A stretch of DNA of 34,266 nucleotides, from positions 1 through 34,266 of the forward strand of contig JAWALV010000001.1 of NCBI GenBank assembly GCA_038886595.1, in the 5' to 3' direction. The notes under the pieces were generated by a model. That model was not told where the DNA came from. It did not search any database and was given only the letters and a program-made list of their open reading frames with translations. Position 1 is the first letter of the stretch. The number at the start of each line of letters is the position of its first letter. The DNA is from Candidatus Pacearchaeota archaeon. GTDB taxonomy: Archaea > Nanobdellota > Nanobdellia > Pacearchaeales > GW2011-AR1. Positions 1 to 34,266 of this stretch are shown one piece after another. Both the position numbers and the translations under genes were made by a program.

Positions 1-93
1 CCACTAAAGAAAAACCATGGCATATTATCTCTATTAAACTTTGTTTTTTAAATTTTTCGTTTTATTTTTCTTTTATTCACCTTTTTTATATTC

Positions 94-124
94 AAACACC
101 TGTTTAAACACCTGTTTAAACACC
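94..124. repeat. Tandem 12-bp unit AAACACCTGTTT x2.6. Each unit is a small palindrome (AAACA-cc-TGTTT). Candidate operator upstream of the 168..452 ORF.
   Basis: Read directly: aaacacctgttt/aaacacctgttt/aaacacc at 94-124, in an intergenic region. Confidence 0.8.
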
Positions 125-167
125 ATAAAAAAGATAATTTTTTAAACACTTTTTATTTTATAATTCT

Positions 168-452
168 ATGAAATTATTAAGAAAAGCAGTTTTATCTTTG
201 ATCTTATCTTTTATTTTGCTTTATCTTTCTTTTTATTTTCCTTTGATTCCTTGCAAAACCAAACAGAATATTATAGGTATTCCTTCATCATGGGATCTTT
301 GTTCTTTTAGTTTTACAGGGCAGTTTGTTAAAGAAAACCTATATTTTGGAAGTTATCCTCCTTCTTTTGAGACTTTTTTTATATTATTGTTCGTCTATTT
401 TATATTAATTTTTGTAATACTATCTTTTGTATTTAAAAAGAGGAAAAACTAA
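168..452 (+). CDS. Small hydrophobic membrane protein, function unknown
   Basis: 94-aa ORF with two or three hydrophobic helices (LSLILSFILLYLSFYF, FFILLFVYFILIFVILSFVF). No recognisable family. Confidence 0.45.
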   Translation: MKLLRKAVLSLILSFILLYLSFYFPLIPCKTKQNIIGIPSSWDLCSFSFTGQFVKENLYFGSYPPSFETFFILLFVYFILIFVILSFVFKKRKN

Positions 453-453
453 A

Positions 454-690
454 ATGAAAAATTTTTTAGAAAAAACATCAATTTTAATAAGAAAAACTAA
501 TTTCAAGAATATTCTTTCTTTTTTGAGAGATATTATTTTTTTTGTTATTTCTTTATTTATTGGAACTCTTATGGCCTCTAGAAGCTTAACTCTCGAAATA
601 GTATATATTCCTTCTTTTTTTACAATAATTCTTGGGTGGTTTATTATTTTAACTACAATTATTTTTATTTTATTAAAATTTTTTGATTAA
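454..690 (+). CDS. Small hydrophobic membrane protein, function unknown
   Basis: ATG at 454 lies 2 nt after the upstream stop and follows gagg at 439-442. The track start at 427 is a TTG that overlaps the previous ORF. Two predicted TM helices. Confidence 0.45.
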   Translation: MKNFLEKTSILIRKTNFKNILSFLRDIIFFVISLFIGTLMASRSLTLEIVYIPSFFTIILGWFIILTTIIFILLKFFD

Positions 691-713
691 TTTTATTTTT
701 TAAAAGTTAAAAA

Positions 714-741
714 TTTATGCACTAAGATAACCTTAGTTAAA
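714..741. repeat. Copy 1 of a 28-bp direct repeat TTTATGCACTAAGATAACCTTAGTTAAA with an internal hairpin (ACTAAG-ataac-CTTAGT)
   Basis: Identical 28-mer found again at 819-846. The 6-bp inverted arms were read directly. Confidence 0.9.
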
Positions 742-818
742 AAGGAAAGCTATTCCCATCTTAAAAAAATTAGAAAGTACGCATAATATATCTTATAAGA
801 ACCTTTTTTTTGGTTATT

Positions 819-846
819 TTTATGCACTAAGATAACCTTAGTTAAA
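819..846. repeat. Copy 2 of the 28-bp direct repeat. It overlaps the stop codon of the 842..1588 gene.
   Basis: Perfect identity to 714-741, separated by a 77-bp spacer. Confidence 0.9.
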
Positions 847-1588
847 TTCCCAACTCTTCAGCCATTTTATCTGCCGCAATAACTTCAGGGACAACAGCAA
901 TTTTTGCTCCTGCTTTTTTAAGTTTTGAAACATGTTTTGGATTTTCGCAACGCGCATAGACTTCTATGTTTGGATTAAGCTCTTTTGCAGTTATCGTAGC
1001 CATTAAATTTACTTCTGTTTTTGGCGTAGTTAAAATAAGTTTTTTAGCTTTTTTTATTCCTGCATTTATTAGTGTTTCTTCCTGGTCAGGGCTACCTTCA
1101 ATAACAATATATCCTTTTTTTCTTAAACTTTCGACCACTTCTTTATTTATATCAGTCATAACAAACTTTTCTTTTTTTCCACTAAGAATCTTTGCTATTT
1201 CTTCCCCAGATCTTCCGCCCCCTGCAATTATAATATGCTTTTCCATTTCCTTTAATTTTATTTCATAATATTTCTTTTTTAAATATTTTCCTAAGTTGCC
1301 ATCCAATAACATGTCAGCAACACTCCATAAAATCCACCAAACAAAAAAGACACCAACTAAGGCCAAAAAAATTTCTAAAAATCTTTCGCTGATTGTTGCT
1401 TCATCTTTGAACATAAAAGCAAGTGTTTGTAATGTTCTAAAAAAAGCATCAAAAAATGTTTTTTCTCCTAAAACTTTAAATAGAATTGTTCCTGTCAAAA
1501 AAAGTAGGATAATAATCCAAAAAAATATTTTTGTTCTTCTAGGAAATTCTTCAATTTCTTTTAAAGAACCGCTAGTTCCTCTTGCCAT
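842..1588 (-). CDS. 2-TM ion-channel-like protein with a C-terminal RCK/TrkA-N NAD-binding domain and a degenerate selectivity filter
   Basis: Rossmann motif IIIAGGGRSGEEIAKIL, followed by TrkA-N-like beta-alpha repeats. The N-terminal TM1/pore-helix/TM2 layout resembles MthK-type channels, but the T-V-G-Y-G-D position reads LAFMFKD. Confidence 0.75.
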   Translation of the reverse strand: MARGTSGSLKEIEEFPRRTKIFFWIIILLFLTGTILFKVLGEKTFFDAFFRTLQTLAFMFKDEATISERFLEIFLALVGVFFVWWILWSVADMLLDGNLGKYLKKKYYEIKLKEMEKHIIIAGGGRSGEEIAKILSGKKEKFVMTDINKEVVESLRKKGYIVIEGSPDQEETLINAGIKKAKKLILTTPKTEVNLMATITAKELNPNIEVYARCENPKHVSKLKKAGAKIAVVPEVIAADKMAEELGI

Positions 1589-1708
1589 TTTTTTATTTTT
1601 ACTTTCAACTATAAAAATCTATCTATAAATTATTTTATTTTTTTTAAATTTTGTTTTAATAATTTCTACTATCACAATCTATTTAAATAACTTCGCATAA
1701 TTTTTTAT

Positions 1709-2545
1709 ATGGAAAAAGAGGAATTTTTAAAAAAACTTGAAATTGAACTTAAAATTTCAAAAAATTCAGAACACACAATAAAAAATTATCTTCTAAAAAA
1801 CAAAATCTTTCTTGATTATATTAACAAGCCAATAGAAAAAATAAATTCAGATGATGTAAAGCAGTACCTCGTTGAAAAACTTTCAGACAAGGCGGCAATT
1901 TCAATTATTTCTTTTTTAGCAGCAATAAAATTTTCTTTTTTTACAATATTGAAGAAAGATATCACGGAAGGAATAAAAAGGCCCAAAAGGGAAAAAAAAA
2001 TTCCTTCAGTTTTAACGAAAGAAGAAGTTTCCCGTCTCATTTCTGTAATAAAAAATAAAAAATCTAAACTTATGATTTCTCTTCTCTATGCATGCGGTTT
2101 GAGGGTTTCAGAATTGACTAATTTAAGAGTAAACGATTTAAATTTTGAAGAAAAAATAGGATTTATTCGTCAAGGAAAAGGGAAAAAAGATAGGATCTTT
2201 AATATCCCGAGCTCTCTTTTGGAGGATTTAAAGAATTTAGTTGAAGAAAAGAAAAAAATGAAAGAAAATTATTTATTTTCTATTAATAATAAACCTCTTT
2301 CAGAAAGAAATATTCAAAAAATAGTTAAAAACGCTGCTTTTAAAGCAGGCATTCAAAAAAAAGTACATCCTCACACCTTAAGACATTCTTTTGCAACACA
2401 TCTTTTAGAATCGGGAGTCGATATAAGAAAAATTCAAGAGCTTTTAGGACACACAAATCTTTCAACAACACAAATTTACACTCATGTTTCAAATGAAGAA
2501 TTAAAAAAAATAAAAAGCCCTATAGATAATATCCCTTTTCTTTAG
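1709..2545 (+). CDS. xerA: Tyrosine recombinase XerA (archaeal XerC/D-type)
   Basis: Canonical C-terminal catalytic region: ...LYACGLRVSEL..., HPHTLRHSFATHLLESGVDIRKIQELLGHTNLSTTQIYTH (R-H-R-H/Y signature). N-terminal SAM-like core-binding domain. Length 278 aa. Confidence 0.9.
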   Translation: MEKEEFLKKLEIELKISKNSEHTIKNYLLKNKIFLDYINKPIEKINSDDVKQYLVEKLSDKAAISIISFLAAIKFSFFTILKKDITEGIKRPKREKKIPSVLTKEEVSRLISVIKNKKSKLMISLLYACGLRVSELTNLRVNDLNFEEKIGFIRQGKGKKDRIFNIPSSLLEDLKNLVEEKKKMKENYLFSINNKPLSERNIQKIVKNAAFKAGIQKKVHPHTLRHSFATHLLESGVDIRKIQELLGHTNLSTTQIYTHVSNEELKKIKSPIDNIPFL

Positions 2546-3146
2546 CAATTTCTTTAATATCTTTAAAAAGAATAAAATTTTTGTTTTTAATTAGTTCTTC
2601 TAATTTCCAATTTTCCTCAAATAATATATGAGAGATGTTATCTGCTCTATAAACCAATTCAGGGCAATTATGTCTTTTTTGAAATTTTTTCACACCTTTT
2701 TTTGTGAAATTATCTACAACTACTTTTTCTATACCTTCTTTTAAAATAATTTCCCTAATCAATCTTTTTGTATCCGCTTTTAACCAACCATCTAGATATA
2801 AATTAATTTGCTTATACCTTTCTTTTTTTTCTCTTAAATAATATACTACCATAAAAGGAGAAATTTTTGCTACATTATCTCCTTTATGTCTATATTCTTC
2901 ATTTGTTAGTAAAGTAAATCTGTAGTCTCTGTTTAAGTTTTGAAGCCATAAATTAGTTTCATATCTCTCTCTATGATTTGGGAATTCTTTCACTATACTA
3001 TCTTCTTTTAATATAGAAAAGGTCACAACAATAAATTCTCCTTTTACGCTGCCTGCATGGTTTGAGTCATCTGCCCCACACCAAAGAATATCTCTTTCCA
3101 TTTTTTTATTTACTAATCTTTTTTTTAAAGAATTTTTAAAATTCAA
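2520..3146 (-). CDS. Hypothetical protein with conserved acidic motifs; possibly an RNase H-fold enzyme (very tentative)
   Basis: 208-aa ORF. The N-terminal WCGADDSNHAGSVKGEFIVV loosely recalls the G-I-D-E-A-G-R-G start of RNase HII/DUF3800-type proteins. Later motifs are LYLDG and YRADNISHIL. Its 3' end overlaps the xerA 3' end by 26 nt in convergent orientation. Confidence 0.5.
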   Translation of the reverse strand: MNFKNSLKKRLVNKKMERDILWCGADDSNHAGSVKGEFIVVTFSILKEDSIVKEFPNHRERYETNLWLQNLNRDYRFTLLTNEEYRHKGDNVAKISPFMVVYYLREKKERYKQINLYLDGWLKADTKRLIREIILKEGIEKVVVDNFTKKGVKKFQKRHNCPELVYRADNISHILFEENWKLEELIKNKNFILFKDIKEIAKEKGYYL

Positions 3147-3179
3147 AATATATTTAAAAGAAAAAAAAATTATTTAAAT

Positions 3180-3698
3180 ATGGTTTGTGAAAAATGTGGT
3201 TATGTAGAAATTAAAGAAAAAGAAATTTTTGGTAAGAAACTTTGTTCTTTTTGTTATTTTTTCGCCCCAAAGATCGAACAAGATTTTAATAATTATATAG
3301 AAGAAAAAATAGATTGGAAAATTTTAGAAACTTTTAAAAAATACGGTCAAAGCTTGGGAGAATCTCAAAAAAAAGGAATGGAAAGGAAAGCCGAGTTGGG
3401 AAAGGCCATGTCTCGTGCACCTTTTGGATACGTTCTGTCCGAAGGAAATTTAATTGAAAATCAAGATTCTTCAAAGGTCCATTCTATTTTCAAAGAATTT
3501 TTAGAAACAGAAATTTCTTTAAATGCCTTAGCAAAAAAATATTCCCTTTCAGTAAATGGCCTTAAAAAAATTTTAACAAACAGAACATATCTTGGAGAAA
3601 TAAAGTTTGGTGGGAAAATCTTTAAGGGAAATCACAAACCTTTAATATCTCCCGAGATTTTTTATGCTGTGCAAAGGAAGTTAAAGCTTAAAAACTAG
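3180..3698 (+). CDS. Zinc-ribbon protein carrying only the 'Recombinase' domain of large serine recombinases; no resolvase catalytic domain
   Basis: N-terminus has CEKCGY...CSFC. The C-terminal APFGYVLSEGNLIENQDSSKVHSIFKEFLE...SLNALAKKYS...GLKKILTNRTYLGEI...HKPLISPEIFYAVQRKL matches the PFGY...L.N..Y.G...H.piI...f..vq pattern of that domain. Confidence 0.7.
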   Translation: MVCEKCGYVEIKEKEIFGKKLCSFCYFFAPKIEQDFNNYIEEKIDWKILETFKKYGQSLGESQKKGMERKAELGKAMSRAPFGYVLSEGNLIENQDSSKVHSIFKEFLETEISLNALAKKYSLSVNGLKKILTNRTYLGEIKFGGKIFKGNHKPLISPEIFYAVQRKLKLKN

Positions 3699-4510
3699 TC
3701 AATTTTTATAAAAGGTAGAATTTTTTCAAATAAAATTTTTTTTTCAGGAGTTTCTCCTTTTATATTTTCCCATCTGTTTAATGATTCTTTTAAATATTCT
3801 TTATTAAAACCTGTTAATTCAGATAATACTCTTATATCATAAATATCAGAAACAAATCTTAATCTTGCTGCTAAACTAAGATCTCCTTCTAATAATCTTG
3901 CTTCACTTCTTATTTCTTCTATTTTTCTAAGATCTTCTGTTATTCTTTCGTTAGTAAGAGGATATGGTGTGTCAAGATATTCTTTTAATTCTTCATAATC
4001 TCTTAAAGTTCTTATTCCTCTGACTATTTTAGGTGAGACAATGTCTTCAGGGCTAGAAACACGATAAACTTCATTTCTTCCTTCTATGAGTTTTATTCTA
4101 GAATTTTCCATTTCCTTTTCTAGTCTTTTTATTATTCTAGATATGTTTTTTTCATTTCTTCTGGCGAATTCTATAATTCCTTTCTCTTCTTCTTTATTTT
4201 CATAAATCAAAATATATGCATTATGTCCTTTTCTTTCTTCAACTAAAAAACCTCTATCTTGGAGGTATTCTTTAATTGGTTTGCAATAGTCTTTAAAATC
4301 AGAGTATGTCAGTGGTTTTAATAAGGCAAGATCTATATCGCTCGTAGGTCTTCTACAAAAACTAGGTAGATAACTTTGCGTTGCCATTCCTCCAACTATG
4401 AACCAAGTTTCTTTAGTTTTTTGTTCTTTTTCTAGTTGAGAAACAGCACAAAGACCTTCTACAACAAATAAATCATCTATTGTTTTTGCCCTGTATTTTG
4501 TTTTTTCCAT
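3695..4510 (-). CDS. Pol-beta superfamily nucleotidyltransferase-fold protein (AbiEii/DUF-type), function unknown
   Basis: Motif VGGMATQSYLPSFCRRPTSDIDLAL fits the G[GS]-x(9-13)-DhDh NTase signature. Long helical C-terminal region. Confidence 0.6.
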   Translation of the reverse strand: MEKTKYRAKTIDDLFVVEGLCAVSQLEKEQKTKETWFIVGGMATQSYLPSFCRRPTSDIDLALLKPLTYSDFKDYCKPIKEYLQDRGFLVEERKGHNAYILIYENKEEEKGIIEFARRNEKNISRIIKRLEKEMENSRIKLIEGRNEVYRVSSPEDIVSPKIVRGIRTLRDYEELKEYLDTPYPLTNERITEDLRKIEEIRSEARLLEGDLSLAARLRFVSDIYDIRVLSELTGFNKEYLKESLNRWENIKGETPEKKILFEKILPFIKID

Positions 4511-4602
4511 ATTTTACTATTTTTTTTCAACTATTTAAACTTTTCTATTTGTAACTACTAAAATAAGATAACATTTATAAACTTATATTTTTTATTATTT
4601 TT

Positions 4603-5010
4603 ATGCCAAATCCCAGATTTTTAGACAAGGAAGGATACCCAACAGTTGAGCTTTTATTAAAAATAGAAAGAGCCAAAAAAGTTTATTTAGGTAACTTAGA
4701 AAAATTTTGCAAAGAAAATTTTATTTCATCACAAGATTTTAAACAAATAGAAAAAGTTTATCTAATAGGTTCTCATGCAACAGAAAATGATTGGGATAAT
4801 GAAAGAAGCGATGTAGATTTTAAGTTGGTTGTTCCAAAAGTTTTGCCAATGAATTTATTAGATTATAAAAGAAAAATTCTTGATCCAAGTCTTAAACAAG
4901 AAACAGAGGAAAAAAGAAAGTGGATTGACCTTTATTTTGTTCATTCCGACTATCAAGTTTTGCCACCTCGTTTTGATCTGACAGAATATTGGTACAAAAT
5001 AAAAATATAA
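4603..5010 (+). CDS. Minimal nucleotidyltransferase (MNT-like, Pol-beta superfamily)
   Basis: Motif YLIGSHATENDWDNERSDVDFKLVV (GS...D.D). 135 aa. No adjacent HEPN-like partner is visible. Confidence 0.6.
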   Translation: MPNPRFLDKEGYPTVELLLKIERAKKVYLGNLEKFCKENFISSQDFKQIEKVYLIGSHATENDWDNERSDVDFKLVVPKVLPMNLLDYKRKILDPSLKQETEEKRKWIDLYFVHSDYQVLPPRFDLTEYWYKIKI

Positions 5011-5418
5011 TTATCTATAACTTTTTTGTCTTTTTGCTCTTGCTTTTGAATCTCTAGGCTTGTAAGTTTCTTTTCTTCTTGTATCTGCAACTAATAAATT
5101 TCTATCATAAGATAGATAAGATCTTTTTAAAGATTCATTTTTAGTAAATTTCACAATCGCCCTTGCTATCGCTAATCTTACAGCTTCTGTTTGAGAAGCT
5201 ACCCCTCCTCCCTTTACATTAACTTCTATATCATAATTTCTTTTTCCTAGAATTTCATCGGCTATTAACAAAGGTTCTTCAACTTCCATTCTATTTAGAG
5301 GTGGAAAATAAAAGAGTCCTTTTTTATTTATTTTTATTTTTCCGTTTCCTTCTTTAATCGTTGCTTTTGCTATTGCTGCTTTTCTTTTTCCAGAAACAAC
5401 AATATTTTTTTGTATCAT
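5011..5418 (-). CDS. rps9: 30S ribosomal protein S9 (uS9)
   Basis: GGGVASQTEAVRLAIARAI and the characteristic C-terminal ...KARAKRQKSYR. Sits in operon with L13. Confidence 0.92.
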   Translation of the reverse strand: MIQKNIVVSGKRKAAIAKATIKEGNGKIKINKKGLFYFPPLNRMEVEEPLLIADEILGKRNYDIEVNVKGGGVASQTEAVRLAIARAIVKFTKNESLKRSYLSYDRNLLVADTRRKETYKPRDSKARAKRQKSYR

Positions 5419-5813
5419 CCTAATAATTTACAAATTTCGTTTAATTGGACAAATTTTAGTGGTTTTTTAATATTAAGCCTTATTATTTCCTTTTCTGGTT
5501 TTATTTGATTACTTAAATAACACTTTATTCTTTTGTAGGCCTCTCTTCCTTTTGTTTTATCCCAAGGCAACATCCCTCTTATCATCCTTCTTAAGAGTAA
5601 ATGAGGATATTTTGAAACTTTTGGTCCTTTTAAACTTGTTCCACCTTTATTTCTCCAATTTATAATTTCATTAAGAACATTCTCTTTTTTTCCAGAAATT
5701 ATTGCTTTTTCAGAATTTAAGATAATTACCTCATTTCCTTCTAATGCTTTTTTAGCCACAAAACTTCCCAATCTTCCTACTTGAATTCCTTCTGCATCAA
5801 CATAGATTTTCAT
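5415..5813 (-). CDS. rpl13: 50S ribosomal protein L13 (uL13)
   Basis: RLGSFVAKKAL...MIRGMLPWDKTKGREAYKRIKCY pattern. 4-nt overlaps with both neighbouring genes. Confidence 0.9.
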   Translation of the reverse strand: MKIYVDAEGIQVGRLGSFVAKKALEGNEVIILNSEKAIISGKKENVLNEIINWRNKGGTSLKGPKVSKYPHLLLRRMIRGMLPWDKTKGREAYKRIKCYLSNQIKPEKEIIRLNIKKPLKFVQLNEICKLLG

Positions 5814-6181
5814 TTTAATAATTTAACCCCTTTTAATTGAGGATTTCTCTTTAATTCTTCTTCTATTAAAACAGCTTCACTCTTGGATTTTTTTATTTTT
5901 TCAATAGCTTTTTCTGAAAATTTCCAAGCTATAATTTTTATTTTTTTATTTAATTCTCCACTGCTTAAAACTTTTCCCGGAACAAAGACCTCCTCATTTT
6001 CTTTTGTTTCTTTGCTTATTTCATCAAGATTTTTTTCTATTCTTTTTCTTTTTGGAAAAGATAAATAATGTGCATATTCAATATTAATTTTTTTTAAAGA
6101 ATTTATTATTTTTGCTAATTCTTTATTTGTTTTTTTAGATGCTTTCTTTTCAATTTTTGTTTTTGAGATTTTTTGTTCCAT
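5810..6181 (-). CDS. rpl18e: 50S ribosomal protein L18e
   Basis: Position at the head of the conserved archaeal L18e-L13-S9 operon. Lys-rich 123-aa protein ending in a VPGKVLSSGEL...I.A.KFS..A..KI-type motif. Confidence 0.75.
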   Translation of the reverse strand: MEQKISKTKIEKKASKKTNKELAKIINSLKKINIEYAHYLSFPKRKRIEKNLDEISKETKENEEVFVPGKVLSSGELNKKIKIIAWKFSEKAIEKIKKSKSEAVLIEEELKRNPQLKGVKLLK

Positions 6182-6278
6182 GATTAAATAAGCTAACGAG
6201 AAGCAGGTTTACCTACTAAACGCGTTAGCTCGCAGGTTATTTTTTATTTAAAATTTTCTTTTTAAATCTTTTCTTTTA

Positions 6279-6362
6279 TGAGGGGAGGAGGATTCGAACC
6301 CCCGCAGGCAAAAAGCCACAGGATCTTAAGTCCTGCCCGTTTGGCCACTCCGGCATCCCCTC
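6279..6362 (-). tRNA. tRNA-Leu (anticodon TAA), class II with a long variable arm; no encoded CCA
   Basis: Reverse complement folds as GAGGGGA/TCCCCTC acceptor, CAGGA-CTTAAGA-TCCTG anticodon arm, GGC-ttttt-GCC variable arm, and a GGTTCGAATCC T-loop. Confidence 0.92.
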
Positions 6363-6447
6363 ATGATTTTTTTATATTCTTTTTACTTAAAAAACTATCT
6401 TTTCTTAATCGCAAACTTTAAAATCTTTCTTTCTAAATAAATTTTAT

Positions 6448-6518
6448 GCGTGGGTAGTTCAGTGGTAGAATACTAGCCTTCCAAGCTTGTGACCCGGGTT
6501 CGAATCCCGGCCCGCGCA
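6448..6518 (+). tRNA. tRNA-Gly (anticodon TCC)
   Basis: GCGTGGG/CCCGCGC acceptor, D-arm GTTC-AGTGGTA-GAAT, anticodon loop CTTCCAA, T-arm CCGGG-TTCGAAT-CCCGG. 71 nt. One U-U mismatch in the anticodon stem. Confidence 0.9.
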
Positions 6519-6557
6519 TTTCAAAACACTTAAAAATAAGCTTATTTTTTTATTTTA

Positions 6558-7589
6558 ATGGAAAAATTAAAAAAGTTTTATAATAAAAATTATAAATTTT
6601 TTATAATTCTGCCTTTAGTGTTATTTATAATATCTTTATTGTATCTCTTTTATTTTTACTTTCAAACAGGAGATTTGTTCTATAAAGATATATCTTTAAC
6701 CGGCGGAACAACCCTTTCTCTTTTTTTAGAAGTTAATGAAAAAGACTTATCAAATCTTCTTTCGCAAAAAACAGAAAACTTTGAAATAAAAACTATTACT
6801 GATAGCACTGGAAGAAGAGTTAGTGTTGTATTGACTTTTCCAGAAGATAAAACGGAAGAAATTATATCTTCTTTGGAAGATTTTCTAGGCCAAAAATTAA
6901 CACAAGACAATTCTTCCATTGAAAAAACTTCTTCTTCTTTAAGTAAAAATTTTCATGACCAGCTTATCTCTTCTATTATTCTTGCTTTTTTTCTTATGTC
7001 AATGGTTGTTTTTCTTATTTTTGCTAAAGGTAAAAAAATAAAGTTTTTAGTTATTATTTTAAATATTATTCTGGCTTTTTTAATTAAATTTTCTTTTTCT
7101 TCAAATTCACTTTCTTTTTTCTCAAAAGTTTTTCTTTTTTTTATTTCAATCTTTTTAGTTATAATGTATATAAAATTTTCAGTACCTTCATTTGCCGTAA
7201 TGTTTGCTGCTGCTTCAGATATTATTTTAACTTTAGCAATTATTAATCTTTTAGAAATAAAATTGTCTACTGCAGGTATTGTAGCATTTTTAATGCTTTT
7301 AGGTTATTCTGTAGATACAGATATTCTTTTGACAACACGAGTATTAAAAAGAAAAAATACTTCAATAAACGAGGAACTTTTTAAAGCTTTTAAGACAGGA
7401 ATTACAATGACTCTTACATCTATGGCTTCTTTACTTTTAGCCCTTATTTTTATTTATAGGTTTCAGAGTGTTTTGAATCAAATTTTTACAATATTATTAA
7501 TAGGTTTAACTTTTGATATTTTTAATACGTGGGCTTTCAATGCTTCTTTAATTAAATGGTTTGCTGAGAAAAATGAAACTCACGTTTAA
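6558..7589 (+). CDS. secF: Protein-export membrane protein SecF
   Basis: N-terminal TM, a periplasmic-type domain, then a 5-TM block with LMLLGYSVDTDILLTTRVLK (the SecD/F GYS.D..I motif). Lies immediately upstream of secD and overlaps it. Confidence 0.85.
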   Translation: MEKLKKFYNKNYKFFIILPLVLFIISLLYLFYFYFQTGDLFYKDISLTGGTTLSLFLEVNEKDLSNLLSQKTENFEIKTITDSTGRRVSVVLTFPEDKTEEIISSLEDFLGQKLTQDNSSIEKTSSSLSKNFHDQLISSIILAFFLMSMVVFLIFAKGKKIKFLVIILNIILAFLIKFSFSSNSLSFFSKVFLFFISIFLVIMYIKFSVPSFAVMFAAASDIILTLAIINLLEIKLSTAGIVAFLMLLGYSVDTDILLTTRVLKRKNTSINEELFKAFKTGITMTLTSMASLLLALIFIYRFQSVLNQIFTILLIGLTFDIFNTWAFNASLIKWFAEKNETHV

Positions 7590-9108
7590 AGTATACTTAT
7601 TTCTTTTTGTTTTTGTATTTTCTTGTATATCTATTTTTTCACTTCCTCCTCTCTTTTTAGAAAAAGGCGTCATTGTAAATTTTTTAGATAAAAATTCTTC
7701 TTTATACGAACAAGGTTTAAGACCTGGCTCAATAATTATTGAAGTTAATGGTAAAAAGATAAATTCTTTAGAAGAATTTAATATTGAAATTTTTTCTCTA
7801 AATAATTCTAAGATAGAAATTAAGACAAAAGATTCAACAATTGTTGGAATTTTTTCCTATGAAGATTTTAAGAAAGGAACTTTTTCAGATTTACCAAAAA
7901 CAAGAATAAAGACAGGACTAGATATTCAAGGAGGAGCAAGAGCTTTAGTCAAAGCAGATGTTTCTCTTTCAGACCAGCAACTAGATGATTTAATCGCAGT
8001 TTCTCAACAAAGATTTAATGTTTATGGTTTAACAGATGTTTCTATAAGAAAAGTTTCTGATTTCGATGGAAATAATTTTATGCTTGTTGAAATTGCAGGT
8101 TCATCCCCTTCGGATTTAGAAGAATTAATAGCTAAGCAAGGAAAATTTGAAGCAAAAATAGGAAATGAAACTGTTTTTATTGGTGGTAACGAAGACATAA
8201 CTTATGTTGGAAGAACAGGAAAAGATTCTGGGATAAGGGAGTGTTTTAAATCAGGAAATTTGGAAGTTTGTAACTTTGCTTTTTCAATTTCTTTAAGTGA
8301 AAAAGCGGCCGCAAGATTTGCAGAAGTCACAAAAAATTTAGAAATTAATACATCTTCGGGTGGAAGATATTTGTCTAAAACAATCGACTTTTATTTAGAT
8401 GACCAATTGACAGATTCTTTATCTATAGCAGCAGATTTACGCGGAAGAGAGACAACCCAAGTTCAAATTTCTGGTTCAGGTTCTGGAACAACAAGGGAAG
8501 AAGCTTATAAAGAATCAGAAAAACAAATGAAAAAGCTTCAAACAGTTTTGATTACAGGAAGTTTGCCTTTTAAGTTAGAAATTGTAAAAATAGACAGAAT
8601 CTCTCCTCGTTTAGGAAATGATTTTTTGAAGCAGATATTAATTGCAGGTTTTTTTGCTTTTTTAGCTGTTGGAATAATTGTTTTTGTTAAATATAGGAAT
8701 ATAAAATCTTCTATTTTAGTTATTTTCTTTCTTTTGGCAGAAATAATTATTATTTTAGGAGTTGCCGCTTTAATTAATTGGAATTTAGATTTACCTTCGA
8801 TAGCAGGAATATTAGCTACTATAGGTACAGGCGTTGACGCGATGATAGTTATTTTAGACGAAGCTAAAATTAGAGAAGAGACTATTAAAGAAAAAATTAA
8901 AAAGGCTCTTTTTATAATTATAAGTTCTTTTTCTACAACAGCGGTCGCTTTACTTCCTTTAACAGGTGCTTTATCTTTTATAGGAATAGGTGCTGTTTCC
9001 GCAGGTTTATTAAAAGGTTTTGCAATTACAACAATTATAGGAATTTCAACAGGAGTTTTGATAACAAGACCTGCTTTTTCTGATTTAGTAAGAAAAATGG
9101 AGGAATAA
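7573..9108 (+). CDS. secD: Protein-export membrane protein SecD with an extra N-terminal PDZ-like segment
   Basis: KTGLDIQGGARALVKA (SecD LGLDLqGG motif), C-terminal 6-TM block with GILATIGTGVDAMIVILDE. I prefer the ATG at 7573 over the TTG at 7561. The PDZ-like stretch is GLRPGSIIIEVNGKKINSLEEF. Confidence 0.88.
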   Translation: MKLTFKVYLFLFVFVFSCISIFSLPPLFLEKGVIVNFLDKNSSLYEQGLRPGSIIIEVNGKKINSLEEFNIEIFSLNNSKIEIKTKDSTIVGIFSYEDFKKGTFSDLPKTRIKTGLDIQGGARALVKADVSLSDQQLDDLIAVSQQRFNVYGLTDVSIRKVSDFDGNNFMLVEIAGSSPSDLEELIAKQGKFEAKIGNETVFIGGNEDITYVGRTGKDSGIRECFKSGNLEVCNFAFSISLSEKAAARFAEVTKNLEINTSSGGRYLSKTIDFYLDDQLTDSLSIAADLRGRETTQVQISGSGSGTTREEAYKESEKQMKKLQTVLITGSLPFKLEIVKIDRISPRLGNDFLKQILIAGFFAFLAVGIIVFVKYRNIKSSILVIFFLLAEIIIILGVAALINWNLDLPSIAGILATIGTGVDAMIVILDEAKIREETIKEKIKKALFIIISSFSTTAVALLPLTGALSFIGIGAVSAGLLKGFAITTIIGISTGVLITRPAFSDLVRKMEE

Positions 9109-9575
9109 TGGATCCTTTATCCCATTTTGTTTTAGGGCTTATCTTTTCTCTAATTTTCTTTTTTATTTTTGAAATTTCTTTTTTTGAATTTTTTATTCTT
9201 TTTTTATCTACTTGGTTCTTTATCGATTTAGACTTGGTTTTTCTTTTTATTTTTAAAGAAAAAAGTATAAATCCTTTAAAGTTTTTTCAGTGGGTAAATA
9301 ATAGAAAAAATTTCTTCTTAAATCTCAAAGAAGAAGAGAGAAGAAGATATATTTATCCTTTTAGACTTTTTCATTCAATAGAACTATTAGTTCTTATTTT
9401 TTTATTTTCTTTTATAAACAATATATTTTTTTATGTTTTATTAGGTTTTATTTTTCATCTGATTTTAGATTGGATAGATCTTTATAAATTAAATTTTGAT
9501 ATTTTTCACAAAGTCAGTTGGTTTTATTATTTGAAAAAACATAAAAAACATAAAAATCATAATTATCTATGTTAG
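9108..9575 (+). CDS. Membrane-bound metal-dependent hydrolase-like protein (DUF457/YdjM-like)
   Basis: MDPLSHFVLGL start, later FRLFHSIE and FHLILDWID His/Asp motifs, and a multi-TM profile. Confidence 0.5.
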   Translation: MDPLSHFVLGLIFSLIFFFIFEISFFEFFILFLSTWFFIDLDLVFLFIFKEKSINPLKFFQWVNNRKNFFLNLKEEERRRYIYPFRLFHSIELLVLIFLFSFINNIFFYVLLGFIFHLILDWIDLYKLNFDIFHKVSWFYYLKKHKKHKNHNYLC

Positions 9576-10903
9576 ACTTATTAAAAACAAGAGTGGTTGG
9601 TATTACTAGAAGAATAATTAATAGAGATTTTTCAGGTAATACGGGAATAGCTATAAAAAATGTAATTTTTCAATTTTTTACCAATGTTGTTTCTAAAGGC
9701 GGAAGTTTAATTTTTACAATAATTCTTGCAAGAATGCTTCTTCCAGAAAACTTCGGTCTTTATACTTTGGCCTTATCAACAATATTAATTTTTGGAGCTT
9801 TTACAGATCTTGGTATTGGCAGTGCTTTAATAAAATATCTCTCTAAAAACGAGAACAATCCAAAGAAAGCAGGAGCTTATGTTTTTTTTATAAGAAACTT
9901 AAAATTAAAATTAACTCTTTTAGTTTCTTCTGTTTTAATTTTATCTTCATATTTTATTGCAAATTTTTATTATAAAAAACCAATTTTTTTAGCCCTCATT
10001 GCAGGTTCTCTTTATATTATTTTTAATAGTTTCTTGGGTTTTGTTATTGGGCTTTTTCAAGCAAGAAACAATTTCAAATATCCTTTCTATAAAGAAATTT
10101 TTTATCAAATAACCCGTTTAATTTTGGTTCCTATAACAGTTATTTTGCTTTTAGATTCTTCTAAAGAAATTCTTTTGGGAGGAATTTTTCTATCACTCTC
10201 TGTTTGTTTTTTTCTTTCAATTTTTTTTCTTTATCCAAGGATTAAAAAGTATGATAAAAATGAGCTTTCAATAAAAGAGAAAAAAGAAGTTATTAATTTC
10301 ATTTTGCCTTTAAGTGCAACAACTTTAACAGGGATTTTTTTCGGAACTATAGATATTATTATGCTAGGTCGATTTGTTGAATCTAGATTTTTAGCTTATT
10401 ATCAGGCATCCTTTGCTTTGCTTGGTGCGGTAGGAGTTTTAATTCCTTTCGCAGCAGCTTTTTTTCCAATATTTGCCAGACTATCTAGAGAGAAGCTTAA
10501 TTTAGCTTTGAAAAAATCTTTAGCAATAACTTTTCTTTTTTCTTTAATTGCAATTTTAGCAACGTTAATTTTAGCCCCATTTGTTGTCAAAATTATTTAT
10601 GGAACGGATTATATTTTAGCTTCAACAATTCTTAAAATACTCTCTGTTCTTTTATTAATTGATTCTTTCAATGCAATTTTTTCAAATTTTTATATTTCTC
10701 AATCAAAAAATAAATTTTTAGCAAAGACGCTTATTTTTTCTACCATTTTAAATATAATTCTTAATTTCTTTTTAATAAAATATTTTTTGCAATTTTCAAT
10801 GTATTACGCAACAATCGGTGCCGCTTTAGCAACAATTTTAAGTAGAGTGTTTTTATTGTCTATATTTTTTATTAAACTCACCTTTTCTATAAATAAAAAA
10901 TAA
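9569..10903 (+). CDS. Wzx-type oligosaccharide/polysaccharide flippase (MOP superfamily)
   Basis: 444 aa with about 12 TM helices. Typical N-terminal ...NVIFQFFTNVVSKGGSLIFTIILARMLLPENFGLYTLALS... of polysaccharide biosynthesis protein family members. Located in a glycosylation cluster. Confidence 0.8.
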   Translation: MLDLLKTRVVGITRRIINRDFSGNTGIAIKNVIFQFFTNVVSKGGSLIFTIILARMLLPENFGLYTLALSTILIFGAFTDLGIGSALIKYLSKNENNPKKAGAYVFFIRNLKLKLTLLVSSVLILSSYFIANFYYKKPIFLALIAGSLYIIFNSFLGFVIGLFQARNNFKYPFYKEIFYQITRLILVPITVILLLDSSKEILLGGIFLSLSVCFFLSIFFLYPRIKKYDKNELSIKEKKEVINFILPLSATTLTGIFFGTIDIIMLGRFVESRFLAYYQASFALLGAVGVLIPFAAAFFPIFARLSREKLNLALKKSLAITFLFSLIAILATLILAPFVVKIIYGTDYILASTILKILSVLLLIDSFNAIFSNFYISQSKNKFLAKTLIFSTILNIILNFFLIKYFLQFSMYYATIGAALATILSRVFLLSIFFIKLTFSINKK

Positions 10904-10952
10904 TCAATTTTTTACAGAAAAATTTAAAAATATTATCTTTTTTAAAGCAAAA

Positions 10953-11267
10953 ATGAAAAAAAATAAAATTGTCGATTTTTTTACTAATGATTACAATTTA
11001 TTCAATTATATTTGTAAAAATTCACAAAAAATAGCTGTCGGCAATACTTCTTATTTTTTTCCTTCTTATGAAGAAGGAGTTAATCATTTTTCTATTTTTT
11101 TCTTAAATTTTAAAGGTCTTGAAAAATTAATTAATAAATCTATTAACTGGTATACTGAATACGAAATAAGAGATTCTTCTAATGGCGATATTTTAAAAGT
11201 TAGGAAATTGTCTAACAATTATTTAGAAATAAACGAGTTCAAAGGAGAAAAATGGTTTTCTGCTTGA
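10953..11267 (+). CDS. Hypothetical protein
   Basis: 104-aa ORF in a gap between cluster genes. No recognisable motif. Confidence 0.4.
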   Translation: MKKNKIVDFFTNDYNLFNYICKNSQKIAVGNTSYFFPSYEEGVNHFSIFFLNFKGLEKLINKSINWYTEYEIRDSSNGDILKVRKLSNNYLEINEFKGEKWFSA

Positions 11268-11298
11268 TTTTTATAAATAAAATTTATTTTAATATCTA

Positions 11299-12288
11299 AT
11301 GAAAAAAGCTTTAGTCTGCGGAGCAGGAGGTTTTATAGGAAGTCATTTAGTTAGAAGATTAAAAAATGAAGGCTACTGGGTAAGGGGTGCAGATTTAAAA
11401 TATCCTGAATTTTCTTCTACTGCTGCCGATGAATTCTTAAAATTAGATTTGAGAGATTTAAAAAATTGTAAAAAATGTTTATCTTTAAAGAACGAAGAAA
11501 AATTTGATGAAGTTTATCAGTTAGCAGCAGATATGGGCGGGGCAGGTTATATTTTTACAGGAGAAAATGATCTGAATGTCATGCATAATTCCGCCCAGAT
11601 TAACTTGAATTTTGCTTATTTGCATGATTTTTATAAGAAAATATTTTATTCATCTTCTGCTTGTATTTATCCTCAAGAGATTCAACAAGACCCTAATAAT
11701 TCTGGTTTGAAGGAAGAGATGGCTTACCCAGCAAATCCTGATTCAGAGTATGGTTGGGAAAAATTATTTAGCGAAAGGCTTTACCTGTCTTTGATGAGAA
11801 ATACAAAGGTTCCTGTGAGAATAGCAAGATTTCATAATATTTTTGGTCCTGAAGGAACATGGGGGGGTGGAAGAGAAAAAGCCCCGGCTGCTCTTTGTAG
11901 GAAAATTGCTTATGCTAAATTAAAAGGAGAAAAAGAAATAGAAATTTGGGGAGATGGCAAACAAACAAGATCTTTTCTTTATATAGACGAATGTTTAGAG
12001 GGGATTAGAAGATTGATGAACTCAGATTTTTCTGGACCTGTAAATATAGGTTCAGATGAAATGATAACAATAAACGATCTTGCCTATTTAATATCCGATA
12101 TTGCAAATTATAAGGTATCTTTAAGACATATACCTGGACCATTAGGTGTTAGGGGAAGAAACTCGGATAATAGTTTAATAAAAAAAGTTTTGGGCTGGGC
12201 ACCATCGAAACCTTTAAGAGAAGGATTAGAAAAAACCTATTTCTGGGTGGAAGAGCAAGTAAGAAAGAAGTATTTTAGCAAGGATTAA
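11299..12288 (+). CDS. gme: GDP-mannose 3,5-epimerase (extended SDR)
   Basis: Long colinear motif matches to plant and bacterial GME: GAGGFIGSH, LAADMGGAGYI, SSACIYP, RFHNIFGPEGTWGGGREKAPAALCRK, WGDGKQTRSFLYIDECLEG, PVNIGSDEMITIN, HIPGPLGVRGRNSDNSLIKKVLGWAP. Confidence 0.88.
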   Translation: MKKALVCGAGGFIGSHLVRRLKNEGYWVRGADLKYPEFSSTAADEFLKLDLRDLKNCKKCLSLKNEEKFDEVYQLAADMGGAGYIFTGENDLNVMHNSAQINLNFAYLHDFYKKIFYSSSACIYPQEIQQDPNNSGLKEEMAYPANPDSEYGWEKLFSERLYLSLMRNTKVPVRIARFHNIFGPEGTWGGGREKAPAALCRKIAYAKLKGEKEIEIWGDGKQTRSFLYIDECLEGIRRLMNSDFSGPVNIGSDEMITINDLAYLISDIANYKVSLRHIPGPLGVRGRNSDNSLIKKVLGWAPSKPLREGLEKTYFWVEEQVRKKYFSKD

Positions 12289-12312
12289 AAATTTAGTTTT
12301 ATTCTTATTTAT

Positions 12313-13044
12313 ATGAATAAAATATTTTTTCTTAATAAAAATATAAAAAAATTAATTTTATTTATTAAGGAAAGCCAGGAAAGAAAAATTTTTGGTTTTT
12401 TAAACCAGCACGATATATATCATATAAAGAATAACAAAACCTTTGAAGAATCTTTATCTCACTATTTTAATATAAATCTTCTCGACGGTTTTTTTCCAGC
12501 TTTTTTTCTTTCTCTAAAAAAACTTAAAAAAGTTTCGAGAGTGCGTGGACCCACCTTTACTAGAGAACTTCTTTCAAACAAAGAACATTCTTCTTCAAAA
12601 AAACATTTTTTTATAGGTTTAGAAAAAGAAGATTTAGTTAAATTAAAAGAAAAATTTTATCATTTAAAAAATTTTGATTGTTATAACCCTCCTTATATAA
12701 AAGATTTTGTTTTTCCTAAAGAAGAAATAGAGAAAATAGCTGAAAAAATAAACAAATTTAAAGCAGACTATGTTTGGGTAGGAATTGCCAGTCCAAAGCA
12801 AAATATTCTTTCTTATCAGCTTTTTAATAAAACAAAAGCGCAATATTTCTTTAATGTTGGAGCAGCAATGGATTTTCTCTTAGGAAAAAAGAAAGAGGCT
12901 CCTTCTTTTGTAAGAAAAATTGGAATGGAATGGTTTTATCGTCTAATTACAGACTTTAAATATTCAAAAATAAAAGTTTGGAGAAGTTTTATCGCTGTTT
13001 TCTATCTTCTTCTTGGAAGGGTAAAAATTGATTTGAGGGATTAA
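12313..13044 (+). CDS. WecG/TagA/CpsF-family glycosyltransferase (GT26)
   Basis: VGIASPKQNIL...NVGAAMDFLLGKKKEAPSFVRKIGMEWFYRLITDF matches the G.PkQE...gvGg.fDf.aG...RAP.w....glEW.yRl signature. Confidence 0.85.
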   Translation: MNKIFFLNKNIKKLILFIKESQERKIFGFLNQHDIYHIKNNKTFEESLSHYFNINLLDGFFPAFFLSLKKLKKVSRVRGPTFTRELLSNKEHSSSKKHFFIGLEKEDLVKLKEKFYHLKNFDCYNPPYIKDFVFPKEEIEKIAEKINKFKADYVWVGIASPKQNILSYQLFNKTKAQYFFNVGAAMDFLLGKKKEAPSFVRKIGMEWFYRLITDFKYSKIKVWRSFIAVFYLLLGRVKIDLRD

Positions 13045-13080
13045 CGAAAGATATATAAATATATAACTTTAGTTAATAAA

Positions 13081-13734
13081 ATGGAAAAAATACCCCTAAG
13101 TCTTAGATTAAAGAGAGAAGCTCATAGAAAGATAGCTTATGTTCAAGATTTAATAGTTAAAGAAGTTTATTCTATTTTTAGCAATGCTGTTTTACACGGG
13201 GGAACTGCTATTTGGAGATGTTACAATGGAAAAAGATTTTCAGAAGATCTTGATTTTTATTTCCTTAAAGATGCAGAAAAAATAGAAAATCTTTTTTCAA
13301 ATCTGAAAAAAATAGGTTTCGACGTAACAAAAAAGAAGATTTCAGAGAAAAGCATTTATTCAGAGCTAATTTTTGAAAGAACCTCTGTTCGTTTAGAAGC
13401 AACATTCCAAAAAGTTAAATCAATTATTTGTGATTACGAGACTATTGATGGAAATATTCTTTCTATTTATAGTTTAACACCTGAAGATTTCATTAAAGAG
13501 AAAATTAAGACTTACTTAAAAAGATTTAAAGTTAGGGATTTGTGGGATATCTTTTTTTTGCTAAAAAATTTAAAAAATCCTAAAGAGATAAAAGAAATCT
13601 CTTTTCTTATTAATAATTTTAAGAAACCACTTGATGAAGAAGAATTAAAAGTTCTTTTACTGGAGGGAATTGTTCCTTCTTCTGAAGAAATGCTTGATTA
13701 CATAAAAAGAAAATGGGAAAACAAATTCATTTAA
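13081..13734 (+). CDS. abiEii: AbiEii-family nucleotidyltransferase (type IV toxin-antitoxin toxin)
   Basis: HGGTAIWRCYNGKRFSEDLDFYF matches the GGTAL...R.SeDlDf motif of AbiEii/DUF1814. C-terminal KVRDLWDIFFL matches the family's R.rDlyDl motif. Confidence 0.8.
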   Translation: MEKIPLSLRLKREAHRKIAYVQDLIVKEVYSIFSNAVLHGGTAIWRCYNGKRFSEDLDFYFLKDAEKIENLFSNLKKIGFDVTKKKISEKSIYSELIFERTSVRLEATFQKVKSIICDYETIDGNILSIYSLTPEDFIKEKIKTYLKRFKVRDLWDIFFLLKNLKNPKEIKEISFLINNFKKPLDEEELKVLLLEGIVPSSEEMLDYIKRKWENKFI

Positions 13735-14306
13735 AAAAAATAGAAGAACTCTTCGATAAAAGCAATGTTGTTGATTTTAAGTCAATAAAAAGAGTTGTCG
13801 GTAATGAAAACTACGCAAAACTTTTAATTCACAATCTTATTAAATCAAAAAAAATTTACAAACTCTCAAAAGGAAGTTATACAAAACATCTAGATTCTTC
13901 ATTGTCTGTTTTTGCTTTTTCTCCTGCTTATTTAGGTTTATATTCTTCTTTAAGTTTTTATGGCATTTGGGAGCAAGAAACAATTCCAGTAATAATAACT
14001 ACAAAAAAAATCCGAAGAGGTTTAAGAAATATTTTAGGTTCGAATGTTTTAATCAAAAATATAGACAAAAAGTATTTTTTTGGCTTTGATTTAAAAAAAG
14101 AAGGAAATTTTTATTTGCCCTACTCTGACTTAGAAAAAACTTTTATTGATTTTGTGTTCTACAACATAAATTTAAGTGAAGAAATTGTTTCAAATCTAAG
14201 AAGGAAAATTGATAAAAGTAAACTGCTGAAATATCTAAAAGTGTATCCTCAAAGAATTAAAAATAAGGTTTCCTCTCTTCTCTTTGGAAAGCAAAGTTTG
14301 ATTTAA
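13713..14306 (+). CDS. abiEi: AbiEi-like antitoxin/transcriptional regulator (wHTH plus C-terminal domain)
   Basis: N-terminal ...DFKSIKRVVGNENYAKLLIHNLIKSKKIYKLSKGSYTK matches the AbiEi l.rL.k.G.i.rl.rG.Y pattern. Then AYLGLYSSLSFYGIWEQETIPVIITT. Overlaps abiEii by 22 nt. Confidence 0.65.
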   Translation: MGKQIHLKKIEELFDKSNVVDFKSIKRVVGNENYAKLLIHNLIKSKKIYKLSKGSYTKHLDSSLSVFAFSPAYLGLYSSLSFYGIWEQETIPVIITTKKIRRGLRNILGSNVLIKNIDKKYFFGFDLKKEGNFYLPYSDLEKTFIDFVFYNINLSEEIVSNLRRKIDKSKLLKYLKVYPQRIKNKVSSLLFGKQSLI

Positions 14307-14352
14307 AGAATTAAAAGGAAAGGTTTTTATTTGTTAGTATGCTTCTGATTTT

Positions 14353-15453
14353 ATGAAGAAGGTTTTGTTTTTAAGTCCGCTGCCGCCACCATATTATGGA
14401 AGTGCATTATCTAGCAAAGATTGTTTGGAAATATTAAGAAGATCAAAAAAGTTTATAGTTGAAAACATAAAATTAAATTACTCTTATGAAATGAACGATG
14501 TTGGTAAAGTTAATCTTACAAAAATTAAAGGTTTTTTTTCCGTATTTGGATATATTAAGAAAAAAATTAAAGAATTTAAACCTGATTTTGTTTATTTTGT
14601 ACCTGCTACAAATGGCTTAGGTTTGATCAGAGATTTTTTATTTATAAAAGAAATAAAGAGACTCGGCATACCTATTTTATTTCACGTTAGAAGCAGGATT
14701 ATTAAAAATAAACTGAATAATCTTTTTTATAAAAATATGTTTTATCGTGAAAAAGCAATTATTTTAGGAGAATCCTTAAGAGAAGATGTTTCAGAATACT
14801 TATCTCATAAAGATATTTTTATTCTTCCAAACGCAATTAAAAATGAGTTAAGCGATGAGGAGTTAAAAATAATTTTGGAGAAAAGAAGACATCAAAAAAA
14901 ATTTAATATTCTTTTTTTATCTAATATGGAGAGAACAAAAGGTTGGCCAAAATTATTGGAAGCCTCTAAAATTCTTAAAGATAAAAAATTTCTTTTTAAT
15001 TTTTTCTTTGCAGGTTCATGGCAGAACAAGAAAGATAAACTTTTCTTTTTTGATTACTTAGACAAAAACAATCTCCGCGATAGTGTTTTTTACCTTGGTC
15101 AAATTAAACCAGAAGAAAAAAAAGAAATTTTTTCCAAGTCTCATCTTTTGGTTTTTCCAACAGAGTATTCTCTTGAAACTTTCGGAAGAGTAATAATCGA
15201 AGCAATGATGTATGGCCTCCCGGTTATTGCTAATTCTATTGCTACAATACCTTCTATACTAGAGGATAAAAAAACAGGGTTTCTTCTTAATAATAATACA
15301 CCCCAAGAAATCTCAGAAAAAATAGAATTTCTTTTAAAAAATAGGGAACTATCCGAAAAAATAGGTATTGCAGGAAGAGAAGTATTTCTTAAGAAATTTG
15401 AAATAAAAAATTTTGAAAAAAATTTTTTAATGATTTTAAAAAATGCTTTTTAG
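14353..15453 (+). CDS. Glycosyltransferase family 4 (GT-B, Glycos_transf_1)
   Basis: FPTEYSLETFGRVIIEAMMYGLPVIANSIATIPSILEDKKTGFLL (E-x7-E region). Confidence 0.85.
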   Translation: MKKVLFLSPLPPPYYGSALSSKDCLEILRRSKKFIVENIKLNYSYEMNDVGKVNLTKIKGFFSVFGYIKKKIKEFKPDFVYFVPATNGLGLIRDFLFIKEIKRLGIPILFHVRSRIIKNKLNNLFYKNMFYREKAIILGESLREDVSEYLSHKDIFILPNAIKNELSDEELKIILEKRRHQKKFNILFLSNMERTKGWPKLLEASKILKDKKFLFNFFFAGSWQNKKDKLFFFDYLDKNNLRDSVFYLGQIKPEEKKEIFSKSHLLVFPTEYSLETFGRVIIEAMMYGLPVIANSIATIPSILEDKKTGFLLNNNTPQEISEKIEFLLKNRELSEKIGIAGREVFLKKFEIKNFEKNFLMILKNAF

Positions 15454-17255
15454 TTTAACCAATATTTTTTCCATTTGTAAAAAAAGTATAATCTTATTTT
15501 ATAATTACTAGAAATAAAGTCATCTTTTTCTATCATTTTTTTATAAAAGTTTAACCATTTCTGATCAATAATTTTGGTTTTTTCAAGTTCCATTATAATT
15601 TTTTTTAATTCTTCCTTATAATTTTTTTTGTTAATCCATTTATTTATAGGAGGGGTAAAGCCAGTTTTTTTTCTTTTTATTATTTGTTTAGGTAAATCTT
15701 TTTTTATTATTTCTCTAAATAAGATTTTATCTCTAAAAAACGAGCATTTCCATTTTGTAGGTATTTTCATAGAAAGTTCAATTAAACGATAATCAAGAAA
15801 AGGACATCTTACTTCTAAAGCATTTGCCATTGAAGCTCTATCAACTTTTAACAAAAAATTTTCAGGCAAAGTATAAAAATAAATGTCCATTAGCCTTATT
15901 GCTTCCTGAAGATTGCCTTTTGTTTTCTTTAGACATTCAGATAGTTTTTCTTTTAGAACTTTTTTAGCTATTTCTGGCTTATAAATCTCTTTTCTTGCTT
16001 CAGAGTAGATTCTATCTTCCTTCAAAAAACTCAAATTTATAGCTTCTTTTATTCTTTTTATAGGAAAATAAAAAAGAAACTTTCTAAAAACAAGAGGTAT
16101 CTTTTTTAAGAGGGAAATTATCTCCGCATATCTATATCTCGGATATCCTCCGAATATTTCGTCTCCCCCGTCACCAGATAACGAGACAGTTAAACCTTTT
16201 TTGGTAAATTCGCTCAAAAAAAAGGTTGGAAACATAGAAGGATCAGAAAAAGGCTCATCATAAAAATAGAAAATTTTTTTTATTATTTTTTTAAAATCTT
16301 CTTCTCTAAAATATTTATGATGATGTTTTGTTTTAATATAATCTTTAAAGATATTTATGTATTTTGTCTCATCAAACTTTCCTTCAAATCCAATAGAGTA
16401 AGTATTCAAATTTTCTTTTTTTATAAATTTAGACATTTTTTTAATAATCGTAGAGCTATCTAGACCACCAGAAAGGAAAGCACCAAGGGGAACATCAGCT
16501 ATAAGTCTTATTTTTATAGCATCTTCTATAGTAGTTTCTATTTTTTTCTTTAGATATTCCTTGTTATAGACGGGTTCGTATTCAGGCCAGTCATAATAAT
16601 AATATTTTTTGATTTTATTCCCTTTCAAATAAAAAATTAAATTTTGCCTAGCATCTAATTTAAAAATTTTTTTATAAATCGTCCATGGAGCAGGTATAAA
16701 ACCCAAAGAAAAATATAGATCAATAGAATTTTTGTCAATTTCTTTTTTTATATTTTTTTGTAGTATTCCTTTTATTTCCGAACTAAATATAAAATTTTTT
16801 CCATCAAAATAATAATGTAAAGGCTTTTTCCCCACCCTATCTCTGCTTAAAAATAAGATTTTTTTTTGAGGGTCATAAATACAAAAAGCCCACATTCCAT
16901 TAAATTTATTTACGCAATCAAAACCCCATTCAAAATAGCTAGCTAGTATTACTTCTGTGTCTGTTTTGCTTTTAAAAATGTAACCTTTTTTTATAAGCTC
17001 TTCTCTTATCTCCTGAAAATTATAGATTTCTCCATTAAAAACTATAACAGCCTTTTTTTCTTTATGAAAATAAGTCATTGGTTGTTTACCATTCTCACTT
17101 AAATCTATAATCGCCAATCTTCTATGCCCTAAGGAAACCCCATTTCTTTCATCAAAATAAACCCCTTCTCCATCCGGCCCCCTATGTTTTAAAGAATCAT
17201 TCATTTTTTTTATTAATTTTCTATCAACAAAATTAATTCCATTTATTCCGCACAT
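15450..17255 (-). CDS. asnB: Asparagine synthase (glutamine-hydrolysing) family amidotransferase, probably a sugar amidotransferase
   Basis: MCGINGI N-terminal Cys nucleophile, GHRRLAIIDLS, PP-loop motif FLSGGLDSS, LSGDGGDEIFGGY. Sits inside the glycan cluster. Confidence 0.88.
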   Translation of the reverse strand: MCGINGINFVDRKLIKKMNDSLKHRGPDGEGVYFDERNGVSLGHRRLAIIDLSENGKQPMTYFHKEKKAVIVFNGEIYNFQEIREELIKKGYIFKSKTDTEVILASYFEWGFDCVNKFNGMWAFCIYDPQKKILFLSRDRVGKKPLHYYFDGKNFIFSSEIKGILQKNIKKEIDKNSIDLYFSLGFIPAPWTIYKKIFKLDARQNLIFYLKGNKIKKYYYYDWPEYEPVYNKEYLKKKIETTIEDAIKIRLIADVPLGAFLSGGLDSSTIIKKMSKFIKKENLNTYSIGFEGKFDETKYINIFKDYIKTKHHHKYFREEDFKKIIKKIFYFYDEPFSDPSMFPTFFLSEFTKKGLTVSLSGDGGDEIFGGYPRYRYAEIISLLKKIPLVFRKFLFYFPIKRIKEAINLSFLKEDRIYSEARKEIYKPEIAKKVLKEKLSECLKKTKGNLQEAIRLMDIYFYTLPENFLLKVDRASMANALEVRCPFLDYRLIELSMKIPTKWKCSFFRDKILFREIIKKDLPKQIIKRKKTGFTPPINKWINKKNYKEELKKIIMELEKTKIIDQKWLNFYKKMIEKDDFISSNYKIRLYFFYKWKKYWLN

Positions 17256-17346
17256 TTTTTATATAATCTTTCAAATGCTTTTAATACGTCTTTTACCTCT
17301 CTTAATTTTCTGTATAAATTATATTAAATAACTCTTTTTTAACATT

Positions 17347-18129
17347 TTAAGTCATTTTTTCAATTAATTCTGCAATAGGTGGTGTAGGTATTGTAGGTAT
17401 TAGAGTTCTATCTATTGCTTCTTTGGCATCTATAGGATTGATTATAGTAGAAAGATTATATCTTTTTTTTAATAGGCAAAGTAGTTCATATTTACTTACA
17501 GAAGTAATTGAAGCTACCTGTTGAATACCCATTAAATTTTTTTCATTCTTAATAATATCAAGAATTAATTCTGCTAAATAATCTGTAGTTACCCCATTCC
17601 ATTTATGGTTTAAAAAACCATTACACTCCTTTTGCTGTAAAAACCATTCGACCAAACTTTTTTTATTAGGACCAATTTCTCTACCTATTATTGAGGTTCT
17701 TATAGTTAGATTTTTTTCATCAATTATTTCTCCAAGTGCTTTTGACATTCCGTACAAATCTTTAGCAGAATAAGATTCATCAACCCTATAATTTCCCTTT
17801 TTTCCATCAAATACACAATCAGTGCTTATTTGTATTACTTTACCTCCGTATTCATTAACCATCTTTTTTAATATATGTGGAAATAAAGCATTTATATATA
17901 TTATTTCTTCCCTTGTTGATTTTTCACAGACAGGTTTTATTAATCCAATACAGTTAATTGCTATCTCCGGTTTTTCTCTTATAACGTAATTTTCAAATTC
18001 TTTTTTTTGTGTGTAAATATTAAAATCACTCTTTAAAACTTTTAATGTTTTCTCTTTAGAAAAATAATCAAAAACTTTATGTCCAAGCATACCCCTGTGC
18101 CCTAATATAAGTATCTTTTGTTTTTTCAT
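17347..18129 (-). CDS. RmlD-like NAD(P)H sugar 4-ketoreductase (dTDP-4-dehydrorhamnose reductase family)
   Basis: ILILGHRGMLGHKV Rossmann motif. QISTDCVFDGKKGNY...YGMSKALGE matches the RmlD iStDyVFdG...YG.sK..GE pattern. Confidence 0.75.
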   Translation of the reverse strand: MKKQKILILGHRGMLGHKVFDYFSKEKTLKVLKSDFNIYTQKKEFENYVIREKPEIAINCIGLIKPVCEKSTREEIIYINALFPHILKKMVNEYGGKVIQISTDCVFDGKKGNYRVDESYSAKDLYGMSKALGEIIDEKNLTIRTSIIGREIGPNKKSLVEWFLQQKECNGFLNHKWNGVTTDYLAELILDIIKNEKNLMGIQQVASITSVSKYELLCLLKKRYNLSTIINPIDAKEAIDRTLIPTIPTPPIAELIEKMT

Positions 18130-18131
18130 TT

Positions 18132-19031
18132 TTATTTTAAATGATTATAATATTTTTCTTCATTAAAATTTATTTTTTCTTCTTTAATTTTTTTTCCGAT
18201 TTCTATTATCCCATCTTCTATTCTTCTCTGAAAAACAAATCCTAAAGAAGTGAGCTTTTTATTAGAAACTGTGTAGTTTCGGTTATCTTCTAAGTTTTGT
18301 GTAATTACTAGTTTAGAATTAAAAATTTCACTTATTTTTTTTGCTACTTCATTTAGACTATAATTTTCATGAGCAACATTATAAACTCCTCTGTATAGGG
18401 GATTTTTGGCAAAGAAAACTATTGCCCGAGCAATATCTTCAACGTGTGTGAAAGGTCTATTTTGTTTACCCCCATAAACTTCTACCGGTAAACCATTTAC
18501 TGCTCTTGCTACAAATTTATTTACTACTAGATCGAATCTCATTCTATTAGACCATCCATATACAGTTCCAAATCTCAATGAAACATTATTTTCTCTTTTG
18601 ATTATTTCATTTTCTCCTAATAGTTTTGTTTGTCCATAAAAGTCTACAGGCATTGTTTTACTATCTTCATTTAAAATTCCTTCTTGATTTCCATAAACAC
18701 TACATGTGCTTCCATATATTACCCTTATTTTATTCTTTTCACATTCTTCTGCAATTTTTTTGGTTAGCTCGTAGTTTACTCTAAAAGCTTCAGAAGGATT
18801 ATTTAGACAAGCTTTTTCTCCCACAATTCCGGCAAGGTGAATTACTGCATCAAAGTTTTTTATTTTGGTTCTTTCTAAAAAATCTCCAAGATCCTGTTCT
18901 ACATATGTAAAAGAAACTTCCTGTTCAAAAATATTTTTATCTACAACAAGGACTTCGTGTTTTTTTTCTTTAAGAAGTAAAACAACTTTTTGTCCTATAT
19001 AACCCAAACCACCAGTTATTAAAAATTTCAC
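18132..19031 (-). CDS. NAD-dependent nucleotide-sugar epimerase/dehydratase (extended SDR)
   Basis: ITGGLGYIGQKV glycine motif, GSTCSVYG, and the YGQTKLLGE catalytic YxxxK. Confidence 0.8.
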   Translation of the reverse strand: MKFLITGGLGYIGQKVVLLLKEKKHEVLVVDKNIFEQEVSFTYVEQDLGDFLERTKIKNFDAVIHLAGIVGEKACLNNPSEAFRVNYELTKKIAEECEKNKIRVIYGSTCSVYGNQEGILNEDSKTMPVDFYGQTKLLGENEIIKRENNVSLRFGTVYGWSNRMRFDLVVNKFVARAVNGLPVEVYGGKQNRPFTHVEDIARAIVFFAKNPLYRGVYNVAHENYSLNEVAKKISEIFNSKLVITQNLEDNRNYTVSNKKLTSLGFVFQRRIEDGIIEIGKKIKEEKINFNEEKYYNHLK

Positions 19032-19462
19032 CTATTTTTTACCTCCCATCCATCAAATTTATTAAAAGGTATCCTAAAATCGTCTTCTTTACTTTCTTCC
19101 ATTGTACTAGAAGAAAAAACTATTAAACCGTTCTCTTCAGTTCTATTTATAAATCCATTAAACCATCCAGGAGGACAAATAATTATCTCTGGGTTCTTTT
19201 CACTCAAAGTAAACTCTATAATCTTCTTGTCTAATTTTTCTTCTTCCCCAATTTTTATAAATTTAAAAGTAAAAACCCCCTTTGTTACAAAAAATAGCTT
19301 CCATTCTTTTTTATGACCATGGTAAGCCCTAATTACTTCTTTTTTTGAATTGCTTATAAAATAAGCTCTCTTAGGGATAAAATAATCTAAGGATATATTT
19401 GTAAAGTCTCCTCTGTCATCAGTGAATCTTTCAATTTTTATTTTTTTAGGTTCATCTAGCAT
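19028..19462 (-). CDS. RmlC/FdtA-like cupin sugar epimerase/isomerase
   Basis: FTDDRGDFTNI...IRAYHGHKKEWKLFFVTKG...PPGWFNGF fits the f.D.RG...RG.H.H...k.....G cupin pattern of nucleotide-sugar 3,5-epimerases and 3,4-ketoisomerases. Translationally coupled to the two SDR genes. Confidence 0.65.
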   Translation of the reverse strand: MLDEPKKIKIERFTDDRGDFTNISLDYFIPKRAYFISNSKKEVIRAYHGHKKEWKLFFVTKGVFTFKFIKIGEEEKLDKKIIEFTLSEKNPEIIICPPGWFNGFINRTEENGLIVFSSSTMEESKEDDFRIPFNKFDGWEVKNR

Positions 19463-19486
19463 AATTTTTTTTATTAATTAGCCTTT

Positions 19487-20410
19487 TTAATCCTTTGGAT
19501 TAAAAAATAATCCTCTAATTAAAAATTGTAAGATGAGTGGCAAATAATAAAATCTTCTAGAATTAATTATTGCCATAAAACTATTTTTTAAAGAACCTAA
19601 AAAAATTCTAATAGCATCTTTTTTATCGTTTTTTTCTTTGCTTTTTATCAAAATTTTGCTAAAATATATAGAATTTCTTAAGTATATCCCTGTTCTCCTA
19701 AGCAATTCTTTATTACTTGTTATAGGAGTATAATTTCTTCTTTTTAAAGAATAATCTTTATGCAGAATTTTACTTTTTCCTACTAAGAAACCTCTTCCTT
19801 TTTTAGAGAGATTATAAGTAAAGATTGTATCATCAGAATAAATAAAGAGGTCTTTTTTTGGAAGGTCTTTTTCTTTTAGAATTCTCATATTTATAAATAA
19901 TCCTGTAAAAACACTCCATTTTATTTCTATTAAAGAATTAGAAAGATATTCTGCCCAAAAAGGGTTTTCCAAACATATCTTTATAGGTAAGTTTCCTCCG
20001 TCTAACCATTTTAAAGAAGAAGATAAATAAGAAATTTTTTCTTTTTTTCTTTTTAAGAATTCTTTTGCTTTTATTAGCTCATCAAACGAATTTTCTAATG
20101 GTTCGCAATCTTCATCAAATAACCACAACCACGCAATCTTTTCTTTTAAGGCTTTCTTTAGTCCTTCTTTATAACCCCCGGCCGAACCGAAGTTTTTTGG
20201 AAGTTCTAAAATAATCACTTTTTTATTTTTTTCATATTTTGAGGATAAAGGATAATTATCTGTACTTTCTCCGTTTATTACTAAGATTATTTTTTTTATT
20301 TTTTTTATTTTTAATAATTTTTTTATACATTCTTCTGCCATTTTTTTTCTATCTTTTGTTAAAACTAAGGCGCCTATCAAATCTTTAGAAATTTTATTAT
20401 TTTTTTCCAT
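19487..20410 (-). CDS. Glycosyltransferase family 2 (GT-A)
   Basis: ALVLTKDRKKMAEECIKKL...LVINGESTDN...FGSAGGYKEGLKKA...LFDEDCEP (DxD-type motif). Confidence 0.75.
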   Translation of the reverse strand: MEKNNKISKDLIGALVLTKDRKKMAEECIKKLLKIKKIKKIILVINGESTDNYPLSSKYEKNKKVIILELPKNFGSAGGYKEGLKKALKEKIAWLWLFDEDCEPLENSFDELIKAKEFLKRKKEKISYLSSSLKWLDGGNLPIKICLENPFWAEYLSNSLIEIKWSVFTGLFINMRILKEKDLPKKDLFIYSDDTIFTYNLSKKGRGFLVGKSKILHKDYSLKRRNYTPITSNKELLRRTGIYLRNSIYFSKILIKSKEKNDKKDAIRIFLGSLKNSFMAIINSRRFYYLPLILQFLIRGLFFNPKD

Positions 20411-21288
20411 TTTTTTACTTTAAAAAAAGTAAAATATACTCTTAAATACCCCTCACTCTTAATTATTCTATTATTATCAAATAAAGGAAAATCCATTTCA
20501 AATCTTTTTAAACTCTTCTCTTTTTCTATATAATTTGTAGTGTGTGTTCCTTTTTTAAAACCAATATTTGTTATTAGATTTTTTTTAGGGATAATACAGA
20601 GAGCATTATTTATTAAACAACAGAATATCCATTGATAATCCCAAGTGTCTATTTTTTTAGCATAAGTTAATTGGTAAAGCCTCCAAGACTTGATTTTATC
20701 TAGGAAACTGTAATCTTTAACGATTTCTAAAAAATTTTTAGAAAACCTTATTTTTTTCCATTCTTTCATTTCAACATCATAATTTTTCCAAGCTCTTCTC
20801 CATGTAGCCCATCCCCAAGCGTTAAAGCAAGGTGTAAAAAAATAATCTTCTTTTATTTTAGAAATTCTTTCTATATTGGTGCCACTAATTTGCATTACTC
20901 TTTCATCATCTTTATATCTTTCTAATAACTCTTGGCAAAATCTAAAAAAACTCTGAGAAGGCAAGCAGTCGTCTTCTAAAATTATTCCCCGTTCTTCATT
21001 TTCAAAGAACCAGGTTATTGCACTAGAAACAGCATATTTGCAACCTAAATTCTTGTCTCTAAGTAGAGTTTTTACTTTACAAGGCCAATCAATATTCTCT
21101 AACACATACTTTCTGACAGCATCTGTTTTCTTTTTTTCTTCCTCGTTTCTTGGCCCATCTGCTGCTATATAAAGTTTTGTCGGTCTTGCTTTTCTAATTT
21201 CAGCAAAAACTTTTTTTGTAGTTTCTATTCTATTAAAAATTAGGAAAAGGACAGGAGTTGTTAGTTTAAATTTTCTGGTGTTTTTCAT
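20377..21288 (-). CDS. GT-A fold glycosyltransferase (GNT-I/HlpA-like family)
   Basis: LIFNRIETTKKVFAEIRKARPTKLYIAADGPR...NLGCKYAVSSAITWFFENEERGIILEDDCLPSQSFFRFCQELLERY is the typical signature of this GT2-like clade. Confidence 0.7.
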   Translation of the reverse strand: MKNTRKFKLTTPVLFLIFNRIETTKKVFAEIRKARPTKLYIAADGPRNEEEKKKTDAVRKYVLENIDWPCKVKTLLRDKNLGCKYAVSSAITWFFENEERGIILEDDCLPSQSFFRFCQELLERYKDDERVMQISGTNIERISKIKEDYFFTPCFNAWGWATWRRAWKNYDVEMKEWKKIRFSKNFLEIVKDYSFLDKIKSWRLYQLTYAKKIDTWDYQWIFCCLINNALCIIPKKNLITNIGFKKGTHTTNYIEKEKSLKRFEMDFPLFDNNRIIKSEGYLRVYFTFFKVKKWKKIIKFLKI

Positions 21289-21437
21289 TTTTTCACTATC
21301 TATAATTAGCTATTTAGTACTTTTTCTTTTTTACCAATAACACCTTCCTTAGATTTTATTATAATTCTAGGAATCCTCCCCAATATTTTTTTCATTTTTT
21401 AATTCTATTCGCGCCATCATTATTTTTTATTTATTCT

Positions 21438-22586
21438 TCATTTTCTTAAAATCTTCTTATAGGTTTTAACTAAATTTTCTCCATATTTTTCCCATGTAAA
21501 ATTTTCCACCCTCTTCCTTGCAGCCCACCCCATTTTTTTTGCTGCTTTTGGATTTTTATAGAAATAAAGGATTTTTTCTTTTAAAGCTTTTACATTTCTA
21601 ATTGGCACTATAAAACCTTCTTTCCCATCTCTTGCAATGCTTCCAGAATTAAAAGTAGTTATTAATGGTAAACCTGAAGCCATTGCTTCATAATTTACTA
21701 GTGCAGAGCCCTCTTCTAAAGAAGGAAAAACAAAAACATCAGAAATTTTATAGTATTCCCTAGGATCTGCAAAACCTATCAATTTTATTGTTTTATTATT
21801 TTTGTAACTCTCTACGACTTTTTCAGCATCAGGCCAAACTCTTCCAACAATTATAAGTTCGGCATTTTTTAGATTTAATTCTTCCCATGCTTGAAGTAAA
21901 TATTGAATCCCTTTTCTTAATTGAATACTTCCAACAAAAATTGCTCGAAATATGTTGTCTTTTTTTTCTTTTTTCGGAGAAAATTTGGTTAAATCTACTC
22001 CAAAACTAATTTTTATTACTTTTTCTTTTGGAAATCCTTTTTCAATAAAGCTCTTTTCTGCAAAATCCGAAGGGACCAAAACATAATCAGCAAAATTTAA
22101 TTCATCTAGAGCTTTTTTAATTTGATTTTTAGAAAAAATCTTCTCTTTTATACAATATTTCCTATATTCTTCTTCAAGAATCTCTTTTTGTGTTAAGGGA
22201 TGGGAAGACGCATTTTCTACAACAACTATTGCTCCAAGTCTTTTAGCTTTGTTAGCAGCGGAGAGACCATGATTTCTCCAATAGTGAAATATATCAATTC
22301 TTTTTATGTAAATTTTACTTAATTGATCATAAAAAGGATCTAGAATAGCATAAGGATTAAAAGAACGAAAGAAATACTTTTGAACTCCTTTTAAGGGATA
22401 CCATACTAAATATTTTAGTGGCCAAAAACTTTTTATTTTTTTTTTGGGTATTTCTGTTTTTTTATAATCCAAGCAGATTACTTTATCTAAGACGTCTTTT
22501 TTATAAATACCAGAAACGGCCTTGTAAGCCGTATTTCCTATCCCAACCCCCCCAAAGATAGACCCAACAGAGTAAATAATCTTCAT
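21438..22586 (-). CDS. Glycosyltransferase family 4 (GT-B)
   Basis: FVFPSLEEGSALVNYEAMASGLPLITTFNSGS...KEGFIVP. Confidence 0.85.
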   Translation of the reverse strand: MKIIYSVGSIFGGVGIGNTAYKAVSGIYKKDVLDKVICLDYKKTEIPKKKIKSFWPLKYLVWYPLKGVQKYFFRSFNPYAILDPFYDQLSKIYIKRIDIFHYWRNHGLSAANKAKRLGAIVVVENASSHPLTQKEILEEEYRKYCIKEKIFSKNQIKKALDELNFADYVLVPSDFAEKSFIEKGFPKEKVIKISFGVDLTKFSPKKEKKDNIFRAIFVGSIQLRKGIQYLLQAWEELNLKNAELIIVGRVWPDAEKVVESYKNNKTIKLIGFADPREYYKISDVFVFPSLEEGSALVNYEAMASGLPLITTFNSGSIARDGKEGFIVPIRNVKALKEKILYFYKNPKAAKKMGWAARKRVENFTWEKYGENLVKTYKKILRK

Positions 22587-23497
22587 AGTTTTTTCTTTAA
22601 TTTTATTTTAAAATATATCTCACCTATTTTTGAGGCGATAGCTAAAGCTATTGTTAAATAACAGAATTTTATAAAATCAATAAAACAAACTTTTTCTTTT
22701 AGAAAGATTTTTTTTGTTTTTTTTAAATTTTTCCATTGTTCAAAAATTCTTGAGAATTTATAAGGGGTCTTTAGATTCCTATTGATTCCTTTGTGAATTA
22801 TAGCGCCAGACATTCTCTTAAATTTTAGTTTAATAACTGAAATAAAATTTTCTGATCTAAGATGTTCTCCTTTTATAGAAGGATCTTTTATTACAATATA
22901 GTCTTTTTTTAAAATTCTTTGAGTTAAGTCTATATCTTCTCCCGCAGCGAAAGGAAAATTTTCATTAAAACCTTTCACTTCTTTTAAAACTTTTCTTCTA
23001 TAACTACACAGAGCTGTTGAAAGACCTTTTTCTTTTTCTTCTTTTTCTAATTTAGTCACTCCCATATATTCATCTAAATATCTAGCTATATAATATAGGT
23101 CTGGCCAACTTAATTTTATAGGCAATACATTTCCCCCAACACCAACAACATTTTGATTTTTATACCATTCTAAACTCTTTTTAACGATGTCTTTATTTAT
23201 TAAAACATCATCATCTACAAAAAAGATAATTTCTCCTTTAGAATTTTTTATTCCTTTGTTTCTTGCTTTTGCAGGGCCGCTATTTTCTTGTTTAATATAT
23301 TTTATATTTTTTCTTTTTTTTAAAAGGTTTCTTATTACTTCTTCTGTTCTGTCTGTTGACCCATCATCGACTATGATTATTTCATAATTTTTTTTTGGAT
23401 AATCCACCTTCATAATATTACTCAAGCATTTTCTTAAATTTTCTTTTCTATTATATGTAGGTACAACAAAAGAAAAAAAAGGTAGCTCTTTTTCCAT
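22583..23497 (-). CDS. Glycosyltransferase family 2 (GT-A)
   Basis: FSFVVPTYNRKENLRKCL...IIIVDDGSTDRTEE...GPAKARNKGI...IFFVDDD. Confidence 0.88.
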   Translation of the reverse strand: MEKELPFFSFVVPTYNRKENLRKCLSNIMKVDYPKKNYEIIIVDDGSTDRTEEVIRNLLKKRKNIKYIKQENSGPAKARNKGIKNSKGEIIFFVDDDVLINKDIVKKSLEWYKNQNVVGVGGNVLPIKLSWPDLYYIARYLDEYMGVTKLEKEEKEKGLSTALCSYRRKVLKEVKGFNENFPFAAGEDIDLTQRILKKDYIVIKDPSIKGEHLRSENFISVIKLKFKRMSGAIIHKGINRNLKTPYKFSRIFEQWKNLKKTKKIFLKEKVCFIDFIKFCYLTIALAIASKIGEIYFKIKLKKKL

Positions 23498-23568
23498 TTT
23501 TTATCTAATTAAATGCGATTTTTAAATATTTAGTTAAATTTTTAATCCTCTTTTTTTATTTTACTTTT

Positions 23569-24663
23569 ATGGAAAATATAAAAGTTTACCTTCAATACCC
23601 TTGGAAATTTTCTGATAGTTCTTATTATAAAAACATCCTAGAATTTCCACCTCAAAAAGTGACTTTTGTTAATTTTAAGAGGGGTTTTGTAAAAGTTATA
23701 GGTTCTTCAAAAAAATTTGAATTTTACAGAGTGTTTAAAAATATTATAAGAAAAATTTTAAGTATAGTCAGTATACCTAACATCACTTATACTTTTAATA
23801 AAGATTGCGATTTAATTCATTGTGCTCATTGTTTATCTTTAAACAAAAAACCATGGGTGTTAGATACCGAAGTTTATGATAGAATTGCAGCAACAGGAAA
23901 AATTGCCTATTCTAGGCTAGGAAAATTTATTATAAAAAAACTATTAGAAAGTTCTTATTGTAAAAAAATTATTTGTTGGTCAGAAGATTGTAAGAAAACA
24001 TTCGAAAAAGCTTTTCATAATAACGAAAAAATATTAAATAAGATTGAAGTATTACATTTTGCTCTTCAAAAATTTAAGTTTAAGAAAATCCCTCATAAAA
24101 ATGTAAAGATTCTTTTCGTTGCTAGATGGTTTGACGCTAAGGGAGGAAGACAAACCCTGGAAGTTTTTAAAAGATTATCAGAAAAATTTAGGAAAGCAGA
24201 ATTTATTTTTATTTGTCCTACACCTAAAGAATTTAAAGAAAAATATAAGAATTCTCGAATAAAAATTTTAGATATGGTTCACCAAGAGAAACTTTTTGAA
24301 GAAATTTATCCTTATTCAGATATCTTTTTTTATCCCGGTTTTGGAGATTCTTATGGTTTTGCAGTTCCCGAAGCAATGATGTTTGGTTTACCCATCATAA
24401 CAACTGATACTTTTGCTAAAAGAGAACTTGTTACAAACGGTATTTCAGGTTTTTTAATAGAATTGCCAAAAAATTGGAAAGGTTATGAGGATATGAATGA
24501 AGAACTTCTTCAGAATTTAGAAGAAAAAACTGCCTTACTAATAGAAAACGAAAAATTAAGAAAGGAAATGAGCAAAAATGCAAGAAAAGAAGCTGAAAAA
24601 AAATTTTCTATTGAGAAAAGAAATAAGCTACTAAAAAAAATTTACTTAGAAGCAATTTCATAA
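23569..24663 (+). CDS. Glycosyltransferase family 4 (GT-B)
   Basis: FFYPGFGDSYGFAVPEAMMFGLPIITTDTFAKRELVTNGISGFLI. Confidence 0.8.
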   Translation: MENIKVYLQYPWKFSDSSYYKNILEFPPQKVTFVNFKRGFVKVIGSSKKFEFYRVFKNIIRKILSIVSIPNITYTFNKDCDLIHCAHCLSLNKKPWVLDTEVYDRIAATGKIAYSRLGKFIIKKLLESSYCKKIICWSEDCKKTFEKAFHNNEKILNKIEVLHFALQKFKFKKIPHKNVKILFVARWFDAKGGRQTLEVFKRLSEKFRKAEFIFICPTPKEFKEKYKNSRIKILDMVHQEKLFEEIYPYSDIFFYPGFGDSYGFAVPEAMMFGLPIITTDTFAKRELVTNGISGFLIELPKNWKGYEDMNEELLQNLEEKTALLIENEKLRKEMSKNARKEAEKKFSIEKRNKLLKKIYLEAIS

Positions 24664-25531
24664 TCTACCCTTGTCCACTCCTTTGGATTTTTATCAGCAT
24701 TCTTATCTAAATTATTTGGAAGATAATGTGTGAAGTATTTTGGGCATATGATTATTTTATTCTTATTTTTGTTTAAATAGGCGGCCCACCAACTAAGTAA
24801 ACTGTTTGCTAAGATATTATGTTTGCAATTTTTCATTAGCTCAAGATCTTCGTAGGCTTCATTTCCTTCAATAAAAAAAGCTTCTTCAATAAATCTTAAA
24901 TTTTTTTTACACCAATTTATATCGTCAGAGAAAATATAAAATTTTGGTTTTTTTATTTTATTTTTTATTATATTAACCGATTTGATATAGTACTCCAAAG
25001 GAAGAATATGCCCTCTTAAAACTAAAAGATCACCTCTTCTAACATGTATTGATACCGAGTTTGTTCTTTTAATTTTTTTTAATGTTAACTTTATTTTTCT
25101 TTTATATTCTTCTTTTAGTTCAATTTCTTTTATAAGTTCCTCTTTTATAATTTTGAAGTACTCTTCTCTAAAATATCCTCTTAGATAAAAGTCGCTTGAT
25201 TTTATTCTATACAACTCTTCAGCAGATTTAAAATCTTTTCCTTCTTCATATACTTTTTTTTCAAAGAGATGATACTTTCTTAAAATTTTATTTATTATTC
25301 TGTTATTAGTTTTAAAGAGGTATCTTTTTATTTCTTCTTTATTTGCTATAGGCGGGTCTATCATAAGCTTATCTAATTCATATTTTCTTGGAGAATCTTT
25401 TCTTTTTGCCAATTTTCATAAAAAGTGTTATCAATTTTGAAGGAGGCATTTTTTATTTTTGCGAGGGCCCTTGTAGCTGCGTAAATATTTAATTGATTTC
25501 CCAACCCACCACCACATTCAGCTATTATCAT
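24642..25531 (-). pseudogene. futC: GT11 alpha-1,2-fucosyltransferase split by a 1-nt frame change in an A-rich tract (pseudogene, phase-variable gene or recoding)
   Basis: The ATG at 25531 opens a 52-codon frame, MIIAECGGGLGNQLNIYAATRALAKIKNASFKIDNTFYENWQKEK..., carrying the GT11 N-terminal GGLGNQ motif; it stops at 25373. The rest of the protein is in the -1 frame from about 25412: HVRRGDLL, YIFSDDINWCKKNL, ANSLLSWWAAYLN. The junction sequence is ttggcaaaaagaaaag. Confidence 0.85.
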
Positions 25532-26039
25532 TTTTTATAACTTTTAAATAAAATTTTATTTCCATAGCAGGAAGAATGTAAGCAAAAAACCTGCAATAGA
25601 TATCCCTATTTAAGTTAGCAAGAGGATAAAATAAAAAATTTATAATCTTTCCAAATTTTCCTTCTCCAAAGCATATCTTAGAAGAAATATCAAATCTTCC
25701 TTCTTTGTTAAAATAGTCTAATGTTAAGTGATTAAATTTATAGACCTTAATAAAGACTGGCCATTTAAAGATAATTCTGTTGATGAAATATATGCAGAAA
25801 TGGTTTTAGAACACTTAAACGATATAAAACATTTTTTTAATGAGGTTTATAGAGTTTGTAAAAATAATGCTAGAATTACAATAAGAGTTCCTTTTTTTTC
25901 ATCTTACCATAATTATAGTGATCCGACCCATAAACATAACTTTGTCCGGATTGCATGAAGGATCTATATCGCAATTTATAAATCCTTTTAATTTTTTTGT
26001 TCCACATCCTAGATTAAGTTTCAATCCTTTTTTTTCCAT
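25518..26039 (-). pseudogene. Class I SAM-dependent methyltransferase (Methyltransf_11-like) interrupted by inversion of its central ~216 bp
   Basis: Minus strand 26039->25944 encodes MEKKGLKLNLGCGTKKLKGFINCDIDPSCNPD (SAM motif I). Plus strand 25728->25943 encodes VIKFIDLNKDWPFKDNSVDEIYAEMVLEHLND...RVCKNNARITIRVPFFSSYHNYSDPTHKHNF (motifs II-III and post-III). Minus strand 25727->25518 encodes LTLDYFNKEG...AYILPAMEIKFYLKVIKNDNS*. Joined in that order they form a colinear 173-aa methyltransferase. Confidence 0.85.
25728..25943 (+). other. Inverted internal segment of the methyltransferase gene. The track ORF 25728..25958 is this fragment read from a GTG.
   Basis: See the pseudogene entry. Boundaries are inferred from reading-frame continuity and are uncertain by a few nt. 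No inverted repeat longer than about 6 bp was seen at the junctions. Confidence 0.75.
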
Positions 26040-26042
26040 CTT

Positions 26043-28793
26043 TCACTCAAAAAATTTATCCATACCCCCAAATCCGTTTTTAACAAAATATTCATAATCT
26101 AAAAATTCTTTATAGACTGGCGTATCTTCAGGATATTCAACTTTCCAAATTTTTAATGGAGCTCTTAAACCTTGGAACCAAACAAATTCATTTAAAGAGG
26201 GATAAAACTGTTTGAAATAAGCAACAGCAGGATCATCTTCAAAATGGGCTTTTTTTATTGTCGGATATTCATTATAAGGATCATTTAAAATGTAAAGTCT
26301 TCCCATTAAGCTATTAAATGTTCTTGGAGATAGATAAATTATCGCGCCGCTATCAACTATTTTTCCTTGTCTTTCGTCTATTAAGGGAATAAAATAAATC
26401 AAAGAATCAATTCCTTTATCAAAAGAGAATATTTTTCCGTCTTTGTAAATGTGTTTTACAGGAATTCTATATTGTTTGTTGTTATAAAAGAAAACTGCTG
26501 TTGGCTGTTTTATAGAACTGAAATTTCCTAAATTTTCAATCTCAACAATAACTCCGGCAACATAAGCATTGCAAACCATCTGCTGTGTTCTTGTCACAGA
26601 AATTCCAGGAATGAAAACTCTAGAGCCATTATCAGTTTCAAATGAAATATCGCCGTCAACACAACTTCCCAATTGATAAAATCTTATTTCTCCATTTGAT
26701 GTTTCTTGAGTTTGTCGTTCATCAATTGGTCCGCCGAAAATTCCTGCCGAAACTCTATCCCAAGAATCATTGCTTCCTATTTTAGAAAAAGCACCATATT
26801 TTCCCATTTCTGTCGGATCAATCAATAAATAAGAAACATTCCAAGTTTTCATATAACTTAAAGCTGTTTTTGGGTTTGGTGTAGTTAATAGATACCTACC
26901 ATTATAATGATCCGTATGGTCTCCACCAGAGTGTCCACCATCAGTTACAGTCGGCCTATTTGCCAAGGTTTGTATAAAATAACCATAATCCCACCAATGC
27001 GTGAAAATATCTTTTTCATTTGTATTATTTCTTACCCATGCCATAGCATTTTGCCATTGAATATTTGCAGAAGGTCCAATTCTAGATGCCTGAATTTTTG
27101 AAATTTCATACATTCCAAAGCTTAAATTTCCTTGGGCAAAAGGAACTCCAAAAACATAAACATAAGATAAAACGATAAGTATTGAAACAACACTAAAATA
27201 AATATATTTTGTTTCTTTATCTTCTTTTTTCTTTATTCTTTTTATAAACTCATAAATTCCATCAGCAGCAATTAAGCAAATAAAAGGAGTTATCAAAAAA
27301 AAGCTTCTTACAGCTGCTCTTGCATTCATAGCAACTGTAACAGCAATAGCAAATAAAATTATTTCATCTATTGAAATTTTGAATTTTTCTTTTGAAACAA
27401 CATAAAATAAAGAAATTAAAAAAACAATCACGCCAACAGCATAAAGTGCCTGACTTATAAAGTTTTCACCATTGAATAGACTATTGTCAGAAATTCTTGA
27501 AAAAAGAATTCCAAAAAGCAAAAGCATACTGGCGCCAGATAAAGCCATCTTATTTTTTATACTTTTAGAGTTTAAAGTCAAATTTAAGCAGATAAAAATT
27601 AAACCAACTAAAAACAAGAAGAATAAGATCTGTCCTTTTTGATTTATTAAATCTGTTAAGTAAGGTTGTGCGTTTTCAGCAACAGTTGTCCCAAGTCTTC
27701 CTGTAAACTCGCCAAAAAAAGGATAAATCAAAGTTGACCAAGCTCTTCTAAACATCTTTATAGGATTTTTTCCTATTGCTACTAGACAAATAATCCCAAG
27801 TACAGCACTAATTCCTAGAGAATAAAAATGAAAATAATTTTCTTTAATTTTAAAGAATTTTATTTTTTCTTTGTACTTAAAAAGAAGAAAATCAACAAAA
27901 GAAAAAACAAAAACAAATAAGACTAAAATTCCTTGTGCGTCTAAAAATCTAGAATACATAAATTCTGCTTTGCTTCCTAAAAGAGGCGTAAAAATAACTG
28001 AAAAAACAATCCAAATAAAATAAAACAAAAAGAAATTTTCTTTTTTCTCACTATTAAATAAGTAATACAATAGCATTGTTAAAGGAAAAAAAACAAAAAC
28101 AAAAGTTATTGCCCCTCCCCAAGAAACTAAAACCAAGGCAGTTAAAAAGCCAACCAAAACTCCGTATAAAACAGAATTTTTCCAGCTTTTTTCATAATAT
28201 CTCAGAGAAAAATAGAGCCCAATTATTAAGGCAAAAATCGCAAATACTCCTATATGGTCATGATCATAAAAACCAGCAATACTTCTAAATAAAAAACTAG
28301 GAGCAAAAGCCAAGAATGCGCTGCCAATTAAGCTGGCAACTTTTGATTTTGTTAATAAATAGCAAAGAAGGAAAAACAAAATTAAACCAATTCCGAAAAA
28401 TATGGGCGCAGAAATTGTCGCAGCATAGTCAAAAGTTATTTCAGGATCAAAAATTTTTAATATTTTATAGTTCCAAATTAAATAATCATCAATTAACTCA
28501 GGAATCCATTCAATTTTGTAACCAGGGCTTCTCAATTCATCAAATTCTGGCAAATAGCCAAGTTTTAATCTTGTTTCAGCTATTCTATAAAAATATAAAG
28601 AGTCCAAATCATTAGAAGTATATTTTCCAGTTGTTTGGTCTTTCAGAATTGGAACATTAGATAATCTTATTGAAACAGAACTGTAAAGAATAATCAAAAA
28701 AATCAGGATGGTTATTGTCCATCGAAATTTTTCATTCTTTACAAGATTTTTCAAAAAATCTTTTATTTTTTCGCTTTCTTTTTTCTTAACCAT
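26043..28793 (-). CDS. aglB: Archaeal oligosaccharyltransferase AglB (STT3 family)
   Basis: 916 aa. About 13 N-terminal TM helices, a DLD motif in the first loop, the hallmark WWDYGY motif (HWWDYGYFIQTLANRPTVTDGG), and a large soluble C-terminal domain. Confidence 0.95.
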   Translation of the reverse strand: MVKKKESEKIKDFLKNLVKNEKFRWTITILIFLIILYSSVSIRLSNVPILKDQTTGKYTSNDLDSLYFYRIAETRLKLGYLPEFDELRSPGYKIEWIPELIDDYLIWNYKILKIFDPEITFDYAATISAPIFFGIGLILFFLLCYLLTKSKVASLIGSAFLAFAPSFLFRSIAGFYDHDHIGVFAIFALIIGLYFSLRYYEKSWKNSVLYGVLVGFLTALVLVSWGGAITFVFVFFPLTMLLYYLFNSEKKENFFLFYFIWIVFSVIFTPLLGSKAEFMYSRFLDAQGILVLFVFVFSFVDFLLFKYKEKIKFFKIKENYFHFYSLGISAVLGIICLVAIGKNPIKMFRRAWSTLIYPFFGEFTGRLGTTVAENAQPYLTDLINQKGQILFFLFLVGLIFICLNLTLNSKSIKNKMALSGASMLLLFGILFSRISDNSLFNGENFISQALYAVGVIVFLISLFYVVSKEKFKISIDEIILFAIAVTVAMNARAAVRSFFLITPFICLIAADGIYEFIKRIKKKEDKETKYIYFSVVSILIVLSYVYVFGVPFAQGNLSFGMYEISKIQASRIGPSANIQWQNAMAWVRNNTNEKDIFTHWWDYGYFIQTLANRPTVTDGGHSGGDHTDHYNGRYLLTTPNPKTALSYMKTWNVSYLLIDPTEMGKYGAFSKIGSNDSWDRVSAGIFGGPIDERQTQETSNGEIRFYQLGSCVDGDISFETDNGSRVFIPGISVTRTQQMVCNAYVAGVIVEIENLGNFSSIKQPTAVFFYNNKQYRIPVKHIYKDGKIFSFDKGIDSLIYFIPLIDERQGKIVDSGAIIYLSPRTFNSLMGRLYILNDPYNEYPTIKKAHFEDDPAVAYFKQFYPSLNEFVWFQGLRAPLKIWKVEYPEDTPVYKEFLDYEYFVKNGFGGMDKFFE

Positions 28794-28830
28794 TTTTTTT
28801 ATAATTTAAGAGGATTTAAAAACTTACTTA

Positions 28831-29829
28831 TTAAAACATCCCTTTAAACGACAAAAAAGCAATTCCAATAAAGATTAACTCAATAAAAAATATTAATAAA
28901 ACAACATCTTTCTCATAAACTTTTTTCTTAAACTTAGAAAGGAACCAAATTCCAAAATGAGTTAAGCCATAGATTTTTTCATATTTTAAAGAAAGAGAAC
29001 CATCTTTATTCGGTTTGCCGAAAGATTGAATTTCAAGTTTTCCTCTTAATTTTAAGAACATTTCAATAATGAAAGGAATAAAAACTATAAAAGCTATTTT
29101 TTCAAAATTTCCGATAATAGCCATTGTTACAATTAAGCTTCCAATAGAATAGGTTAAAACATTTCCCCCAAAAACTTTTGCAGGACACCAATTAAATATT
29201 AAAAAAGCAAGCAATGAAAAAACCATTATTATCCCTACAATAGCAAGCCAAGAATTTCCGCTAGTATAAGCTACATAACTTAGAAAGCTCAATATTAAAA
29301 CACCTAAACCGGCCTCTAAGCCATTAAAACCTGCCAAAAAATTATATACACTTGTTACACCAACAACTCCAAGAGGAATTAAAAAAAGAGGATAAAATAT
29401 TCCAAAATTAACATTTCCAAATAAAGGCAAGCTTATTATTTTTTCTCCAGCATTTATTACCATCAGAGGTATTGCCGCAATTAATAAAGCAAACACCCTT
29501 GCTCTTTTAGAGAGTCCTTTCTTTTTCCAACCAAGCATATCATCTATAAAACCAATAAATCCTGCTAAAACAACTGTCATTAGAGAAGCGAAAATTAAAG
29601 TATTTTCTTCAACCCCCCAGAAAGTTCTTAAAGCAACATAGAAGAAAACACCTATTAAAAAAGAAAACAAGACTATTAATCCACCAGAAGAAGCAACATC
29701 TTTAGGCATTTTCCATTTATTCATATCTTCCCAAAGCATTCCCATATATTGGCATTTTCTTATCCAAATTTTCAAGAAAATAAAGCAAGCTAAAAAACTT
29801 ATTAATAATGTAAAAATTATTGTACTCAT
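28831..29829 (-). CDS. aglH: UDP-GlcNAc:dolichyl-phosphate GlcNAc-1-phosphate transferase-like (MraY/WecA/AglH family)
   Basis: Polytopic membrane protein with FIGFIDDMLG and NFLAGFNGLEAG motifs typical of polyprenyl-phosphate HexNAc-1-P transferases. Adjacent to aglB. Confidence 0.85.
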   Translation of the reverse strand: MSTIIFTLLISFLACFIFLKIWIRKCQYMGMLWEDMNKWKMPKDVASSGGLIVLFSFLIGVFFYVALRTFWGVEENTLIFASLMTVVLAGFIGFIDDMLGWKKKGLSKRARVFALLIAAIPLMVINAGEKIISLPLFGNVNFGIFYPLFLIPLGVVGVTSVYNFLAGFNGLEAGLGVLILSFLSYVAYTSGNSWLAIVGIIMVFSLLAFLIFNWCPAKVFGGNVLTYSIGSLIVTMAIIGNFEKIAFIVFIPFIIEMFLKLRGKLEIQSFGKPNKDGSLSLKYEKIYGLTHFGIWFLSKFKKKVYEKDVVLLIFFIELIFIGIAFLSFKGMF

Positions 29830-29868
29830 AAAGATATGTGTTTTTTTCTATTTAAAAAATATTTGTTT

Positions 29869-30000
29869 CTAAGATTCTTTTAAAATATCTTCAATTTTTT
29901 CTTCCTCATATATTGTTTTTTTACCGCAATAATTACATTTATCAGGAAGTTTATCTTTTTTTGTTTTATAACCACAATTAGAGCATCTATATGTTTTCAT
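29869..30000 (-). CDS. 43-aa zinc-ribbon protein (below the ORF track size cutoff)
   Basis: Reverse-strand translation: MKTYRCSNCGYKTKKDKLPDKCNYCGKKTIYEEEKIEDILKES*. It has two CxxC pairs, an ATG start, and fills the gap upstream of aglH. Confidence 0.45.
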   Translation of the reverse strand: MKTYRCSNCGYKTKKDKLPDKCNYCGKKTIYEEEKIEDILKES

Positions 30001-30040
30001 ATTATTTTTTAAAAAAAAAAGAGTTTAAAAATTTTCTGTA

Positions 30041-30889
30041 TTAATTTATTATAGTTGGAGTTATATATACTTCTATAAAAGCAGCAGCTATTAAAATTAA
30101 AGAACCAATAATTAGAAGTATAATGACATCTTCTAAGATTATCCATAATCTTTCTCCTCTTAAATCTTTTCTTACAATAGCAACTGATAAAATTCCCCCA
30201 GCCAACGCTGCAATAAAATAAGCAACTATTTCTGGAACCCCATGTATTAAATATCTTAAAAGACCAATTGGAATTTTAATTAATTCTTTTGAAAACATTC
30301 CTATGGCAGCACCAATAACAGAAGCATTCCATATTAGTATAAAAATAGCTCCAGCACCAAAAATTAAAGAAAAAAACAAGATAAAAATCATTACTTTTAT
30401 GTTGTTTGTTAAAATAGATAATAAATGCCCCATTCCATAAAAAGAGCCTGTAACTAAGTTATATCTTCTAAGACATTCTTCATAAGAAGAAGGATTATTT
30501 ATCACGCAAAAAGTTTTTATTTGCGCATCAAAAGTTTTCGAGGCCTCTTCAGAAACAACAATATACCAAAAACTAAAACCAATAGTCAATCCTAAAAAAA
30601 GCCAAATTAAAACTTTAAGAGTTTTCATGTGTTCATGTATTAATTTTCCTTCTTCGTTGATTTCTAAGTCTTTTCCTTCTTCTTTTTTGATAAAAAAATA
30701 AAAGTAAGGAAAACAACAAATTAAAGTCATAGTTGTTAGAAGAATCCCTCTGTATTTATTTAAAACATAGTCTTGAGAAAAAAAGAAAGTGGTAATCAAA
30801 AAAGAAATACTAGAATAAATTAAACCGATATAAAACATTTCCCAAGGCCTTCTTTCTACTCTCTTAAAAGAAAGAATTTTCCAAATCAT
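30041..30889 (-). CDS. SpoIIM-like (DUF95) integral membrane protein
   Basis: Multi-TM protein with LRYLIHGVPEIVAYFIAALAGG, resembling the HG..E motif of the stage II sporulation protein M family. Confidence 0.55.
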   Translation of the reverse strand: MIWKILSFKRVERRPWEMFYIGLIYSSISFLITTFFFSQDYVLNKYRGILLTTMTLICCFPYFYFFIKKEEGKDLEINEEGKLIHEHMKTLKVLIWLFLGLTIGFSFWYIVVSEEASKTFDAQIKTFCVINNPSSYEECLRRYNLVTGSFYGMGHLLSILTNNIKVMIFILFFSLIFGAGAIFILIWNASVIGAAIGMFSKELIKIPIGLLRYLIHGVPEIVAYFIAALAGGILSVAIVRKDLRGERLWIILEDVIILLIIGSLILIAAAFIEVYITPTIIN

Positions 30890-30922
30890 TAAAAAATATG
30901 GTTTTTTATCTTTTTAAATCTT

Positions 30923-32053
30923 TTATATAGAAATTAATTTTACTTTTGTGTCTATTACTTCCTCAAAGTTTTTAGCTACTAAATATTTAGCACCTATTTT
31001 TTCACTAGCTTTAATTAATTCAGAATTTGCTTTTTCAACTAAAACTAAAAAAGGTTTTCTTTCTATTTTATTTATTTTTATTAGATTGTTAATAGATGTT
31101 TTTTTTATTATATTTATTTTTTCATCAAATAAAAAACAATTAGATTTTAACTCTTTTAATATTTCTTTAAGTTTTTTCTTGTCTTCTTCTTTTAAATTTT
31201 CATTTGAGGCAGAAGGAGAACCGGAGAATTCTTTATTTTTCTTAAAAAATTCTTCCGGTTTTTGTTTTTTTCTTAATGCTTGATTTATTTCTTTTCCTGT
31301 TAATTCTTCAACTTCTTTTCCATCAGGTGCTTGTGCAATATATGAAACTTTAGCATTTTCAACAACGTTTTTAGCTATTAAGAGACCTCCTCTATCTCCA
31401 TCTACAAAAAGAGTTATCTCTTTTTCATTTCCCAATTCTACAATTTCTTTTGGAAGCTTAGTACCATTCATTCCAATAACATTTAATATGTTGTGTCTTA
31501 CTAAATTTATAACATCTGCTCTTCCTTCTACGACGATTATTTCTTTTTCTGACAAGTCACCACAAGGAAGATTTTCTTCACCATAGCTTCCTATTTTTGA
31601 AATTCTAGTAGATTCTTTTATTTCTTGTTCTATTTCTTTAGATTCAAGACTTTCCCCTTGAATACTTTGAAGAAGGTCTTTTGCTCTTTTTAATATATAT
31701 TCTCTTTTGTTCCCTCTAACATCTTCTATTTTTTTTATAACTATTTTCGCTTCTGTTGGTCCTATTTTATCTATTGTTTCTAACGCTGCACCAATCAATG
31801 AGGTTTCTGTTTTATCAAGAGCTGAAGGTATAATTATTTCGCCTTTTGTTTTTCCGTTCTCTTTTATTAAATTTACATCTATTCTACCTATTTTACCTTC
31901 TTGCTGCAATTCTCTTAATTCCATGTCAGACCCAAGAAGACCTTCTGTTTGTCCAAAAATAGCTCCAATGACATCTGTTTTTTCTAAAGGACCTTCTGCC
32001 TCAAAATCTGCCTTTATATTATATTTTATTGAAGAAGGACTTATCTTTCCCAT
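30923..32053 (-). CDS. dnaG: Archaeal DnaG-type primase / exosome-associated TOPRIM protein
   Basis: The N-terminal KYNIKADFEAEGPLEKTDVIGAIFGQTEGLLGSDMELRELQQEGKIGRIDV is the conserved archaeal DnaG signature. TOPRIM motifs are IIVVEGRADV and LFVDGDRGG. Confidence 0.92.
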   Translation of the reverse strand: MGKISPSSIKYNIKADFEAEGPLEKTDVIGAIFGQTEGLLGSDMELRELQQEGKIGRIDVNLIKENGKTKGEIIIPSALDKTETSLIGAALETIDKIGPTEAKIVIKKIEDVRGNKREYILKRAKDLLQSIQGESLESKEIEQEIKESTRISKIGSYGEENLPCGDLSEKEIIVVEGRADVINLVRHNILNVIGMNGTKLPKEIVELGNEKEITLFVDGDRGGLLIAKNVVENAKVSYIAQAPDGKEVEELTGKEINQALRKKQKPEEFFKKNKEFSGSPSASNENLKEEDKKKLKEILKELKSNCFLFDEKINIIKKTSINNLIKINKIERKPFLVLVEKANSELIKASEKIGAKYLVAKNFEEVIDTKVKLISI

Positions 32054-32227
32054 TTTTCCTCCAAAATTTAGTTAACTAGAATAAGTGTTTCTCTTAATAA
32101 ATAGAGTGAATATGAAATTGAATACACTTATCTAGCATTTTTATTTATTTAGTTTACTTTTTAAATTTTTTGGAACAATTTCAAAATTATAAAGAAAAAT
32201 TTAAAAACCCTTTTTCATAAAAATTTT

Positions 32228-32339
<112 letters not shown>

Positions 32340-32394
32340 ACTCTTTTCTCTTATTGCTAATTAATCTTTTATACTCTTTTTTATTTATTTTTTT

Positions 32395-32643
32395 ATGTCA
32401 AGTAAAGAAAAAATCTTAGAACAGATTAAAGAATTGATTTCTCAGAAAAATCCAAAGTTAAACAAAAAGGCAAAAATTCTTGCTATGAGAAACAACATCA
32501 AACTTGGCGAATTAAGAAAAAATTTTTGCCAAAAATGTTTTTATCCTTTCGATAAGGCAATTCGTCGCGTAAAAAAAGGTCTTCTTGTTGTTCACTGCCC
32601 AAATTGCGGAAATCTAGCAAGATGGAAGTTGAAGAAAGAATAA
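32395..32643 (+). CDS. rnp4: RNase P protein component 4 (Rpp21/Rpr2 family)
   Basis: Basic N-terminal helices followed by a zinc ribbon, CQKCFYPF...RRVKKGLLVVHCPNCGNLARW, matching the Rpr2 C.kC...R.r......C..Cg..kR pattern. Confidence 0.75.
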   Translation: MSSKEKILEQIKELISQKNPKLNKKAKILAMRNNIKLGELRKNFCQKCFYPFDKAIRRVKKGLLVVHCPNCGNLARWKLKKE

Positions 32644-32740
32644 TTTTATTTGAAAAATTTATGCTCCGAGACACTCTCACTTTTGAGATAGTATCATTTT
32701 TGGGACGATGATTAATAAAGGGTTTTTTAGATAAAATTTT

Positions 32741-33193
32741 ATGAAAAAAGGCAATGAAGATGATTTTGTTTACGAAACAGCGGTTGGTTTAGGAGCTTCC
32801 TTAGCACTTGCTTGTGTTAATCCTCTTTTAGGTTTAGGAACGGCCGCATATTTTACGTATAAAGCTCTAAATCCTCCAGAAAAAAAGAAAAATTCTGATA
32901 GTATAGAGGTTTTACCACCAGAAAGAACAGATGATTACCCTACAACAGTTGCAGCTAGAAGAAGTCCTTATGAAACTGCGTCTTTTTTAAAATATAAAGC
33001 CGAAGAAGAAACATATAGATCTTCTTTAATAAGCGCAACATCAATTGCTAAAAATTATTTAGATAGCTTGCCAGAAGGAGCTTTAGATAACTCAAGAGGT
33101 TTAAATGTAAGAGTCTCTAGAAGAAACACAGGATTAGTAAGTTTTTTAAGCTCAGAAAGCGAAGAAATAAATATGAGGATTAGAGTAAAATGA
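32741..33193 (+). CDS. Hypothetical protein: N-terminal Gly/Ala-rich hydrophobic segment plus a C-terminal ~70-aa module shared with 33689..34054
   Basis: ORF with better-than-background GC. Hydrophobic AVGLGASLALACVNPLLGLGTAAYF. The C-terminal EETYRSSLISATSIAKNYLDSL...LNVRVSRRNTGLVSFL...EEINMRIRVK* is paralogous to the third gene. Confidence 0.6.
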   Translation: MKKGNEDDFVYETAVGLGASLALACVNPLLGLGTAAYFTYKALNPPEKKKNSDSIEVLPPERTDDYPTTVAARRSPYETASFLKYKAEEETYRSSLISATSIAKNYLDSLPEGALDNSRGLNVRVSRRNTGLVSFLSSESEEINMRIRVK

Positions 33194-33696
33194 TAGTTGT
33201 TTATCTTAAAAATCTCTTAGAAAAAATAAAGAGATTCTTTAGAGGTGAATATCTTGTTGTTTCCCCAGAAAAATTTAAAGAACTTTCTAATGGTTGCTTT
33301 GAAAAAGGAATATTTAGATTTTTCAGGCCAGTTTATGTAGAAAATGGTGTAGATTTACATTTAATAGACAGAGAAGGTTTAAGAAACTATAAAAGAGGTT
33401 TAGAAGACAATCTTTCCACAACAAAAATAACGAGTCAATCTACTAGACCTTATGAAAGAAGAAACTCATTAGATGACTACCTTGCTTCTTATTTAGAGAG
33501 GCTTTCTCATTATGGAAAAGAATACAAAGAAAGAATGGAAAGATTTGTAGCAGGTCTTAAAAGAGGTTTTGACTGGCTTTTAGAAAATACAACCCCCATT
33601 AAAGATTGGAGAGAAATAGAATTTTCATTTTGTCCTTCTTATTCTGGATTTGAAATAAAGAGAATGCCTTCGGGATATAAGTTTAGATATGGATAA
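33190..33696 (+). CDS. Hypothetical protein
   Basis: 168-aa ORF whose ATG overlaps the upstream stop (ATGA) and which overlaps the downstream ORF by 8 nt. No recognisable motif. Confidence 0.55.
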   Translation: MIVVYLKNLLEKIKRFFRGEYLVVSPEKFKELSNGCFEKGIFRFFRPVYVENGVDLHLIDREGLRNYKRGLEDNLSTTKITSQSTRPYERRNSLDDYLASYLERLSHYGKEYKERMERFVAGLKRGFDWLLENTTPIKDWREIEFSFCPSYSGFEIKRMPSGYKFRYG

Positions 33697-34054
33697 TCAA
33701 CTAATTCCTTATTGGGAAAGGCCAACACTAACAAATAACTATTTGAACAGAGATTTTAATTTTTCTTTTCCTTTAACTTACACTCCACCAGAAATTCCAG
33801 AAACAGCTATTGCAAGAATTGATCCTTCTTTAAGTATAGATATTTTAAAAAAACAAGAAAGAGAAGAAAGTTATAAAGTTGGAATTTTATCTGCCATAAC
33901 TATAACAAACTCTTATATAAACTCTTTATCTTCACAAAAGCGTTCAAAAATAAGAGACATAAATGTCAGCATTAGAAGAGAAACTCCCAGCTTATTAAGA
34001 AGAATTTTAACAGGCGAAAAAGAGGTTGTTGAAATTGATATTGATGTAAAATAG
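33689..34054 (+). CDS. Hypothetical protein, paralogous in its C-terminal module to 32741..33193
   Basis: EESYKVGILSAITITNSYINSL...INVSIRRETPSLLRRIL...EVVEIDIDVK* aligns with the C-terminus of the first gene of the cassette. Confidence 0.55.
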   Translation: MDNQLIPYWERPTLTNNYLNRDFNFSFPLTYTPPEIPETAIARIDPSLSIDILKKQEREESYKVGILSAITITNSYINSLSSQKRSKIRDINVSIRRETPSLLRRILTGEKEVVEIDIDVK

Positions 34055-34115
34055 TTTTTTGGTTTAGCAAATGAAGAAGAATTATTAGGAAACAAAAAGA
34101 GATATCATATAAAAA

Positions 34116-34266
34116 TCACTTCCTCCAAACTCTTCTTCTTAAATTTCTGAAACCTTTTCTAAATCCTCTGAAAAATCCTCGCTTTCTAAAATCAGTACGC
34201 GCCCTGTAAAAACCTTTTCTTCGCACACTTCTAAAATTTCTTCTAAAAAGTCTTCTTCTTGTTTTT
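34116..34266 (-). CDS. 3' end of a gene running in from beyond the window; extremely Arg/Phe-rich basic tail
   Basis: Reverse-strand frame reads ...KTRRRLFRRNFRSVRRKGFYRARTDFRKRGFFRGFRKGFRNLRRRVWRK*, with the stop at 34116-34118. Open to the window edge. Confidence 0.4.
   Translation of the reverse strand, partial: KTRRRLFRRNFRSVRRKGFYRARTDFRKRGFFRGFRKGFRNLRRRVWRK

What the first reader, a model, noticed from the sequence alone, without database searches (positions are those of the whole stretch)
25518..26039. Inverted internal segment in the methyltransferase gene directly downstream of aglB
The gene that starts 3 nt after the aglB stop encodes SAM motif I on the minus strand (LNLGCG..., 26039-25944). 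Its motif II/III core is encoded on the plus strand (25728-25943: DLNKDWPFKDNSVDEIYAEMVLEHL...DPTHKHNF). Its C-terminal tail is back on the minus strand (25727-25518: LTLDYFNKEG...), and the stop overlaps the ATG of the GT11 gene. Flipping the about 216-bp core gives an uninterrupted, colinear 173-aa class I methyltransferase with no other lesions. So the current state is a clean inversion, not random decay.

I found no inverted repeats longer than about 6 bp at the junctions, so the mechanism is unclear. Candidates are a site-specific invertase with short sites, an illegitimate event, or a population mixture collapsed by the assembler. Together with the slippage-type break in the next gene, it suggests ON/OFF switching of terminal N-glycan decoration. 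Such switching would help evade glycan-targeting viruses or hosts and is, to my knowledge, undescribed for archaeal agl operons.
Basis: partly seen in the sequence, partly recalled or inferred. Interest (0 to 1): 0.78.

Follow-up and report, generated by a model that had tools for sequence, protein, structure and literature searches.

The report
Methyltransferase gene broken by clean inversion
In a tiny uncultured archaeon (Pacearchaeota), the sugar-coat methyltransferase gene next to aglB has been switched off by a precise flip of about 200 bp between two 8-bp inverted repeats; the flip is real, but it looks like a recent accidental mutation, not a proven on/off switch.

Summary
The gene 3 nt downstream of aglB is a 173-aa class I SAM methyltransferase. 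Its middle lies on the opposite strand. The flipped block is 25742-25935, bounded by an imperfect 8-bp inverted repeat (AAATTTAT 25734-25741 / ATAACTTT 25936-25943), not 25728-25943. Flipping it back gives a protein that aligns without gaps to intact 166-191-aa homologues. More than 30 related DPANN loci carry the gene colinear, often in the same aglH-aglB-methyltransferase order.

The window is a complete NCBI Pacearchaeota MAG contig. An independent Logan assembly of run SRR27730019 crosses both junctions in the same inverted state, so this is not an assembler artefact. In the sibling run SRR27730018 a contig stops exactly at the inner edge of the left repeat. That hints at structural heterogeneity there, but I could not recover the other orientation.

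No invertase lies nearby; the only complete recombinase is XerA, 23 kb away. The repeat is shorter than known invertase sites, and the next gene (GT11) carries an independent frameshift.

Best reading: a recent microhomology-mediated inversion created a null allele in a hypervariable N-glycan decoration module. A programmed switch remains possible (about 15%).

The parts
25944..26039 (-). Methyltransferase 5' piece: Met1-Asp32, with SAM motif I (LNLGCG) and the acidic residue D24
   Evidence: Translation. G11, C12, G13 and D24 are invariant in the alignment with homologues.
25936..25943 (.). Right arm of the imperfect 8-bp inverted repeat, ATAACTTT (reverse complement AAAGTTAT)
   Evidence: Chance of a repeat this good at random breakpoints: 0.014.
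25742..25935 (+). Inverted core of the methyltransferase (motifs post-I to III, ...DLNKDWPFKDNSVDEIYAEMVLEHL...DPTHK), now readable only on the plus strand; 194 bp between the repeat arms
   Evidence: (Methyltransf_11, E 6.8e-9).
25734..25741 (.). Left arm of the inverted repeat, AAATTTAT. Logan contig SRR27730018_27177 ends at its last base, 25741
25518..25733 (-). Methyltransferase 3' piece: NHLTLDYFNKEG...VIKNDNS plus the TGA stop.
25899..26039 (-). Truncated 46-aa product of the inverted state. It reads into the flipped block and stops after 12 further codons
   Evidence: The same ORF is called on Logan contig SRR27730019_60702.
25728..25958 (+). Spurious 76-aa plus-strand ORF created by the inversion. 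It lacks motif I
   Evidence: It is present in the protein collection only from Logan.
26043..28793 (-). aglB (STT3 oligosaccharyltransferase, 916 aa), 100% identical to NCBI MEM4605443.1, Candidatus Pacearchaeota
28831..29829 (-). Glycos_transf_4 (AglH-like sugar-1-phosphate transferase), upstream in the same operon
   Evidence: PF00953. Synteny.
24642..25531 (-). GT11 (fucosyltransferase family) gene split by a -1 frameshift at CAAAAAG (25402-25408). It overlaps the methyltransferase 3' end by 14 nt
   Evidence: The same frameshift allele is in SRR27730018_27177.

Best explanation
**What it is.** This is a real and recent inversion inside a gene. The gene is the small class I SAM-dependent methyltransferase that Woesearchaeota- and Pacearchaeota-type archaea keep directly downstream of aglH-aglB. 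It presumably methylates a sugar of the N-glycan.

**What it does.** In this population about 194-210 bp in the middle of the gene has been turned around between two 8-bp imperfect inverted repeats. Translation from the normal start now stops after 46 residues. The catalytic core is on the wrong strand, so the allele is null.

**How it most likely arose (inferred).** A single non-programmed event at the short inverted microhomology (TTAT/ATAA within AAATTTAT/ATAACTTT). This would be replication template switching or illegitimate recombination, not a dedicated invertase.

**Context.** It lies in a strain-variable glycan-decoration module where loss-of-function alleles are tolerated or favoured. 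The adjacent GT11 gene is independently frameshifted. The allele is young, because there is no further decay. It may still be segregating against the intact orientation in the source community.
For: **The gene and its ancestral form.**
- The three pieces are on alternating strands, and the core is a Methyltransf_11 match.
- The flipped-back protein aligns without gaps to intact homologues.
- More than 30 related loci carry the gene colinear on one strand. Many have the order aglH-aglB-methyltransferase (L008, L009, L014; L014 is followed by GT11). The colinear form is therefore ancestral and the inversion is lineage-specific.

**The inversion is real DNA.** Logan contig SRR27730019_60702 (window 25632-26780) crosses both junctions in the same state.

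**Mechanism.**
- The junction microhomology is 8 bp with 7 of 8 matches, chance 0.014.
- Microhomologies of 5-9 bp are typical of spontaneous microhomology-mediated rearrangements (PMC4417113).
- There is no longer inverted repeat.
- No invertase is nearby. The contig holds only an XerA equivalog at 1709-2545 and a serine-recombinase fragment at 3180-3698.

**The event is recent.** The three pieces are equally conserved (58-62% identity to P0001) and have no stops.

**The module is dispensable.**
- The next gene has its own frameshift, shared by two runs.
- In the closest genome (AglB 91% identical over the C-terminal third compared) everything after the aglB stop is replaced by other glycan genes.
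Against: - A contig from sibling run SRR27730018 ends at 25741, the last base of the left repeat. In the one other case I could test, a Logan contig ended one base before a strain variant (contig end 25081, SNP at 25082). This suggests two structures coexist at exactly this junction, which a programmed switch would also predict.
- The lesion-free state and the exact reversibility also fit a switch.
- fim-type switches work with 9-bp repeats (own knowledge), so a short repeat alone does not exclude a recombinase.
- I had no reads, so orientation frequencies are unknown.
Confidence: 0.62

Rival explanations
1. Programmed, reversible intragenic inverton. A site-specific recombinase flips the 194-bp block between the 8-bp repeats, turning the N-glycan methyltransferase on and off (phase variation of terminal glycan decoration in a DPANN archaeon).
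For: - The inversion is precise, lesion-free and exactly reversible.
- The inverted repeat at both junctions is better than chance, p about 0.014.
- The SRR27730018 contig ends exactly at the inner edge of the left repeat. Neither the OFF-specific ORFs nor an intact gene were recovered from that run.
- The target is a surface-glycan decoration gene in a hypervariable island.
- Intragenic invertons of the 'premature stop' type exist, including one in an archaeon (PMC10028968).
Against: - The repeat is only 8 bp with one mismatch. The validated thiC intragenic inverton has an 11-nt repeat.
- There is no invertase gene within 23 kb. The only complete recombinase scores as the housekeeping XerA equivalog.
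- No second copy of a longer shared site was found in the 34-kb contig.
- None of more than 30 relatives shows an inverted form.
- The other orientation was never observed directly.
- The neighbouring gene is broken by an ordinary frameshift, which fits decay of the whole module.
Confidence: 0.15
2. Artefact. The inversion was created by the assembler, or by chimeric library or amplification products, and the organism carries an intact gene.
For: - The sequence comes from a metagenome-assembled genome.
- The MAG and the Logan contigs may derive from the same reads.
- Amplification chimeras are often inverted with short microhomology (own knowledge).
Against: - Two different assemblies give identical junctions.
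- A de Bruijn assembler cannot invert 200 bp across an 8-bp repeat (own knowledge).
- Both junctions are exact and reciprocal, with no base lost, which random chimeras would not produce.
- No intact version of the gene is called in any assembly on record.
Confidence: 0.06
3. Fixed dead gene with no orientation polymorphism. The SRR27730018 contig end at 25741 is an unrelated SNP, indel or coverage break, and the whole population carries the inverted pseudogene.
For: - In SRR27730019 a single contig runs through both junctions without a break.
- The other orientation was never seen.
- Position 25742 is a third codon position in the plus-strand frame, so a silent SNP there is possible.
Against: - The break falls exactly at the repeat edge, on a contig 11,106 bp long. 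My rough estimate is that chance would give this about 1 time in 1000.
- No strain SNP is seen anywhere else in 25195-25741.
- A single SNP bubble is normally collapsed by the contig step (own knowledge of Logan/Minia).
Confidence: 0.15

Closest known systems
Intragenic invertons of the 'premature stop' class (Chanin, West et al., 'Intragenic DNA inversions expand bacterial coding capacity', PMC10028968)
   Same: - A segment of tens to hundreds of bp lying wholly inside a coding sequence is inverted.
- The inverted state truncates the protein.
- Flipping back restores it exactly.
- One archaeal example is reported (Salarchaeum sp. JOR-1, adenylosuccinate synthase).
   Different: - Those were found from recognisable inverted repeats (einverted; 11 nt in thiC) and from reads in both orientations, and are assumed to be invertase-driven.
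- Here the repeat is 8 bp with a mismatch.
- No invertase is linked.
- The second orientation is only inferred from a contig end.
Spontaneous microhomology- or short-inverted-repeat-mediated inversions (replication template switching, 'U-turn-like' rearrangements; PMC4417113)
   Same: - Junctions carry short, often imperfect inverted microhomology of 5-9 bp.
- The range is short (under 1 kb).
- No dedicated enzyme or site is involved.
   Different: - Those were described in organelles and model bacteria as rare somatic events, many with single junctions.
- Here both reciprocal junctions are present, and the allele has risen to dominance in an environmental archaeal population.
fimS-type promoter switches (9-bp inverted repeats, 314-bp element, FimB/FimE tyrosine recombinases) - from my own knowledge
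   Same: - The invertible segment is similar in size and the terminal inverted repeats are very short.
- It controls a surface structure.
   Different: - fimS is intergenic and carries a promoter.
- Its repeats are perfect.
- Its recombinase genes are adjacent.
- None of these holds here.
AglP of Haloferax volcanii, the SAM-dependent methyltransferase of the N-glycosylation pathway (own knowledge: Magidovich et al. 2010)
   Same: A class I SAM methyltransferase encoded in the gene cluster with aglB, likely acting on a sugar of the N-glycan.
   Different: Only generic Methyltransf_11 similarity was shown. Orthology, substrate and activity were not tested.
Slippage-controlled glycan genes of bacteria, e.g. 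Helicobacter pylori futC (GT11) - own knowledge
   Same: A GT11 gene and a neighbouring decoration gene are off at the same time, and the GT11 break sits in an A-rich run (CAAAAAG).
   Different: The run is only A5, and the same allele is seen in both runs. No length variation was observed.

Membership tests
Class I SAM-dependent methyltransferase (Pfam Methyltransf_11) | Profile match above the curated cutoff | tested here: met
   PF08241 scores 35.2-36.7 bits against a cutoff of 21.2. The match covers only profile positions 53-93.
Class I SAM-dependent methyltransferase (Pfam Methyltransf_11) | Glycine-rich motif I and an acidic residue after strand 2, in the normal order before the core | tested here: met
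   LNLGCG and D24 are invariant across homologues. The order is normal only after flipping the block.
Conserved agl-cluster methyltransferase of Woesearchaeota/Pacearchaeota | End-to-end colinearity with the 166-191-aa family and a position downstream of aglB | tested here: met
   95-98% query coverage with no junction gaps. aglH-aglB-methyltransferase synteny is seen in L005, L008, L009, L014, L055 and others.
Intragenic inverton (programmed) | Inversion lies entirely within one coding sequence | tested here: met
   The block 25742-25935 lies inside the gene 25518-26039.
Intragenic inverton (programmed) | Flanking inverted repeats long enough to be a recombinase site (about 11 nt or more in validated cases) | tested here: not met
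   The repeat is only 8 bp with 7 of 8 matches, and similarity does not extend beyond it.
Intragenic inverton (programmed) | Both orientations present in reads of one population | tested here: inconclusive
   No reads were available. One run's contig spans both junctions inverted. The other run's contig ends exactly at the repeat edge. The flipped-back gene is not in the collection.
Intragenic inverton (programmed) | An invertase is encoded in the genome, usually nearby | tested here: inconclusive
   None lies within 23 kb. The contig has an XerA equivalog and a serine-recombinase fragment. The rest of the genome was not available.
Spontaneous microhomology-mediated inversion | Short inverted microhomology at both breakpoints, no bases lost or gained, state confined to one lineage | tested here: met
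   Microhomology (p = 0.014). Exact restoration. All relatives are colinear.
Simple-sequence (slippage) phase-variable gene, for the neighbouring GT11 | Long homopolymer or repeat tract (about 7-8 nt or more, own knowledge) with length variation between samples | tested here: not met
   The tract is A5 (25403-25407), and the allele is identical in the window and in SRR27730018_27177.
AglP-type N-glycan methyltransferase | Methylation of an N-glycan sugar; orthology to AglP | not testable with these tools
   Only linkage to aglB and the generic fold family were shown.

The most novel reading that the evidence does not exclude
The block is a working intragenic inverton in a DPANN archaeon. A recombinase acting on very short (8-bp) sites reversibly flips the core of an N-glycan methyltransferase, so that cells in one population differ in terminal glycan methylation. 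This could be a defence against glycan-binding viruses, or a way to modulate attachment to a host cell. The contig that stops exactly at the repeat edge in run SRR27730018 would be the footprint of the mixed population.
Probability: 0.15. Interest if true: 0.72.

Novelty: new member of a known kind. Interest (0 to 1): 0.36.

Why it matters
**If it is a one-off mutation.** It is a tidy natural example of how surface-glycan decoration genes are lost in streamlined DPANN archaea. It also shows that a gene annotators would skip is a fully reconstructible, recently inactivated member of a conserved aglH-aglB-methyltransferase module. That is useful for annotation, but not surprising.

**If both orientations coexist and interconvert.** It would be, to my knowledge, the first inversion-based phase variation of archaeal N-glycosylation and the first invertible element reported in DPANN archaea. 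It would use unusually short sites.

**How to settle it.** The two public runs can answer this with a simple read count.

Tried and rejected
**Searches for the same organism or a close relative.**
- Species-representative genomes: the source is not among them. Every relative's gene is colinear.
- JGI metagenomes, searched with AglB: the closest AglB is 70% identical (L034). The four closest AglB relatives (L034, L035, L046, L047) lack a recognisable methyltransferase downstream.
- Closest genome, GCA_038885615.1 (AglB 91% identical over the C-terminal third compared): the whole module downstream of aglB is replaced, so there is no orthologue to compare.

**Searches for the other orientation.**
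- Exact look-up of four possible flipped-back proteins: none is in the collection. Partial products are not indexed there, because a known 73-aa partial product was also absent. That negative therefore applies only to full-length genes.
- Attempts to fetch the block contig or right-flank contig of SRR27730018 failed.

**Other checks.**
- A chimeric query (AglB tail + methyltransferase + GT11) was meant to pull in near-identical Logan fragments. It returned only cluster representatives.
- A scan for longer inverted repeats at the junctions and across the contig found only AT-rich noise.
- A literature search for the run and assembly accessions found nothing.
- Assembly artefact was rejected because two assemblies agree and an 8-bp repeat cannot mislead a k-mer assembler.
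- I considered XerA as the invertase and set it aside. It scores as the housekeeping equivalog and lies 23 kb away.

Full report
**What is in the sequence**

On the minus strand, 3 nt after the aglB stop (aglB is 26043-28793), an ORF starts at 26039 and reads MEKKGLKLNLGCGTKKLKGFINCDIDPSCNPD. It then runs into nonsense and stops after 46 residues. The plus strand at 25728-25943 reads ...KFIDLNKDWPFKDNSVDEIYAEMVLEHL...DPTHKHNF. This is the only part that matches Pfam Methyltransf_11 (E 6.8e-9, 36.7 bits, cutoff 21.2). The minus strand at 25727-25518 reads LTLDYFNKEG...VIKNDNS*.

**Corrected boundaries**

It had two extra residues (VI) at the first junction and two missing residues (NH) at the second. 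GTGATT at 25728-25733 is the reverse complement of AAT CAC, which encodes Asn-His. These six bases therefore belong to the minus-strand tail.

With the block set to 25734-25943, the rebuilt 173-aa protein aligns to P0001-P0005 with no gap at either junction: NPDKFIDLN against NPDKIVDLE, and THKHNFNHLTLDYFN against THKRGFNHRTLDFYN.

The ends of the block form an imperfect inverted repeat. The left arm is AAATTTAT (25734-25741) and the right arm is ATAACTTT (25936-25943), with 7 of 8 positions complementary. The exchange point cannot be placed more exactly than within these 8 bp, and the unique inverted core is 25742-25935 (194 bp). In 20,000 random placements of a 210-bp block in this 27% GC window, a repeat this good within 10 nt of the breakpoints occurred 1.4% of the time. 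Similarity does not extend beyond the 8 bp, and no longer inverted repeat brackets the block.

**The gene is a conserved member of the agl cluster**

The rebuilt protein finds 34 homologues. Most are 155-231 aa, and coverage reaches 98%, with P0001 at 58% identity.

A scan of species-representative genomes returned 33 loci, almost all Woesearchaeota, Pacearchaeota or Nanoarchaeota MAGs. In these loci and in the JGI metagenome loci, every full-length copy of the gene is colinear on one strand; the few opposite-strand matches elsewhere in a locus are separate weak partial hits, not flipped pieces of the gene. It often follows aglH-aglB directly. In L008 and L009 aglB ends about 50-60 nt before it. 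L014 has aglH-aglB-methyltransferase-GT11, the same order as the window. The colinear form is therefore ancestral, and the inversion is specific to this lineage.

The three pieces are equally similar to the nearest homologue (62%, 60% and 58%) and carry no stops or frameshifts. The event is therefore recent.

**Where the window comes from, and whether the inversion is real DNA**

AglB is 100% identical to NCBI MEM4605443.1, from a 34,266-bp contig of a Candidatus Pacearchaeota MAG. The window is that whole contig.

Logan assemblies of two sibling runs contain the same population.

In SRR27730019:
- Contig _27009 equals window 17569-25081.
- Contig _182579 equals window 27091-29991.
- Contig _60702 (1149 bp) equals window 25632-26780 with one mismatch. 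It crosses both junctions in the inverted state and carries the same 46-aa and 76-aa ORFs.

A second assembler thus reproduces both junctions. An 8-bp repeat cannot mislead a k-mer assembler (own knowledge). I therefore rate an artefact at about 6%.

**A hint of heterogeneity**

In SRR27730018, contig _27177 (11,106 bp) matches window 19373-25741. It has 23 SNPs, all within 24366-25194, and the same GT11 frameshift. It ends at 25741, the last base of the left repeat arm.

In the one case I could test, a Logan contig stops one base before a point where co-occurring variants diverge: _27009 ends at 25081, and the first of a run of strain SNPs is at 25082. A mixture of the two orientations, with the exchange point on the inner side of the mismatch, predicts a shared left contig ending exactly at 25741.

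That exchange point also gives the more consensus-like residue in the rebuilt protein: NPDKVIDL, as in P0007.

Neither the 46-aa ORF, the 76-aa ORF nor an intact gene is on record from that run. This fits breaks at both junctions. It fits missing coverage equally well.

I could not retrieve the block contig or the right-flank contig. The evidence is indirect. It also cannot separate two strains that differ by one old event from ongoing flipping.

**Against a programmed switch**

- The 34-kb contig encodes no invertase near the locus.
- The tyrosine recombinase at 1709-2545 passes the XerA equivalog model (255.9 bits, cutoff 220). The 172-aa ORF at 3180-3698 is only a serine-recombinase fragment.
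- The repeat is shorter and less perfect than in characterised systems. The validated thiC intragenic inverton has an 11-nt repeat (PMC10028968).
- The next gene, GT11, overlaps the methyltransferase by 14 nt. It is independently broken by a -1 frameshift at CAAAAAG (25402-25408). This is an A5 run, and the allele is the same in both data sets.
- Two different lesions in adjacent decoration genes fit a module that has become dispensable. Once one step is lost, the other is neutral.
- In the closest genome (GCA_038885615.1, AglB 91% identical over the C-terminal third compared), everything from 3 nt after the aglB stop is replaced by unrelated glycan genes. This region therefore turns over quickly by ordinary gain and loss.

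**Most likely mechanism**

The parts shown are as follows. The block is inverted. The inverted state truncates the protein at 46 aa and separates motif I from the core. The event is lineage-specific and recent. The junctions share an 8-bp imperfect inverted repeat.

The mechanism is inferred. It was most likely a single replication template switch, or an illegitimate recombination, at the inverted microhomology. Microhomology-mediated rearrangements of this kind, typically using 5-9 bp of often imperfect homology, are documented in organelle genomes (PMC4417113). I give this about 0.62.

The rivals are:
- A programmed reversible inverton (0.15).
- A fixed dead gene, with the contig end being a coincidence (0.15). 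This agrees with the best explanation on mechanism and differs only on polymorphism.
- An artefact (0.06).

**Comparison with known systems**

In outcome it resembles the 'premature stop' intragenic invertons of Chanin et al., who also report one archaeal case. It fails their repeat criterion, and the orientation-mixture and invertase tests are inconclusive, so I do not file it as a member.

It meets all the features I could test for a spontaneous microhomology-mediated inversion.

The gene itself is a generic Methyltransf_11 enzyme. No closer named family or solved structure matched. Its role in N-glycan methylation, by analogy with AglP, rests on linkage to aglB alone.

**Verdict**

The inversion reading is right. 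The ON/OFF switch reading is unproven and less likely than a one-off loss-of-function mutation. A read count in two named public runs would settle it.

Noticed in passing
window 25402-25408 (within GT11, 24642-25531, minus strand): The GT11 break is a -1 shift at TGG CAA AAA GAA. One more A, or a -1 slip of tRNA-Lys on A-AAA-AG, would give WQKRKDSPRKYELDKL. That sequence is colinear with the intact GT11 of L014. The same allele is present in Logan contig SRR27730018_27177, so it is not a one-off sequencing error.
   Followed up: partly
window 24366-25194: The window and SRR27730018_27177 differ by 23 SNPs, all packed into this 830-bp stretch (3' ends of the GT4 and GT11 genes). There are none in 19373-24365 or 25195-25741. 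This looks like a recombination tract imported from a diverged strain.
   Followed up: no
L069 11755-20751 (GCA_038885615.1) versus window 17347-26039: The closest genome shares primase-like/SpoIIM/aglH/aglB synteny. From 3 nt after the aglB stop it carries a completely different set of glycan genes (EamA, GT2, PMT_2, Methyltransf_24, GT92, GLF and others). The aglB stop is a sharp boundary of a replaceable glycan island.
   Followed up: partly
window 1709-2545 (+) and 3180-3698 (+): There is an XerA equivalog (NF040815, 255.9 bits) and, 635 bp downstream, a 172-aa ORF with only the 'Recombinase' domain of large serine recombinases. The second is probably a remnant of an integrated element.
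   Followed up: partly
window 13081-13734 (+): An AbiEii-type nucleotidyltransferase toxin gene sits inside the polysaccharide and glycosyltransferase gene cluster. It is followed by a 197-aa ORF with no family match.
   Followed up: no
window 25081/25082, 25631/25632, 26780/26781, 27090/27091: Logan contigs of SRR27730019 break at these four points within 2 kb around the locus. The first coincides with a known strain SNP. The others suggest further strain variation inside GT11 and aglB that I could not see.
   Followed up: no
window 82-129: Near the contig start there are tandem copies of TGTTTAAACACC, reported as an overlapping inverted or direct repeat. Their function is unknown.
   Followed up: no
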